Below, in pieces: positions 1 to 64,000 of a stretch of DNA of 64,000 nucleotides. The notes under the pieces were generated by a model. The model had not been told where the DNA came from and made no database searches. It saw nothing but the letters and a program-made list of their open reading frames with translations. A program made the translations under genes and the position numbers. Source of the DNA: Clostridia bacterium (lineage in GTDB: Bacteria > Bacillota > Clostridia > Oscillospirales > CAG-272); assembly GCA_017453305.1 (NCBI GenBank), contig JAFTKJ010000006.1, forward strand, positions 16,895 to 80,894. Reading direction: 5' to 3'. Position 1 is the stretch's first letter, and the number at the start of each line of letters is the position of its first letter.

Positions 1-318
1 GATCAGAACGTATTCAACACGGCAATGACCGAGCTACTCTCTCCCATCGAAAATCCGCGCTATATTCTTATTTCGAAAAACATAATCCAGCAGTATAACT
101 ACCGTCTTTCCTTTGCCTGCCCCTCGGTGCTTGGCAAAAAGAAGGAGTACGTTGCCGCACTTGCCAAACGGCTGGAGCGAACGACGGGACGCTTTGAGGC
201 GGTTTATACACACAAGGAGGACGGGCGACGCCTCATCCTCAAATGCCGCAGACGTTCCTTTATCAGCGAAAACGCAAGGGCGGCAGGAAAGCGGTACCGA
301 GTATCGCATTTTGAGTGA
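1..318 (+). CDS. C-terminal end of a gene running in from the left edge; resembles the C-terminus of DEAD/DEAH-box (ResIII-like) helicase family proteins
   Basis: Frame is open from base 1 (DQNVFNTAMTELLSPIENPRYIL...YTHKEDGRRLILKCR). Family call is from recalled similarity only. Confidence 0.5.
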   Translation, partial: DQNVFNTAMTELLSPIENPRYILISKNIIQQYNYRLSFACPSVLGKKKEYVAALAKRLERTTGRFEAVYTHKEDGRRLILKCRRRSFISENARAAGKRYRVSHFE

Positions 319-375
319 CCCACAAGGGTATAAAAACGCAAAAAAAACAGGTATATAAAATTTAGGAGGTCTATG

Positions 376-3030
376 ATGGATCAGTACAACGAGCTGCCAA
401 AAACTTACGCGCCGTCGGAGTTTGAGGACAGAATTTATCAGAATTGGTGCGACAAGGGCTACTTTACGCCCGACGTCAAAAATGACGCAGAGCATTTCTC
501 CGTGGTCATTCCGCCCCCCAACGTAACGGGGCAATTGCACATGGGACACGCCCTGGACGAAACCCTTCAGGACGTTCTTGTGCGCTACAAGAGAATGCAG
601 GGCTTCAATACGCTTTGGATCCCCGGCACCGACCACGCGGGTATCGCTACGCAGATCAAGGTAGAGGAGAGACTGCGTGTAGAAGAAGGACTTTCTCGCT
701 ATGATCTTGGTCGTGAAAAGTTTTTGGAGCGCGTTTGGCAGTGGAAGGACAAGTACGAGGCGCGCATTACGGGACAGCTGAAAAAGCTGGGCGCATCCTG
801 CGATTGGACGCGTCAGCGCTTTACCTTTGACGAGGGTTGCTCCCGCGCCGTACGCGACGTGTTTGTCAATCTGTACGAAAAGGGACTGATCTATCGCGGC
901 TACCGCATCATCAACTGGTGCCCCCGTTGTCTGACCGCGCTTTCCGATGCGGAGGTAGAGTATAAGGATCAGCCCGGACATTTCTGGCACATCAAGTATC
1001 CCATCAAGGGGGAGGATGGCTACGTTGAGGTGGCTACCACCCGTCCCGAAACGATGTTTGGTGATACCGCCGTTGCGGTCAACCCCGAGGACGAGGCAAT
1101 GAAGCACCTGATCGGCAAAACGCTCATTCTGCCCGTGGTTGGCAGAGAGATCCCCGTCATTGCCGACGATTACGTAGAGATCGGCTTTGGTACGGGCTGC
1201 GTGAAGATCACACCTGCGCACGACCCCAACGACTTTATGGTTGGTCAGCGTCACGGACTTGAGCAGATCAAGGTCATGAACGACGACGCCACCATGAATG
1301 CAGGGGCAGGGAAGTACGAGGGCATGGACCGCTACGAGTGCCGCAAGGCGCTGGTTGCAGAGCTTGAGGCAGAAGGGTACCTGGTCAAGACCGTTCCGCA
1401 CGATCACAACGTGGGCGTATGCTACCGTTGCGGCACCACCGTTGAGCCGATGACCTCCGACCAGTGGTTTGTTAAAATGAAGCCCCTGGCAAAGCCTGCG
1501 ATCGAGGCGGTTGAAAACGGTGACATCCGCTTTGTCCCCGAGCGCTTCTCCAAAAACTACTTTAACTGGATGAACAACATCCTTGACTGGTGCATCTCCC
1601 GTCAGCTGTGGTGGGGACACCGCATTCCGGCATTCTATTGCGATAGCTGCGGCGAGATGACCGTTTCTCGCGAGGATATCACCACTTGTCCCAAGTGCGG
1701 TGCTCCCGTACGCCAGGACGAGGACGTGTTGGATACGTGGTTCTCGTCGGCACTTTGGCCCTTTTCCACGATGGGCTGGCCCGAAATGACCGAGGATCTG
1801 AAAAAGTACTATCCCACAAGCGTTCTTGTAACGGGATACGATATCATCACCTTCTGGGTGTCCCGTATGATCTTCTCGGGACTTGAGCACATGGGTGAAA
1901 AGCCCTTTGATACCGTGTTCATTCACGGCTTGGTGCGTGATGCGCAGGGAAGAAAGATGTCCAAGTCCTTGGGCAACGGCATCGATCCTTTGGAAGTCAT
2001 CGAAAAGTACGGTGCCGACGCGCTCCGCTTTGCACTCTCCACGGGTAACTCTCCCGGAAACGATATGCGCTTCTCCGACGAGAAGATGGAGGCGGCACGG
2101 AACTTTGCAAACAAGCTTTGGAACGCATCCCGCTTTGTGCGCATGAATCTGACCATCGACCGTGTGGAGCTCCCCGAGGCTTCGGCTCTCACCGCCGAGG
2201 ATCAATGGATCCTGACCGAGTACAACAAGACCGTTGCAACCGTGACCAACTCGCTGGATCACTATGAGATCGGCGTGGCGCTCAGTGCCATTTACGATTT
2301 CGTATGGGATATCTTCTGCGATTGGTACATTGAGCTGACCAAGAGCCGCCTTTCCGAAAAGGACACCGAGGGCAATCGCGTGGCGCAAAACGTGCTTTGC
2401 TACGTGCTCACGGGCACCTTAAAGATGTTGCATCCCTTTATGCCTTTTATCACCGAGGAGATCTATCAGGCACTTCCGCATGACGGCGACGCCGAGAGCA
2501 TCGTGATCTCCAAATATCCCACGGTAAACGACAGCCTCAATTTCCCCAAGGAGTCCTTGGAGCTGACGCGCGTGATCGCTGCCATCAAGGCGATCCGTTT
2601 GCGCCGCAACGAAATGAACGTCGTTCCCTCCCGCAAGGCAAAGGTGTATATCGCAACCGCGTATGCCGAGTCCTTTGGCGAGAACACTTATCCCTTCTTC
2701 GCCCGTCTTGCTTCCGCGTCCGACGTTGCCGTTGCCGCATCCTTTGACGATGCCACCGTCAGCGCCGATAACGCCGTGCAGATCATCACCGACTCCGCAA
2801 CCATCTATCTGCCGCTGGCTGATCTGGTGGATACCGAAAAGGAGCGCGCACGTCTGGAAGCCGAAAAGAAGAAGCTGGAGGGCGAGATCGCGCGCCTGAA
2901 CGGCAAGCTCTCCAACCAGGGCTTTGTTGCAAAAGCACCCGCCGCCGTTGTGGATGCCGAGCGTGCAAAGCTTGCTAAATATCAGGAAAACCTGGACGGC
3001 GTTACCGCCGCTTTGGCAAAGCTGAAATAA
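376..3030 (+). CDS. valS: valine--tRNA ligase
   Basis: [14 protein letters not shown] (HIGH) and KMSKS motifs, [13 protein letters not shown]-terminal coiled coil; AGGAGG RBS at 364-369 favours the ATG at 376 over 373. Confidence 0.98.
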
Positions 3031-3042
3031 ATTGCAAAAACA

Positions 3043-3079
3043 AAAGTGGGAACTCCTTGCAAATGGGGGTTCTCACTTT
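3043..3079 (+). terminator. probable intrinsic terminator of valS
   Basis: Imperfect inverted repeat AAAAGTGGGAACTCC...GGGGTTCTCACTTTT just after the stop codon. Confidence 0.65.
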
Positions 3080-3172
3080 TATATGCGTGACAGAGGCTTT
3101 GATTTCTGTATTTCAACCAGGCTTTGTTTTGAAAAAATCTGTTACGCAAAGGCACAAATTCAAAAAAAAACA

Positions 3173-3202
3173 TTGACAAAGTGGGGGAGAGTGTGATATA
3201 AT
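3173..3202 (+). promoter_or_regulatory. sigma-A promoter of guaA
   Basis: TTGACA (3173-3178), 18-bp spacer, TGnTATAAT (3197-3202). Confidence 0.75.
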
Positions 3203-3255
3203 TTTCTTATTCTAAGGATGAGAGATATCGATTCCGAATTTACGGAGGATCACTT

Positions 3256-4239
3256 ATGGAATTGCCGAACAAGCGCCCCGAAAACATGGCGCGCATTAAC
3301 ACAAAAGAGCTTGCCGATGCATTTATTGCCGAGCAGGTCAAGGAAATCAGAGCACAGGTAGGGGACAAAAAGGTCCTTTTGGCGCTTTCCGGCGGCGTGG
3401 ATTCGTCGGTTGTTGCCGCTTTGCTGATCAAAGCCATCGGAAAGCAGCTCGTTTGCGTGCACGTCAACCATGGATTGATGCGCAAAGGCGAGAGCGAACA
3501 GGTCATTGAGGTGTTTGGTAAGGAGCTGGACGCAAACCTGATCTACGTTGACGCAACCGATCGTTTTCTCGATCTTTTGGCAGGCGTTGCTGAGCCCGAA
3601 AAGAAGAGAAAGATCATTGGCGGCGAGTTTATCAAGGTGTTTGACGAGGAGGCTTCCAAGCTCAAGGGCATTTCCTTCCTGGCGCAGGGAACCATCTATC
3701 CCGATATTCTGGAGTCCGACGGCGTTAAGGCACACCACAACGTAGGCGGCCTTCCCGAGGATATGGAGTTCGAGCTGGTCGAGCCCGTTCGTCTGCTTTA
3801 CAAGGACGAGGTTCGTGTGGTCGGCGAGGCATTGGGGCTTCCGCACGCAATGGTTTACCGTCAGCCGTTCCCCGGTCCCGGACTTGGCGTTCGTTGCCTG
3901 GGTGCCATCACGCGCGACCGTTTGCACGCTCTGCGTGAGGCAGATGCCATTTTGCGCGAGGAGTTCGATAAGAACGGACTTGCAGGCAAGGTATGGCAGT
4001 ACTTTATCGCGGTGCCCGACTTTAAGAGCGTAGGCGTACGCGACGGCAAGAGATACGAGGGCTGGCCTGCCATCATCCGCGCCGTTAACACCACCGACGC
4101 TATGAGCGCGACCATTGAGGAGATCCCGTACGCGCTCCTGCACCACATCACCGCCCGCATCACCGCCGAGGTAGACGGCATCAACCGCGTCCTCCTCGAC
4201 CTGACGCCAAAGCCGATTGGAACGATTGAGTGGGAATAA
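3256..4239 (+). CDS. guaA: GMP synthase, ATP-pyrophosphatase plus dimerisation domains only (no glutaminase domain)
   Basis: ALSGGVDS PP-loop, QGTIYPDILES, HHNVGGLP, PFPGPGLGVR, C-terminal KPIGTIEWE; only 327 aa. Confidence 0.93.
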   Translation: MELPNKRPENMARINTKELADAFIAEQVKEIRAQVGDKKVLLALSGGVDSSVVAALLIKAIGKQLVCVHVNHGLMRKGESEQVIEVFGKELDANLIYVDATDRFLDLLAGVAEPEKKRKIIGGEFIKVFDEEASKLKGISFLAQGTIYPDILESDGVKAHHNVGGLPEDMEFELVEPVRLLYKDEVRVVGEALGLPHAMVYRQPFPGPGLGVRCLGAITRDRLHALREADAILREEFDKNGLAGKVWQYFIAVPDFKSVGVRDGKRYEGWPAIIRAVNTTDAMSATIEEIPYALLHHITARITAEVDGINRVLLDLTPKPIGTIEWE

Positions 4240-4388
4240 TAAACGTAAGTCGAAAAAGCCTTATATATCAAGGGCTTTCGGCACGTGGGACGGATTTTTG
4301 ATACTGTTTTGATACCAAACAGAATAATAAACAACGGCAGGATGTAAATAATTCTGCCGTTATTTATATAAAAATTTGCCTTTTTGTA

Positions 4389-4417
4389 TTGACAAATGCA
4401 CCAAAAAAGGATATAAT
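4389..4417 (+). promoter_or_regulatory. sigma-A promoter of the type III toxin-antitoxin locus
   Basis: Consensus TTGACA (4389-4394), 17 bp, TATAAT (4412-4417). Confidence 0.85.
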
Positions 4418-4423
4418 ATAAAT

Positions 4424-4531
4424 GTGGGTGTATCTCAGCCCTAAATGAGAAACTTACTAAGCGAACTTCTCTTGGTTCTTTCAAGAAAGTTACAAGTGAG
4501 TGTTTCGCTACTCAGAATGCGAAAGTTATGT
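4424..4531 (+). ncRNA. putative type III antitoxin RNA (ToxI/antiQ-like), three degenerate pseudoknot units
   Basis: Lies between the promoter and a terminator upstream of a ToxN-family gene. Three units of about 36-37 nt each end in GAAA(C/G)TTA, and each can form an H-type pseudoknot. Confidence 0.8.
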
Positions 4532-4532
4532 G

Positions 4533-4561
4533 ATGAGGGCAAGGCACACTTGCCCTCATTT
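4533..4561 (+). terminator. intrinsic terminator between antitoxin RNA and toxin gene
   Basis: Perfect 11-bp stem ATGAGGGCAAG-gcaca-CTTGCCCTCAT followed by a short T run; canonical type III TA layout. Confidence 0.85.
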
Positions 4562-4579
4562 GCTATTTTGGAGGACTCA

Positions 4580-5065
4580 ATGGACAACCTTAAGCTTTAC
4601 GAAATTAACGCAAGCTATATTACATACCTCTCGGCGTATGCTCCGCATCTGTTTCAGAATAAGAAGTCCGGGCAGAAGAACGAGAGGAAATATATCGGTA
4701 TCGTTTTACATATCAATAGCTTTGATTACTTCGCGCCGCTTTCCTCGTTCAAGGACAAGCACAAGCTGATGAAGGAAGGGCTTGATTTTATTAAGATCAA
4801 GGACTATGCCGTTATCAATCTGAACAATATGTTCCCGGTGCCGCTGAGCGAAACCAAGTACGTTGACATCAGAAACGAGCCTGATCCGCACTACCGCGCT
4901 TTGCTTCTCGCCGAGTACCGTTATATCAAGTCAATTCAAGAGAAGATTTGGAAGAACGCGCAGAACGTATATAAGATTAAAATCAAGGACGGCGATGCTT
5001 CATCTCTCGCCAAGCGCTGCAACGATTTTCTTCTGCTTGAGAAGGCGTGCAAATATTACAGATAA
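4580..5065 (+). CDS. type III toxin-antitoxin ToxN/AbiQ-family endoribonuclease
   Basis: RKYIGIVL, YFAPLSS(F)K and INLNNMFPVP motifs, C-terminal CNDFLLLEKAC; GGAGG RBS precedes the ATG at 4580. Confidence 0.92.
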   Translation: MDNLKLYEINASYITYLSAYAPHLFQNKKSGQKNERKYIGIVLHINSFDYFAPLSSFKDKHKLMKEGLDFIKIKDYAVINLNNMFPVPLSETKYVDIRNEPDPHYRALLLAEYRYIKSIQEKIWKNAQNVYKIKIKDGDASSLAKRCNDFLLLEKACKYYR

Positions 5066-5076
5066 AGGGGGACAAT

Positions 5077-6366
5077 ATGAAAAACATAGCTGCAAAAAAA
5101 GTGATTGCCTCATACTATATTTTATCCCTTCTTTTAACGCTTCCGTTGTCGATACCAATTTGGCTTATCAAAAATCCTCTTGGCGTGATTCTTTATTTTC
5201 TTTGCTTCCTGATCTATATGAGGATAGCCATATACTTTGCTGTACGAATAACCATTATGTCTTCACTTTGGAAAGAGCTTGATGCTGAAAAATATGCTGC
5301 AATCATAAACGCCAAGTTTTTTCTGGCTAATTATTCCTACAAGCTGAATTTAGATTTCGCAACGGGTAACTACCAAAACGCGCACAATATTATAAATTCT
5401 GTGTTGTTGCAACACAAGAACGTCAATCAAAAAGTTTACGGACATTTGCTTCTCTGCCGTGTTTGCTTTGAGCGAGGAGATTATGAAGGAATCAAAGATA
5501 ATCTCGCTCAAATTGATAACTATCACAAATACAATCCGACGTTAAAACTTTCAAAACCGAATAAGGCAGCATATGAGTTTTACTGTGCATTTTCCAATGC
5601 CGACTATACCTCTGCCTGCGCTATCGCGGAAAAAGGTATTGATAAATACTCAAAAAAGAAAAACCTCAATTATTTAGTCTTGATGCGCCAATATCAATTA
5701 GCCGTTACAAAACGAATGAAGGGCGACATTGATGAGGCGGTTGAGCTTTTTGAAAGCATTATGGAAAAAGCCCCAAAACTTATTCTTTCAACACTTGCTC
5801 AAAAGCAGCTTGACTATATTTCCGGAGTACTTGAAGAAACAGCGCCCGAACGGTTAGAGGTCACAGAAAACCACATTGTGAAATCTAATCGCAAAATAAA
5901 AATTTCCGTGCGTATTGCTTATTGCGTAGGAATCCTTCTTATACTTGTGGGAATAATCCTTACTCAATTAGATTCTCCTAAGCAAAAAGACAAGGATTTG
6001 AACTATATTGCTCAAATAGAAAAAACTATTGAAGACGAATACGAAGAATATCAAGTTTTGGGATATTTTTATATTTATTCTGATTATGCAGATGAAACCT
6101 ATATGATGAGCATAGATTCGCTGTTTTTGGTAGAGGCAGATGGGAAACTTGATTTGCATACTCTCTACCAATTAAACGGAGAATACAAAAACATTTTGGA
6201 CGTAAAAGACATTCAAGTAGATACGCTGTATGAATATGAGATATATTTTATACCAAAAAAAGTAGAATTTATTATAACAGAAAAGGAGCGTAATATTCCG
6301 AAGGATACGCTATATTATTATGAAATAGACGGATATTATTTCTGCGTAATTAGCATATCAGATTGA
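5077..6366 (+). CDS. hypothetical membrane protein with TPR-like helical region
   Basis: Two N-terminal and one central hydrophobic segments; TPR-like GDIDEAVELFESIMEKAP; AT-rich; inside the guaA island. Confidence 0.7.
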   Translation: MKNIAAKKVIASYYILSLLLTLPLSIPIWLIKNPLGVILYFLCFLIYMRIAIYFAVRITIMSSLWKELDAEKYAAIINAKFFLANYSYKLNLDFATGNYQNAHNIINSVLLQHKNVNQKVYGHLLLCRVCFERGDYEGIKDNLAQIDNYHKYNPTLKLSKPNKAAYEFYCAFSNADYTSACAIAEKGIDKYSKKKNLNYLVLMRQYQLAVTKRMKGDIDEAVELFESIMEKAPKLILSTLAQKQLDYISGVLEETAPERLEVTENHIVKSNRKIKISVRIAYCVGILLILVGIILTQLDSPKQKDKDLNYIAQIEKTIEDEYEEYQVLGYFYIYSDYADETYMMSIDSLFLVEADGKLDLHTLYQLNGEYKNILDVKDIQVDTLYEYEIYFIPKKVEFIITEKERNIPKDTLYYYEIDGYYFCVISISD

Positions 6367-6912
6367 TAATTCTTCTCAAATGATATTTGTAAAACCTCTT
6401 GTATTTATTCTTATTTTATGGTATAATGAATTGTCGGGAATAATGTGATTTTCAGTCGGTATCATTGATACCATTTTGATACCGCTTTTCGCAGACTCCA
6501 TAGATGAAGCGGAAAAAGGCGGTCAAATCTCCCGAAAAGCCGCGCGAAAAGACCTAAATTCACGGGGTATAATGCTAATTTAAGCGAGTGGGAATAATTG
6601 CCTGCGGCGAGTGATCGGTTATGATACGCTTCGTGTTGTTATAATGCACCTTCGGTGCAGGTTGAAGTTACGAGAGAGCGTAATAGCAAAAAAGTTGAGC
6701 AAATAAGAAACAACGGCAGGAATGTTACATTCCTGCCGCATTTTATATTTCGATCTTGTCACGGTGGCGTGTATATTTTATATCAGTTCACACATTTTCC
6801 TCAAAAATATGGTATAATATAAAAAACTTTCAAAAATCCTTACACACTTTCCAATTTTTTGGTACTACTATTTATGAAGGGGCTTTCAAATACGCGAGGG
6901 AGGAGGCAAGTT

Positions 6913-7509
6913 ATGGAACTTCGGGGAAAACAAACGGTGAGAACACCTATGGACGATGAAAAGATCGTTGCCCTTTATTGGGAACGCGACGAAAAAGCGA
7001 TTGAGGAAACCGATTTCAAATACAAGAAATATCTGTTTTCCATTGCTTATAACGTTCTTCACGACCGACTTGACTGCGAGGAATGCTTGAACGATACATA
7101 CCTTGGCGCGTGGAACGCAATTCCACCTACAAAACCGAATGTGCTCAAAGCATTTTTGACGACGATCACACGAAGAATTGCGATCAAACGCTACCACAGC
7201 AAAGGAAAACAGCGTGTGATACCTTCCGAAATGACGTCTTCTCTTTCCGAGCTCGAAGATTTCGTAGCCGGTGACGGTGACGTTGATGCGGATTTTGATG
7301 CGGAGAGACTTGGGCGTGTCATCAGCGACTTTGTTCGCTCGCTTTCCGAACGCAGACAATTCATATTTATGAGTCGGTACTACTTAGCCGATCCCATTGA
7401 TACAATTGCAAGTGACTTGAGTTTGAGCCGTTCAATGGTGAACAAGGAGCTTGCCGCCATCAGAAGTGCCTTGAAAGAAAAACTTGAAAGTGAGGGGTAT
7501 TCGATATGA
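6913..7509 (+). CDS. ECF sigma-70 factor
   Basis: DDEKIVALYWERDEKAI, EECLNDTYLGAWNAIPP, region-4 HTH; GGAGG RBS. Confidence 0.92.
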   Translation: MELRGKQTVRTPMDDEKIVALYWERDEKAIEETDFKYKKYLFSIAYNVLHDRLDCEECLNDTYLGAWNAIPPTKPNVLKAFLTTITRRIAIKRYHSKGKQRVIPSEMTSSLSELEDFVAGDGDVDADFDAERLGRVISDFVRSLSERRQFIFMSRYYLADPIDTIASDLSLSRSMVNKELAAIRSALKEKLESEGYSI

Positions 7510-8390
7510 AAAAGAAAGAATGGAATGAAGGTTTGAATCACATTGATCCCGATCTTGTTGAAAAATACGTCCTGCAAAAGGAGCGGCTCAGAGAGAAAAA
7601 CAAAAAGCCGAAAAGCGCATGGTTGCGTTTTGGAGCAATCGCGGCTTGCTTTGTGCTGGTTTTGAGTGCAGTCATCATTGTGCCGCTGTTGCGAGAAGAT
7701 GATCCGGGTGTTATTCCGGGACCGGGGGGTATTCCGGGACCGGGGGTTGAAATTATTCTTCCTTCTCCTCCGGAGTATTCTTCGTATGACTATGAGTCTT
7801 ACAATGACATTCATGCCGCTTTGACAAATCCACTTGCTCCTCAATTTGAACAATTGCGGACTGAACAGAAAAATTGCGGTGAGCTATATCAGCAAACTCT
7901 ATCGGATTTCGCTTCGGGCGAGATAAAGGTTGCAGTACCTCAAATTGGAGGGAAAAATATTGACCTTCGCAATCAAGAAGGGTTTAGCAATGTAACTTGG
8001 TTTACGAATGAATTATATAATCTTCCGTGGCTGTGGTATCATTGTTTGATAAACGAACAGGATTTGACAGTAAGTATCGCATATTTGAGTGTACTTGATC
8101 GAACTGAACTGAATTCTGCCACATCGTATTACCAAGTCTTAAAAATGATCTCTCCTAATTCGCCTTCTCCGGATAATTATAAGAAATCAGCATCCTATAA
8201 AAACATATATGAGAAAGAAATCACACTCGGAAATGGCGAGACGGTCACCGCCATGATCTCGGAGTTAAAGAACGATTCCAGAATCTACGTCTGCCTGTAT
8301 TTGGATGGTATGCTGGTAACTTTACGTGGGGATGAGGCATTGCTCACAGAGGCGTTTTTTCGGACATTCAATATGGCGTATATGAAATAA
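7506..8390 (+). CDS. putative anti-sigma factor (single TM, extracytoplasmic domain)
   Basis: ATGA overlap with the sigma gene; N-terminal LNHIDPDLVE motif, TM segment AIAACFVLV, Pro-Gly linker. Confidence 0.75.
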   Translation: MKKKEWNEGLNHIDPDLVEKYVLQKERLREKNKKPKSAWLRFGAIAACFVLVLSAVIIVPLLREDDPGVIPGPGGIPGPGVEIILPSPPEYSSYDYESYNDIHAALTNPLAPQFEQLRTEQKNCGELYQQTLSDFASGEIKVAVPQIGGKNIDLRNQEGFSNVTWFTNELYNLPWLWYHCLINEQDLTVSIAYLSVLDRTELNSATSYYQVLKMISPNSPSPDNYKKSASYKNIYEKEITLGNGETVTAMISELKNDSRIYVCLYLDGMLVTLRGDEALLTEAFFRTFNMAYMK

Positions 8391-8457
8391 AAAGCATGAA
8401 TAATCTCAAAGGCGAGCGTTTCCGCGCTCGCCTTTTTTGTATTCATAAGTAAAAGTA

Positions 8458-9147
8458 TTACCGACACTTCTCGCACGCGGCAAGGAAGTTGTCAAACAGG
8501 AGGTGCTCGGGGGTGCGCTCACCGCGCAAGGCAAGCTCGGGGTGCCATTGTGTGGCAAATACGTTGTGCTCCTTCCATTCAATGGCTTCGGCAACGCCGT
8601 CGTCGGTCGTAGCCACAACCTTGAGGTCGGGTGCGATGCGGTCCAGCTCCCACGCGTGGTAGCTGTTGACCGTTGTTCTCTCGCAGTTGAACATATCGTA
8701 AACAAAGGAGCCCTTGACGATATTGATCTCATGCTTGTGTGCGGTGTCGTTTTCGTGTGCCTTGGAATCCTTCATGCGACGGATCGAACCGCCGAAAAAG
8801 ACGTTGATTGCCTGATGCCCACCGCAAATGCCGAGAATGGGCTTTTTGGCTTCGTAAAAACGGCGGATGAGCGCGCTGTCAAGTGCATATTCGTCCACGG
8901 GGGGATCCTTTTCCAAGGGATCACCGTTATAATATACGGGCGGAATATCGGTGGGGGAGCCTGGAATGATGAGTCCGTCGCAAATGCCGCAGACTGAATC
9001 GATCGCCTCCTCGGAAAGCACCGCGATCACGCCTGCGCCGTATTGCTTTGCAAAATGTATATAGTCCTCGGAGGTATACCAGCGGGTGTTCCAAACGGCA
9101 TTTTCAACGCCCAGATTCAAATAACGAAGTGAGATTGCAAAATTCAT
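8458..9147 (-). CDS. class I glutamine amidotransferase, peptidase C26 / PuuD-like
   Basis: GLIIPGSPTDIPP, PILGICGGHQ (catalytic Cys), VNSYH, QWHPE. Confidence 0.9.
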   Translation of the reverse strand: MNFAISLRYLNLGVENAVWNTRWYTSEDYIHFAKQYGAGVIAVLSEEAIDSVCGICDGLIIPGSPTDIPPVYYNGDPLEKDPPVDEYALDSALIRRFYEAKKPILGICGGHQAINVFFGGSIRRMKDSKAHENDTAHKHEINIVKGSFVYDMFNCERTTVNSYHAWELDRIAPDLKVVATTDDGVAEAIEWKEHNVFATQWHPELALRGERTPEHLLFDNFLAACEKCR

Positions 9148-9327
9148 GATCTTCCTCCAATGCATGCTTTTGATAGTACTATTGTATCACAAAGTGCACG
9201 CTTTGTCAAGCGGAAAGTTCGTGTGAAAGAGAATGTAATTTACATCAAATTAGCTCTTGACATCCGCACCTTTGCCGTGCTATAATGATACCGTACCCCA
9301 ACGCAAAACGGAAAAGGAGAACACACG

Positions 9328-10188
9328 ATGAAATATTGCTTTTTACGCTTTCCCGGCGGAAAAATGAAGGCTTTGACGCTCAGCTACGACGACGGTGTCA
9401 GGGAGGATATTCGATTTGCACAAACGTTGGACCAATACGGAATGAAGGGAACCTTTAATATCAACAGCTCTACCGTTGGCAACGGGCGCAATCTGACAGC
9501 CGAGGAGATCCAGACCTGTATTTTGGATCGCGGACACGAGGTTGCCGTGCACGGGGAGCGTCACATGGCGCCCGGTATCGGCTTTCCGCCCTTGGCGCTT
9601 GCGGATGCCTTGAACTGCCGCCTCTCCTTGGAAAAACGCTTTGGTCGCATCATTCGCGGCATGGCGTATCCCGACTCCGGCGTGACCAAGATGCACAACG
9701 GCAACGATTATCAGACCGTCAGGAGCAATTTGCAATCCTGCGGCATCGTTTATGCACGGACGCTGGGCGGCGACAATCACGACTTTATGCTCCCCACGGA
9801 TTGGTACGCGTGGATGCCGACCGCGCACCACAACAATCCCAATTTGTGGGAGTGGGTAGAGGAGTTTCTTGCTTTGGAGGATGAAAAGATATACCTCACC
9901 CGTCGCTATCCCCGTCTGTTTTATCTGTGGGGGCATTCCTACGAGTTCAAAAACAATCAAAATTGGGATCGTTTGGAGCGCTTTTGCGAGACCGTTTCGG
10001 GAAAAGACGATATTTGGTACGCCACCAATATCGAGATCTACGAGTACGTCCAAGCGTATCAATCTTTGATCCGCAGTGCCGATGGAAATCGCATCTATAA
10101 CCCCACCCTGCGCGAGATCTGGTTTATGGCGGACGGTAAAAACTATCACATGAACCCCGGCGAGGAGCTTTGGATCGAGGAAGTTTGA
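9328..10188 (+). CDS. polysaccharide deacetylase (CE4) family protein
   Basis: TLSYDDG, GHEVAVHGERH, GMAYP, LWGHSYE. Confidence 0.88.
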   Translation: MKYCFLRFPGGKMKALTLSYDDGVREDIRFAQTLDQYGMKGTFNINSSTVGNGRNLTAEEIQTCILDRGHEVAVHGERHMAPGIGFPPLALADALNCRLSLEKRFGRIIRGMAYPDSGVTKMHNGNDYQTVRSNLQSCGIVYARTLGGDNHDFMLPTDWYAWMPTAHHNNPNLWEWVEEFLALEDEKIYLTRRYPRLFYLWGHSYEFKNNQNWDRLERFCETVSGKDDIWYATNIEIYEYVQAYQSLIRSADGNRIYNPTLREIWFMADGKNYHMNPGEELWIEEV

Positions 10189-10314
10189 TCTTCGTGTCTC
10201 GTCTAAAAAATAACCATTGTTTTTTTCTATAAATGCTTGACAATTTTGCCCGATGTGTTATAATAAGGTAACGCATCGGGCGTTTTCATTTTGACCGAAA
10301 AAAGGAGATATGGT

Positions 10315-12270
10315 ATGAAAATCAGTATTGTAAGGGATAGCGAAACTCTGCGCTACGCCGCGGAGGAGCTTGCAAAATATTTGCATCTGATGGATGCGGA
10401 CGTCAGCGCCGAGGTGTTGGTATCCAATGCATGCGGAGAGGGCATCACACTGGGATTGCTCTCCGATCTTGGATTGCCGACGGATGACGTGGATGACGAG
10501 ATGATCGACGACGTCATCGATGCAGATATCAACGCGCTTTGTGGCTACGTTGCAGGCAGCAACGAACGAAGCGTGCTGATGGGGGTTTACAATTATCTCA
10601 AGTCGGCAGGGTGCTATTGGGTGCGTCCCGGTGCCAATGGCGAATATATTCCGCAAAAAAGCATGAAGGAGCACGTGTTCCGCATGCGCAAAAAGGCAGA
10701 TTATCCCTTCCGCGGTCAATGCATCGAGGGGGCTGTCAGCTTCGAGCACGTGTACGAAACCATCCTCTGGCTCCCCAAGGTCAATATGAATTTGTTTATG
10801 ATCGAGCAGATCATTCCTTACAACTATATGAACCGTTGGTATCGTCACACGGTCAACACACGCCTGGATGAGAGCAACGAGCCGCCTTACGAGCAGTATT
10901 GCGCATACGTCGACGAATGGGAAAAAGCAATTAAAAAGTGCGGCTTGCAGTTCCACGCATTGGGACACGGCGCACTCAACGAGCCATTTGGAATCAGACA
11001 TATGATCTCGGGGCAGCATTACGACGTGCCCGAAGAGACCAAAAAGGCGTTTGCCTTGGTTGGCGGCAAGCGCGAGCTTTGCAATTCTTCTCCATTCTTT
11101 ACGCAGGTCTGCATGTCGCAGGATTGGGTACGCAAGAGAATTGTCACTTGGCTTGCCGACTATCTGGAGGAGAAGCCCTACATCGACTTTTTGCATTTTT
11201 GGCTTGCGGACTACAAAAACAACCATTGCGAATGCGAGGACTGCATTCAAAAAACGCCCTCCGATTGGTACGTGCAAATGCTCAACGAGTTGGATGCCGA
11301 GCTGACTACGCGCGGAAATCATGCAAAAATCGTCTTTATCATGTACGTAGATACGCTTTGGCCGCCCATTGTTGAAAAGCTGAACAATCCGCGCCGCTTT
11401 ATTCTGACCACTGCGGCAACCACACGTGCACCGGGGGACACCTACTCCGACCGTCGTTGCCCGGACGGAATTCCTGCGTGGAAGCGAAATCAGCATTCCT
11501 CTCCCAACAAGGGCTTTGAGCAGCTGCTCTCCTTTGTTGACGCATGGAAGCCCGTATTTGACGGACCGCGCTTTTTGTTTGAATACTTCCTTTACACCAA
11601 GCATTTTGAGGATCCCGGCTACATGCAATTTTCGCGCAACCTGGCACGGGATATGAAGCATCTGCATCTGACGGGTTTCCACGGTGTGATGAGCGATCAG
11701 ACCCAGCGCGCCTCTTTCCCGACGGGATTGCCGAATGCAATGCAAGGTGAGTTCCAATTTGACAGCAGTGCTGACGTCGAGGCGTACATCGATTCTTACA
11801 TGCAGGTGTCCTTTGGTACGGATTGGCAGGCGGCGAAGAATTACCTTGACGGTATCACGCAATTGTTTGCGGTGGATTCCTTGGCACAAAAGACCGACGT
11901 CACCGCGCAGGATACGGGGGCAGAGGACGACCATTCCAAAAAAGCGGATATTTTTGGCAACGAAGAGGCAGGGAAGAGCATTGCGCAGGTTTCGGCATAC
12001 GTCGATGCGTTTGCGGATACGGTGACAAAAAATCTGCAGGTCTCCGATCCTTGTCAGCGTGAGTCCTGGCGTATCCTTGTCTACCACGGTGAATACTGCA
12101 AGCGTCTTGCAGGCATTTACGTGGAGCTTTCTAAAAACAATGCTGAGGGCGCAACGCGCTTGCTTGACAATATGATCGACTATCTTTCCGAGGTCGAGCC
12201 CGAGATCCATTCCTACTTTGACCTGGTCCTTTTCGCTCAGCGCATCAAGCAGATCATCGCAGGCATATGA
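10315..12270 (+). CDS. DUF4838-like / glycoside-hydrolase-like protein
   Basis: N-terminal YAAEELAKYL and GSNERSVLMGVYNYL module, LADYKNNHCECEDC; AGGAG RBS. Confidence 0.6.
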   Translation: MKISIVRDSETLRYAAEELAKYLHLMDADVSAEVLVSNACGEGITLGLLSDLGLPTDDVDDEMIDDVIDADINALCGYVAGSNERSVLMGVYNYLKSAGCYWVRPGANGEYIPQKSMKEHVFRMRKKADYPFRGQCIEGAVSFEHVYETILWLPKVNMNLFMIEQIIPYNYMNRWYRHTVNTRLDESNEPPYEQYCAYVDEWEKAIKKCGLQFHALGHGALNEPFGIRHMISGQHYDVPEETKKAFALVGGKRELCNSSPFFTQVCMSQDWVRKRIVTWLADYLEEKPYIDFLHFWLADYKNNHCECEDCIQKTPSDWYVQMLNELDAELTTRGNHAKIVFIMYVDTLWPPIVEKLNNPRRFILTTAATTRAPGDTYSDRRCPDGIPAWKRNQHSSPNKGFEQLLSFVDAWKPVFDGPRFLFEYFLYTKHFEDPGYMQFSRNLARDMKHLHLTGFHGVMSDQTQRASFPTGLPNAMQGEFQFDSSADVEAYIDSYMQVSFGTDWQAAKNYLDGITQLFAVDSLAQKTDVTAQDTGAEDDHSKKADIFGNEEAGKSIAQVSAYVDAFADTVTKNLQVSDPCQRESWRILVYHGEYCKRLAGIYVELSKNNAEGATRLLDNMIDYLSEVEPEIHSYFDLVLFAQRIKQIIAGI

Positions 12271-12400
12271 CGGTCGGTTCATTTCGTTAAAATACACAAA
12301 ACTGAACCCCGATTTTTGGAGGCTTTGTCAATTGACAGAGCCTCCTGTTCGTGCTATACTGAAAAAGTAGAATTATTATAATAAGAGAGAAGGAGAAAGT

Positions 12401-13945
12401 ATGAAAAAATTTTTGATTCTTATACTGACCCTGACGATGGTAGCATCTCTCCTCATTTCCTGCACTACGGGAAACGGAAACGATGATACCACGCCTGCAG
12501 ACGATGGCAAAAATGAAGTTACCACACCTGAAGAGGGGGGCGACGACGACGGACTCCCCGAGGTGATCGACATGAGCTCCAACGGGCAGGACTACGTTTA
12601 CAAGGCATACGTTCGCTCCAAGGAGGACGGAGACCTTGGAAACGGCGGATTTTTGTGTGAGGATTTCTGGGTAGCCGAAACCAGCGAGGACGCACTTTCC
12701 TTTGCTGTGTATACCAGAAACAATACCATTCAGGAGACCTATCACTGCCGCATCCACCAGCAGGATTCCACCGGTTCTACGTATCAGGAGCTGAAGGATT
12801 TCTATGCGAACAGCGAAAAGTACGATCTTTCCATTCTTCTGGCAATTGAGGCAGCACCTGCCGCAACCTCCAATCTGTTGCAGGATATCAAGTCAATGGG
12901 TCACGTCGATCTGACGCATTCCTCCTATGACCAGAACTCTGTTGCACAGTTCTCTATGGGTGGCAAGCTCTACTATCTGAGTGGAGACATGAACATTTCT
13001 ACTATGGATAATACGGCTCCTACCGTTGTAAACATTGAAATGTACAACAGCCACAAGGAATCCTTTGTTGAGGCCTTCGGCGACGAAATTTACAGTAATA
13101 TCTATGATCTCGTTACCGAGCACGAGTGGACGATGGATACGCTTTTGACCATGGCAGAGATCGTTAACGTGGACCAAAACAAGTCCGACGGTGCACTTTC
13201 CGTCACCAAGCAGGATACGCTGGGCTATTTCCAATATTCCGCATCTCCTCTTTACTATTTCTACGGTGCGGGCGGTCGCATCACGCAGATCGATGAGGAC
13301 GGTTATCCCGAGCTTGTCATCGGTGAGAGCATCAATCAGGAAATCTACGATTACGTCTACAGAAATCTGAACACCGTCTCCACGTCTTGGATCCCCAACG
13401 GCAACTCCGGCCCGCGCGGTGATAACTTCTACGGCGGCGTTTGCCTCTTTACAGACATGACCCTTTGGGATATCCGTAAGATCCTTTACACCAAGGATGC
13501 ATTTGAGTACGGTATTATTCCGAACCCCTTGTACGAGGCAGGGGATGATTATCACGGCGTGGTATATTTCCAGGGCTGTGCGCATCTGTGGAGTGTTCCC
13601 AACATGTGCACCAACCAGGAATATGCTGAGCGCATGCTGCAGATCCTGACCGTTTACTCCGGTATGAAGGATTCCACTATGGATGCTTACTATACCAAGA
13701 CCATGTATATGACGGTTGCACAGGATAAGGGCTCGAGAGCGGCAATGGATATCATTCGCACCTCCCTGGTATATGACATTGCACTGCTTTACGACTGGGG
13801 TGGCTTCCAAGATCTGCTTCTGAATGCAGATACCGCAACCTCTAATCAGTACCAGACCTATTACAACAAGCTCGACGTTGCCGAGGAGGCAATGCAGTTG
13901 ACCCTGGAGCAGTTCAAGAACCCGACCTACGTTCCCGATAACTGA
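12401..13945 (+). CDS. extracellular solute-binding lipoprotein
   Basis: Signal peptide with LISC lipobox, acidic linker, GKLYYLSGD, LVTEHEWTMD, YGIIPNP. Confidence 0.75.
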   Translation: MKKFLILILTLTMVASLLISCTTGNGNDDTTPADDGKNEVTTPEEGGDDDGLPEVIDMSSNGQDYVYKAYVRSKEDGDLGNGGFLCEDFWVAETSEDALSFAVYTRNNTIQETYHCRIHQQDSTGSTYQELKDFYANSEKYDLSILLAIEAAPAATSNLLQDIKSMGHVDLTHSSYDQNSVAQFSMGGKLYYLSGDMNISTMDNTAPTVVNIEMYNSHKESFVEAFGDEIYSNIYDLVTEHEWTMDTLLTMAEIVNVDQNKSDGALSVTKQDTLGYFQYSASPLYYFYGAGGRITQIDEDGYPELVIGESINQEIYDYVYRNLNTVSTSWIPNGNSGPRGDNFYGGVCLFTDMTLWDIRKILYTKDAFEYGIIPNPLYEAGDDYHGVVYFQGCAHLWSVPNMCTNQEYAERMLQILTVYSGMKDSTMDAYYTKTMYMTVAQDKGSRAAMDIIRTSLVYDIALLYDWGGFQDLLLNADTATSNQYQTYYNKLDVAEEAMQLTLEQFKNPTYVPDN

Positions 13946-14121
13946 TTTCCAAAAGCGGACACGCGACCGTAAGTCGCACACTTGCGCGCTCCTTGCCACG
14001 GCAGGGAGCGCGTTTTGCATCTTTTTTTGTAAATATTTGTCTTTTTTTCTTGACTTATGGCAAAAGAACATGTATAATGATAATATCCGAGAACGTTTGT
14101 TTTTGAAAGGGAATTGAAAGC

Positions 14122-14553
14122 ATGCCAAGGAAAATGAGTTTGTTCTTTTATAAAGCCGTGCACGTGCTGGAATACGTGATCGCCGTTTTGACGTTGGTGG
14201 TTCTTGTAGGGCTGCTTGGTTTGGAGGTGTACAAGATGATCACCGTGAACGGATATTTTTCCGCAGCGGATACGTATCTGCACAACATTCTGACCATTGT
14301 CGTCGGCTTGGAGTTTGTGCGCATGCTGATCAACCTCACGCCTGCAAACACGCTGGAGGTGCTCATTGTTGCCATCGCGCGCCAGGTTATCGTCAACCAC
14401 GAAAACACGTTGAGCAATATCGCGTGCGTGCTGTGTATCGGTGGCTTGTTTGCCATCCGCAAGTTCCTCATTTCCAAGGCGGACCTCGCCAAGGAGCTTT
14501 CCGAGGATGATCCGCAGGAGGCAACCGATGCGGAAGTGTCCGAGAAAAAGTGA
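14122..14553 (+). CDS. PsiE-like small membrane protein
   Basis: Four hydrophobic segments; VVGLEFVRML and LEVLIVAIARQVIV pattern. Confidence 0.65.
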   Translation: MPRKMSLFFYKAVHVLEYVIAVLTLVVLVGLLGLEVYKMITVNGYFSAADTYLHNILTIVVGLEFVRMLINLTPANTLEVLIVAIARQVIVNHENTLSNIACVLCIGGLFAIRKFLISKADLAKELSEDDPQEATDAEVSEKK

Positions 14554-14710
14554 ACAAACTGTAAAAAGTACCGCAGATGTCCCTCGAAGGGGATGTCTGC
14601 GGTGCTTTTTTTACGTATCGTGTTTTCCAAACCTTGACAAAGGCAGGTGTTATATTGTATAATAAAATTGTAGAGCCAACTGCAAAAAAATATGAAAGGA
14701 GAAACGTAGT

Positions 14711-17113
14711 ATGAAAAAGCTCTTATTGTTCGTTTTGTTGATTGTTCTGTCTCTTTCTCTGTGCGCGTGCACGGATCTGCTCGACCTGCTTGAGATGATT
14801 GCCCCGGATGAGACGGAAGCGCCTACCGAGGAAGCCTCGACTCCCGAGGACACCACCCCTTCACCCGATGACCCCGAAAATCCTGCGAACCAAGGGCTGG
14901 TATTCGTTTCCAACGGAAACGGAACCTGCAAGGTAGCGGGGCGCGGTACTTCTACCGAGGTGAACGTTATCATTCCCGACGTTTCTCCCGATGGAGATAC
15001 GGTTATTGAGATTGCTTCCAGAGCCTTTGCCACAACCAATATCCAAACGGTTGAGATCCCCGCATCTGTGGAAACGATCGCTCCGGGCGCCTTTATGGAT
15101 TGTCGCGAATTGATGCACGTAAATTTTGAAAGCGGCTTGAAGTACGTCGGTTCTTCTGCATTTGAGCATTGTACCAAGCTGGTGGAAGCCGATCTGCCGG
15201 ATACGGTGAAATCCATCAACGGTTCTGCCTTCCGTCGTTGCTCATCTCTGATTGCCGTAACCCTGCCCGAATCTTTGGTGACCATTGGAGATTCTGCCTT
15301 TGAAGCAACCGCAATCAAGACGGTCAAAATTCCTTCAAAGGTTGCAATCATTGGTACGGGAGCATTCCAAAGTTGTAAGAGTTTGCGCGAGGTAACGATT
15401 TCCGAGGGAGTAAAAGAGATCTTCCCGAATGCTTTTTACGCTTGCTCCAAATTGCAAACTGTTTTGCTTCCAAGCTCCTTGCAAGCTATTGGAGCAGATG
15501 CGTTTCATGGGTGTGAGTCAATCAACGAGATCGATTTACCAGACAACTTGTTTACAATCTTTGGCAGTGCTTTTCAGGGCTGTAAAAAAATTCAGTCTTT
15601 GACCATACCCGGCAAGGTCAGCTACCTGGGCGAGAGGGCGTTTGCAACCTGTACCGCGCTTGAGACTCTGGTATTTGAGGAAGGCGTTCGGTGCGTTAGC
15701 AAAAACAGCTTTTACTCTTGCTCATCTCTGACGGACGTTCGTTTTGCTTCTACGATCGACACAATTCAGTCGGAGGCGTTTCGCTACACGGCGGTTCAAA
15801 AAATCGTTTTGCCGGACGGACTGCGAGAATTGGGATCCTGCGCTTTTGGAAACTGTGAAAAGCTTACCGAGGTCCAAATGGGCAATAACCTTTCAAAGTT
15901 TAACATCAACGCATTTTTGGGTTGCAATTCGCTGACAAAGTTTGAAATCTCCAAGGACAATCCTTACTATAAGGTCAATGGAAGCTGCGTGATCGATATC
16001 GCGGCGAAATCTGCAGTAAAGGGCGTTGATCCGTCGGATATCCCCACTGACGGAAGCGTTACAAGCATTGGCGATTCGGCGTTTGAAGGTTGTCCCATGG
16101 AAAAGGTGGTCATTCCGGATTGCATTACCGTAATCGGTGCGAGCGCGTTTTCACGCAGTGCCGTTACCGAGTTGGTGCTCCCGGAAAGCTTGACCAGAAT
16201 TGGAGAGTACGCGTTTGCAAGCAGTCACATTACCGAGTTGGTGCTCCCGGAAAGCTTGACCGTGATTGAGGAGGGGGCTTTTCAGATCTGTTGTTATTTG
16301 GTCAGCGTTGAATTTCCAAAAAGCAAGGTAGAACTTGAGGCAGGCGTATTTGGTGCTTGTTATGGATTGAAGGAGGTCGTCCTTCCTGAGTATCTTACGG
16401 TCATTCCAAACTCAACGTTTGCATATTGCTGGAAATTGGAAAAGGTGGTGCTGCATTCCTCCATCACCGAAATCGGTGAATACGCATTTTATGGGTGCGA
16501 CAAATTGAAGCAGCTTGAAGGCTTGCACGAAACGGCGCTCACAAAGATTGGGAATGGCGCGTTTAGGGAATGTTTGGCTTTGACAGAGGTGATCTTCCCA
16601 CAAACGATGCAAACCATTGGAAGTAGTGCATTTTCGCACTGTGTCAAGCTTGCCCACATTTATATTCCCAAGCAGGTATCCGATATTGCGTACGGCGCCT
16701 TTGAGAATTGCCCGAATTTGGCAAACGTTGAAATTGAGGAGGGGAATGAAAACTATTGGGGAACGGGGAACTCCATCATTCGCACCAAAATGCGCCGCTT
16801 GGTGTATGCACATGCAAGTGCTGTTCTTCCAAATGACGGCAGCGTGCAGTCTTTTGGCGAATACTCCTTCCATTGCACGGGGCTTGAAGAAGTGGTCGTT
16901 CCCGCGACGATCAAGCGTTTCAGACTTTTCTCATTCGTGGATTGTAAAGATTTGAAAATGATCATTTTCCTTGGAACGATAGAAGAGTGGAACTCCATTA
17001 CCAAAGAAGAGAGTTGCTTTGGATCCTCCATGATCGCTAATGTCATCGTCGTTCAGTGTAGCGACGGTACGACCGAGGTGCACATAAACAGGAAAGACGT
17101 TGACGGGAAATAA
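14711..17113 (+). CDS. BspA-type leucine-rich repeat (LRR_5) surface lipoprotein 1
   Basis: LCAC lipobox; many IPxSVxxIGxxAFxxC repeats. Confidence 0.92.
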   Translation: MKKLLLFVLLIVLSLSLCACTDLLDLLEMIAPDETEAPTEEASTPEDTTPSPDDPENPANQGLVFVSNGNGTCKVAGRGTSTEVNVIIPDVSPDGDTVIEIASRAFATTNIQTVEIPASVETIAPGAFMDCRELMHVNFESGLKYVGSSAFEHCTKLVEADLPDTVKSINGSAFRRCSSLIAVTLPESLVTIGDSAFEATAIKTVKIPSKVAIIGTGAFQSCKSLREVTISEGVKEIFPNAFYACSKLQTVLLPSSLQAIGADAFHGCESINEIDLPDNLFTIFGSAFQGCKKIQSLTIPGKVSYLGERAFATCTALETLVFEEGVRCVSKNSFYSCSSLTDVRFASTIDTIQSEAFRYTAVQKIVLPDGLRELGSCAFGNCEKLTEVQMGNNLSKFNINAFLGCNSLTKFEISKDNPYYKVNGSCVIDIAAKSAVKGVDPSDIPTDGSVTSIGDSAFEGCPMEKVVIPDCITVIGASAFSRSAVTELVLPESLTRIGEYAFASSHITELVLPESLTVIEEGAFQICCYLVSVEFPKSKVELEAGVFGACYGLKEVVLPEYLTVIPNSTFAYCWKLEKVVLHSSITEIGEYAFYGCDKLKQLEGLHETALTKIGNGAFRECLALTEVIFPQTMQTIGSSAFSHCVKLAHIYIPKQVSDIAYGAFENCPNLANVEIEEGNENYWGTGNSIIRTKMRRLVYAHASAVLPNDGSVQSFGEYSFHCTGLEEVVVPATIKRFRLFSFVDCKDLKMIIFLGTIEEWNSITKEESCFGSSMIANVIVVQCSDGTTEVHINRKDVDGK

Positions 17114-17156
17114 GGGTAGATTTGTTTTTGATACTTTTTGAGAAAGGAGTTTGGAT

Positions 17157-19460
17157 ATGAAAAAAATTACGTTGCTTGTACTTTTGGTTGCGTTGTGTCT
17201 TTCTCTGTGCGCGTGCACGGATCTGCTCGACCTGCTTGATATGATTGCCCCGGATGAGACGGAAGCGCCTACCGAGGAAGCCACCACGCCAAAAGAGGAG
17301 CCGACAACAGCAGAGCCCGAAAAGGAAGCACCTCCTGCAAAGGAAGCTACCGAGGAGCTGGAGTACCGCTCCAACAACGATGGGACCTGCGTGGTGACCG
17401 GAATTGGAAAGATTACAGCCAAGGAGATTGTGATTCCCGAGGTTGCTCCCAACGGTGACCGCGTGGTAGCAATTGCCGAGGGTGCATTCAAACATGCACT
17501 CATTCATTCGGTGGATATTCCCGGTAGCGTAAAAACCATCTCCGCAGAGTCATTCTACGCTTGTAAGTCACTGAAGCAGGTGATCCTTCGGGAGGGGGTT
17601 CTTGAAATTGGCGTGGATGCGTTCAATAAGTGCTCTGCCTTGACGGATATTTACTTTGCAGACAGCATCCAAATCATTGACGAGCGCGCTTTTCGCGGTT
17701 GCGTTACGCTTGCAGATGTGGTGTTGCCCAAGGGCTTGAAAATAATTGAAGCAGAAGCCTTTGCAAAGTGCTTCGCATTGGAAAAGATCGCCTTTTTCCC
17801 AAACCTTGAAACCATTGCCCAAAAAGCTTTTTGGGAGTGCAAGGTGCTTGCTGAGGTGACCCTTCCCAAAACGGTAAGCCTTGTGCACACGACCTCCTTT
17901 TTGACATGCCCTGCATTGAAGCTGTCGGTCCACAAGGACAATCCCGTTTATCATAGCGTGGACAATTGCTTGATTCATACCGATTCCAAGATGCTGGTGC
18001 TGGTATTGAATGGCTACGTGATTCCATGCGATGGCTCGGTGACCAGAATCGGACCGCGCGTATTTTATGAAAATAAGGATCTTATTTCCATAACCATTCC
18101 CACTGCCATTACGTATATCGACGAATATGCCTTTTACGCCTGCTCCCGTTTGGAGTCGGTGGTCGTTGAAGGTAACTTACAATCCATCGGCGACTATGTA
18201 TTTTATAATTGCTCCAACCTGCAAAATATCAATCTGCCCTCTACGGTAGCCTCTATCGGGAAGTTTGCGTTTTATGATTGTGCCAATTTAAAGCAGATCG
18301 ATTTTCCGCCTGCCTTATCTCATATTGGGGAAAGTGCCTTTAGCAGATGCTCCGGTTTGCTGAAAATTGAGCTCCCGAAAACCTTGACGACGATTTCCAA
18401 AAACGCGTTTTCCTCCTGCAAGGGCTTGCTTGAGATCACCGTTCCCGAAAACGTCAAAACGATTGGGGAGGGCGCCTTTGCAGCCTGCACGAGTCTGGTG
18501 ACCGTGGTTTTGGAGAAGGGCGTAATTACCATTGAGGCAAATGCATTTGCAGGCTGTGAAAATCTGCAATTTCTGACGCTTTCCTCTACGCTGGAGCAGA
18601 TCGGGGATGCCGCATTTTTGAATTGCAAGTCCTTACAGCATCTGACCTTGCCCGATTCTCTCAAAACGATTGGAGCCGAGGCGTTCCGATATTCGGCAAT
18701 CAGATATCTCACCATTCCGCACAACGTAAAATCCATTGGTCAGTACGCCTTTTCCGCTTGCAGATCACTGATGTCGTTGGATGTAGAAGGCGACGGAGGC
18801 ACCCTCTACATCGGTGCGTATGCGTTTTCCTATACCGGATTGTTTTATCTTGATTTGTTTTATTACGGTGAGATATGGCTTGGAGAAGCTGCTTTTACTG
18901 GCTGTCCGTGGCTGCGTGCTGCGGATTTGAGCGACACAAAATCTGTCCCCAAAAAGCTGTTTGCACATTGCTCCAAGTTGAGTTCGGTATCCCTTTCGGG
19001 GGGTGTTACTCGCATTGGTGAGGATGCATTCCTCGGTTGCAATCTGTTGACTGATATTCGATTTTCCTACACCAACAAGGCATATAAGGTGGTTGGAGGT
19101 TGCTTGATCGACGTTGCAAAGAAGTGCGTGATCTTTGGAATCGATCCGCGAAATCTTCCAACCGACGGCAGCGTTACAAGCATCGGAATGCATGCGTTTT
19201 ACGGGTGCAAAATTTCTCCGCTTGTTTTGCCCGATACGATCGAATCGATTGGTGATTATGCGTTTGAGAACAGCACCTTTTATGAGATCACGCTCCCTGC
19301 AAATTTAAAGGAGCTCAGCTCAAATGCGTTTTTCGGTTGCACGAATTTAAAGATGATCTACTTCCAAGGCACGATTGCCGAATGGAAAGCCTTGGTGGGA
19401 GACAACGCTCAGTTTGGATGTTCTCCGACAATTCAATGCAAGGATGGCGTGATAAACTGA
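17157..19460 (+). CDS. BspA-type leucine-rich repeat (LRR_5) surface lipoprotein 2
   Basis: Same lipobox and N-terminus as the upstream paralogue; LRR_5 repeats. Confidence 0.92.
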   Translation: MKKITLLVLLVALCLSLCACTDLLDLLDMIAPDETEAPTEEATTPKEEPTTAEPEKEAPPAKEATEELEYRSNNDGTCVVTGIGKITAKEIVIPEVAPNGDRVVAIAEGAFKHALIHSVDIPGSVKTISAESFYACKSLKQVILREGVLEIGVDAFNKCSALTDIYFADSIQIIDERAFRGCVTLADVVLPKGLKIIEAEAFAKCFALEKIAFFPNLETIAQKAFWECKVLAEVTLPKTVSLVHTTSFLTCPALKLSVHKDNPVYHSVDNCLIHTDSKMLVLVLNGYVIPCDGSVTRIGPRVFYENKDLISITIPTAITYIDEYAFYACSRLESVVVEGNLQSIGDYVFYNCSNLQNINLPSTVASIGKFAFYDCANLKQIDFPPALSHIGESAFSRCSGLLKIELPKTLTTISKNAFSSCKGLLEITVPENVKTIGEGAFAACTSLVTVVLEKGVITIEANAFAGCENLQFLTLSSTLEQIGDAAFLNCKSLQHLTLPDSLKTIGAEAFRYSAIRYLTIPHNVKSIGQYAFSACRSLMSLDVEGDGGTLYIGAYAFSYTGLFYLDLFYYGEIWLGEAAFTGCPWLRAADLSDTKSVPKKLFAHCSKLSSVSLSGGVTRIGEDAFLGCNLLTDIRFSYTNKAYKVVGGCLIDVAKKCVIFGIDPRNLPTDGSVTSIGMHAFYGCKISPLVLPDTIESIGDYAFENSTFYEITLPANLKELSSNAFFGCTNLKMIYFQGTIAEWKALVGDNAQFGCSPTIQCKDGVIN

Positions 19461-19491
19461 AATGAAATGAACTAAGGAACCGTGTATTTTT

Positions 19492-20151
19492 ATGACCAAG
19501 CTTTGTATTTTTGACCTGGATGGAACGGTGCTGGACACCGTTCCGTCCATTGCCTACTATGCCAACGGGGCATTGATAAAAAATGGAATTGAACCGATTG
19601 AGGAGGGGCAGTACCGCTACCTTGCGGGCAAGGGAATTGCCAATTTGGTAGAGGGGATGCTTCGCTTTCGCAACTCTTACAGCGAGGAGCTGTATGCGCG
19701 CGTGTATCACGATTACGATACGGCGTACAATGCCGACGTATCCTACAAAACAAGCATTTTTGCAGGACTGAAGGAGGTTCTTGACTGTGTGCGCGAAAGG
19801 GGGATCCGCATGGCGATCGTTTCCAACAAGCCCGATTTTGCCGCGCGTACCGTTGTGGATCGCCTTTACGGCAAAAACTATTTCGATTACGTTACGGGAC
19901 AAAAGCCGGGCGGCATTCTCAAGCCCGATCCTTCGGTGGTGCTCTCCGTGATGGAGCAATTTGATGCCCGCCCCGCGGATTGCGTTTACGTTGGGGACAC
20001 CTCTACGGATATGCTCACCGGCAAAAACGCAAATCTCTATACCGTTGGCGTGCTTTGGGGCTTTCGTGACCGTGCCGAGCTGGAGGAAAACGGTGCCGAT
20101 GCCATTGCCGCCACCCCTGCGGAGCTTTTGGAGCTGATTTTGAACAGATGA
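19492..20151 (+). CDS. HAD-family phosphatase (phosphoglycolate phosphatase-like)
   Basis: FDLDGTVLDT, VSNK, KPDP, YVGDTSTD. Confidence 0.92.
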   Translation: MTKLCIFDLDGTVLDTVPSIAYYANGALIKNGIEPIEEGQYRYLAGKGIANLVEGMLRFRNSYSEELYARVYHDYDTAYNADVSYKTSIFAGLKEVLDCVRERGIRMAIVSNKPDFAARTVVDRLYGKNYFDYVTGQKPGGILKPDPSVVLSVMEQFDARPADCVYVGDTSTDMLTGKNANLYTVGVLWGFRDRAELEENGADAIAATPAELLELILNR

Positions 20152-20190
20152 TCTATCCCGGAGATGATATTTTGAAAGGAGAAAAAACTT

Positions 20191-20580
20191 GTGAAAAAGC
20201 TGATTGCCGTACTTTTATCTTTGATTTGTATCCTTTCCTTTGCAGGCTGTTCGCATCAAGATGCGTCCGAATATGTCGTGAAGGATGGAGATAATCCGTA
20301 TTTGATCTTGCCCGAATCCGAGGAACGTGTTTATTTTTGGCCTAATAATGGACTTGAACCGTATTTGGAGCATATTGATCTCAACATGCTGAAAAAAGCA
20401 GAGAGAGTATTAAAAGAGAAAGCGGAACCGTATGAAAAAAACGATCCTTCCTATCAGTTGGATGTAGAAGACGGCAGGTTATATCTGGTTCTTCTGGCTT
20501 ATCTTGAGCCCCATATGGGATGTGGGAATCGCCCGTTTGATGTTTTTCAAGAACCCATCTCTCGCGTTGTAAGAAATTAA
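20191..20580 (+). CDS. hypothetical lipoprotein
   Basis: AAGGAG RBS, GTG start, signal peptide with FAGC lipobox. Confidence 0.7.
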   Translation: MKKLIAVLLSLICILSFAGCSHQDASEYVVKDGDNPYLILPESEERVYFWPNNGLEPYLEHIDLNMLKKAERVLKEKAEPYEKNDPSYQLDVEDGRLYLVLLAYLEPHMGCGNRPFDVFQEPISRVVRN

Positions 20581-20658
20581 CTTTAAAATAAACAGAGCAA
20601 GCGGAAAGGATTTGGCTTACGCTTGCTCTGTTTTTATCTCGTATATTGCGGATTGGTA

Positions 20659-21411
20659 TCAGTCGATCTCTACCGTGTCATTATCGCGTGCAAAGACGAT
20701 GGGGAAGGGGTAGCCCTGCTCCTTGGCGAGTGCGGCGGTTTGTTCGATCTTTTCGGGGGGACAAAAATGGTTGATGCGCACCTGCTTTGCGCGGCAGGTG
20801 GCAAAATGGGGAGCGAGGATCTCTGGCGGAAAGTGCGCCATCTCACACACAAAAAGGTCAAGCTCACGCTCGGAGGCAACGGTGGGGAAGTCGTTCTTTT
20901 CCAAATTTTTTGAAAGATCTCCCGAAAAGAGAACCGCCTTGCCCTCTGCCTCCAAAAGGATCGCATAGCTTGGATGCGGATCGCAATGGTGCGTGGGAAT
21001 ATAGGTTGCCTTCAGCACACCGTCGTTGTAAACCTCGCCCGCGTGTGCCACGTGGGGGCGCAGGCGTTCTATGGGAAATTCTCTGCCTTCCTCCATAGCA
21101 GAAACGCAGGGCATCATGGTGTCGGCAATTACCTGCTCAGTCACGTAAAAATCAAAGTCGGTGATCATTCTGTAAAACCACGTGCACGTGTCCAAAAGCT
21201 GGAGAAGTCCCACCGTGTGGTCACTGTGACAGTGGGTGTGAAAGACCGCCTTGATGCGCGAGGGATCAATCGCATGCTGACGGATGGCGTCGGTCATAGG
21301 TGCGCCCGTATCCACAAAATAGATCCGCTCGCCCACTTCGATCATGGTACAGGAGCAATGGCGGTCGGCGTCCGGCATTCCCGCGGACGTACCCAAAAAC
21401 GTGATTTTCAT
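20659..21411 (-). CDS. MBL-fold metallo-hydrolase (RNase Z-like)
   Basis: MKITFLGTSAG, THCHSDH, FSGD, CEMAH. Confidence 0.85.
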   Translation of the reverse strand: MKITFLGTSAGMPDADRHCSCTMIEVGERIYFVDTGAPMTDAIRQHAIDPSRIKAVFHTHCHSDHTVGLLQLLDTCTWFYRMITDFDFYVTEQVIADTMMPCVSAMEEGREFPIERLRPHVAHAGEVYNDGVLKATYIPTHHCDPHPSYAILLEAEGKAVLFSGDLSKNLEKNDFPTVASERELDLFVCEMAHFPPEILAPHFATCRAKQVRINHFCPPEKIEQTAALAKEQGYPFPIVFARDNDTVEID

Positions 21412-21611
21412 ATATTTTTCCTCCGTGTTGCTTTAATTTCGCAGTTTTCCTTTTAAAAAGCAGGATTTACACAATTGTTTGCAAGATCTGCATAGAAAAG
21501 CCAATATCAATACTGTATAATATCGGCAAAGGTGCCATTTTGTGCTATACATTATACAGCAAAGATGTCGAAATGTCAAGAAAGAATTTGAACAAATTCG
21601 GTAAGAACGGT

Positions 21612-21705
21612 AATCCTTGTGTCTTTATTTATAAATTCTATGTCCGTTTTTGGATTCACATTCAAAAATGGTCAGTGTATAATTATAATATCACAAAGCT
21701 ATCAA
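21612..21705 (+). repeat. 94-bp duplicated promoter-region segment, copy 1
   Basis: Matches 38197-38290 with 3 mismatches. Confidence 0.9.
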
Positions 21706-21797
21706 TTACTTGACAAACCGTGGAGTTTTGTGCTATAATGACATTGGTTCCGTACAGAATGAAACACGCTTTGATCAAAAAGAAAAAGGAGATTTTC

Positions 21798-23870
21798 ATG
21801 GAATACATGCTTCCCAAAATCGGAAAGGCGGCAATTCCGCTTTCCCATTTTCCAACGCGCCACCAGGCGTTTATTTTCCGCGCATCCGAGTTTGTCAGCG
21901 CCGAGCGTATGGCAAACATTTTGCGCACGACCAAGGAGAACGTCATTCAAGCCGCAAATGAGATGGGCGTACCCTATCGCGCCGAGGACGACGTTTGGCT
22001 GAATAAAGGATACATTACCATTGTGCGTCAGCTCTGGCATATTTTGCCCTACGAGCAGCTTTTGGAGCTGTTGGAAATGGACGAAGCAACCTTTGCTACC
22101 ATCCTGCGCGAGGAGGATTTTTTGGATGTTAAGCTTGGCGATAAGCCCGACTGCGAGCCGGTGTATTTTCGCGCTTTGACCGAGGAAGAACAGGCACGCA
22201 CGAAAAAGATCAAGGAAATTATGTCCGCGCTTCCTGCGGCACAAACCAAATCCTTTGATTTTCAATACCGCGTGCCAAAGCTGCAATTTTCGGGCGACGA
22301 GGTCTTTCATACCCGTATGATCTACGCCTTCTCGGGGTTGTATCAAAACGCGTTTGAGGTGGATAGCCGCACGTATTTGCCCGACGAGCTTTTGGCGGCG
22401 TACCGTAACATCGGTGTGAACGCCATTTGGACGCAGGGGCTTCTTTCACAGCTGACGGAATTTCCGTGGGCACCCGAGATCTCAAACGGATGGCAAGCGC
22501 GCATCGAGCGCATGCGTGACCTGACCGACCGATTGGAAGCATACGGCATCAAGCTCTTTTTGTATCTCAACGAGCCGCGCAGCATGCCAAAAAGCTTTTA
22601 CGTCGATCACGCCGAGCTGCAGGGGCATCGGTATTCTGAGGATAAGCTCTGCCTTTGCATCTCCACGCCCGAGGTGCGTGAATATTTGACCTCCGCGGTA
22701 GAAAAGCTCTGCCGCAGTGTTCCAAAGCTTGGCGGATTTTTCACCATTACGCGCTCCGAAAACCCAACCAACTGCTACTCGCATGCCGTTCCCGAAAGCT
22801 GCACCTGCCCGCGTTGCTCCAAGCGGAGCGTTGCGGATGTCATTGCGGATACGATTGCCTGCTACCGCAACGGTGCCGACCGCGTCGATCCCAATATCAA
22901 GGTGATTGCGTGGAGTTGGCAATGGAGAGAATTTGCGGATGAGATCATTCAAAAGCTTCCAAAGGGTGTCATTCTGCAGGCACAGAGCGAATTGGACGTC
23001 CCCTTTGAAAAGGGCGGCGTCAAGGGCAGGGTGTTGGATTATTCCATGAGCAACATCGGCCCCGGGGAGCTGGCGCTTGGTCAATGGAAGCTTGCACGTG
23101 AGCGCGGCTTGGAGGTGTCTGCCAAGGTGCAGGTCAATACCTCGTGGGAGGCTTCCACCTGTCCCGCACTTCCGGTCTATCCCCTGATCGAGGAGCATAT
23201 CCGTCGCTTGAAGGAGGTTGGCGTTTCCAACATCATGCTCAGCTGGACGCTGGGCGGCTATCCCTCCCTCAGCGTGGCGCACGCGGCAAAATACTTCTAT
23301 GAGCACTGTGATTTTCCGCAGCTTTCCGACAACGTCAAGCGCGCCTCCGAGATCTTTTCCGAGGCGTTTTGCGAGTACCCGTTCCATTGCAATATGGTCT
23401 ACTGCGGACCTCACAACGCAGGTCCCTCCTCACTTCTGTTTGAAAAAAAGACCGGCTACACCGCAACCATGACCTGCTACGCCTACGACGACATTGAAAG
23501 CTGGCGCTCCATTTATCCCTTGGACGTTTGGGAGAGCCAATTTGCAAAGCTTTGCGACAAATGGAAAGAGGGATTGGCACTGCTTGAGGGGGAAGAACAA
23601 AGCGAAACCAAGATCATGGCGCAGGTTGCCTACCTGTTGTTCCGTTCCTCTTTGGATCAGATGCGCTTTTACCGCGCACGCGAGGCGGGGGATCGCGCGC
23701 AGATGCTCCTTTGTGCCGAGCAGGAGCTGAAAAGCGCCGAGGAGATGCTTTCCTTGATGCTGATTGAGCCTGCCATTGGCTTTGAGGCGGCAAACCACTA
23801 TTATTTCTCGCGCGGTCAGCTTGCAGAAAAGATTCTCAACTGCCGCTATCTGATTGAAACGTTGAAATAA
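21798..23870 (+). CDS. large hypothetical protein, possibly with a glycoside-hydrolase-like TIM barrel
   Basis: Long ORF with AAGGAG RBS; GVNAIWTQG, GIKLFLYLNEP, CTCPRC. Function uncertain. Confidence 0.6.
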   Translation: MEYMLPKIGKAAIPLSHFPTRHQAFIFRASEFVSAERMANILRTTKENVIQAANEMGVPYRAEDDVWLNKGYITIVRQLWHILPYEQLLELLEMDEATFATILREEDFLDVKLGDKPDCEPVYFRALTEEEQARTKKIKEIMSALPAAQTKSFDFQYRVPKLQFSGDEVFHTRMIYAFSGLYQNAFEVDSRTYLPDELLAAYRNIGVNAIWTQGLLSQLTEFPWAPEISNGWQARIERMRDLTDRLEAYGIKLFLYLNEPRSMPKSFYVDHAELQGHRYSEDKLCLCISTPEVREYLTSAVEKLCRSVPKLGGFFTITRSENPTNCYSHAVPESCTCPRCSKRSVADVIADTIACYRNGADRVDPNIKVIAWSWQWREFADEIIQKLPKGVILQAQSELDVPFEKGGVKGRVLDYSMSNIGPGELALGQWKLARERGLEVSAKVQVNTSWEASTCPALPVYPLIEEHIRRLKEVGVSNIMLSWTLGGYPSLSVAHAAKYFYEHCDFPQLSDNVKRASEIFSEAFCEYPFHCNMVYCGPHNAGPSSLLFEKKTGYTATMTCYAYDDIESWRSIYPLDVWESQFAKLCDKWKEGLALLEGEEQSETKIMAQVAYLLFRSSLDQMRFYRAREAGDRAQMLLCAEQELKSAEEMLSLMLIEPAIGFEAANHYYFSRGQLAEKILNCRYLIETLK

Positions 23871-23933
23871 CCGTTTGATATCGGCAACGCCCCGTTCCTG
23901 CGGAGGAGCGGGGCGTTGTCAGATGATTGTATG

Positions 23934-24785
23934 CTACGGTTGCTCCGCAACGGATGTCTCCAAAATCTCAATCAAGCGGCGCACGGGCGCTTGAGTGGGG
24001 GTGCTTTTTGGGGTACAAAGGTAGGTCGTACGCGTGTGTGACTCCAAGGGGAGGAGAGAAACGTCGCTTGAAAACTGTCCCGCCCACGAAAAAACGGGTA
24101 CAAAGCTGACACCAAGCCCCAATTCCACGCATTTGCGCAAATAGTACGGGTCGTCCGATTCAATGGCAACCCGAGGGGAAAAGCCTGCTTTACGGCAGAT
24201 CTCCTCCATCATTTTGTAATAATCACTCCCATGGCGCAGGGTAATAAAGGGCTCGTTGGCAAGCTCTGACGCAGAGATCTTTTTGCATTCCGCAAGCCGA
24301 TGCGAGCGGTGCACGGCAAGGGCAACCTGCTCGGTGAGCAGGGGCTGATGCCGATAGTCGGCAAACGTCGATAGATCGCTGGTGACGACAAGATCGTACG
24401 TTTCCGTCGTGCTGCCAAAGTGCACCGTGCACACCGTGACGTCGGGATATTCTGCTTTGAATTGCTCCATTGCCTGCATGACGATGCGGCGATTGCAGTT
24501 GACGCAAATATTCAGGCTTTTGACCGTGTTGCCGACACGGATCTGCTTTTTTGCTGTTTCCAACAGTTCAAGCGCTGCCGTTGCGCTTTCATAAAAGCGC
24601 GCGCCGTCGGCGTTGAGATACAAGCGGTTGGCACTGCGGTCAAAAAGAGGAGTGCCAAGCTCGTTTTCCAGGCGGCGAATGCTTTGCGAGATGGCAGACG
24701 GCGGAACCGTAAATTTTTCAGCAGTTTTGCTGAAATTCTGACTTTCTGCGGCTTCGCAGAAGTATTTCAGTTGCAATAATTCCAA
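23934..24785 (-). CDS. LysR-family transcriptional regulator
   Basis: N-terminal HTH (LLQLKYF...SAISQSIRRLENELGTPLFDR) and substrate-binding domain. Confidence 0.93.
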   Translation of the reverse strand: MELLQLKYFCEAAESQNFSKTAEKFTVPPSAISQSIRRLENELGTPLFDRSANRLYLNADGARFYESATAALELLETAKKQIRVGNTVKSLNICVNCNRRIVMQAMEQFKAEYPDVTVCTVHFGSTTETYDLVVTSDLSTFADYRHQPLLTEQVALAVHRSHRLAECKKISASELANEPFITLRHGSDYYKMMEEICRKAGFSPRVAIESDDPYYLRKCVELGLGVSFVPVFSWAGQFSSDVSLLPLESHTRTTYLCTPKSTPTQAPVRRLIEILETSVAEQP

Positions 24786-24962
24786 AAGATCACCTCCGTT
24801 TTTTATATTCTAACACATTTGAGCATCACTTTCAAGATGTAGTAGCAAATTATATTTCATTCTTGTGTGTTGCGGTACAAGCGAATATAATTGCGGCGTG
24901 TTGACAAAGCCGAAAAATTATGCTATAATGAAAAAAATTTAACCTACAAAAGGAGATATGCC

Positions 24963-26090
24963 ATGTGTGTGATCGCGGGTTACAGCGGAAAGAGGCGCGC
25001 GGCGCCCATTCTGATCGAAATGCTTAAAAAAATCGAATACTTTGACGGTGGGTATGCCACGGGGATCGCGACGGTCCATGAAGGGAAGATCTATTGCGCC
25101 AAGGCGATCGGTGACGTGGAAATGCTTTTGCGTACGACAAATGCACTCGATCTCCCGGGTACGACGGGAATCATCCACACGCGCCCAAACGGAGAGTTTT
25201 TTAGCGTTACGCACCCGTACTTTGATGCGCGCGGAAAGCTTGCAATGGTAGAAAACGGGGGCACGGGGGCGACCGCCTGCCCCGCACTTCACGCGGAGTT
25301 TTGCGCCGTTATGAATGAGATGCTTGACCGCGGAATCGTATCTCCCTCAAGTCGGGATCTGAATGCCAAAACGCATCAAAACTTTTTTACACGGGACGGA
25401 AAGCCCTTTTATTACATTGAGGCGTATTCCCTTTTGCTTGGAGAAATGCTGAGAAATGTACCAAAGGATTCCTTAAAAGGTGAGATCGCGCTTGCCGTAA
25501 AAAAAATGCACGAGCGCCTACCTGCCGATAACGTTACCGTGACCGTTTACGATGACCTTCCCGATACCGTCACTGTGGGAACCGTTACCCGTCCGATGTC
25601 CGTTTTGGAAGCGGACGGCGAAACCTTGATCGCCTCCTGCGCGACCGCGTTCCCGGAGGAATTACAGCATTTTCCCGTCACGCATTTGCCGGTGTGCTCC
25701 GTCTCGCAAATCACGCCGCAAGGACTTGAGATCGTTTCGGTCGGGATGGAGGGTGTTAGGAGCGAGCCTGTGACCGAGCGTGCGGTGCAGTATTACAAGG
25801 CATTTCTTGAGGCGACCTTGACCGGGAAAGAGGACGCGCCTTTGTCTCTCTATGATATCAAGCTCCCAATGGATATTTGGTCAGAGCCGATGGTTGATTG
25901 CAAATACGCGGGGACGGTGCGCCCATTGAAGCCGTTGATGTGTGCTGTTTATCAGGCGTTTTGGGAATTGCACCGTGAGGGGAGGCTGCACAGTCGCCTC
26001 GGTGTTGTTTACAGCCGTGACGTTTCTTGGCCAAACGTCGATTGCTATTTTACTAAATTTTGGATCGACGAAAAGAGGAACGAAAGATGA
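24963..26090 (+). CDS. class II (Ntn) glutamine amidotransferase-like protein
   Basis: N-terminal MCVIAGY (Cys1), GYATGIA, GIIHTRP, THPY; no SIS domains evident. Confidence 0.7.
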   Translation: MCVIAGYSGKRRAAPILIEMLKKIEYFDGGYATGIATVHEGKIYCAKAIGDVEMLLRTTNALDLPGTTGIIHTRPNGEFFSVTHPYFDARGKLAMVENGGTGATACPALHAEFCAVMNEMLDRGIVSPSSRDLNAKTHQNFFTRDGKPFYYIEAYSLLLGEMLRNVPKDSLKGEIALAVKKMHERLPADNVTVTVYDDLPDTVTVGTVTRPMSVLEADGETLIASCATAFPEELQHFPVTHLPVCSVSQITPQGLEIVSVGMEGVRSEPVTERAVQYYKAFLEATLTGKEDAPLSLYDIKLPMDIWSEPMVDCKYAGTVRPLKPLMCAVYQAFWELHREGRLHSRLGVVYSRDVSWPNVDCYFTKFWIDEKRNER

Positions 26091-26142
26091 AGTCTGCTGC
26101 AAAGGAAGACTTTTCGGACGGTGTGCTTCTGCGCTCGATGAC

Positions 26143-26315
26143 GGCAGATGGCGGAACGGTGAATTTTTCAGCGGTTTTGGTGAAATTCTGATTTTCTGCG
26201 GCTTCGCAGAAGTATTTCAGTTGTAATAATTCCAAAAGATCATCTCCGTTTTTTATATTATAGCACATCTTAGCATCACTTTCAAGTGATGGTAGAAAAA
26301 TATATTTCATTCTTG
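26143..26315 (-). pseudogene. truncated duplicate of the LysR 5' end and its upstream region
   Basis: Closely similar to about 24693-24865; encodes LELLQLKYFCEAAENQNFTKTAEKFTVPPSA, then similarity stops. Confidence 0.85.
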
Positions 26316-26417
26316 ACATGATTCTCGATTTATGATATGATGATACTGAAATGAAGCATATTCTATCATATGCACGCTTCAAAAAAGATTATCTTGCAAA
26401 AACAGGAGGAGCAAATT

Positions 26418-27311
26418 ATGAAATGGGAATTCTTGAGAGAAGAAGAATTTGAGGGCGCGATCGAGCGCTCGGGCGGTCTTTGCGTTATGACGCTGGGGTG
26501 CCTGGAAAAGCACGGTCAGCATTTGCCGGTTGGCACCGACTCCTTAAAGGGGGATCGCATTGTAGAGCTTGCCGCCGAAAGGGCAGACGTTGTGATGTTC
26601 CCGACGACAATGTGGCTGGGGGACGTTTCCTCGGCACATATTTTTGAGAACCCCTCCAAAACGAAAAAGCACGGCTTTATCGGAATGAATCCTCAAACTA
26701 TGCTTAACGTTTTAGAGGAGCTGTGCGACGAGATTGCGCGAAACGGCTTTACCAAAATCTTGATCTGTGCTTCTCACGGCGGAAACAGCTCCTTGCTTGG
26801 GCTGTTCACGCGCTCTCAGCTTTATAAGAAAAGAGACTACATCGTCATGAGCTGTAAGGCGTACGATTTTGCGGATCAATTGGATCCCAAAAACGTTTTG
26901 GAGGCGGCAAAAAAGGATCCCGAATACTTCTCGATGCTGACGGAGGAGGATCTGAAAACGCTGGAAAGATTTGCCCAAACGGGTACCGGCGGAGGGCATG
27001 CGGACTTCAAGGAAACTGCGTTGCTTTACGGCACGCATCCCGATTTGGTGGCGCCCGACCGCTTTGATGCAGAGAGCGGAATCTCTACGAACCGCTTGAC
27101 TTTTCCGCCTCAATACGGCATTTCCACGTATGCATCCTGGATCGCAAATGTGCCAAACGTCTTTAGCGGTTACGCGCCCATCGGTTGCACTCCCACCATC
27201 GGCGAGGCTTACTTAAAGCTTTCGGTTGATCGTCTTGCAGAAATTTTCACCTATCTTAAAAATAACGACGACTGTGTAGACGTGATCCGAGAGATCAAGG
27301 AAACGCAATAA
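26418..27311 (+). CDS. creatininase-family amidohydrolase, copy 1
   Basis: GCLEKHGQHLPVGTD, ASHGGN, GGHADFKET. Confidence 0.9.
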   Translation: MKWEFLREEEFEGAIERSGGLCVMTLGCLEKHGQHLPVGTDSLKGDRIVELAAERADVVMFPTTMWLGDVSSAHIFENPSKTKKHGFIGMNPQTMLNVLEELCDEIARNGFTKILICASHGGNSSLLGLFTRSQLYKKRDYIVMSCKAYDFADQLDPKNVLEAAKKDPEYFSMLTEEDLKTLERFAQTGTGGGHADFKETALLYGTHPDLVAPDRFDAESGISTNRLTFPPQYGISTYASWIANVPNVFSGYAPIGCTPTIGEAYLKLSVDRLAEIFTYLKNNDDCVDVIREIKETQ

Positions 27312-27386
27312 CACGGTTTTAAGATGTAAGGGGGCTTACTGTAAGCACGTTTCAAAGCTAATCATATTGTAAAGGAAGAACGAATT

Positions 27387-28277
27387 ATGAAATGGGAATA
27401 TTTGAGAGAAGAAGACTTTGAGGGCGCGATCGAGCGCTCGGGTGGCCTTTGCGTTATGACGCTGGGGTGCCTGGAAAAGCACGGTCAGCATTTGCCGGTT
27501 GGAACCGACTCCATCAAGGGGGATCGCATTGTAGAGCTTGCCGCAGAAAAGGCAGACGTTGTGATGTTCCCGACCACGATGTGGCTTGGCGACGTAGGTC
27601 CGGCAGATGCGTATAAGAATCCCTCTAAAACAAGAAAACACGGCTTTATTGCAATCAGCTGCCAAACTATGCTCACCGTTTTAGAGGAGCTGTGCGACCA
27701 GATCGCGCGAAACGGCTTTACCAAAATTTTGATCTGCGCGTCTCACGGTGGCAATACATCCTTGCTTGGACTTTTCTCACGTTTTCAAAGCTCCAAGGAC
27801 TATGCCGTTATGAGCTGTAAGGCGTACGATTTTACCAATCAGCTGGATCCCAAAAACGTTTTGGAGGCGGCAAAAAAGGATCCCGAATACTTCTCGATGC
27901 TGACGGAGGAGGATTTGAAAACACTGGAAAGATTTGCGCAAACGGGAACGGGCGGCGGTCACGCTGACTTTAAGGAGACTGCGTTGGTTTACGGCACGCA
28001 TCCCGATTTGGTGGCACCCGACCGCTTTGAGGCAGAGAGCGGAAGCTCTGCGAACCGCTTGAATTTTCCTCCTCAATACGGTATTTCCACGCTTTTAACG
28101 TGGTTCGCAAATTTTCCAAACGACTTTTCAGGCTACCCCTCTATCGGTTGTACTCCCACCATCGGCGAGGCCTACTTAAAGCTTTCGGTTGACCGTTTGG
28201 CAGAGATCTTTACCTATCTTAAAAATAACGACGACTGCGTAGACGTGATCCGAGAGCTCAAGCAGAAGAGGCAGTAA
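27387..28277 (+). CDS. creatininase-family amidohydrolase, copy 2
   Basis: Same motifs; tandem paralogue. Confidence 0.9.
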   Translation: MKWEYLREEDFEGAIERSGGLCVMTLGCLEKHGQHLPVGTDSIKGDRIVELAAEKADVVMFPTTMWLGDVGPADAYKNPSKTRKHGFIAISCQTMLTVLEELCDQIARNGFTKILICASHGGNTSLLGLFSRFQSSKDYAVMSCKAYDFTNQLDPKNVLEAAKKDPEYFSMLTEEDLKTLERFAQTGTGGGHADFKETALVYGTHPDLVAPDRFEAESGSSANRLNFPPQYGISTLLTWFANFPNDFSGYPSIGCTPTIGEAYLKLSVDRLAEIFTYLKNNDDCVDVIRELKQKRQ

Positions 28278-28345
28278 CACGATTATAAATTTCAAAATAG
28301 AAGGCAAATGCGGAATGACGCTGTTTGCCATACGGAGGAAAATGT

Positions 28346-29530
28346 ATGAATACGGAATTGACGCTGCTTGCCGAGCGGCTTGGTGTTACGGAGTATCCGG
28401 AGGAACTTGAGCCGATCTATGCAAGCCTTTGCCAAAAAGCGCCGCTTTGCGGAATCACCGAAACCATAGAACAACTTCACTTGGAGTATGCCCCCTTTGG
28501 TAGCTACTATGATTTTGTTTTGCGTGGCACACGGGCGCTCTTAAACGACAAGGATCTGCTTGCATGGCTGACGCTTGGCGTTACTTATTGTACGGAAGCA
28601 AGTGAAAAGGATGCCGCACGTTTTCCGATCCCTGCGGGGGACGGAAGTGAGGCAAGAGATGTTTTTCCCATTCTTCTGGTTGCTTTGGAATTCCCGGAAA
28701 CCGTAATCCGCCATCGTGCGCGCGGATTTGACGAGGCACAGATCAAAAAGAATCTTGGCAATCTTGGCGAAAATATTCGCGTTCATGATCTGACGCAAGG
28801 CAGACCATCGATCAGCCAAGGCTTATACACGTGGTTGACACACTATACCAAGGCGCGCATTTTTGATCACATGGGATTCAATTTTCAAGCTTCCAATTGG
28901 GGCGATGAGGCGATGATGATTCGCAATCGCCAAAGCGGAGAATCCGTCTTTTTGATGCTCGGGGGGAACTTTACCGCAAACGGAACGTTGGTGGGACTGC
29001 GCGGCGCCGAGGACGTACCCGCCTTTTTTGAGGCAACGTTTGAGGAAACGGAGGATGCCTTTATCGGATACCGTGCCGTTGGGCAGCGCGTTTGCACCGA
29101 GCGCGAGTGCTTTTCAAAAAAAGAATGGGAGGCAATTTTGCGCCCGGGGGATGACGTCATCAAATTCCATATTCCGCGCGGCGCAAATTTTGATCCCGCA
29201 CATGTGGATGAAAGTATGGAGCAGGGATGGGCTCTTTGCAAGAAATACTATCCCGAATGCGATTTTCGAAAGATTGTTTGCACCTCGTGGATGCTTGATC
29301 CAAAGCTTTTGGACATTCTTCCCGAGCATGCAAAGATTGCGCAGTTCATTCGTAGATTTATCCTGTTTCCCTCGAGAGATACCGCAGGGAATGCCTGCAT
29401 GAGCTATGTTTGGCCCGGGGAAACCTGTCCCACCGAGGAGCTTCCCGAAAACACCTCTCTGCAACGCGGTATCAAGCGCATGATGTTGGAAAACTCGTAC
29501 ATCTTTTGGACCTCCGGCGCTTGGAAATAA
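28346..29530 (+). CDS. acyltransferase-domain (DUF5596 / GNAT-like) protein
   Basis: HIPRG, CTSWMLDP, LPENTSLQR motifs. Confidence 0.7.
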   Translation: MNTELTLLAERLGVTEYPEELEPIYASLCQKAPLCGITETIEQLHLEYAPFGSYYDFVLRGTRALLNDKDLLAWLTLGVTYCTEASEKDAARFPIPAGDGSEARDVFPILLVALEFPETVIRHRARGFDEAQIKKNLGNLGENIRVHDLTQGRPSISQGLYTWLTHYTKARIFDHMGFNFQASNWGDEAMMIRNRQSGESVFLMLGGNFTANGTLVGLRGAEDVPAFFEATFEETEDAFIGYRAVGQRVCTERECFSKKEWEAILRPGDDVIKFHIPRGANFDPAHVDESMEQGWALCKKYYPECDFRKIVCTSWMLDPKLLDILPEHAKIAQFIRRFILFPSRDTAGNACMSYVWPGETCPTEELPENTSLQRGIKRMMLENSYIFWTSGAWK

Positions 29531-29558
29531 AAAAGAACTGATTCCAAAAAAGAAAGGA

Positions 29559-29864
29559 ATGATTGTTTTGAGTGAAATTCTTGAAATTCTGATGGTTGTC
29601 AGCTTTGGCGCATCCTGGCCCTTTAACGTGGTCAAATCGTTTCGGGCGAGAACCACAAAAGGGAAGAGCCTGCTCTTCCTTTGCCTGATTCTGTTCGGCT
29701 ACGTTGCGGGCATCATTTCCAAGCTGGTCAACGAATCTTACATGGCGTCCTTTGCCTCCAAATGGTACGTGCTCTTTTTCTACGTGCTCAATTTTATCAT
29801 GGTGGGCGCCGATCTGATCCTTTACGTCAGAAACTACAAGCTGGATAGGGAGCGTGAAAAATAA
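29559..29864 (+). CDS. PQ-loop / SemiSWEET-like 3-TM membrane protein
   Basis: FGASWPFNVVKSFRARTTKGKS, three TM helices. Confidence 0.7.
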   Translation: MIVLSEILEILMVVSFGASWPFNVVKSFRARTTKGKSLLFLCLILFGYVAGIISKLVNESYMASFASKWYVLFFYVLNFIMVGADLILYVRNYKLDREREK

Positions 29865-30613
29865 TGCTTTACGCCGATCTTGCTTACGGTAAAAACGATG
29901 CACAGCGGCTGGATCTGTATCTTCCGGAAACATCTGCCACAGCGATGATGGTCTATTTTCACGGCGGTGGATTGAACGCGGGAGATAAGGACGGCTCTAA
30001 ATACTTTGCCCCCTATCTTGCAGAACGTGGGATTGCGGTTGCCACGGCAAATTACCGCATGTATCCCGATGCGCGCTTTCCCGATTTTGTGGAGGATGCC
30101 GCGGCGGCGGTTGCTTGGGCGCGAGATTATATGCGTACGCATCTTGGGTGCGATAGACTGTACGTTGGTGGAAGCTCCGCGGGCGGGTATCTTTCGATGA
30201 TGCTCTGCTTTGACAAGCGATATTTGGAGCAGGCAGGCGTTGCGCCGACTGAGGTCAGCGGATATTTTCACGATGCGGGACAGCCTACCGCACATTTTAA
30301 CGTTTTGCGCGAGCGCGGCGTGGACTCTCGCCGTGTGATCGTGGATGAAACGGCACCGCTGTATTACATTGGCTTGGAGGAATCCTATTCTCCCATGCGA
30401 TTTATCGTTTCGGATCAGGATGTGCACGGTAGGTACGAGCAGACCATGCTGGTCCTCTCGGCGCTTTCTCACTTCCAATATACGGGCTTTGATCACGTAG
30501 TTGTGCACGGGAAGCATTGCGCCTATTGGAATCAAAGCGATGAGAATGGCGAGAGCCGACTCGGGCGCATGATCCTTGATTTTATTCAACACGTTGAACA
30601 TTTACCAAAATAA
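29864..30613 (+). CDS. alpha/beta hydrolase (esterase)
   Basis: YFHGGG, ANYRM, GSSAGG nucleophile elbow. Confidence 0.88.
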   Translation: MLYADLAYGKNDAQRLDLYLPETSATAMMVYFHGGGLNAGDKDGSKYFAPYLAERGIAVATANYRMYPDARFPDFVEDAAAAVAWARDYMRTHLGCDRLYVGGSSAGGYLSMMLCFDKRYLEQAGVAPTEVSGYFHDAGQPTAHFNVLRERGVDSRRVIVDETAPLYYIGLEESYSPMRFIVSDQDVHGRYEQTMLVLSALSHFQYTGFDHVVVHGKHCAYWNQSDENGESRLGRMILDFIQHVEHLPK

Positions 30614-30625
30614 AACACCAATGCA

Positions 30626-30658
30626 ACCGCCCCGTTCCAAATGTAGGAACGGGGCGGT
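30626..30658. terminator. hairpin between convergent genes; same stem recurs at 40812-40843
   Basis: ACCGCCCCGTTCC...GGAACGGGGCGGT. Confidence 0.7.
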
Positions 30659-30666
30659 GTGTATTT

Positions 30667-31569
30667 TTAAAGCATGGTTTGCGTATCGTTGGGATCTCCC
30701 TCGCGTGCGAGCTTGTATTCCTCCGACCAATCCAGATAGCGGTATTTTTCACCTCTGGGATCGGTTTGGATCCAATTGGTCAGCATATCAAGCATTTCCT
30801 CGGTCCAGGTCGCTCTGTCGATCTGCGCGGTGGTAAATCTGCCCGCGGAGATCATATCAAAGCCAAAATCATCCTTGACGTGCGTTTTTGCCGCGCCCTC
30901 AACAACCTCCTTGACCAGGTGGCTGGGAATGAACAGCACGCCGCCGCCCGCACCGTATACAATATCACCGGGAAGAACGGTTGCCTTGCCGATTCTCGTA
31001 ATGCCGTTAAAATCCTTGATGACAAACTCACGGATCGGGGTGGGGTCAATGCCTCTGTAATAGACCTGAACGTCGGGGACCTGCTTCATCTGCTCGGTAT
31101 CGCGGATGCCGCCCCAAATAACGCCGCCGCCCGTTTTGGTACGGGTGCGAATGGCAGTGGTCAGGTTTCCGCCAAGAAAGGTGCCCTTGTAGATCTTGTC
31201 GTACATGTCAACCACCACAACGTCGCCCTCGACCAGCGTATCGATCACCCACTGATTGAAGTTGCCCTTTCTGCCTTCCTTTTTTCCTTGCCCCATGGCA
31301 ACGTCCAAAAGGTCGGGACGGGTGGGGACGTAGGTCGCGGTAACGGCACGGCCGATCAGCTTTCTGCCGTCGTCGTGCAGGGTTTTGAGGTCGCCCTCAA
31401 ATTGGCTTTCGTAGCCCTTTAAGTAGATGGGCTTCCAAAGCTCCTCCAGGGTCATTTTATACATTTCATCGATGTACTTTTGCTCTACCTTCGGGCGTCC
31501 GTCGGGGAATCTTTCTCCTTTCCAAAGGGGAGTCAAGGCAATAATTTCATCTCTGTCATTAAATTTCAT
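30667..31569 (-). CDS. RraA-family protein (HMG/CHA aldolase-like)
   Basis: GRAVTA, GDVVVVD, GGNL, GGIRD, VLPGDIV. Confidence 0.8.
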   Translation of the reverse strand: MKFNDRDEIIALTPLWKGERFPDGRPKVEQKYIDEMYKMTLEELWKPIYLKGYESQFEGDLKTLHDDGRKLIGRAVTATYVPTRPDLLDVAMGQGKKEGRKGNFNQWVIDTLVEGDVVVVDMYDKIYKGTFLGGNLTTAIRTRTKTGGGVIWGGIRDTEQMKQVPDVQVYYRGIDPTPIREFVIKDFNGITRIGKATVLPGDIVYGAGGGVLFIPSHLVKEVVEGAAKTHVKDDFGFDMISAGRFTTAQIDRATWTEEMLDMLTNWIQTDPRGEKYRYLDWSEEYKLAREGDPNDTQTML

Positions 31570-33053
31570 TTTGCTTCTCCTTTCACCGTAACCAGATACG
31601 TGCAGTTGGCTGTCAGATCAAGCTTGATCTCGTCGGTCTTTCCTGAAAAGATCGGCGTCAGAAGCCCCTCGCTTTGCAGGAGCTTCAGTTGCTCCGCATT
31701 CGGGACGAGCATATCGTTTTTCAATGCCATAGCATAGGGGTTGGTATGCGTTTTGTCGATGCAGTAGATCTCAATTTCCTTTCCGTCAAGGCTGTCGGAA
31801 AGGGCAAGAATCTCGGTGCGCGCGGGCAGATCCTCATCAAACAGCTCGGAGGCGTAGGTCAAAAGGATCGCGTAATCGCCGTTTTCGGTCTTGGTGGGGA
31901 TCACGAAGATATTTTCGTCCTCCACCTCTGCAGGCAAAAGTCCCTCGCCGAGCCTGGATGCCATAAGGTGCGCGTTGTAGATGGGCTTTGCGATAAAGTT
32001 GAGGGTGAAGAAATTGCGGAAGCCCGTAAAGTCCTCTACCATTTCGTGCTGTCCCGAAAGGCAGATCATCAGTGTTGCCGCGTGGAAATCGTGCTTGATG
32101 AACTCGGACACCAGCTTGACGTAATAAGCGGCAAACTTTTCGGTTTCGCGGAACATCAGCGAGGGGCATTCCTCCTTGTTGAGGAATCCGCCTGTTGCAA
32201 AGCCCCACTCGTCAATTACGACCTTGGTATCCCCATAGCCGTGCTCCTTGATGGTCTTTGCGTATTTTTGATGCCGTTTGATATTGTTTGCAACGGTAAT
32301 GACGCGCGAGCCGTCGTTCAGCTCCTCGGGCATACAGCCGTAGTTATGGAAGGAGATAAAGTCAAGGCGCAGCTTATTTTCGGTAACGTAATCCAAAAAT
32401 CTGCCCAAAAAATCCTGCCTGTGCGCAAGCGCAGGACCGCCGATGGTCATTTTTTCGGAGGCGCGTCTGATGCCGTTTTCGTAAGCCTTGTAGAGCTTGC
32501 AGTACTCGGCGCATCGGATTTCCCATTGATCCTCATGTACGTCACCCATAAAGAAGGCGGCAACGTCGGGCTCGTTAAAGCATTGAAGCTGCCATTTTGC
32601 AACAACGTCCTCGCCGTAGCGCTCGATGTTGTGCTTGGTGTATTCGTAGCAGATCTCCTCCCAAAGGGCGTAGTCGCATGGAATGGAGGTGTTCCACATT
32701 TTTCCTTTATAGCGTGTCTTGTTTTTGGAGACGCTGGTCTTGCTGGAGGTGCTGGCGGCAATGCAGTCGGGCATGCCCGCATAGGCGACCAACAGCTTAA
32801 AGCCGAGAGAGGTCAGGTAATCGAGGCGCAGGTCGCTCAAACGGAAGTCGTAGCAGAGCTTTCCGTCCTCATCGAGGTAAACGATATCCTCGAACATGGA
32901 ATATACTCTGACGGTGTGGATCGATTTGTCTGCGGCAAGGCGGTCGAGAATGCGTCTGCCCCAAGGATCCTCTACGGCGTCGGTGGGATGAAAGAGTGCC
33001 GTGCTCCAAAAGTTTTCTTGCTTTTTGATGATCTCATTTCCAATTTTAATCAT
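31566..33053 (-). CDS. glycoside hydrolase family 39-like enzyme
   Basis: FNEPD acid/base, IGGPA, DFISFHNY, IDEW nucleophile. Confidence 0.82.
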   Translation of the reverse strand: MIKIGNEIIKKQENFWSTALFHPTDAVEDPWGRRILDRLAADKSIHTVRVYSMFEDIVYLDEDGKLCYDFRLSDLRLDYLTSLGFKLLVAYAGMPDCIAASTSSKTSVSKNKTRYKGKMWNTSIPCDYALWEEICYEYTKHNIERYGEDVVAKWQLQCFNEPDVAAFFMGDVHEDQWEIRCAEYCKLYKAYENGIRRASEKMTIGGPALAHRQDFLGRFLDYVTENKLRLDFISFHNYGCMPEELNDGSRVITVANNIKRHQKYAKTIKEHGYGDTKVVIDEWGFATGGFLNKEECPSLMFRETEKFAAYYVKLVSEFIKHDFHAATLMICLSGQHEMVEDFTGFRNFFTLNFIAKPIYNAHLMASRLGEGLLPAEVEDENIFVIPTKTENGDYAILLTYASELFDEDLPARTEILALSDSLDGKEIEIYCIDKTHTNPYAMALKNDMLVPNAEQLKLLQSEGLLTPIFSGKTDEIKLDLTANCTYLVTVKGEAK

Positions 33054-34035
33054 ATTTATGTTCTCCTTTGCTTGAAAGGGATGTATTCAATGCGTCGTTT
33101 GCCTCAAGAATGCCCTTGAGGTAGCCAATGGCAAACAGTCTGCCCATGGCATCGTAGCCTGCAAAACTTGAGGTCTCGCCCGCCATTGTGGGAACGTGGT
33201 CCACGCGGATCGGCACGTCAACGCCGTATTTTTTGTAAACGCGCATGATCTGTGCCATATCAATGGCACCGTTGTCGTGGAAGGTCTCGCGGAAGTGGTG
33301 AAGCTCTCCTACCGTGTTTCTGAAATGAACGAGATAGATGCGATCGGCAAACTCCTTGATCGTATCCTCCAGATCCTCGCCCATGATGTAGTAATTTGCC
33401 TGACACATCGTAATGCCGAGGCTGTCGCTTTTGACGATCCCATTTACGGCGTGTCTGATATTTTTGCGCGAGATCATGATTCTTTCCACGTCGCCAAGGC
33501 GCGGCACGGGCGGATCGTCGGGGTGGAGGGCGAGCTTGATGCCGTATTTTTCGGCATCGGGAATGACCGCCTTGATAAAGTACTCGTAGTTGCTCCAAAG
33601 CTCATCGGCGGTGATCTTTGCTCCCGTGGGGGTAAAGTCTGCCATCTTGAACTCGGTCACGCGTGCGCCGCCGCGTTCGGGAACGGTGCTTGACGTGCGG
33701 AGCCAACCGATGTGCGCCATCCAGTTAAAGCAGATGGTATTGATCCCAAGGCTTTGCATGATAGGGAACATCTTGAGCACGCGCTCAATGCAGGCATCCC
33801 GAAGCTCGTCTCCTGCCTTGATGTGGTCGTGCACCTCGTTGGGCATTGGTTCAATGACAAGCGGCTGGATGCCAAAGTCTGTAAAGCGATCGTAAACCGT
33901 TTGCCAATGCGAGGGATCGGTCAGATCAAAATCGGCGGTCTCGGGAAGGCGGATCACGCCGTGACGGACACCCGACTGGAGAGCAAAATCCCAGGTCGCG
34001 TCGTGCGTGCTTCTGAAATAATCGGTTAAAATCAT
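33046..34035 (-). CDS. uxuA: mannonate dehydratase
   Basis: ICFNWMA, WLRT, LALHPDDPP, VHFRN, RVDHVPTM. Confidence 0.92.
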   Translation of the reverse strand: MILTDYFRSTHDATWDFALQSGVRHGVIRLPETADFDLTDPSHWQTVYDRFTDFGIQPLVIEPMPNEVHDHIKAGDELRDACIERVLKMFPIMQSLGINTICFNWMAHIGWLRTSSTVPERGGARVTEFKMADFTPTGAKITADELWSNYEYFIKAVIPDAEKYGIKLALHPDDPPVPRLGDVERIMISRKNIRHAVNGIVKSDSLGITMCQANYYIMGEDLEDTIKEFADRIYLVHFRNTVGELHHFRETFHDNGAIDMAQIMRVYKKYGVDVPIRVDHVPTMAGETSSFAGYDAMGRLFAIGYLKGILEANDALNTSLSSKGEHKYD

Positions 34036-34064
34036 TGCAGGTCACCTCAATTTTTTCTTCGGGA

Positions 34065-34913
34065 TCAAACGCCGCCAAGCGTCAAAAATCCACCGTCCAC
34101 GGGAATGGTAGCACCTGTCACGAACGCCGACGCCTCGTCATTGAGGAGCCACTCGGCACAGCCGAGCAGATCGGCAGCCTGACCGAATCTTCCCATGGGG
34201 GTATGAGAGATTACGCTTTCGCCGCGCTTGGTCAAGCCTTCCTCTACTGTTCCAAGGTAAGCCTTGCTGCGCTCGTTTACCATAAATCCGGGCGCGATCG
34301 CATTGATGCGGATGTTGGCGGGCGCAAAGTAAGCGGCAAAGGATTGCGTCAGATTGGTGATTGCCGCCTTGCTCATTGCATAGGCAAAGCAACGGGTAAG
34401 GGGACAGTAGGAGTTCATGGAGGCAAAGTTGATCACACTGCCGCCGCCAAGCTTTACCATTTGCTTTGCAAACTCCATGGTCGGAATGACCGTTCCCATG
34501 GTGTTGATGTTGAGCACGCTTTCAAACGCGTCCATATCGATGTCATAAAGCCCTCTTGTGCCCTCGGGGAGCTCGCCCGTCAGCTCACGGGGGTCAAAGC
34601 TTGTAATGGTGGGCATCGCCTTTGCGTTGTTTCCACCCGCGCCATTGACAAGACAGGAGCAAAGACCGACGTTTTCCTCTACGTATCTTGCAAGTGCCGC
34701 AACGCCCTCGCGGTCGGTCACGTCGCAGGCATAGGTGTAGGCGGTGCCGCCAAGACGGGCGATCTTTTCTGCTACTGCCTGCAGCTTTTCCTCGGTTCTT
34801 CCAACCAGCACGACCTTGGCACCGAGCTTTGCCATGTGGATCGAAATTTCGGAGCAGAGCGTGCCGCCCGCACCCGTTACCACAACGACCTTGTTTTCAA
34901 AATTTGCGTTCAT
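34065..34913 (-). CDS. uxuB: SDR oxidoreductase, probable D-mannonate (fructuronate) oxidoreductase
   Basis: TGAGGTL, NGAGGN, YAMSK, NAIAPGF; lies between uxaC and uxuA. Confidence 0.78.
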   Translation of the reverse strand: MNANFENKVVVVTGAGGTLCSEISIHMAKLGAKVVLVGRTEEKLQAVAEKIARLGGTAYTYACDVTDREGVAALARYVEENVGLCSCLVNGAGGNNAKAMPTITSFDPRELTGELPEGTRGLYDIDMDAFESVLNINTMGTVIPTMEFAKQMVKLGGGSVINFASMNSYCPLTRCFAYAMSKAAITNLTQSFAAYFAPANIRINAIAPGFMVNERSKAYLGTVEEGLTKRGESVISHTPMGRFGQAADLLGCAEWLLNDEASAFVTGATIPVDGGFLTLGGV

Positions 34914-36265
34914 TTGTTTTCACCAATCCTTCTCAAAGCATTTTTAAAAGATATTTTTTCAACGATTTCACCAAGCGTACGCACGTCGGTTTGGAAGATG
35001 CCGCCGTCGTACTTTTCGCCCAGCCAGGAGCAAAGCACACGTCTGAAATAATCGTGCCGCACGAACGATAGGATGCTGCGCGAGTCGGTCGTCATACCGA
35101 TAAACTCCGAAAGCACGCCAAACGAGGAGATGCATTCAAAGGTGTTGACCATTCCATGGCGGTGATCGCACCACCACCAAGCAGGGCCAAGCTCAACCTT
35201 TGCGGCAACATGGTCTTCCGAGAAGGAGCCCTCCAGCACCGAGATGGCGGCGTGATCCTTCATATCAAGCGGAAAGAGCACGGTTTTCGGCAGTCCGCCG
35301 AGATCCTCCATTGCTGAGAGGAGATCTACCACGTGCGATACGCGCAGGCTACCGCCCACCGCGGCATATCCGCCGGCAGGACCTGCCAGGCGCGCGAGTC
35401 GGCTGCTGGTCTTTCTTTTGGCGTCCAGGTGGAGCAGCAGGGTGTAATTTCTTTTTGCGTATTCCGCTCCAAGACGAGCAAGGATCGCACTTTTCAACGC
35501 TGTGGAATCCTGCAGGGGCAATGCTTCGCCGGCAAGGAGCCTTGCAAGTCTTGCATCGTTTGCTCCGTCGTCCGGGAGGAAGGCAAAGCCGTCGTCCAGC
35601 GCGTGGTCGGCAAATTTACAGCCTGCCGCCGAGAATTGATCCAACCGCTTGGCAATTGCCGCGAGGTAGCCGTCAAGTGTCGTGCTCCCGTTGTCGCCGC
35701 ACGCCAAATCCGCGATCAGCTCTTTTGTGGGGGAGAGCAGATTGTCGCCGCGCAGGGAGGGCGCAAAGCCTTTGCGCGAATAGGGGGAGAGGTCGTCAAG
35801 GATCCCCGCAACGGGGGACTGATATTGGATGCCAAAGCGCGAAAGGATCGCTTGGCAACGATACTCCTCACTGCCAAGCATTTCGGTGACGGTATCATAG
35901 ATGCGGTCGGCGTTTTCGGAAGAGGGAATTTCGTCCAAGCCGAATACGGTTGCAAGCTCCATCAGCGACCAATCGTACACGGGATTTCCCACAAGATAGG
36001 GGAATACCGATGCGAATTTGCGGAATTTTTCACGCGGCGATGCATCTCCCGTAATATACTGCTCGGGAATGCCCGAGATGCGCATCAGGCGGTGCTTGTA
36101 CGGGTCGGGGGCAAGCCACAGCTCGGTCAAATTTTCAAATTTTTTGTTCGTCTGTACGTCCGCGGCGCTGATGTGGTTGTGATAATCCACAATGGGAAGT
36201 GCCTTTGCGTGATCCTCATACAAAAGCTTGGCGGTTTTTCCGTTCAAAAGAAACGAATCGTTCAT
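34910..36265 (-). CDS. uxaC: glucuronate isomerase
   Basis: PIVDYHNH, GNPVYDW, GPAWWWCD, GMTTDSRSILSFVRHDYFRR. Confidence 0.93.
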   Translation of the reverse strand: MNDSFLLNGKTAKLLYEDHAKALPIVDYHNHISAADVQTNKKFENLTELWLAPDPYKHRLMRISGIPEQYITGDASPREKFRKFASVFPYLVGNPVYDWSLMELATVFGLDEIPSSENADRIYDTVTEMLGSEEYRCQAILSRFGIQYQSPVAGILDDLSPYSRKGFAPSLRGDNLLSPTKELIADLACGDNGSTTLDGYLAAIAKRLDQFSAAGCKFADHALDDGFAFLPDDGANDARLARLLAGEALPLQDSTALKSAILARLGAEYAKRNYTLLLHLDAKRKTSSRLARLAGPAGGYAAVGGSLRVSHVVDLLSAMEDLGGLPKTVLFPLDMKDHAAISVLEGSFSEDHVAAKVELGPAWWWCDHRHGMVNTFECISSFGVLSEFIGMTTDSRSILSFVRHDYFRRVLCSWLGEKYDGGIFQTDVRTLGEIVEKISFKNALRRIGENK

Positions 36266-36445
36266 TTTTGTTCTCCCTTTCGTAAAGCTGCAATGCGGCA
36301 GTAGTGTCGCTTGGTTTTCTCTTCTTCATTTTACCATATTATACGATCCGAAGCAACCCCTAAAACGATATTTTTTAACACAATTCGATCATTTTTGAAT
36401 TGACAAAAAGATTCAGGCGTGCTATAATGATCACGAGGTGATACA

Positions 36446-37222
36446 ATGCGATTTCAATATATTTCCGAGCAGCCGCGCTTTACCGTTCGGGACATTGACG
36501 TGGTGGACGTTGCACGGGATAAAAATTTCAGCCATTCCTACCGCACGGGGCGCATCAAGCACGGCTTTATTTACACCGTGCAAGGGCAGATCTGCTACAG
36601 CTTTGTCTCGGGGGAGGAGAAGAAGATCTACGCCAAAACGGGCGAGCTGGTGTTCGTCCCCAAGAACTGTGCATATACGGGAACGTATCTGGAGGACGGC
36701 ACGGAGCTGAAGATCGTACAGTTTGAGCTTGCGGACGGCACCCTTCCCGAATATCTTCTGCAGCCAAAAAGGATCGAGCTTCCCGATGCGGCAAATCTGA
36801 TCGAACGTTTTTTCCTTTTGAATAAAAACGGTTTGGAGGCGCATCCGTTCTATTATCTTTCGGGCTTGTACGAGCTGCTTTGGAAGATCGACGGAGCTTA
36901 CTCCAGCATTCCAAAACGCTACAAAAAGCTCCGCGCCGCGCTGGGGGAGATGTCGGAGCGTTATTACGAGGATCGCCCGATCTCTTACTACGCCGCGCTT
37001 TGCGGCATGAGTGAGGTGAACTTTCGCAGGCTCTTTCGTGATTATACGGGAAAAACGCCCGTTGAGTACCGAAACGATATCCGCCTGGAAAATGCCGCCG
37101 TCCTGCTTGGGAGCGGCGAATACACCGTGTCCGAGGCGGCGGAGTCTTGCGGTTTTTCCAATCTCTCATTCTTTACCCGCCTTTACAAAAGAAGGTACGG
37201 TCACACACCCAAAGACGAGTAA
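36446..37222 (+). CDS. AraC-family regulator divergent from the uronate operon
   Basis: C-terminal double HTH (FRRLFRDYTGKTP...GFSNLSFFTRLYK). Confidence 0.92.
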   Translation: MRFQYISEQPRFTVRDIDVVDVARDKNFSHSYRTGRIKHGFIYTVQGQICYSFVSGEEKKIYAKTGELVFVPKNCAYTGTYLEDGTELKIVQFELADGTLPEYLLQPKRIELPDAANLIERFFLLNKNGLEAHPFYYLSGLYELLWKIDGAYSSIPKRYKKLRAALGEMSERYYEDRPISYYAALCGMSEVNFRRLFRDYTGKTPVEYRNDIRLENAAVLLGSGEYTVSEAAESCGFSNLSFFTRLYKRRYGHTPKDE

Positions 37223-37360
37223 GTGGGCGTGAGCGTTTCTTCTTTTGTGATGGCACGTTCTGTGATAAAGTAGGTCGCGGAACGATGTTTGCCTTTGCAG
37301 GCAAGTGATGTCGGCTTCATCTTGTGATGTTGTGCCTTCGGCAAACTCACATTTGTGAGC

Positions 37361-38191
37361 TTACTTTTTATAAAGACGGATATATTTGGAAGGAGAGATT
37401 CCTGTTTTCACTTTGAAAAACGTGGAAAGATAGGAGGCTGAGGAAAAGCCCATCAGGGTTGAGGTTTTGGAAATAGAGTACCCCTGCAAAAGCAAGGTCT
37501 GAATCTCTTTGATGCGCAGGGAGGCAAAGTAGGACATCGGTCCCTCTCCCGTATAGGTATAAAATAGCTTTTTGACATAGCTTGGGCTGATGTGATGCAT
37601 GGCAGAAATCCGCTCGAGCGTCAACGGCTCTCGTACGTGCTCGGTCATCGTGTGGATCAATCTGCGGTATTCCTCCGCTCCCGCACCTTTTGCAATGCTT
37701 TTCTCCGAGCCTTTATTCAGCGAAAGGGAAATCAAAAACGCTTCCAGCCTGTGTCTTGCAGTAATCGCGGCGTGTACGTTTGGCGCCGCATCCCCGGCAT
37801 CCCATTGATAGACGTACTCGTGAAATACGGCAAACAGTTCTTGATATTCTGTCAATGCTGCATCCTCCAGGGCAAAGATGCCTTGCTTAAGGGAGGAGGG
37901 AAGTGCGCCCGTATGTGCAAAGGAACAGACAAGCACGTGTGGGGAGGTGCCGCCCGCACTTTTGATGCGGTGAAATTCCCCGGGGGCATGCAAAATCATT
38001 TCGCCGCCGTGCAAGAGATAGGATTGATCATTTTCAACGACCTCTACCTCTCCCGTCAGAACGGTGACGATCTCCCAAAAATCATGATCCTCACCTTTAA
38101 AAATAAAGTTTTGATCCCACCTGTAATCCAGTGCTGAAAAGAGCGCCGTGATTCGAAACGGTGTCGGAATTTCATAGCTTTTATGCTTCAT
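37361..38191 (-). CDS. AraC-family regulator
   Basis: Cupin N-terminus GEDHDFWE; HTH GFSSASYLSTFFK. Confidence 0.92.
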   Translation of the reverse strand: MKHKSYEIPTPFRITALFSALDYRWDQNFIFKGEDHDFWEIVTVLTGEVEVVENDQSYLLHGGEMILHAPGEFHRIKSAGGTSPHVLVCSFAHTGALPSSLKQGIFALEDAALTEYQELFAVFHEYVYQWDAGDAAPNVHAAITARHRLEAFLISLSLNKGSEKSIAKGAGAEEYRRLIHTMTEHVREPLTLERISAMHHISPSYVKKLFYTYTGEGPMSYFASLRIKEIQTLLLQGYSISKTSTLMGFSSASYLSTFFKVKTGISPSKYIRLYKK

Positions 38192-38196
38192 ACGTC

Positions 38197-38290
38197 AATC
38201 CTTGTGTCTTTATTTGTAAATTCTATGTCCATTTTTGGATTTACATTCAAAAATGGTCAGTGTATAATTATAATATCACAAAGCTATCAA
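38197..38290 (+). repeat. 94-bp duplicated promoter-region segment, copy 2 (AraC / GH109 divergent intergenic region)
   Basis: Matches 21612-21705 with 3 mismatches. Confidence 0.9.
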
Positions 38291-38326
38291 AAAAGCAATA
38301 CTGTTTTGGAAAGGAATTTCAAAGAT

Positions 38327-39616
38327 ATGATACAAAGAGAAAAGAAAACCAAGGTGAAAGTAGGCTATATCGGGTTAGGAAGGCGCGGGTATTCCATGCT
38401 GAGCCGTTGCTTTGCTAACATGGCAGACGTGGATTTTGCATGGGTGTGCGATCTCTCCAGGGAAAAGCTGGATCGTGCGGTGCAGACTTTGACCGAAGCG
38501 GGACGCCACGAACCCAAAACCACAACCAATTATCACGATATTCTGGCAGATCCCGACGTAGATGCTGTAATTGTTATGACGGGGTGGGATATGCACGTTC
38601 GGTGTTCACTCGATTCTCTCAAAGCAGGAAAATACACCGCCGTGGAGGTGGGATGCGCCTACGATATTTCCGAGTGCTACGAGCTTGTGAAAGCGTATGA
38701 GGAAAGCGGTGCCCCCTTGATGATGCTTGAAAACTGCTGCTATGGCAGACGCGAGATGATGGCGTTGAATATGGTCAAGCAGGGGCTCTTTGGCGAGGTC
38801 GTGCATTGCGACGGCGGATACCTTCATTATTTGAATGATGCCGAGCTGTTTGTAAAGAGATTTGGAGAGCCTACTTACTCGCATTACCGTGCATTTGACT
38901 ATCTCAATCGCAATTGCGAGCAGTACCCGACGCATGAATTCGGACCCATCTCCAAGGTTCTTGGTATCAATCGCGGAAACCGTATTCTGACGCTTTCTTC
39001 CTTTGCAAGCAAGAGTCGCGGTGCGGAGAGCTTTTTGAAGGAGCATCCCGAATTGGAGCACCCGATGGGGGGAAAACACTTTCGGCAAGGCGACGTTATT
39101 ACCACCGTTATGACCTGCGCGAACGGAGAAACGGTGCGCCTGACGCTGGATACCACCCTTCCGCGCCCTTATTACAGCCGCAATTTTACGGTGCGCGGTA
39201 CCAAGGGCTGCTGTGTGGAGGAGGGCGGATTTGGAACCTTTTTCCTGGAGGGAATGAAGGAGCCTGTTGCCAACAATGAGGAAAGCTTTTACGAAAAGTA
39301 CGATCACCCGCTGTATGCGGAATACGCAAGTCTTGGAATTACAGACGACCACGGCGGCATCGATTGGCTCGTCGGACGCGCGTTTATTGAGAGCGTCAAG
39401 GCAGGAACGGATACCCCGATCGATGCATACGATACTGCCACCTGGCTGGCGATCGCATCACTTTCCGAGGCTTCTATCGCCAAGGGAGGAGCTCCCGTGG
39501 AATTTCCGGATTTTACAAACGGAAAATGGTTCCGCCGCGAGCCTGCCGTCAGGGGAAAATACTGTTTGGATGAGATCTGCAGCGACCCCTCCGTTCCCTT
39601 TATCCCACAAGGATGA
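38327..39616 (+). CDS. Gfo/Idh/MocA oxidoreductase, GH109-like glycosidase
   Basis: IGLGRRG, MMLENCCY, YPTH, DTTLPRPYSR, HGGID, VEFPDFTNGKW. Confidence 0.85.
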   Translation: MIQREKKTKVKVGYIGLGRRGYSMLSRCFANMADVDFAWVCDLSREKLDRAVQTLTEAGRHEPKTTTNYHDILADPDVDAVIVMTGWDMHVRCSLDSLKAGKYTAVEVGCAYDISECYELVKAYEESGAPLMMLENCCYGRREMMALNMVKQGLFGEVVHCDGGYLHYLNDAELFVKRFGEPTYSHYRAFDYLNRNCEQYPTHEFGPISKVLGINRGNRILTLSSFASKSRGAESFLKEHPELEHPMGGKHFRQGDVITTVMTCANGETVRLTLDTTLPRPYYSRNFTVRGTKGCCVEEGGFGTFFLEGMKEPVANNEESFYEKYDHPLYAEYASLGITDDHGGIDWLVGRAFIESVKAGTDTPIDAYDTATWLAIASLSEASIAKGGAPVEFPDFTNGKWFRREPAVRGKYCLDEICSDPSVPFIPQG

Positions 39617-39885
39617 GGGATACTGTGGGGGATACAAAATGGGAAGCCGTTTTGCATGCCTTGAAGCTGCTTGCCGATCGCTTTGAATGGGTGAATTCCA
39701 CCTTGGTTTATGAGGAACCACTGTACGCGATCGTAACCGTGGAGGGAACCCACGTGAGGATCGAGGGAACGGAGACGAGGATGCTCCACGGCGTAACGTT
39801 GGATGCGGTCACGGACAAGATCTACAGCTCCAGGGGAAGGACCTGTGAACCGATCATCCGAAGCGCGGATATTACCCTGCATTGA
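39613..39885 (+). CDS. short hypothetical protein or gene remnant
   Basis: ATGA overlap with the upstream stop; no recognisable motif. Confidence 0.3.
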   Translation: MRDTVGDTKWEAVLHALKLLADRFEWVNSTLVYEEPLYAIVTVEGTHVRIEGTETRMLHGVTLDAVTDKIYSSRGRTCEPIIRSADITLH

Positions 39886-40040
39886 CCGCAAGGATCTTGC
39901 CTGAAAACGGGAGATTAAATTTTAATTTGCAGGTTTAAGCACATCATGGAGAGCAAAAAAGATTACTGAACAAGCACAGGTAAGCTTGTATTTCAAAATA
40001 TGATAAAATAATACGTAAAATAAAAAAGGAGAACACAGTT

Positions 40041-40766
40041 ATGCAATACCGCGCGCACAGAGGTCATTCGGGCTATCCCGAAAATACGATACCCGCATTT
40101 CGCCGTGCCGTTGAGGCCGGCTTTGATCAAATTGAGACCGATCCCGCTTTTACAAAGGATGGCGTGATCGTTTTGATGCACGATTATACGATCAACCGAA
40201 CCTGCCGCAAGCGCGACGGCTCGCCGATTGGTGGAGACGTACGTCTTGTCGATATTACCTACGAGGAGCTTTTACAATATGACGCCGGAATCGCTTTTGG
40301 AGAGCAATTCCGTGGGACGACCGTACCTCGTCTGGAGGAGCTTTTGCAGCTGCTGGACGGTACGGATATCCTGCTGGATTTGGATAAAAAGATTACAACC
40401 GACCACATCGAGGTGCTGATGGAGCTGGTAGGAAAATATAACGTCCGCGCGGAATATTCCTGCGGTGATCTTACGCGCATTCAAAGGGCGCTTGCATACA
40501 ATCCCAAAGCGCTGATCAACTATGACGGCAATACCACCGAGCAGGACCTGGAGGCGGTGTGCGCACTGGTTCCAAAGGATCAGCTGACGGTTTGGATGTA
40601 TTACGACAACCCGCAATTTGCATGGCTGACCGATCGCTTTAAGGCCTCACCCGAAAACTGCGCGCGCGTCAAAAAATATGCACAGCTCGGCATTGCGAAC
40701 GTTCGCACCCCTTATGAGATGCGGGATGCGATCCGCTTTGGCGCAGATGTGATCGAGCCGTTTTAA
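40041..40766 (+). CDS. glycerophosphodiester phosphodiesterase
   Basis: AHRG, PENT, IETD, TKDGVIVLMHD. Confidence 0.9.
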   Translation: MQYRAHRGHSGYPENTIPAFRRAVEAGFDQIETDPAFTKDGVIVLMHDYTINRTCRKRDGSPIGGDVRLVDITYEELLQYDAGIAFGEQFRGTTVPRLEELLQLLDGTDILLDLDKKITTDHIEVLMELVGKYNVRAEYSCGDLTRIQRALAYNPKALINYDGNTTEQDLEAVCALVPKDQLTVWMYYDNPQFAWLTDRFKASPENCARVKKYAQLGIANVRTPYEMRDAIRFGADVIEPF

Positions 40767-40995
40767 TTAAAAAGCAAAAAGAAAAGGTGTACGCCAACAC
40801 CCGATGAAAAACCGCCCCGTTCCAGTCAACAGGAACGGGGCGGCGCCCATGAGGGGCTTTTTTGTTGCCGTCATGCACGCTCGCATCCGAGCGACGCCGA
40901 TGGCTTTTGTTGTGAAAAAACAAATTCACAGACTTCTTTTTTCACACGAACCTGCGGAAACAGTATCCGCATAACGAAATAGAGAAGAGCTTTCC

Positions 40996-41193
40996 TTATT
41001 TCGTCTTAATGGAGTTCTCGTAGGACTCGATCATCTTCTTGACCATCTGTCCACCAACGGAACCGGCTTGCTTTGCGGTGATGTCGCCGTTGTAGCCCTG
41101 CTTCAGGTTTACGCCGACCTCATTCGCAGCCTCCATCTTAAATCTCTCGAGTGCTTCCTTTGCCTCGGGAACAAGAGTCTTGTTGCTTGCCAT
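40996..41193 (-). CDS. alpha/beta-type small acid-soluble spore protein
   Basis: VPEAKEALERFKMEAANEVGV...GSVGGQMVKKMI; GAGGAG RBS. Confidence 0.95.
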   Translation of the reverse strand: MASNKTLVPEAKEALERFKMEAANEVGVNLKQGYNGDITAKQAGSVGGQMVKKMIESYENSIKTK

Positions 41194-41320
41194 GGTTTTC
41201 TCCTCTTCTGAACGGTCTGCAATCACAAACCGTTCATCTGTGAAACAAATGAGGATTTGAAATTGCTTACGCGTTCGTTTATCTATATCATTGAGTCACA
41301 CTTTCGCGCGGCTCTGTCAT

Positions 41321-41349
41321 TATTATGAGCCGCAATGAGCGAGATATGA
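41321..41349 (-). promoter_or_regulatory. probable sporulation sigma factor (sigG/sigE-type) promoter of the SASP gene
   Basis: Minus strand TCATA-N17-CATAATA, about 130 bp upstream of the start. Confidence 0.55.
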
Positions 41350-41439
41350 ATGGAATTTTTTGCAGAAAAATCGGCAATTTTGAAAAAGGAACTCAAAGCA
41401 AAGCGCATTCCGTTGAGGTACTGTTGTAGCAATGGCGCA

Positions 41440-41805
41440 GGAAGGGGCTTTTTTGAAAAAGCCCCTCCCACACCCTCCTCAAAAATTTTTGTCGGGGGTG
41501 TCTCAAATGCAAAATTTGAGACACCCCCGAAGGGGCTAGTCAGATTTAGGCGAGAATCGTCGATTTTGGGGCGTGAGGCGTACGAGGGTACGTCGAGCCC
41601 CAAAAGCGGCGATAGAAAAAGTCCGTAAATATTTGGAGAATTTCGAAGAAATTCAACCTTATCCTGTCTCATTTGTCGTTTTTGACGGCGAGCGGGACTT
41701 TTTTCTTTACGCCACGGGCTTTTTCGGTCTCGTCAAATGTGACAGCCCCGATCAAAGCGCTTGGGGTGTCGGGACCTTCTTGCAGAAGGTTCTAACAAAA
41801 AACAA
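41440..41805. repeat. mosaic palindromic (REP/MITE-like) intergenic element A
   Basis: Series of hairpins; GGGGTGTCGGGACCTT...AAGGT module shared with about 47260-47300; TGTCTCAAATGC...ATTTGAGACA shared with about 46640-46680. Confidence 0.7.
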
Positions 41806-41818
41806 TATCGCTACCCAA

Positions 41819-42604
41819 TCAGAGCATAAAGGTGCGGATGAAGTCACGGGTGAAGGCAACGCCGGCGTCGCCGAGCTCGCCTCTCCAGGTTGCGGAGTGG
41901 GGCTCGATGCTCAGGTCGCCCGTGTACTTTCTTGCATAGAGGATAGAGAAGAGGGGACGCCACAAAATGTCGTCCATACCTGCGGGGGGATCGTCCACCG
42001 CTCTTTTGCCTGCGTGGGTTGTGCCCTTGATGTGCACGTGTGCTACGCGCTCGCACCAATCCGAAAGCTCGGCGAGGTAGTCGTCGCCGCGGTTGTAGGT
42101 ATGAGAGGGGTCAAACTTGATGTAGAGATCGGGGTTTTCGCCAAGGACGATCTTCCAATGCTCGGGGGAGACGATAAAGTTATTCCAATTGCAGTTTTGA
42201 ATGGCGACCTTGATGCCTTTGCCCTTTGCGCGCTCGGTCAACGTGCCCAAAAACTCCAGCGCGTTGCAGTAGTTGCGCCACAGGCTGATGCTCTCGTCGT
42301 AGTTACAGCCGCAAACAAAGGTTTTTGCACCAAGCTCAACGGCGGTATCCAGCAGGGTGAGGTACTGCGCAGCCTTTTCTAGGTTGATGGTGCCGTTTTC
42401 CAGCACGCTGTGGTTCCATCTGCCCACACTGGAGACGTCAAGTCCCGTGCGTGCGATCTCTGCCTTTACGCTGTCCTTTGCGGCGATCAGACGGTCGGCA
42501 TCCTCGGCGTTGTTACAGCAGATCTCAATAAAATCCAAGCCGCTGTTTTTGACCAGATCAAAGCCCTGCGCGGTATAGTTGTTTTGAATTCTTCCAAGTC
42601 TCAT
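41819..42604 (-). CDS. sugar phosphate isomerase/epimerase (TIM barrel)
   Basis: FDPSH, HVHIKG, LSIEPH. Confidence 0.85.
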   Translation of the reverse strand: MRLGRIQNNYTAQGFDLVKNSGLDFIEICCNNAEDADRLIAAKDSVKAEIARTGLDVSSVGRWNHSVLENGTINLEKAAQYLTLLDTAVELGAKTFVCGCNYDESISLWRNYCNALEFLGTLTERAKGKGIKVAIQNCNWNNFIVSPEHWKIVLGENPDLYIKFDPSHTYNRGDDYLAELSDWCERVAHVHIKGTTHAGKRAVDDPPAGMDDILWRPLFSILYARKYTGDLSIEPHSATWRGELGDAGVAFTRDFIRTFML

Positions 42605-42891
42605 GATATCAAGCTCCTTTGCATCGTTCAAAATGCGACGGTCACTTGCCGCCGCGTATGTGTGGTTTACAGCATAATTATACACCAGCTTTTTGCAAAA
42701 TGCAATACGTATGTGCATAATTTTCTTCTTCTTCTTTTTTTGAGGAGGGGGTCAAAAAAAGTCTTGTTTTGTACCAAAAGAGCACCAAAAAGAGGAGCTC
42801 GATTTTAGAAAATTTGTGAAAAATGAACCTTGTTACCAAACGCCAAATGTGATATACTATTGGAAAGAAAATTCGGAGGTTTGATAAAAAA

Positions 42892-43977
42892 ATGAAGGAA
42901 GTATTGAAAAAGTACGCAAAGCGGTACTTCATTGATGCAATGGGAGCTATGGCGCTCGGTCTTTTTGCTTCCTTGCTCATCGGTACCATCTTTAACACCA
43001 TCGGTATGATCCCCGGGCTTTCCGTTATGTCCACCATCGGTAAGGGTGCACAGGCGGTTGCAGGCGCGGCAATGGCAATTGCAATTGCGGTCTCCCTCAA
43101 GGCAGATCCCTTAGTCGTTTACACCTGCGCGGCAGTCGGCTATCTTGCAAACGCAAACGGCGGCGCGGGCGGCCCCTTGGCAGTTCTCTTTATCGCCATC
43201 ATCGCCTCCGAGGTTGGCATGCTGGTATCCAAAAAGACCAAGGTCGATATTTTGGTCACCCCGTTCGTCACGCTTCTCGTAGGCGGTATTCTCAGCGTGT
43301 TCTGCGCGCCCTACATCGGTCAGCTGGTCGGCTTTGTCAGCAACTTTATCGGCTGGGCGACCACACAGCAGCCCTTCCTGATGGGCATTATCGTTTCCGT
43401 TGTGATCGGTGTTGCTCTGACCTTGCCTATCAGCTCGGCGGCGATCTGCGCGGCGATCTATCTTTCCGGTATGCCTGCGTTCGATGCCGCAGGTGAGTTG
43501 ATCCTGCGCGACTATGCAGGGCTTGCGCTGGCAGGCGGTGCCGCTGTGGCAGGCTGCTGCGCGCAGATGGTCGGCTTTGCCGTAATGAGCTTTAAGGAAA
43601 ACAAATGGGGCGGTCTTGTTTCGCAGGGAATTGGCACGAGCATGCTGCAGATGCCCAACATCATCAAAAATCCGCGCATTTGGATCCCCGCAACGTTGAC
43701 CAGCGCCATTACGGGACCGATTGCCACCTGCGTATTCCACATGCAAATGTACGGCGCGGCAATCAACTCGGGCATGGGTACGTGCGGACTTTTGGGCCCC
43801 ATCGGCATCATTTTGGGCTGGTTTGGCGGCTCTTATCCCGAAACGGTGACCGCAATGGATTGGATCGGACTGATCCTGATCTGCTTCATTCTTCCCGCGG
43901 TACTGACACTGGCGTTCAGCGAGCTTCTTTACAAGCTCAAGTGGATCAAGCCCGGCGACCTCAAGCTGCCGGAATAA
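42892..43977 (+). CDS. stand-alone PTS EIIC-like membrane protein
   Basis: MALGLFASLLIGTI, LTLPISSAAI, QGIGTSMLQMPNI, SGMGTCGL. Confidence 0.88.
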   Translation: MKEVLKKYAKRYFIDAMGAMALGLFASLLIGTIFNTIGMIPGLSVMSTIGKGAQAVAGAAMAIAIAVSLKADPLVVYTCAAVGYLANANGGAGGPLAVLFIAIIASEVGMLVSKKTKVDILVTPFVTLLVGGILSVFCAPYIGQLVGFVSNFIGWATTQQPFLMGIIVSVVIGVALTLPISSAAICAAIYLSGMPAFDAAGELILRDYAGLALAGGAAVAGCCAQMVGFAVMSFKENKWGGLVSQGIGTSMLQMPNIIKNPRIWIPATLTSAITGPIATCVFHMQMYGAAINSGMGTCGLLGPIGIILGWFGGSYPETVTAMDWIGLILICFILPAVLTLAFSELLYKLKWIKPGDLKLPE

Positions 43978-44161
43978 AAATAAAGAGGGGTGAGTCACGT
44001 GCGGTTGAATGCGGTGCTCACCCCTTGCGCCTTTTGTAGAAGGGCTGTTACAAAAAATTGCAAAAAAAATTGAAAAAAATTCCTCATGCTGTAAGATTTT
44101 GAATTGCTTTTGCGACTATATAGGTGAAAGGCCTTTTAAAACGATATAAGGAGGTGACCGT

Positions 44162-44713
44162 ATGAAGGACGAAAAAATCATTTTGCTGTATTGGGAGCGC
44201 AACGAAAGCGCCATTCGGGAAACCGAGCTGAAATACGGCAAATATTGCCACACCGTCGCCTACAATATTCTTCACTCGCACGAAGATGCCGACGAATGTG
44301 TCAACGACACCTGGAACGGCGCTTGGAACGCCATGCCTCCCCAAAAGCCGACCCGATTGCAGAGCTTTCTTGCTCGCATTACCCGAAATATTGCCATCGA
44401 CCGCGTTCGTTATGAAAGCGCGCAAAAGCGCGGTGCAGAGGTGGAGAGCGCCATTGACGAATATTGGGAATGCATTCCGAGCGAGGATGCCTCATTGGAG
44501 GACGAGATCGCGCTAAAGCAGGCAATCAACTCTTTTCTTGCTTGTCTTGATACCAAAACACGTGTGATATTCATGCGCAGATATTGGTACACGATGAGCG
44601 TCAAGGAGATTGCCGACGGTATGCACCTTTCGGAAAGTCACGTCAGCGTCGTCCTGCACAGAACCAGACGCAAATTCAAAGATTATCTTACAAAGGAAGG
44701 GATATTTGTATGA
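44162..44713 (+). CDS. ECF sigma-70 factor
   Basis: DEKIILLYWERNESAI, DADECVNDTW, region-4 HTH. Confidence 0.92.
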   Translation: MKDEKIILLYWERNESAIRETELKYGKYCHTVAYNILHSHEDADECVNDTWNGAWNAMPPQKPTRLQSFLARITRNIAIDRVRYESAQKRGAEVESAIDEYWECIPSEDASLEDEIALKQAINSFLACLDTKTRVIFMRRYWYTMSVKEIADGMHLSESHVSVVLHRTRRKFKDYLTKEGIFV

Positions 44714-46614
44714 AGAAAAAGAATTGGTATCGCAGCCTCAGCCTTGCCGACGATCAATATATTGCCGAGGCACATCCCGCTCACGTCATCCATCCAAACA
44801 GATCAAAGGTGATCGTTTCGCTTGTGGCGGCATGCGCGTGCCTCGCACTCATTTTTGGCAGCTTGTGGCTCTTCATTCCGTTTGACACTACACCACCCGA
44901 CGTATCGCGGTATGCGCAAAGCGAATATTACGAAATCATTCAAAAATTGAACGCGCTCACGTTCCAACCGCCCAAATATAAAAACAATGCCGAAAAGCTT
45001 TGGGCAGGGATCAAAACATTTCACCTGAATTTTGATGCCGCCGGTGAAGCCATTCCCGAAGATAATTCAGCAACAGATGGAATAAACAAATATCAAGAAA
45101 TCACCGACAACCAGGTAGCAGGCATTGTTGAAGCCGACCGCATCAAGCGGAGTGATACACACATTTATTTTTTGGATGATCAAACGCTTCGTATCTTCTC
45201 CATCGACAAAGAAAACACAAAAGAGGTTGGCAACTACTGGATCAGCGGTGCATTTGGCGAATTTTATCTTTCGGACGATTGCAAAACCATAACGGTGGTA
45301 ACTCAATATTATAAAAAATCCGATAGCAACTATGACCGTTACGTTGGTCTGATCGCACTTGACGTCAGTGATCCTGCCAAGATTGTCCAAAAAGAGGAAT
45401 TCACTGTTTCGGGGGCTTATATGTCCTCCCGCAAGGTGGGCGGCAGCATTCTGCTTTTGACAGAATTCGCGCTCCACAGGCAAGAGCTTGATTTTGACGA
45501 CGAGAGCACCTTTCTTCCCCAAATTGACGAAGGAAACGGCTCATACAGCATTCCCGTCGACGGCATCGTATTCCCCGAAAACCTGAACAACACGCGCTAT
45601 ACGGTAGTGATGAAGTTAGATGAGAATACGCTTGCTCTCAAGGGTACCGCAGCCTATCTCTCTTACTCCGAGGACGTGTACGTTTCCATGGAGCACGTTT
45701 TTCTGACGCATGTGTTTGCCGACGAAAAGGAAAGCGGGGACGGGAAAACCACGAGAAACTCCATGACAAAGATCTCTTGCCTGACCTATGGTGGTGATCA
45801 CTTTGAGGAAAAAGGAAATGTAACGGTTAGAGGTTACGTCAAGGATCAATGGAGCATGGATGAGTACGAAGGGATTCTTCGCGTTTTCACTACCACCAAC
45901 GCCACGACCATTCGGGAGCATGTCTATCAAAACGGTACCGTGTCTGCAGAGATTCTGCAAACGGCAACCGGAAATTCTAATGCAAGCCTTTATTGCATCG
46001 ATCTTTCCACATTCGAGGTCGTAGCGTCTGTAATCGATTTTGCCCCTCCGCGCGAGGAAATACAATCGGTAAGATTCGATCAGAAAACGGCATACGTTTG
46101 CACGTCTATCGAGCTCTCCGACCCCGTATTCTTCTTTGATCTTTCCAATCTTGACAACATCACTTATAAGGACACCGGTACGATCGAGGGGTTTTCCACC
46201 TCGCTGATCAACCTTGGAAACGGGTATTTGCTTGGCATCGGCAGAGGCGACAGTGCTAGGAGTTTTAAGGTTGAAGTGTACGAAGAAGCCGAAAATGGCG
46301 TTCGTTCCGTTTGCGCGTACGAGCTTGAACTCACATACTATTCCACCGACTATAAATCCTATTACGTAGACCGCAAAAATCAGCTTGTTGGTGTTGGCAT
46401 TATTGATAGGAGCGATTATGCCACGGATCAATATTCGGGCGGAGTAAGCCGATATATCCTTTTGTATTTTGACGGATACGAGCTTGTAGAGCTTTTGAAC
46501 GTACCGCTTGACGGTGATCCTTCCGATATGCGCGGCGTTTATATTGACGGCTATATGTATCTGTTTGGATCAAACGACTTTAAAGTGCGAAGCGTTTCGC
46601 TTCCAAAGCCGTAA
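44710..46614 (+). CDS. putative anti-sigma factor with secreted beta-propeller domain
   Basis: ATGA overlap; TM segment VAACACLAL; NQVAGIVEADRIK, DQWSMDEY, IEGFSTSL. Confidence 0.8.
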   Translation: MKKKNWYRSLSLADDQYIAEAHPAHVIHPNRSKVIVSLVAACACLALIFGSLWLFIPFDTTPPDVSRYAQSEYYEIIQKLNALTFQPPKYKNNAEKLWAGIKTFHLNFDAAGEAIPEDNSATDGINKYQEITDNQVAGIVEADRIKRSDTHIYFLDDQTLRIFSIDKENTKEVGNYWISGAFGEFYLSDDCKTITVVTQYYKKSDSNYDRYVGLIALDVSDPAKIVQKEEFTVSGAYMSSRKVGGSILLLTEFALHRQELDFDDESTFLPQIDEGNGSYSIPVDGIVFPENLNNTRYTVVMKLDENTLALKGTAAYLSYSEDVYVSMEHVFLTHVFADEKESGDGKTTRNSMTKISCLTYGGDHFEEKGNVTVRGYVKDQWSMDEYEGILRVFTTTNATTIREHVYQNGTVSAEILQTATGNSNASLYCIDLSTFEVVASVIDFAPPREEIQSVRFDQKTAYVCTSIELSDPVFFFDLSNLDNITYKDTGTIEGFSTSLINLGNGYLLGIGRGDSARSFKVEVYEEAENGVRSVCAYELELTYYSTDYKSYYVDRKNQLVGVGIIDRSDYATDQYSGGVSRYILLYFDGYELVELLNVPLDGDPSDMRGVYIDGYMYLFGSNDFKVRSVSLPKP

Positions 46615-46635
46615 AATCCTGCATTCATCAAACAA

Positions 46636-47305
46636 AAGGGGCTGTCTCAAATGCGATAAAAAGCATTTGAGACAGCCCCTTGGCTCGCGCCGCTTCGCTA
46701 CGCCGGTCCCTACAGGTTTGTGCGAATTTTGCGCGGTGTGCACAGAGGGGGCTCCCATGATAGAGGATGCAACTTTTCCTTTGGAAAGCTATTGGTAATC
46801 CTTCGTAGATCCCGCTTCGGCACAAGTGCCTCGCGCTTTTGCTTGCTCGAGCGCCTGCGGCTTCTCTCGACTCGCAAAAGTTCGGCTTCGTTCGCCGCAC
46901 ACGGCTCTCTCCGCTCAGGATGACACGTTAGAGGTAATACGGCGCGAACAAAATCATTTTCCATCGCCAAACAACTCTCTGAACGAGCAGGGGCTTGGAG
47001 GTGCCTGCGAGTTGGCGGGAGCCGAGCGCGACGAATGGAGCGCGCCGAAAAGTGATTCGATTGCTAACAAGTTCAATGCACAAAACAAAACGGGAGAGCA
47101 CGAACTCTCCCATTTTTACTTTCAAGAACTTCCTCTTTGGGGAAGTTCATGAAGGGGTGTGGGGGGACGCACGCGTTTCGCCGGCGAAACCGTGCCGTAG
47201 CAACGGAACGTTGCGATGTTTTTCTCAAGAAGTCCCCCCACAAAAAAGCGTTAAAAGTTTTGGGGGTGTCGGGACCTTTTTCAAAAGGTCCTGACAAAAA
47301 CCTCC
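46636..47305. repeat. mosaic palindromic (REP/MITE-like) intergenic element B
   Basis: About 46950-47170 is an inverted homologue of about 62705-62925; also contains CCCTAC and CGCTCAGGATGAC REP-like half-motifs and many hairpins. Confidence 0.8.
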
Positions 47306-47351
47306 AAGATTTTATCACGCATATTTCCTATGCCACTATTACCGAGTTTTG

Positions 47352-48995
47352 TCAAATCGCACTCGCCGATGCGTTCAGGCTCCACTTGTTCAGGGCGGCG
47401 ATTTGATCGGTTGAGGTATCGATGCCTAAAAGGCCGAGATATTCATCGCCCGAGGGATAGAGTCTGTTAAAGGGAAGAATGACCTCTGCAAGCTCCTCGA
47501 TGACGTCGACCTCACCGTTGACGTACGCGAGCAGACGCTCACGGCAGGAGCGCAGACGCATGGCAAGACCGCCCAAGCGGAGCTCCTGCACGTCAAAGCC
47601 AAAGGGCTTGTTTTCGGTGTGCCACAGCTTGAAAAAGGCGCGGTAGAAGGTCTCCAGCTTTTCGGAGGCGAGGGCATAGTCGTCACACAGTGCGGCAAGC
47701 GCCTGCTTGTCGCCTGCTTGGTACGCCGCTCTGGTGCGCACGCCAAGGTCGTACTTGACCGACATCAGATCACACAGCGCTGCCTCACTTTCAAAAATGT
47801 AAGCATACTTTTTGCTGTTTTTTGCATAGGAGGCGAGCAGCTTTGCGTGCTCGGCATACTCGGCGGGCGCGTAGGGCTTTGCGGTGGAATCCATAAAGCC
47901 GCCGAAGGGATCGTTGTAGAGCATGTGCTTGGAGGGGTTGGTGTCGCGCTGACAAACGCCGCCCAAAACGTCGGGCAGATCCAACGCCATCATCTCATCA
48001 AAACGCTCGCCCGTCAGCTCGTAAAACTCCTTTTTGATCACGTCCATATCACTCACACCGTCATAGATTCTGCGAACGGCGTACAGCGCGGGGAGCGCGG
48101 AGTAGAAGGAGGTCTCCTTGCCGTTGTCGCCCCACATGGTCAAAAAGATGTTTTCAATGTTCTGCTCGGCGCAGGACTGCATCGCAGGGGTCATGCTTTC
48201 AATGGTCCAGGAGTTTACGGGTGCAAAGCCGCTCCAGGTCCATGCACCGCCTGCAAACCAGGTCTCCCCACGGAACTTTTTGTGCGATGCCAGCATATTA
48301 TCGTACACTTTTTTATCGTTGTGATAGTAATCCCAATATACAATGTCAACGCCCTCGGGGCAGGAGGCAACGACCTCGTCGGTGATCAGATCCTCGGTAG
48401 CAAAGTACTCGCCGCTGTTGACCAAGCGGAAGAACATATCCGACCACATGATGGGGCGGAAGCCGTATTTTTTTGCAATCTCCAATACGCGCTCCAAATG
48501 CTCGTGAATGATATCAAAGCGATTGCGGAAGCCATGCTTTTCAAGGTATTTTCCAAGGCCGAGCATGTGTGCCTCGTCCATACCCACGTGAATGATATCG
48601 GTGGTAAAGCACTCGCGCAGGGTTTTGATCATGCGCTCGATCAGCTCGTAGGTGCGTTTCTCGCCCACCATCAAAATGTCGTCCGCATCGCGGATCTCGC
48701 GGTAGGTGTTCCAATGAAAGATCTGATTGAGGTGTGCCAGCGTTTGAATGCAGGGAATGATCTCCACGCCAATGGAATTGCAGTAGGAAACAACGTCGCG
48801 CAGCTCCTCCTTGGTGTATCTGCCGCGCAGATAGCCAATGTAAGGCTCGCCCTCTACCTCGTAGGTATCCTCGGTATAAAGCTGGATCATATTATAGCCA
48901 AAGGAGTGCAGCAGCGTTGCCATGCGCTTGATCTCCTCGGGCTTCATAACTGCGTTTCTCGACATGTCGAGCATTACGCCAAAACGGTTTGCCAT
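47352..48995 (-). CDS. glycoside hydrolase family 20 beta-N-acetylhexosaminidase
   Basis: GVMLDMSRN, LYTEDTY, PCIQTLAH, HVGMDEA, MWSDMF. Confidence 0.9.
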   Translation of the reverse strand: MANRFGVMLDMSRNAVMKPEEIKRMATLLHSFGYNMIQLYTEDTYEVEGEPYIGYLRGRYTKEELRDVVSYCNSIGVEIIPCIQTLAHLNQIFHWNTYREIRDADDILMVGEKRTYELIERMIKTLRECFTTDIIHVGMDEAHMLGLGKYLEKHGFRNRFDIIHEHLERVLEIAKKYGFRPIMWSDMFFRLVNSGEYFATEDLITDEVVASCPEGVDIVYWDYYHNDKKVYDNMLASHKKFRGETWFAGGAWTWSGFAPVNSWTIESMTPAMQSCAEQNIENIFLTMWGDNGKETSFYSALPALYAVRRIYDGVSDMDVIKKEFYELTGERFDEMMALDLPDVLGGVCQRDTNPSKHMLYNDPFGGFMDSTAKPYAPAEYAEHAKLLASYAKNSKKYAYIFESEAALCDLMSVKYDLGVRTRAAYQAGDKQALAALCDDYALASEKLETFYRAFFKLWHTENKPFGFDVQELRLGGLAMRLRSCRERLLAYVNGEVDVIEELAEVILPFNRLYPSGDEYLGLLGIDTSTDQIAALNKWSLNASASAI

Positions 48996-49190
48996 GATAA
49001 AAACCTCCCTTAAATTCACATTATTCATATTATAGCATACTATCTGCAAAAAATCAACTTTAAATTTGGATATCGCAATTCAAGCCTTTGATTTTCCCGT
49101 TTTCGGAATTTGGAATTCCAAAAATGGATCAAAAAACAGAAAAATGCGAAATAAAATACCAAAAACGGAAAAATATATTTGAAAAAGTAC

Positions 49191-49219
49191 TTGACAAATA
49201 CAAAAAAAAGAGGTATAAT
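49191..49219 (+). promoter_or_regulatory. sigma-A promoter of recA
   Basis: TTGACA-N17-TATAAT. Confidence 0.8.
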
Positions 49220-49287
49220 GAGGGCAATCAAGTTCCAAAAAAAGAAAAAGCGGAGCTCAAACGCGCCGCGAGAAAGGATTCATCATT

Positions 49288-50421
49288 ATGGCATCTACAA
49301 AAAAGGCAAAGCTGGCAGTGCCTACCGGTCTTGACGAGGCGGGAAGAAAGCAGGCGCTCAAAACCGCCATGACGCAGATCGAGCGCGACTTTGGCGCGGG
49401 ATCGATCATGAAGCTTGGCGAAAACTCGCACATGGAGATTCAGGCAATCCATACAGGTTCACTCTCTTTGGATTTTGCACTCGGTATCGGCGGTGTTCCG
49501 CGCGGAAGAATCGTAGAGATCTTTGGTCCCGAATCCTCCGGTAAGACCACGGTTGCATTGCATATTTTGGCAGAGGTGCAAAAAACGGGCGGAACTGCTG
49601 CGTTCATCGATGCGGAGCACGCGCTGGATCCCGTCTATGCAAAGGCACTTGGCGTAGATATCAACGAGCTGTTGGTTTCTCAGCCCGATTGCGGCGAGGA
49701 TGCTTTGGAGATCTGCGAGGCGTTGGCGCGTTCCGGTGCGGTGGATGCCATTGTCATCGACTCGGTTGCGGCACTCGTACCCCGTCAGGAGATCGAGGGC
49801 GACATGGGTCAATCGATGGTTGGCGTGCAGGCAAGAATGATGTCGCAGGCAATGCGTAAGCTCTCGGGCGTCATTTCCAAGAGCAATTGCGTGGTTGTTT
49901 TTATCAACCAGATCCGCGAAAAGGTTGGCGTTATTTACGGCAACCCCGAAACCACGCCCGGCGGTCGCGCGCTTAAGTTCTTTGCCTCTGTGCGCATCGA
50001 TATCCGCAAGACCGAGCAGTTGAAGGACGGCAACGACGTATACGGCAACCACGTTAAGTGCAAGATCGTAAAAAATAAGGTGGCACCTCCGTTCCGTGTT
50101 GCGGAATTCGATATTCTGTACGGTAAGGGCATTTCGCTTTCCGGTGAGGTCCTCGATTTTGCAATCGCATTGGATATCATCAAAAAGAGCGGCTCCTGGT
50201 TCTCCTATAATGGAGAGAGAATTGGACAGGGCAAGGAGAACATTCGTAAAATGATCGAGGGCAATCCTGCCATGATGAGTGAAATTGAGGAAAAGGTTCG
50301 CCGCATGAGCGAGGAAGCCAAGCTGACCATGGACCAAGACTTTGAGGTTGACGACGAGGACGAGGATGACGACGAGTTCGATCTGCGCCTTGGTAGCAAC
50401 GGCTGCGACGATGACGAGTGA
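49288..50421 (+). CDS. recA: recombinase RecA
   Basis: [40 protein letters not shown]. Confidence 0.99.
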
Positions 50422-51085
50422 AGCAATTGATCCCGTACGCTCCGGTGCACCGCTGACCATCACCGTTCGTTCCTTGCGCGCGCAAAGCGAAGGGGCAGAG
50501 ATGCTGTTGCAGATCCTTTTGGAGGACGGCGAGCACCGGGAGCACAAAACGCTGATTCTGACCACCGAGCAATACTGCGAACTCAAGCCGCAACGAGGCG
50601 TGATCTCCGAGGAGGCGTATGAACGACTTGAGGAGGCGGCACAGCTCTGTCGTGCCTTGCGAAGCGGAGAAAATCTGCTTTCCTACGGCTCCAATTCCGT
50701 GCAAATGCTGTCGCGTAAGCTGATGCAACGTGGATATTCCCGTGAGGTCGCCACACTTGCCGCCGAGCACTTGGCACTAAGAGGCTTGATCAACGAGGAA
50801 CGCGACATGCAGCGCGAGGTGGAAAAATGTCTGCGCAAGCTTTGGGGTGCAAAACGCATCAGCTCACATTTATGGAGTCGCGGCTTTGCCGCCGACGCCA
50901 TGCAAGGTCTTTCAGAACTTTTAGAAGAGATCGACTTTGAGCAAAATTGCGCTACGCTGATCCAAAAACACTACGGTGGCGTCCCCGACGATGCAGACGA
51001 CCGTCGCCGCATGGTTGCGGGACTTTCGAGATATGGATATTCCATCAGCGAGATCCGTGGAGCAATGAAGTCGTTGCAAGCATAA
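50411..51085 (+). CDS. recX: regulatory protein RecX
   Basis: Overlaps the recA stop; [16 protein letters not shown]...LWSRGF, LSRYGYS. Confidence 0.88.
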
Positions 51086-51100
51086 ACCTTAAAATTGCAA

Positions 51101-51553
51101 ATGCGCAAAGGGGTAAAAGCCGTGAGAAAGTGCGAACTTTTACAGCAAAAAGCCAAGGAGGAGGGGCTTCCTCCTTACATGTATCAACCATATCACGAGC
51201 CTCTCATGCCAACGTCGGCATGGGAGGTATTGCCGTCCCATTATGAGGAGCACGTCAAGGAGAAAAATGCAAAGGTGTGTGCCTTGATGCGCGAAATGAG
51301 TGAGTGCGAAGCATTTGTATTTTTTGCAGATGCGCATGTTCGCCAAAACAGTATGGCGTCGGTGCCCATCATCCGCTCGATCCTGGAAAATACCGAGGTC
51401 AAAAAGGTGATTTACGGTGGTGATACCGTCAGCGATAGCCTTTTGGACGTGATCCTGATCGATTGCACAAGCGGACGCATTCAAAGCGTGCGCTACGGCG
51501 GAGGAAAAGACCGCATTATTAGAGAAGCAACTGAATCAAATGTCGGGAGCTGA
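51101..51553 (+). pseudogene. calcineurin-like metallophosphoesterase with an apparent in-frame internal deletion
   Basis: FADAH and YGGD motifs run straight into a C-terminal DVILID...VRYGGGKDR; GNH and GHxH motifs are absent. Start uncertain. Confidence 0.55.
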
Positions 51554-51607
51554 GGCAAAATGCCTCAGCTCCTTTTTTAGTGCGGAGGAGAGGAACTCTC
51601 CTCCGCT
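51545..51607. terminator. back-to-back terminators between the recA region and the capsid operon
   Basis: GGAGCTGAGGCA-aaa-TGCCTCAGCTCC-T7, then GCGGAGGAGAG-gaa-CTCTCCTCCGC. Confidence 0.8.
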
Positions 51608-51615
51608 GAAAATTA

Positions 51616-52014
51616 TCAGATCAAGCCGTAGCGGTCGCTGATCGGTTCGCAAACGCAGGGCAACTCCTGACGAATTGCAAGGATCATGTCGATGTAGTGG
51701 TCAAAGAAACGGTCGCTCAGCTCTTCATTTTCATCAATGGTGAGCTGCGAGGCAAGGTAGCTGACTGCCGCAGGGACAAACACGTCGCTCAAGGGAAATG
51801 CATCGCTCAGCGAAACGCAGACCGTGTCAGTTGCAACCTCGACCTCGGGGATCTTGTGCGCCAAACGGTATTGTCGATCAGCGTTTGCGTACAATCCGAC
51901 AAAGCTTGCCAAAAGGTAAGGTGCACGTTCCGTATAGTCGGTCAGACTTGCCGAAGTTCTCGTGCTTTCACATGCCGCCAGCGTTGCACTGTCCAAAATG
52001 TCCTGGTAGGTCAT
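51616..52014 (-). CDS. putative head-completion / head-tail adaptor protein
   Basis: Follows the coat gene; 132 aa; MTYQDI start and FVPAAVSYLASQL helix typical of adaptors. Largely a positional call. Confidence 0.55.
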   Translation of the reverse strand: MTYQDILDSATLAACESTRTSASLTDYTERAPYLLASFVGLYANADRQYRLAHKIPEVEVATDTVCVSLSDAFPLSDVFVPAAVSYLASQLTIDENEELSDRFFDHYIDMILAIRQELPCVCEPISDRYGLI

Positions 52015-52025
52015 GTGTTACCTCA

Positions 52026-52862
52026 TTAAGCGTTGGCGGGCTTGAGGTTCAGAAGGACCATTTCGTTGGGGTAGACCACCTTTGCACCGTACAGATGCAA
52101 GCCCTTGACGGCGTCCGCAAAGCGGAGCTCGGGACGATATGCGTCGATCTCGGAGAGCTGCTCGGCAAAGGCGATGGCGCGCTTGGTACGAGCAAAGCAC
52201 TTGTGCGTGTAGCCGCTCTCACCCTCTACCTTGACGATGTTGTTGGATACGAAGATCTTACAACCGCCGATCGATCCGATGCAACCTGCTTCCAGGGAAT
52301 CGGTGTTGTCGGTAGAAAGGTGTACCTTCGCTTTCAGGATCAAGCCTGCAATTTCGGGAGATACTTCGATAACGATGTCACCGGGATCGGAAACGTTGCC
52401 TTCAAAGAGCGTGGTTCTGGCATCGATCAAAAGGTCGACGATGTTTTCGGCCGTCACAGCTTCACTGGTAAGTGTCTTGCCTGCCTGAGAATACAGATTG
52501 AATACGTAGCTGTCGGCATCGTTTGCCAGCGCGTTTGCCGCATTCTTCATTGCTGCCTCCATCAGCTTAGGAGAGGATTGGGCGCGGTCAATATCGTCGA
52601 TCTGGAAGTTAAAGTACTTCGCCTGGTCGATCACAAGATCGCGTACGGTGTCGGAGAGCGCGGCAGGTGCACTCATGTTTGCGTTCTTGGTGTACTCGGA
52701 TACGATGACGTCATTGATGCCGCAGATGCGAACGGTGTTGCCGCGCTCGCGGATCTCGCCCTCATACTCACGGTTGCAGTTTGCAACTGCAATGTACTTC
52801 TTGTCCAACTCCTGATACAGGTTTTCGCTCCAAACGGTAGGGATAAAGTTCTTAATAGCCAT
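52026..52862 (-). CDS. major capsid protein, P22 coat-like
   Basis: NFIPTVWS, NREYEGEI...GNTVRI, LVIDQAKYFNFQIDDID, FADAVKGLHLYGAKVVYP; AAAGGA RBS. Confidence 0.9.
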   Translation of the reverse strand: MAIKNFIPTVWSENLYQELDKKYIAVANCNREYEGEIRERGNTVRICGINDVIVSEYTKNANMSAPAALSDTVRDLVIDQAKYFNFQIDDIDRAQSSPKLMEAAMKNAANALANDADSYVFNLYSQAGKTLTSEAVTAENIVDLLIDARTTLFEGNVSDPGDIVIEVSPEIAGLILKAKVHLSTDNTDSLEAGCIGSIGGCKIFVSNNIVKVEGESGYTHKCFARTKRAIAFAEQLSEIDAYRPELRFADAVKGLHLYGAKVVYPNEMVLLNLKPANA

Positions 52863-52905
52863 AATTTTTGTTCCTTTCTTTAAATAAAAACTATTCTTAT
52901 TCTAA

Positions 52906-53523
52906 TTACTTCCATTTTTGCATGGATCTCATGATTTTTGGGAGGTTTTCGCGCACCTCTTCGGGTGTCATGGCGCGTACCTCTGCGGGAGAAAATTCCA
53001 GATTTTCTGTGGGGCGAAGTGCCCCGGATGAGCGCATACGATTGGTGTGGTTTACTTGCGCCGCCTGCGCCTGCTCCAATTGACGGCGACGCTCACTCAA
53101 GGCATATGCCGCGGCAAGCGGTGTTCCGCCTGCCACCGCTTCCTGGACGTCGAGTGGGATGCTTGCAAGTGAGACCTCGGGGTAAAGCGTGGCAAACTCG
53201 GTGTACTCGCGCTCCAATCGTTCAAGCCGGGCAAGGTGCTTGTCGCGTTCCTCCAAAAGGCGACGCACTTCACTCAGTTCACTTCGCAGGAGTTCCAGTC
53301 CGTCCGCCTCAGGCGGATCGCCAGCGCCCTGGCAATCAAGATCAGAATCTGAACCGGAAACCGCAGAAACCGCAGTACCGTCACAAGCGACGGTTGCCAC
53401 CTCTGTTTCGTCTCCGTGCTCGACTGCTTCATTTGATTCCGGCGCATCTTGTGCAAGAGGCGGATCGTTCTCTTCATACGCATGTTCGTTCTGATCTTCA
53501 GCAATAGTGTTTTCATCATTCAT
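52906..53523 (-). CDS. putative capsid scaffolding protein
   Basis: Between portal and coat; acidic disordered N-terminus, coiled coil, C-terminal EVRAMTPEEV...IMRSMQKWK; AAAGGAG RBS. Confidence 0.72.
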   Translation of the reverse strand: MNDENTIAEDQNEHAYEENDPPLAQDAPESNEAVEHGDETEVATVACDGTAVSAVSGSDSDLDCQGAGDPPEADGLELLRSELSEVRRLLEERDKHLARLERLEREYTEFATLYPEVSLASIPLDVQEAVAGGTPLAAAYALSERRRQLEQAQAAQVNHTNRMRSSGALRPTENLEFSPAEVRAMTPEEVRENLPKIMRSMQKWK

Positions 53524-55066
53524 TTTTCGACGCTCCTTTCTCGTAGAATTTTTCCAGGATTGCTTCGCGGTTCGAAATGACACCGGGAGGGAGGAGCTCA
53601 ATGTATTCCGCCGCGCTCAACTGTCCGAGTTGCAGCAGCTTGTCCAGCGTTGCAATGGTGGTAGACGGTGTGTAACGGCTTGTGGAGCCGGCATCAACAG
53701 ATGCGTAAAGCAGCGCCTTTTTCAGCAGCTGATAGTCAACCTTCTCGGCGTGCAGACTGCCATCTGCGTCTAAAAAGCTCAACTTGCGATCGTTTTGACA
53801 GTAGGTGCACAGCATATCCGCCCAAATTGCCGCAAGCTCGGAGATACAGCGATAAAACTGCACGCGCACGTGGGCAAGATTCATTGCAGATGCGCTCTGC
53901 AGAGCGAGAATGGCACTGGTGTTGTTTGCCTGCTCGTCACCCAGTGCAGAGTCTGTTGCGCCCATCATAGCCTTGGTGTTTTCAATGACGTGGGTGATCA
54001 GATCAAGGTATCCGTCCTGAATCTCACCAACCCCAACGACCGACACGGCATCCGAAATATTGCCGCCTCCCATCGCGCCAATCGCCTCTCCGATCTCGTT
54101 GGACCACTCCGGAATTCTGGATTTGTCATAGATGACCTTGGAAAAGGCGGTGTTGCTCATATGCTTGAGTGCCATAGCGTACGCCGAATTGATGCATTTC
54201 TGATTGGCTACCATATCGCTGATGGGTGAGGAGCCGTGGAAGCAGTTTTTGCTGTTGTGCCAATGGAAGTAGGCTACGGGGTAGAGCTTGAGCCCCGTGT
54301 GAACGCGCTTGATCAATGCGTTTTTGACGGATTTTTCAAAAACCACCTCACCGTTCTCACGGAAGAAGCGGATCAGGAAGGTTGCCTTTTCCGCCCCGGG
54401 CAGCTCGCACCCTCCAAGGTCGGAGGAATAGCATCCACCAAGGCTTTGGTCACTGACGATGCGTGCGATCGTCTTTTCATCAGCACCTGCTTCCATTGCT
54501 TCGCGGCGCAGACTGTCCACGTTTCCGCGTCCTGCAAGGATCACGTATTCCTGCGATTGAAGGTCGGAAGAATTGACGTCTGCGACAAAGAGATTGGTCG
54601 AATCGATCAGATCGGTGTGAACGTCACCGCTGTAGCATTGACCGTCGCGGTAATCGGGATCCCACCAGCAGTAGAACACACCGTCGCCGCTGATTGCCGC
54701 GTCCAGAAGTGCTTGGTAGGAGAGCGCCTCCATGTGGCTGTGCTTCCAGCGCCACGCGGCATTTTTATTTAAGGTTTCGATCGAGTGAAGCAGAGCAGTC
54801 TTTTCCCGCTCGGAGGAGATAAACGGCAGGCTCTCATCGGAATAACGGATCGAAACGTCACCTCCCATCACGGAGGCTACCTGATAGTCCGTAATTCTGC
54901 GGACAAAGTTAAAGATTGGTCGGGGAAGGTCGGTGCTTGTGCCGTACCAGTGGTCACCGCGGTAAAAGCGTTCGTTGCGTCGCACCGTTTCGTAAAGACC
55001 GATGCGTTGCTTGTAGGCTTTTCCCGCCTCGTACGCCTTCCACGCCGTTTCGTAGATTTGAGAAAT
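53516..55066 (-). CDS. portal protein (podovirus/P22-like); probable ATT start
   Basis: NERFYRGDHW, LPRPIFNFVRRI, DAAISGDG, NTSAILALQ. Frame extends upstream of the GTG at 54985 to an ATT at 55066 behind AAAGGGGGA. Confidence 0.82.
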   Translation of the reverse strand: MSQIYETAWKAYEAGKAYKQRIGLYETVRRNERFYRGDHWYGTSTDLPRPIFNFVRRITDYQVASVMGGDVSIRYSDESLPFISSEREKTALLHSIETLNKNAAWRWKHSHMEALSYQALLDAAISGDGVFYCWWDPDYRDGQCYSGDVHTDLIDSTNLFVADVNSSDLQSQEYVILAGRGNVDSLRREAMEAGADEKTIARIVSDQSLGGCYSSDLGGCELPGAEKATFLIRFFRENGEVVFEKSVKNALIKRVHTGLKLYPVAYFHWHNSKNCFHGSSPISDMVANQKCINSAYAMALKHMSNTAFSKVIYDKSRIPEWSNEIGEAIGAMGGGNISDAVSVVGVGEIQDGYLDLITHVIENTKAMMGATDSALGDEQANNTSAILALQSASAMNLAHVRVQFYRCISELAAIWADMLCTYCQNDRKLSFLDADGSLHAEKVDYQLLKKALLYASVDAGSTSRYTPSTTIATLDKLLQLGQLSAAEYIELLPPGVISNREAILEKFYEKGASKNE

Positions 55067-55096
55067 AAGGATTCCCCCTTTCTGTAATAGTTTGCC

Positions 55097-56812
55097 TTAC
55101 GGCTTGGTGTAAAGATCGCACCGATACACGTGCGAAAGAGCTGTCGTGGTCAGCGAAACCGTGACCCGTACAAAACGGAAACGTCCACCCGAGGCACGAA
55201 AATCGTAGTAGTCGGGAAGATCCCCCTGCGCTTGTGCCTTCAGAGAATAAATGCGGTTGCCGCGCTCGTTCTCAAGGGAGAAGTACCCACCTCCTCCGTT
55301 GATGTCGGCACACAGAATTGCACGCAGGGAACGGCGAATCTGCTCGGGCGCATCAAAATCGAGGTATCCGGTTTTATAGATACTGATGATCTCTGCGCCG
55401 TCGTCGGTATGTACCGTGTGGTCAAACACGTAAAGCGTGTTCCCACAGGCAAAACCGACTTGCTCCTCACTTTGGAAGAAAAAGGATGCTTTAATGTGGG
55501 AGAAGCGATACCACGTTTCCAGCGCACAGTTCCAGACCCATACCTCGCCCGAGGTGTTTTCGGGGTCGCGAAGCCAGATTTCATCGCGTTCCGTATAGCG
55601 AAGCAGATGCATGCGTGCAAACGCCGCTACGGGAATGCGTCCATCAATTGCGTCGGAGAGACATTTGAGCGAGATCTGTTCCGGATGCGTACTCGAAGCG
55701 CTCAAAGCATATAAGCCGCCGTTGCAAAGTGCCAGTACCTCGTGGTTGCGTGCCACCGTTCCAAAAAAGGATCTGCTGCCAAACCCTTCAAGGGCAGGTG
55801 TAACGTCGGGAACTCCATCCGAAAAAGTGATGCAGTAGACGCGTTCTGCCGTAAATGCCCAAAGAGCGTGATACATGGGGCAAAGGGAAGTCACGGGGCT
55901 GGATGCGTCTCCAAGAAACAGGACGTCGTCGGAGCGGAAATAAAGAGGTTCGCTGTTTGGGTAGAAGACCTTTGCGGCAAGGCGCGAGATCTCGTCTACA
56001 TGCTGCGAATAGTAAAGACGGGAATCGTTTCCAAAGAGGAACATCCGCTCTTTTCCCTCATCGCGATGAACGTAAGCGCGCTGTGCGGCAAGCATTTGCG
56101 CACGGGTCTCTTCGTTGAGTGAAACGGTAAAGGCGATCTCCACCGTAGAGGGGGCGGTGGAAGAGGTCAGATATACCGTGTTGTCACCCGTGGTAAAGGT
56201 GAAAGCGGTGCTGACCCTTCCGTCGGCACGAAGCTGATCGATCTTATCCGCGTAAAAGGGAAGCACAAACGCTTTGGAAGAGGTCGCGTTGTGATAGTGC
56301 ACGCGCAGGCGAGGGGAGAGCAGATTGATCTCCTCATAAACGTCACCGTAGGCGGTTGGATGCCAATTCAAGCCGTAAAGAGGTGCGTATGCCTCCAGGG
56401 GCATAAATTGGTTGTAGGAAGGGCGATAAACCAGGATGGTATTTCCATCCAAAAGATAGAGCTGACCTCGGTAGCAGCAAAACTCCACAAGTCCGTCTCC
56501 GTCGACAATCGTACCGACCTCTTGCTGTGCATTGGTGGCTTCATCCCATCGGTACACGATCGTTCCAACCGCCGCAAAGCGGTAGGGAGTGCCGTCAAGC
56601 GTCCCCTCCCATACGCCGCGGACCACCGCCCCCTCCGCAAAGGAAGCATGAAGGCGAAAGCCGGAGCGTGTGTGAATGCTGCCATCCTGCGAGATGCAAA
56701 AGTTACACAGATCCTCCACACCCATTCCCGAATGGGCGTCACGGTTGCCGATGCCGCCAAATTTGCAGGAGAAGGCTTGGGTTGATGCGCGTTTTGGTTT
56801 GATTCTTGCCAT
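55097..56812 (-). CDS. putative P22 gp10-like DNA-stabilisation / nozzle protein
   Basis: N-terminal FGG...DLCNF...DGSIHTRSG, beta-rich body, C-terminal YKTGYLDF...RFRFVRV. Recalled similarity. Confidence 0.6.
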   Translation of the reverse strand: MARIKPKRASTQAFSCKFGGIGNRDAHSGMGVEDLCNFCISQDGSIHTRSGFRLHASFAEGAVVRGVWEGTLDGTPYRFAAVGTIVYRWDEATNAQQEVGTIVDGDGLVEFCCYRGQLYLLDGNTILVYRPSYNQFMPLEAYAPLYGLNWHPTAYGDVYEEINLLSPRLRVHYHNATSSKAFVLPFYADKIDQLRADGRVSTAFTFTTGDNTVYLTSSTAPSTVEIAFTVSLNEETRAQMLAAQRAYVHRDEGKERMFLFGNDSRLYYSQHVDEISRLAAKVFYPNSEPLYFRSDDVLFLGDASSPVTSLCPMYHALWAFTAERVYCITFSDGVPDVTPALEGFGSRSFFGTVARNHEVLALCNGGLYALSASSTHPEQISLKCLSDAIDGRIPVAAFARMHLLRYTERDEIWLRDPENTSGEVWVWNCALETWYRFSHIKASFFFQSEEQVGFACGNTLYVFDHTVHTDDGAEIISIYKTGYLDFDAPEQIRRSLRAILCADINGGGGYFSLENERGNRIYSLKAQAQGDLPDYYDFRASGGRFRFVRVTVSLTTTALSHVYRCDLYTKP

Positions 56813-56876
56813 GAATCTGAAAAAACTCCTTTCAAATTGTTCTGTCACAGAGCGAGTGGATATATACCTTGGCGGA

Positions 56877-58202
56877 TCAGAAGAGAAGATCCTTGCGTGT
56901 ACTTGCAAAGCGGAAATTGCGGTCGGGAAGATCTTCGTTTGCGGTGTAATGCGTGCGACTCATTACGGCGTAGCGCAAAGCCTCCGGTGCATGGGTGATG
57001 CTGTGCGGCTCATCCGAGGCATCCTCGGGGCGCACCGTATCACACAAAAGCGCAGGCAAAGAGCGGATCAGCTCGGTACATTCCGACGATATCCAAAGCT
57101 TTGCACCCGTCTTTGTCGGGCTGAGGTATTCGCGCAGAACACGCCATCCGGGTACGCGGCGATTGTCGGCGGCACACATCGGTGGCATTCCGTAAACCGA
57201 TTGCATCAGCTCAAATCCGCTTTTTCCGCTGTCCTGACGCCGATTCCATAAGTCGGGGGAGGCGACTGCATATGCCACGTGCTTGTCGGCACAAAGCTTT
57301 GACACCGCTTCTGCGGCTTGACGCAAGGTCAGATTTGGTTGACAGAGCTCCCGAAGCACGTACAAGTTCCCGGCCTCGTCACATCCCATTAAAAGGGCGG
57401 CAAGCATGTCGAAGCCATAATCCAGGGCTACAAAAAACTGCAGCTCCCCCGGGATCCGTGCAGGCGGGCAAACGTGTGCTTCATAAGAAAATTCGGGAAA
57501 GAACTGTCCCTCAAATACGTCCCAGCGACCGTAGAGCCAGGCGTCCTTGAGCTTTGGCGGAAGGGTTTCCAATTGACGAACGTAGCCGGGGTCTGCCTGC
57601 ATCAGAATGGGGTTGTCGTATACCTGTGCAGGAATGAACAGATAATCAAGCGGATCCTCATCCGAACGGTACGCGCGGTCCACAAACAAGCGCTTGACCC
57701 AAGCGTGTCCGATCCCACCGGGATTGCAGGTCAGATACATTCGGCGAGGTGCTTGAGAGGTTCCACGCAGGCAAGCCTTGAAGATCGAGAACTGATATTC
57801 ACTCAGCTGTGTTGCCTCGTCAATGGCGATCACGTCGTACTCCTGACCCTGATAGCGTAGCGTATCACGTGTCGATGCGCAATACCCAAGGGCAATATAG
57901 CTCCCGTTTGGAAAGCGCAGGAGCTTGTCCTTTTCGCTGTATTCCAGCACCCCCGCATATTCCTCCAACAGCGGTTGCACGTGATTGTTTTTTAGCTCCG
58001 CATAGGTCCTTCGTACCAGCAAGCAACGGATTTGTGGGTAGTGCAAGCAAAGCCCTACCAGCTTGCGTCGCAAAGCCCAGGATTTTCCGCCGCCGCGTGC
58101 CCCTCCGTAAGCTGTGTAACGGGCACGGGAAGCAAAAAATCGCTTTTGCCGTTCGTTGGGGGTGCCGTGAACGTGCAGGATCTTGTCCTCACGCTCACTC
58201 AT
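56877..58202 (-). CDS. terL: terminase large subunit
   Basis: QKRF adenine motif, Walker A GGARGGGKS, Walker B IAIDEAT, LTCNPGG, nuclease LDYG...THAPEALRY. Confidence 0.95.
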   Translation of the reverse strand: MSEREDKILHVHGTPNERQKRFFASRARYTAYGGARGGGKSWALRRKLVGLCLHYPQIRCLLVRRTYAELKNNHVQPLLEEYAGVLEYSEKDKLLRFPNGSYIALGYCASTRDTLRYQGQEYDVIAIDEATQLSEYQFSIFKACLRGTSQAPRRMYLTCNPGGIGHAWVKRLFVDRAYRSDEDPLDYLFIPAQVYDNPILMQADPGYVRQLETLPPKLKDAWLYGRWDVFEGQFFPEFSYEAHVCPPARIPGELQFFVALDYGFDMLAALLMGCDEAGNLYVLRELCQPNLTLRQAAEAVSKLCADKHVAYAVASPDLWNRRQDSGKSGFELMQSVYGMPPMCAADNRRVPGWRVLREYLSPTKTGAKLWISSECTELIRSLPALLCDTVRPEDASDEPHSITHAPEALRYAVMSRTHYTANEDLPDRNFRFASTRKDLLF

Positions 58203-58594
58203 GCGCCGTCCTCCTCAATGTCATGATCAAAGATCAATCGTACCTCGCCACAGCTTGCCGCCACACCTCCTGCACTCTGCCCGTCGTATCCGAGCCGCTT
58301 TTTTAAATAGTAAGAAAGCAAGGACGGGGAGGGGAGAAGTGTGATCAAGGCATCCTCAAGTGATGCGCAGATCCATCCGTACAGCTCCGGTTCATTTTTG
58401 CAAAGCTCCTCCAGCTGAGCGATCCCACAGCCCAAAAACCGGCAAAAGCCGGCAAGGTTGGGGAGTCGAACGCTTTGCTTTTTGGACTCCTCTGCAGGGG
58501 AGGGATCACAGCTTTTGAGGTATTTCAGAAATACTCTCTTGAAGCGATCCTTCTTCGCCTTTGTGTCAAGGGACTGTGGCATTCGTTCTGTCAT
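58199..58594 (-). CDS. terS: terminase small subunit (P22 gp3-like)
   Basis: ATGA-coupled to terL; PNLAGFCRFLG and YYLKKRLGY pattern; GGAGGTG RBS. Confidence 0.72.
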   Translation of the reverse strand: MTERMPQSLDTKAKKDRFKRVFLKYLKSCDPSPAEESKKQSVRLPNLAGFCRFLGCGIAQLEELCKNEPELYGWICASLEDALITLLPSPSLLSYYLKKRLGYDGQSAGGVAASCGEVRLIFDHDIEEDGA

Positions 58595-58641
58595 ACAAAA
58601 TACATCACCTCCGTTTGGGTTATTTGCCCTGTGACGCTTGT

Positions 58642-58696
58642 ATTTTAGCATGCAAATTTGTGCCAAACCGTGCCACTTTGTGCCAAACCGTGCCAC
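58642..58696 (-). promoter_or_regulatory. putative activator-dependent promoter of the capsid operon
   Basis: Perfect 2 x 20-bp tandem repeat TTTGTGCCAAACCGTGCCAC (58657-58696), followed on the minus strand by extended -10 TGCTAAAAT. Confidence 0.65.
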
Positions 58697-58736
58697 ATTT
58701 TTAAAGAAAAAACAAAAAAATCAGCGAAAAAATAAA

Positions 58737-58772
58737 AAAACGCCCCGAGCGCTGTTTGCGCTCGGGGCGTTT
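58737..58772 (-). terminator. terminator of the oadB/oadG-like operon, insulating the capsid operon
   Basis: AAACGCCCCGAGCGC...GCGCTCGGGGCGTTT with a minus-strand T run. Confidence 0.8.
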
Positions 58773-58793
58773 GATGATTCTTGAAATTGATTT

Positions 58794-58940
58794 TTAAGCC
58801 TCGTCGTCCTTCTTTTTCTTAGAGGAAAGCTTATTGAGAAGCATGGTGACCAGAATGATCACGCCCATAACGACCATAATACCAAGCATGCCTTTTCCAA
58901 GGTATTCAAGGCTGGTGATAAAATTCATAGGTTCAAACAT
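58794..58940 (-). CDS. small OadG-like membrane subunit (48 aa, not in the ORF track)
   Basis: MFEPMNFITSLEYLGKGMLGIMVVMGVIILVTMLLNKLSSKKKKDDEA; GGAGG RBS; follows the beta subunit. Confidence 0.8.
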   Translation of the reverse strand: MFEPMNFITSLEYLGKGMLGIMVVMGVIILVTMLLNKLSSKKKKDDEA

Positions 58941-58955
58941 GTGTTTTTCCTCCTA

Positions 58956-60095
58956 TTACATAAAGAAGTTCAGGATCAAGCCGCCTGCAATGACGGATGC
59001 GATCTGACCGGAAACGTTGACACCGATGGAGTGCATCAACAGGAAGTTCTGGGGATCCTCCTGCAGACCCATCTTGTGGACGATACGACCGGACATGGGG
59101 AATGCGGAGATACCTGCCGCGCCGATCATAGGATTGATCTTCTTCTTGGAGAAGAGGTTGATCAGCTTTGCAAAGAGAACGCCGCCTGCGGTATCAAAGA
59201 TGAATGCGAACAGACCAAGACCCAGGATGAGCAGGGTATCCAAGTTGAGGAACTTATCCGCGGTCATTTGCGATGCGATGGAGATGCCAAGGAAGATGGT
59301 GATGAGATTTGCAAGAACCTTTTGTGCGGTTTCGGAGAGGGAATCCAGCACGCCGCACTCACGGATGAGGTTACCAAACATGAGGAAACCGACCAAAGAT
59401 ACCGCAGAGGGAGCAACCAAGCCCGCAATGACGGTGATCACAATGGGGAACAGGATGCGCGTCAGCTTGGAAACCTCCTTTGCCTCATAAGGCATACGGA
59501 TCTGACGCTCTTTTTTGGTGGTAAGAAGCTTGATGATGGGGGGCTGAATGATGGGCACGAGTGCCATATAGGAATAAGCCGCCACCATAATTGCACCAAT
59601 GATATGCTTCATCGATTCATCGTTTCCGATCAGCTTTTGTGAAACAGCAATTGCAGTAGGACCGTCAGCCGCACCGATGACAGCGATAGATGCTGCTGCA
59701 TCTTCGGGGAAGAAGATAGATGCGAGACAAAGGGTAATAAAAATACCAAACTGTGCCGCCGCACCGAAGATCATCAGCTTGGGATTGGAGAGCAGAGGAC
59801 CAAAGTCGATCATTGCACCAATACCGATGAACAGGAGCAAGGGGAAGAGCTCGTTTGCGATACCTGCATTGTAGAGCGTGGTGAGTGCGCCGTGCTCGGT
59901 GATGGCATCTGCGAACGGAATATTAACGAGAATTGCGCCAAATCCCATGGGCAACAAGAGCGTGGGCTCCATCTCTTTTTTGATGGCAAGAAAGATCAAA
60001 AGACCGCCGATGAGCCACATAACGGGCATTTTCCAAGCGCCGGGCTCTTGGAAGAAGTACAAGATGTTTTCATACAGAAATTCGATAAATTCCAT
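58956..60095 (-). CDS. oadB: sodium ion-translocating decarboxylase beta subunit
   Basis: EPTLLLPMGFG, IGAADGPTAI, AAYSYMALVP, GAAGISAFPMSGR. Confidence 0.93.
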   Translation of the reverse strand: MEFIEFLYENILYFFQEPGAWKMPVMWLIGGLLIFLAIKKEMEPTLLLPMGFGAILVNIPFADAITEHGALTTLYNAGIANELFPLLLFIGIGAMIDFGPLLSNPKLMIFGAAAQFGIFITLCLASIFFPEDAAASIAVIGAADGPTAIAVSQKLIGNDESMKHIIGAIMVAAYSYMALVPIIQPPIIKLLTTKKERQIRMPYEAKEVSKLTRILFPIVITVIAGLVAPSAVSLVGFLMFGNLIRECGVLDSLSETAQKVLANLITIFLGISIASQMTADKFLNLDTLLILGLGLFAFIFDTAGGVLFAKLINLFSKKKINPMIGAAGISAFPMSGRIVHKMGLQEDPQNFLLMHSIGVNVSGQIASVIAGGLILNFFM

Positions 60096-60370
60096 ACTTA
60101 GTCCCTTTCTTTATTTGATTTGATATGATAACCCCATCATTATACCGCAAAACGTCCTTGAATTCTATAAACAAATTGTTAAAAAAAGTCGCAAAAAGTG
60201 AATAGTTTGTAAAGTTATCAAATGTTGCCTGTAAAAAGGGATTGTTCATAATAAAATAGGGATGAAAATTGTAAATAAAATAAAAAGCCCTTGCAAAAGC
60301 CACCGACATCTGCTATAATATAAATAGGTATATTTTTTACCCGAGTTACCAAGAAAGGAAACGGAATCTT

Positions 60371-61921
60371 TTGGGAAATCTTATCAAATCCAAGCTGTTG
60401 GAATCCTTCCAATCCATCATTCCCATTGCCTTGATCGTGGCGGTTTTAGCCATCACCATCACGCCAATGGAGCCGGGAATCTTTTTGCTGTTTATTTTCG
60501 GCGTCGTGTGTCTGATCTTTGGTCTTTCGCTCTTTACCATGGGGGCGGAGATGTCCATGCAGACCATCGGTTCAAAAATCGGTGCTTACCTTGCAAAATC
60601 GGGTAAGATATGGCTCATTGCGCTGGTCAGCTTTCTCATTGGTATTTTCGTTACCATTTCCGAACCCGATTTGCAGATCCTTGCAAAGCAGGTGGCAGAT
60701 CTTTCGGGAAATGCCGATATGATGCTGATCCTGACGCTTACCATCTCCGTCGGCGTCGGTATCTTTTTGGTCATCGGCATGCTGCGCATCCTTTTTAAGA
60801 TCAATCTTTCCATTTTGCTCATCGGCTTTTACATCCTCACCTTTCTTCTTTGTATCTTCTTCGTTTCTCCCGATTTCTGGGCGCTTGCCTTCGACTCGGG
60901 AGGAGTGACCACAGGACCCATGACCGTTCCCTTTATCATGGCAATCGGCGCAGGCGTTTCCGGCATGCGTTCGGGTGAGGAAGGGCATGACGACGCCTTC
61001 GGTCTTGTATCTCTTTGCAGCGTAGGCCCCATTCTCTCGGTTATGATCCTTGGCATCTGCTTCTCCATTGAGGGCGGCAGCTACGTGGGCGCCCCCATCG
61101 AGCAGATCACCGATACGCAGGACCTGATGGGACGCTACTTGCACAGCCTTGGCGAGCACGCACAAGAGATCGCCGTGGCGCTGCTTCCCATCATCGTGTT
61201 TGCGCTTTTGTTCCAGCTTTTGACGCGTGCCTTCACCGCGCGCAAGCTGTTGCGTGTGGGCATTGGCGTCGTGTATACTTTTGTTGGTCTTGTGATCTTC
61301 CTTACGGGTGCCAACGAGGGATTTTTGCCCGTAGGTCAAGAGCTTGGCCGTGCGCTTGCATCTCTTGACGGCATATGGAAGTGGATCCTCATCCCCGTGG
61401 GCATGCTCCTCGGTTACTTTATCGTCAATGCCGAGCCCGCCGTTTACGTTTTGAACAAGCAGGTCGAGCAGATCACCGCAGGTGCGATCTCGGCAGGGAC
61501 CATGCGTCTCTCCCTTTCCATCGGTGTGTCGGCGGCATTGGGACTTTCCATGCTCCGCATCCTGACGGGCATCAACATTTTGTGGATCCTGATCCCCGGC
61601 TACGTGATCGCCTTGGGATTGACCTTCTTCGTTCCCAAATTCTTCGTGGGTATCGCATTCGACTCGGGTGGAGTTGCCAGCGGTGCCATGATGAGTGCAT
61701 TTGTTCTGCCGCTTGCCACGGGCGCGTGCCTCTGTTTGGGCGCAAACGTTATGACGCAGGCGTTCGGCTGTGTGGCATTCGTTGCGCTGACGCCGATCAT
61801 CTCCATTCAGATCTGCGGATTGATGTATAACCTCAAATCCAAGCAGGCAGTCAGCCGCTTTATCTCCGAGCAGGAGTACTTTATCGACTATACCGAGCAA
61901 AACGCGGAGGTGGAAGTATAA
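60371..61921 (+). CDS. DUF1538-family membrane protein (two repeats)
   Basis: SEPDLQIL, AFDSGGVTTGPMTVPF and a second AFDSGGVASG; TTG start with AAAGGA RBS. Confidence 0.88.
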   Translation: MGNLIKSKLLESFQSIIPIALIVAVLAITITPMEPGIFLLFIFGVVCLIFGLSLFTMGAEMSMQTIGSKIGAYLAKSGKIWLIALVSFLIGIFVTISEPDLQILAKQVADLSGNADMMLILTLTISVGVGIFLVIGMLRILFKINLSILLIGFYILTFLLCIFFVSPDFWALAFDSGGVTTGPMTVPFIMAIGAGVSGMRSGEEGHDDAFGLVSLCSVGPILSVMILGICFSIEGGSYVGAPIEQITDTQDLMGRYLHSLGEHAQEIAVALLPIIVFALLFQLLTRAFTARKLLRVGIGVVYTFVGLVIFLTGANEGFLPVGQELGRALASLDGIWKWILIPVGMLLGYFIVNAEPAVYVLNKQVEQITAGAISAGTMRLSLSIGVSAALGLSMLRILTGINILWILIPGYVIALGLTFFVPKFFVGIAFDSGGVASGAMMSAFVLPLATGACLCLGANVMTQAFGCVAFVALTPIISIQICGLMYNLKSKQAVSRFISEQEYFIDYTEQNAEVEV

Positions 61922-62658
61922 TGGCAAAACGGACAACAACCGAAAAACGCGTCAAGCTTTTGGTGTGCATCATCAAAAAGGGCGACGAAAACGCCTTGAC
62001 CGAGGCTTGCCTGGAGTGCTGTGCCGCGCTGAACTTTTCGGCAATCGGCTACGGCACCGCAAAATCGCATTATATGAGCTATCTCGGCTTGGATGAGATC
62101 GAAAAGCGGATCGTTTATTCTCTGATCCCAAATTACTGCGAGAGCCGCGTCCTGCGTGCCATCAATAAGCGTCTCAAGCTTTACCTGATGGGCAACGGAA
62201 TTGCCTTTACCATTCCGCTCTCGGGCATATCCAATCTCATCAGTAACGCCATTCTCTCCACGCCCTACCGCGAGGAGAACACCGAAATGCAAAAAAACAC
62301 AAAGGATAAGGAGAACCGAAAAATGCACGAACTCATTGTTGCTGTGGTAAACCAAAAATTCACCGACGCCGTCCTGGATTGCAGCCGCGCGGCAGGTGCT
62401 ACGGGAGCCACCATTTTGCATACACGCAGTGTCAATAACAAGCAGGTCGAGCAGCTGATCGGCACCTCCTTCAAGCAGGAGACCGATACCATCGCCTTTT
62501 TGACCTCGCACGAATACAAGCAAAAGATCATGGAAGCCATCCGTGAGTGTGCGGGATTGAAGACCGACGGCGGTGCCGTGTTGTTTTCGCTTCCCGTCGA
62601 CTCCTTGGTCGGCATCGGCAGATTCGACGAGGATGACGACGAAGCAGAGGAAGAATAA
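61921..62658 (+). CDS. tandem P-II-like regulatory protein
   Basis: Two P-II-like domains (GNGIAFTIP; AAGATGATIL...GAVLFSLPVD); usual partner of DUF1538. Confidence 0.82.
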   Translation: MAKRTTTEKRVKLLVCIIKKGDENALTEACLECCAALNFSAIGYGTAKSHYMSYLGLDEIEKRIVYSLIPNYCESRVLRAINKRLKLYLMGNGIAFTIPLSGISNLISNAILSTPYREENTEMQKNTKDKENRKMHELIVAVVNQKFTDAVLDCSRAAGATGATILHTRSVNNKQVEQLIGTSFKQETDTIAFLTSHEYKQKIMEAIRECAGLKTDGGAVLFSLPVDSLVGIGRFDEDDDEAEEE

Positions 62659-62669
62659 AAAATCGATTG

Positions 62670-63200
62670 TGGGGGAAGTTTTTTGAGGGGGGACTTTTTG
62701 AAAAAAGTCCCCCCACGCCCCTTCAAAAACTTCCCTAAAAGGAAGTTTTTAAGGCAGCGATATTGGGAAAGCTCGTGCTCTCCCGTTTTGTTTTGTGCAT
62801 TGGATTTTTCAGCGAGTGCATCGTGGGAATGCCGCGAACCGCAGGTTCGCTTGGCTCCCGCCAGCGCGTGGGCACCACCAAGACCCCGCGCGCTCAGAGA
62901 GTTGTTTGGCGTTGGAAAACGATTTACCTTTAACACATCATCTCTGAGAAGGCGCGTTAAAGGTAATACGGTGCAAACAAAATCATTATCCTTTCGGCAA
63001 ACTAATATTGGTGAGCGTTTTGGGTGGTGGAACCAAAACGCTTGCGGGAGCAATTGCTTGATATCGCGCAGGAAAGCAAAAAATTCAGTTGGAAACCCTC
63101 TTTTAAAAGTTCTTGAGGGGGTGTGGGGGAACTTCTTCTCAAGAAGTTCCCCCACAAAACACTCCCACAAAACGCCCCCTCAAAAAACTCTCAAAAAGTT
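62670..63200. repeat. mosaic palindromic (REP/MITE-like) intergenic element C
   Basis: Hairpins GGGGGACTTTTT..AAAAAGTCCCCC and GTGGGGGAACTTCT..AGAAGTTCCCCCAC; homology to element B. Confidence 0.8.
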
Positions 63201-64000
63201 CCTCCACAAATTTGGATCTGTGCCACTGCCTCCGCAAAGGCATCCACGTGTTCGACGGTGTTTGAGAGGGAAGGGCTGAGTCGGATCGCTCCCGTTGGGG
63301 GTGTTCCGAGCGTTTTGTGTGCCAGGGCGGCGCAATGAAATCCCGCGCGTACGCAAAAGCCGCGTGCATTCAATTCCTCTGCCACGCGCTCAGAGGGGAT
63401 TCCCTCCAAGTTAAAGAGTAGGACCGATCCCACGTGATGCGGTGCGTAAATCGTAATTCCGTCCATTGCCGCAAGGCGACTTGTAAGACGAGAATTCAAC
63501 GCCTGCTCATGCTTAAAAATAGCTCCTATGCTACGCCGCCTGACCTCGCGAATGCCCTCCAATAGCCCTGCAATGGCAGGTGTGGGGAGCGTTCCCGCTT
63601 CGTATCGCTCGGGGGAGTCCTGCGGCATGGCGGCATCCAGAGAGTGGTATCCGCTCCCACCCTCGATCAAGGTCTGTGCGCGGAGTCCGTCAGCCAAAAG
63701 GAGCATTCCCGTCCCCTGGGGACCAAGCAAACCCTTGTGTCCCGGGACGCAGAGGGCATCGATCTGCATTCCCTCCACGTCAATGGGCAAATGTCCTGCG
63801 GATTGTGCTGCATCCACCACAAAAAGAATGCCTTTTTTACGACAAAGCGCGCCGATCTCCGCAAGCGGAAGGGCGGCAGAGCAAATATTGGAGGCGTGCG
63901 CACAAATGAGCATGCGTGTGTTTGCGCGCACCTTTTCCAAAATTGAACCGCATATTTCCGCGGCACTCCTTTGGCGAGTGGGATCGTAGGTGGAAAACAC
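63191..64000 (-). CDS. class V PLP aminotransferase (cysteine desulfurase-like), 5' end outside the window
   Basis: HASN, VDAAQSAG, PGHKGLLGPQGTG, YEAGT, VRAGFHCA. Confidence 0.9.
   Translation of the reverse strand: MFSTYDPTRQRSAAEICGSILEKVRANTRMLICAHASNICSAALPLAEIGALCRKKGILFVVDAAQSAGHLPIDVEGMQIDALCVPGHKGLLGPQGTGMLLLADGLRAQTLIEGGSGYHSLDAAMPQDSPERYEAGTLPTPAIAGLLEGIREVRRRSIGAIFKHEQALNSRLTSRLAAMDGITIYAPHHVGSVLLFNLEGIPSERVAEELNARGFCVRAGFHCAALAHKTLGTPPTGAIRLSPSLSNTVEHVDAFAEAVAQIQICGGTF

Follow-up and report, generated by a model that had tools for sequence, protein, structure and literature searches.

A probable toxIN locus from a Clostridia bacterium with an antitoxin array of three divergent pseudoknots

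Searches for type III antitoxins usually rely on near-identical tandem repeats, and the antiQ antitoxin consists of about 2.8 near-identical repeats of 35 nt. In the main-text parts of Blower 2012 (NAR 40:6158, PMC3401426), AbiQ/antiQ is counted among the toxIN loci, and Ruminococcus sp. 5_1_39B_FAA is listed as a further toxIN locus under the name 'Rum' (Table 1). Tandem repeats were demanded in that work, with relaxed settings of Tandem Repeats Finder (TRF) for 'more variable' antitoxins. The ToxI template given there has a first loop of 3–4 nt, a second of 1–2 nt and a variable third, and a guanine stands before stem 2b in over half of the ToxI sequences. The catalytic residues of ToxN are given in part of PMC8860590 as Lys33, Thr52, Ser53 and Lys55 (E. 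coli / P. atrosepticum numbering), with a change of Lys33 to Arg reported in some E. coli ToxN clusters, and the cut motifs of other ToxN proteins as AA↓AU, GAA↓AU and AAA↓AA. For tenpIN, parts of two papers (PMC12283969, Sci Rep 2025; PMC13682666, PLoS Pathog 2026) describe two non-identical tenpI repeats that are invisible to TRF and that each rescue, and a closed 2:2 complex in which both repeats are present, the number of unlike repeats (2) being equal to the number of RNAs. The same parts call the repeats of toxIN and cptIN near-identical.

The arrays of the clade described here disagree with the picture of near-identical repeats. [quoted passage not shown] All features of the locus lie on the plus strand. 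A consensus scan revealed a sigma-70 promoter at 4389–4417 with 12 of 12 consensus matches, consisting of a −35 element TTGACA (4389–4394), a 17-nt spacer and a −10 element TATAAT (4412–4417), and identical hexamers were also seen in close relatives of the locus. Placed from the position of the −10 element only, the start of transcription would lie at approximately 4422–4424. The toxI array follows, with unit 1 (U1 type) at 4424–4456, unit 2 (U2 type) at 4457–4492 and unit 3 (U3 type) at 4493–4528, and is separated from toxN by a Rho-independent terminator at 4532–4569 that has a 12-bp stem (4532–4560) and a T-rich tail. A ribosome-binding site GGAGG (4570–4574) stands 5 nt ahead of the start codon of toxN, which occupies 4580–5065 including the stop codon. 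The order of promoter, toxI, terminator and toxN is the toxIN arrangement, and the assignment of the array region as the antitoxin part of a toxIN locus is supported. Both the terminator and the toxN gene that the original prediction had placed downstream of the array were present, with toxN starting at 4580 rather than 4581. A hairpin and T tract were seen by eye at the same place in homologous loci.

Low-depth metatranscriptome contigs from four runs in three studies, mostly from relatives at 90–99% identity, overlie both toxI and toxN. In these contigs the region 4362–4423 was uncovered and two of them begin at 4426 (X1) and 4430 (X2), contigs of this kind being unable to show transcript ends, strand or level and hence to prove transcription or to fix its start or the processing of the RNA. 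A comparison with assembled contigs matched 19 public RNA runs, none of which contained half of the sampled words from the locus. The search of the toxI region against Rfam matched no family, the best E values being 0.61–9 and the scores far under the gathering scores.

The product of toxN is a 161-residue protein of the ToxN/AbiQ family of endoribonuclease toxins. It matched Pfam PF13958 (E 1.5e-46) over all 159 of 159 positions and with a score of 158.9 bits, the cut-off being 25, and the AbiQ model of PADLOC with an E value of 1.3e-36; the NCBIfam search with the same protein gave no match. Among proteins of the PDB the matches were 4ATO from B. thuringiensis (E 1.9e-18), 2XD0 from P. atrosepticum (E 7.5e-13), 7D8O from E. 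coli (E 6.5e-12) and AbiQ 4GLK (E 1.1e-08). Membership of tenpIN or cptIN was rejected, as Pfam gave only ToxN_toxin at E <= 0.01 and all four PDB matches at E <= 0.01 were ToxN/AbiQ and none CptN. Alignment to 2XD0 placed Arg36, Ser55, Ser56 and Lys58 at the catalytic positions. Judged from this alignment, the Thr-to-Ser exchange is conservative, and the catalytic residues were counted as present. A search of the window's genome, which is 80% complete, gave one match only and no second ToxN, leaving unsupported the idea that the divergent units might neutralise several toxin variants.

An open reading frame of 206 codons (4445–5065) runs through part of the array into toxN, and the region could on that account be read as an additional N-terminal part of ToxN. 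In the window this frame is uninterrupted, and many homologues in the databases are annotated with a length of 207 aa, the gene callers reading through the toxI arrays. This coding reading was rejected and its probability is practically negligible, since only 17 of 87 loci keep the frame free of stops as far back as unit 1 and the substitutions track base-pairing instead of codons. The terminator and the GGAGG sequence precede the ATG at 4580, and residue 4 of the 161-residue form is the first to align with the Pfam model.

Each of the three units is able to form a pseudoknot of the ToxI type, with two interleaved stems of 3–5 bp and short loops of 2–3, 0–1 and 3–7 nt. In unit 1, stem S1 is formed by GGGT (4426–4429) and GCCC (4438–4441) through three G-C pairs and one G·U pair (T4429 with G4438), while stem S2 is formed by TCTCA (4433–4437) and TGAGA (4446–4450). 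The corresponding stems of unit 2 are GAAC (4463–4466) with GTTC (4475–4478) and TCTTG (4470–4474) with CAAGA (4482–4486). In unit 3, S1 pairs TGAGT (4497–4501) with ACTCA (4510–4514), the outer pair 4497/4514 being weak and the core comprising 4498–4501 and 4510–4513, and S2 pairs TTCGC (4504–4508) with GCGAA (4519–4523). All six predicted stems were found at their coordinates, and only S1 of unit 1 is not strictly Watson-Crick. Unit 1 ends in the linker GAAACTTA (4449–4456), and units 2 and 3 in the linker GAAAGTTA (4485–4492 and 4521–4528). The unit ends GAAA(C/G)TTA of the original prediction are present in all three units, spaced by 36 and 36 nt and not by 36–37 nt. The features common to the three units are the 36-nt period, the linker AGA-N-A-N-TTA, the sequence AG-N ahead of S1 and the fold itself. 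Between the S2 stems of the three units four of five positions differ, with complementarity kept.

The pairwise identities of the units in the window are 49% (U1-U2), 67% (U1-U3) and 59% (U2-U3). Shuffled 36-mers gave 48 ± 5% identity (99th percentile 59%, maximum 64%), and on sequence alone only U1 and U3 appear clearly related. TRF found nothing in the window array at a score of 30, at default or at Blower's relaxed settings, and the sole exact direct repeat in the array is the 8-mer GAAAGTTA. Near-identical detectable tandem repeats, a trait of the toxIN members studied so far, are missing from the window array, in which only the period, the linker motif and the fold recur. The expectation that repeat finders would miss such an array held for the window at each of these settings and also for the other clade loci, where, of the best 80 of 192 relatives, none gave a TRF repeat with default parameters and 14 of 80 did so with relaxed ones.

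The chance of obtaining such a layout was estimated with a template whose S1 had 4 bp, no more than one of them G·U, and whose S2 had 5 Watson-Crick bp, with loops of 2–3, 0–1 and 3–7 nt. The scan with this template recovered exactly the three sites, the template itself being drawn from the observation and the control hence generous. Dinucleotide shuffles of 4424–4530 (n = 20,000) gave at least one site in 615 cases and at least two in 49, and pairs or triples in phase (34–39 nt apart) in none of the 20,000. The toxI triple is also the only in-phase pair or triple on either strand of the 64-kb window. The three-unit layout is beyond chance.

Relatives of the locus were obtained by a scan of one genome per species, from which the best 80 of 192 relatives were taken. 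The ToxN proteins of these best 80 are 64–96% identical to that of the window, and their hosts are gut Clostridia of several families. The units U1-U2-U3 stand in fixed order ahead of ToxN in 77 of these 80 loci, and the remaining three (L023, L029 and L039) are cut by contig ends, with the unit-3 part still present in L029 and L039. The array was likewise kept in nine of nine IMG/VR viral contigs that were found by their ToxN protein (66–71% identical). At least 11 further viral loci were found through the unit-1 motif and contain U1, U2 and U3, with toxN in all 11; among the 80 loci listed for this 14-base motif in viral contigs, 59 do not contain the whole of unit 1 and appear to have been matched by chance. 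Exactly three units were counted in 87 of the 87 clade loci with readable upstream DNA among the matches listed. Neither neighbour of the locus is part of the module, since among 89 related loci just 7 have guaA on the upstream side and 3 have the TPR-like membrane ORF that lies downstream in the window. The rarity of both neighbours shows that the toxIN module is mobile. A quick tree of ToxN with 57 rows placed 31 rows from clade loci, including L039 with its contig-cut array, on one side of a branch with an SH-aLRT support of 99, and the sister group of the window clade (support 93) comprises L100, L104 and the L102 type.

The window and 77 relatives were aligned to give 78 sequences and 66 distinct RNAs. 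Across these 66 RNAs the mean identity of orthologous units is 86% for U1, 80% for U2 and 79% for U3, while units inside one locus are 56–61% identical. The orthologous units are far more similar than the units of one locus, indicating that the units have not evolved in concert since the origin of the clade. In all three units the core shows little or no variation, though ToxN drops to 64%. RNAalifold, which was blind to the proposed structure, predicted S1 of every unit from this alignment. In the six proposed helices 97.3% of the cells pair, compared with 36–56% when the partners are slid, and double-sided changes occur at 8 pairs in a total of 72 cells, compared with 21.3 ± 3.4 cells in shuffles, none of 500 shuffles reaching 72.

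The variation is distributed unevenly between the stems. The core of unit 1 is the same in all 66 RNAs, with an outer S1 pair that is GC in 63, AU in 2 and UA in 1. S2 of this unit showed no variation in any sequence seen, so that covariation gives no support for that stem. In unit 2, double-sided changes were found at three of the four S1 pairs (in 16, 23 and 9 of 66 rows) with none broken, and S2 shows one compensatory change in L053 (1 of 66 rows) and another in L163. The inner S1 pair of unit 3 is UA in 43, CG in 13 and UG in 10 RNAs, and its outer positions fail to pair in 34 of 66 rows. Within the clade, S2 of unit 3 has one compensatory row (L062, 1 of 66). Between lineages the S2 of U3-type units takes the forms TTCGC/GCGAA, TTCAC/GTGAA and CTCAC/GTGAG, and that of a U2-type unit in another lineage the form GCTTA/TAAGT. 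Covariation, which the original prediction had offered as a check, thus supports S1 of all units and, between units and lineages, S2, with the constant S2 of unit 1 standing outside this support. The proposal of a type III antitoxin made of three divergent but structurally alike pseudoknots is supported by the identity values, the layout and the covariation of S1.

The single-sequence MFE fold of toxI is unusually stable (z = −3.8) and differs from the per-unit pseudoknots. This stability, and the fixed number and order of units in the clade, would suit a 107-nt RNA that forms one integrated structured leader, stays uncut and either inhibits ToxN or controls toxN expression as a whole. The helices of the MFE fold pair in 88% of cells and hold 4 double-change cells, with at least this number in 76 of 500 shuffles, and the fold was rejected for want of this support, whereas the per-unit helices show the excess of double changes. 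The long helix between unit 2 and unit 3 is pairable in 93% of cells via wobble pairs only; this agrees with an integrated leader and also means that the precursor may fold differently before processing. An integrated leader is nonetheless very improbable: the 36-nt period and the linker motif at every unit end match processed ToxI arrays, and the other unit orders seen elsewhere, such as U1-U3-U1 in L197, fit independent modules.

The distribution of the unit types beyond the clade was examined in a class sample of 400 evenly drawn genomes, 32 of which contained ToxN. From this sample 30 loci were taken (28 full-length and 2 partial matches of 45 match rows), and 4 of the 30 belong to the clade. 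TRF reported a repeat with a period of 28–70 nt in the 400 nt upstream of 10 of the 30 loci at default and of 19 at relaxed settings, with 69–100% matches. Arrays visibly composed of unlike units with compensating stems were recognised by eye in L082, L086, L089, L104 and L109. On these results unlike ToxI units form a continuum, with the window clade at its far end. The U1 profile matched each of the three units of L102, which are near-identical and stand beside a ToxN of 36% identity, with E values of 4e-7, 4e-7 and 4.5e-5, and the U3 profile gave weak matches to the arrays of L089, L107 and L106 (E 0.002–0.03). Further combinations were found on viral contigs, namely U1-U1'-U3 in L168 (ToxN 54%), U1 with an altered U2 and an altered U3 in L163 (ToxN 55%, cut by the contig end), and U1-U3-U1 in L197, L199 and L229 (ToxN 35%).

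These comparisons bear on whether all three units act as antitoxins. It is conceivable, if improbable, that only one or two of them do so and that the others are decayed repeats serving as spacers, as processing substrates or as parts of a leader that tunes termination and read-through. U1 is the only type that also occurs in near-identical arrays beside the nearest outgroup ToxN, the middle unit varies in deeper relatives (U1-U1'-U3 in L168, altered U2 in L163), and in the class sample nothing beyond the clade matched the U2 profile (best E 0.44); where the repeats of a system are identical, moreover, one full repeat suffices according to the parts of the published papers considered. Such decay is difficult to reconcile with the strong purifying selection on all three units, whose cores are invariant in 66 of 66 rows. 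The best covariation was found in unit 2, where double-sided changes affect three pairs and leave every pair intact, which is unexpected of a decaying repeat, and in the published parts on tenpIN both of the unlike tenpI repeats rescue.

The explanation that best accounts for the data as a whole is likely to be that the unit types are old modules which selection has maintained, in the fixed order U1-U2-U3 within the clade and in other combinations in distant lineages. A bolder version would have ToxI arrays built from a few ancient interchangeable modules that were swapped, duplicated and fixed by lineage, with one transcript of the clade supplying exactly three unlike RNAs for an asymmetric 3:3 ring and the unlikeness itself under selection; this version is tentative and rather unlikely. 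If it were true, the unlikeness of the units might stop the loss of units by slippage or recombination, and may blunt phage-encoded ToxI mimics. Resistance to recombinational loss had also been suggested in the original prediction, and the evidence for it is circumstantial. Three units are present in 87 of 87 clade loci, as opposed to three or two in the L102 clade with its near-identical units: L121 and L122 have three units and L123 has two, with ToxN 100% identical, and L151 (ToxN 84% identical) also has two.

The arrangement of the locus suggests how an array of separately folding modules could operate. The strong promoter would be constitutive and give a toxI RNA of approximately 107 nt, with most transcripts stopped at the terminator and the read-through remainder reaching toxN. 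Because the terminator lies between toxI and toxN, the antitoxin would be in excess. Each 36-nt unit would fold as an H-type pseudoknot with an S1 of 4–5 bp, an S2 of 5 bp and short loops, leaving the common linker AGA-N-A-N-TTA single-stranded between stems whose sequences differ from unit to unit. Cleavage of the precursor would take place in these linkers, ToxN being a sequence-specific endoribonuclease. E. coli ToxN cuts at GAA↓AU, and by analogy the most probable site here is AGAA↓A(G/C)UUA, from which 36-nt products at 4452–4487 and 4488–4523 would result. The unit RNAs would then hold ToxN inactive in a closed ring, probably of three proteins and three RNAs as in the solved ToxIN complexes. 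By comparison with the family, a failure of transcription, for instance during phage infection, would lead to decay of the RNA, and the freed ToxN would cleave RNAs.

The position of the cut was originally placed at GAAA. The linker conserved across the loci is AGA-N-A-N-TTA, in which GAAA is not strictly kept and the variants GAGA and GACA occur, and the assignment of GAAA as the cut site is for this reason unproven. The more distant subclade has ...GTAACAG at the end of unit 3 and TAACAG also ahead of unit 1, which suggests a fourth processing site there. In the subclade of the window the promoter abuts unit 1, which starts 2–4 nt past the predicted start of the transcript. The 5' end of unit 1 would consequently be the transcript start itself, without the long 5' tail that units 2 and 3 have, making the closure of a ring uncertain.

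When the locus was compared with the solved ToxIN systems, of Bacillus thuringiensis pAW63 (4ATO), Pectobacterium atrosepticum pECA1039 (2XD0/2XDB/2XDD) and E. coli (7D8O), the toxins were found to belong to the same family, as does that of AbiQ/antiQ of Lactococcus lactis (4GLK). The order of promoter, repeats, terminator and toxin, the unit length of approximately 36 nt and the H-type pseudoknot are also alike, and the A-rich linker of the window is similar to the GAA↓AU cut motif in the published part. The differences lie in the repeats, which in the published parts on the solved systems are near-identical (1–2 nt differences) and in the window are 49–67% identical and invisible to TRF, and in the ToxN protein, which is distant from the solved proteins and has Lys33 and Thr52 replaced by Arg and Ser. 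The window loops of 2–3, 0–1 and 3–7 nt are close to the ToxI template in the main-text parts of Blower 2012, while the guanine described there before stem 2b is absent from all three window units.

The clade is already in print as a toxIN locus, as the 'Rum' entry corresponds to locus L071. This locus, in the genome of Ruminococcus sp. 5_1_39B_FAA, encodes a ToxN 68% identical to that of the window behind the same U1-U2-U3 array, for which TRF at Blower's relaxed settings gave a period of 38, 3.5 copies and 63% matches. In its main-text parts Blower 2012 treats such loci as repeats of 'greater variability' with one consensus repeat per locus, and these parts do not describe three unit types fixed by position. 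A full-text literature search, covering main texts, found no paper on non-identical repeats in the toxIN family. With a clade member in Blower 2012 and unlike repeats published for tenpIN, as far as the parts of these papers show, the novelty claimed in the original prediction was overstated.

The default settings of TRF, which see 0 of 80 clade loci and 10 of 30 class loci, indicate that surveys based on repeats probably undercount toxIN antitoxins or leave them unannotated. The three unlike RNAs, which presumably bind one ToxN, also offer a natural experiment on recognition by tail or by core, on mixed rings and on the stability of copy number. Of the described systems tenpIN, in the published parts, resembles the window in having repeats that differ in sequence, with stem and loop positions kept, and to which TRF is blind; it differs in its toxin family, its longer repeats, a reported variation of up to 35% and its 2:2 complex. 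Compared with these systems, what is new here is a large toxIN clade whose three unit types keep a fixed position and order, the occurrence of these unit types in common, and rearranged, across distant ToxN lineages, and the finding that default repeat finding misses most ToxI arrays in the class (10 of 30 seen).

The predicted three-unit antitoxin RNA (toxI, 4424-4528) and its terminator (4532-4569) are followed in the window by toxN (4580-5065, 161 aa), and a longer open reading frame of 206 aa (4445-5065) starts within toxI unit 1 and continues in frame via the terminator into toxN. Since many homologues in the databases are called at 207 aa, gene callers seem to swallow the antitoxin RNA. 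Of 87 loci, just 17 keep the frame at 4445-5065 open.

Upstream of toxIN on the forward strand lies guaA (3256-4239, 327 aa), whose product contains only the GMP synthase C-terminal and PP-loop ATP-pyrophosphatase domains. Since the Pfam analysis gave no glutamine amidotransferase domain for this product, the gene appears to be split or shortened. A second terminator-like hairpin on the same strand (4333-4361), consisting of 11 bp and a T-rich tail, sits between guaA and the toxIN promoter, directly 5′ of the latter, where it would insulate toxIN against upstream transcription. Downstream of toxN a forward-strand ORF of 429 aa (5077-6366) encodes a hydrophobic N-terminus and gave weak TPR-like Pfam matches, every one of them under its cut-off. 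This ORF was ruled out as a member of the toxIN module because just 3 of 89 related loci have it after toxN.

Within the clade of loci whose ToxN is 64-96% identical to that of the window, the gap between the 124-nt RNA stretch and toxN was 108-132 nt in six loci (L054, L055, L056, L059, L069 and L072) compared to 32-49 nt in the other members, giving approximately 70-90 nt of extra sequence after the terminator in these six. The promoter of the more distant subclade (L031-L076 and others) is located farther upstream of unit 1, and in this subclade a short hairpin and a TAACAG motif are found 5′ of unit 1, with TAACAG occurring again 3′ of unit 3. This arrangement could reflect an additional, fourth site of processing or what is left of another unit. 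Tandem Repeats Finder, at relaxed settings, counted 3.5 copies in the array of Ruminococcus sp. 5_1_39B_FAA (L071).

Four metagenome contigs (L121, L122, L123 and L151) carry arrays of near-identical units resembling the first type, U1, in variable copy number. Three units are present in L121 and L122 and two in L123 at a ToxN identity of 100%, and the L151 array also contains two. In the viral contig L168, with a ToxN 54% identical to that of the window, the array lies on the reverse strand, reaching from ~40 nt ahead of the unit-1 motif to 150 nt beyond it, and precedes ToxN. In this array U1 comes first, another U1-like unit second and U3 last, which indicates that a duplicate of the first unit type has taken the place of the middle unit. 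Three further viral contigs (L197, L199 and L229), with ToxN just 35% identical to the window's, have upstream of ToxN an array in which a U3-like unit stands between two U1-like ones, followed by a terminator; as judged from these mixed arrays, the co-occurrence of the U1 and U3 types extends far beyond the ToxN clade of the window.
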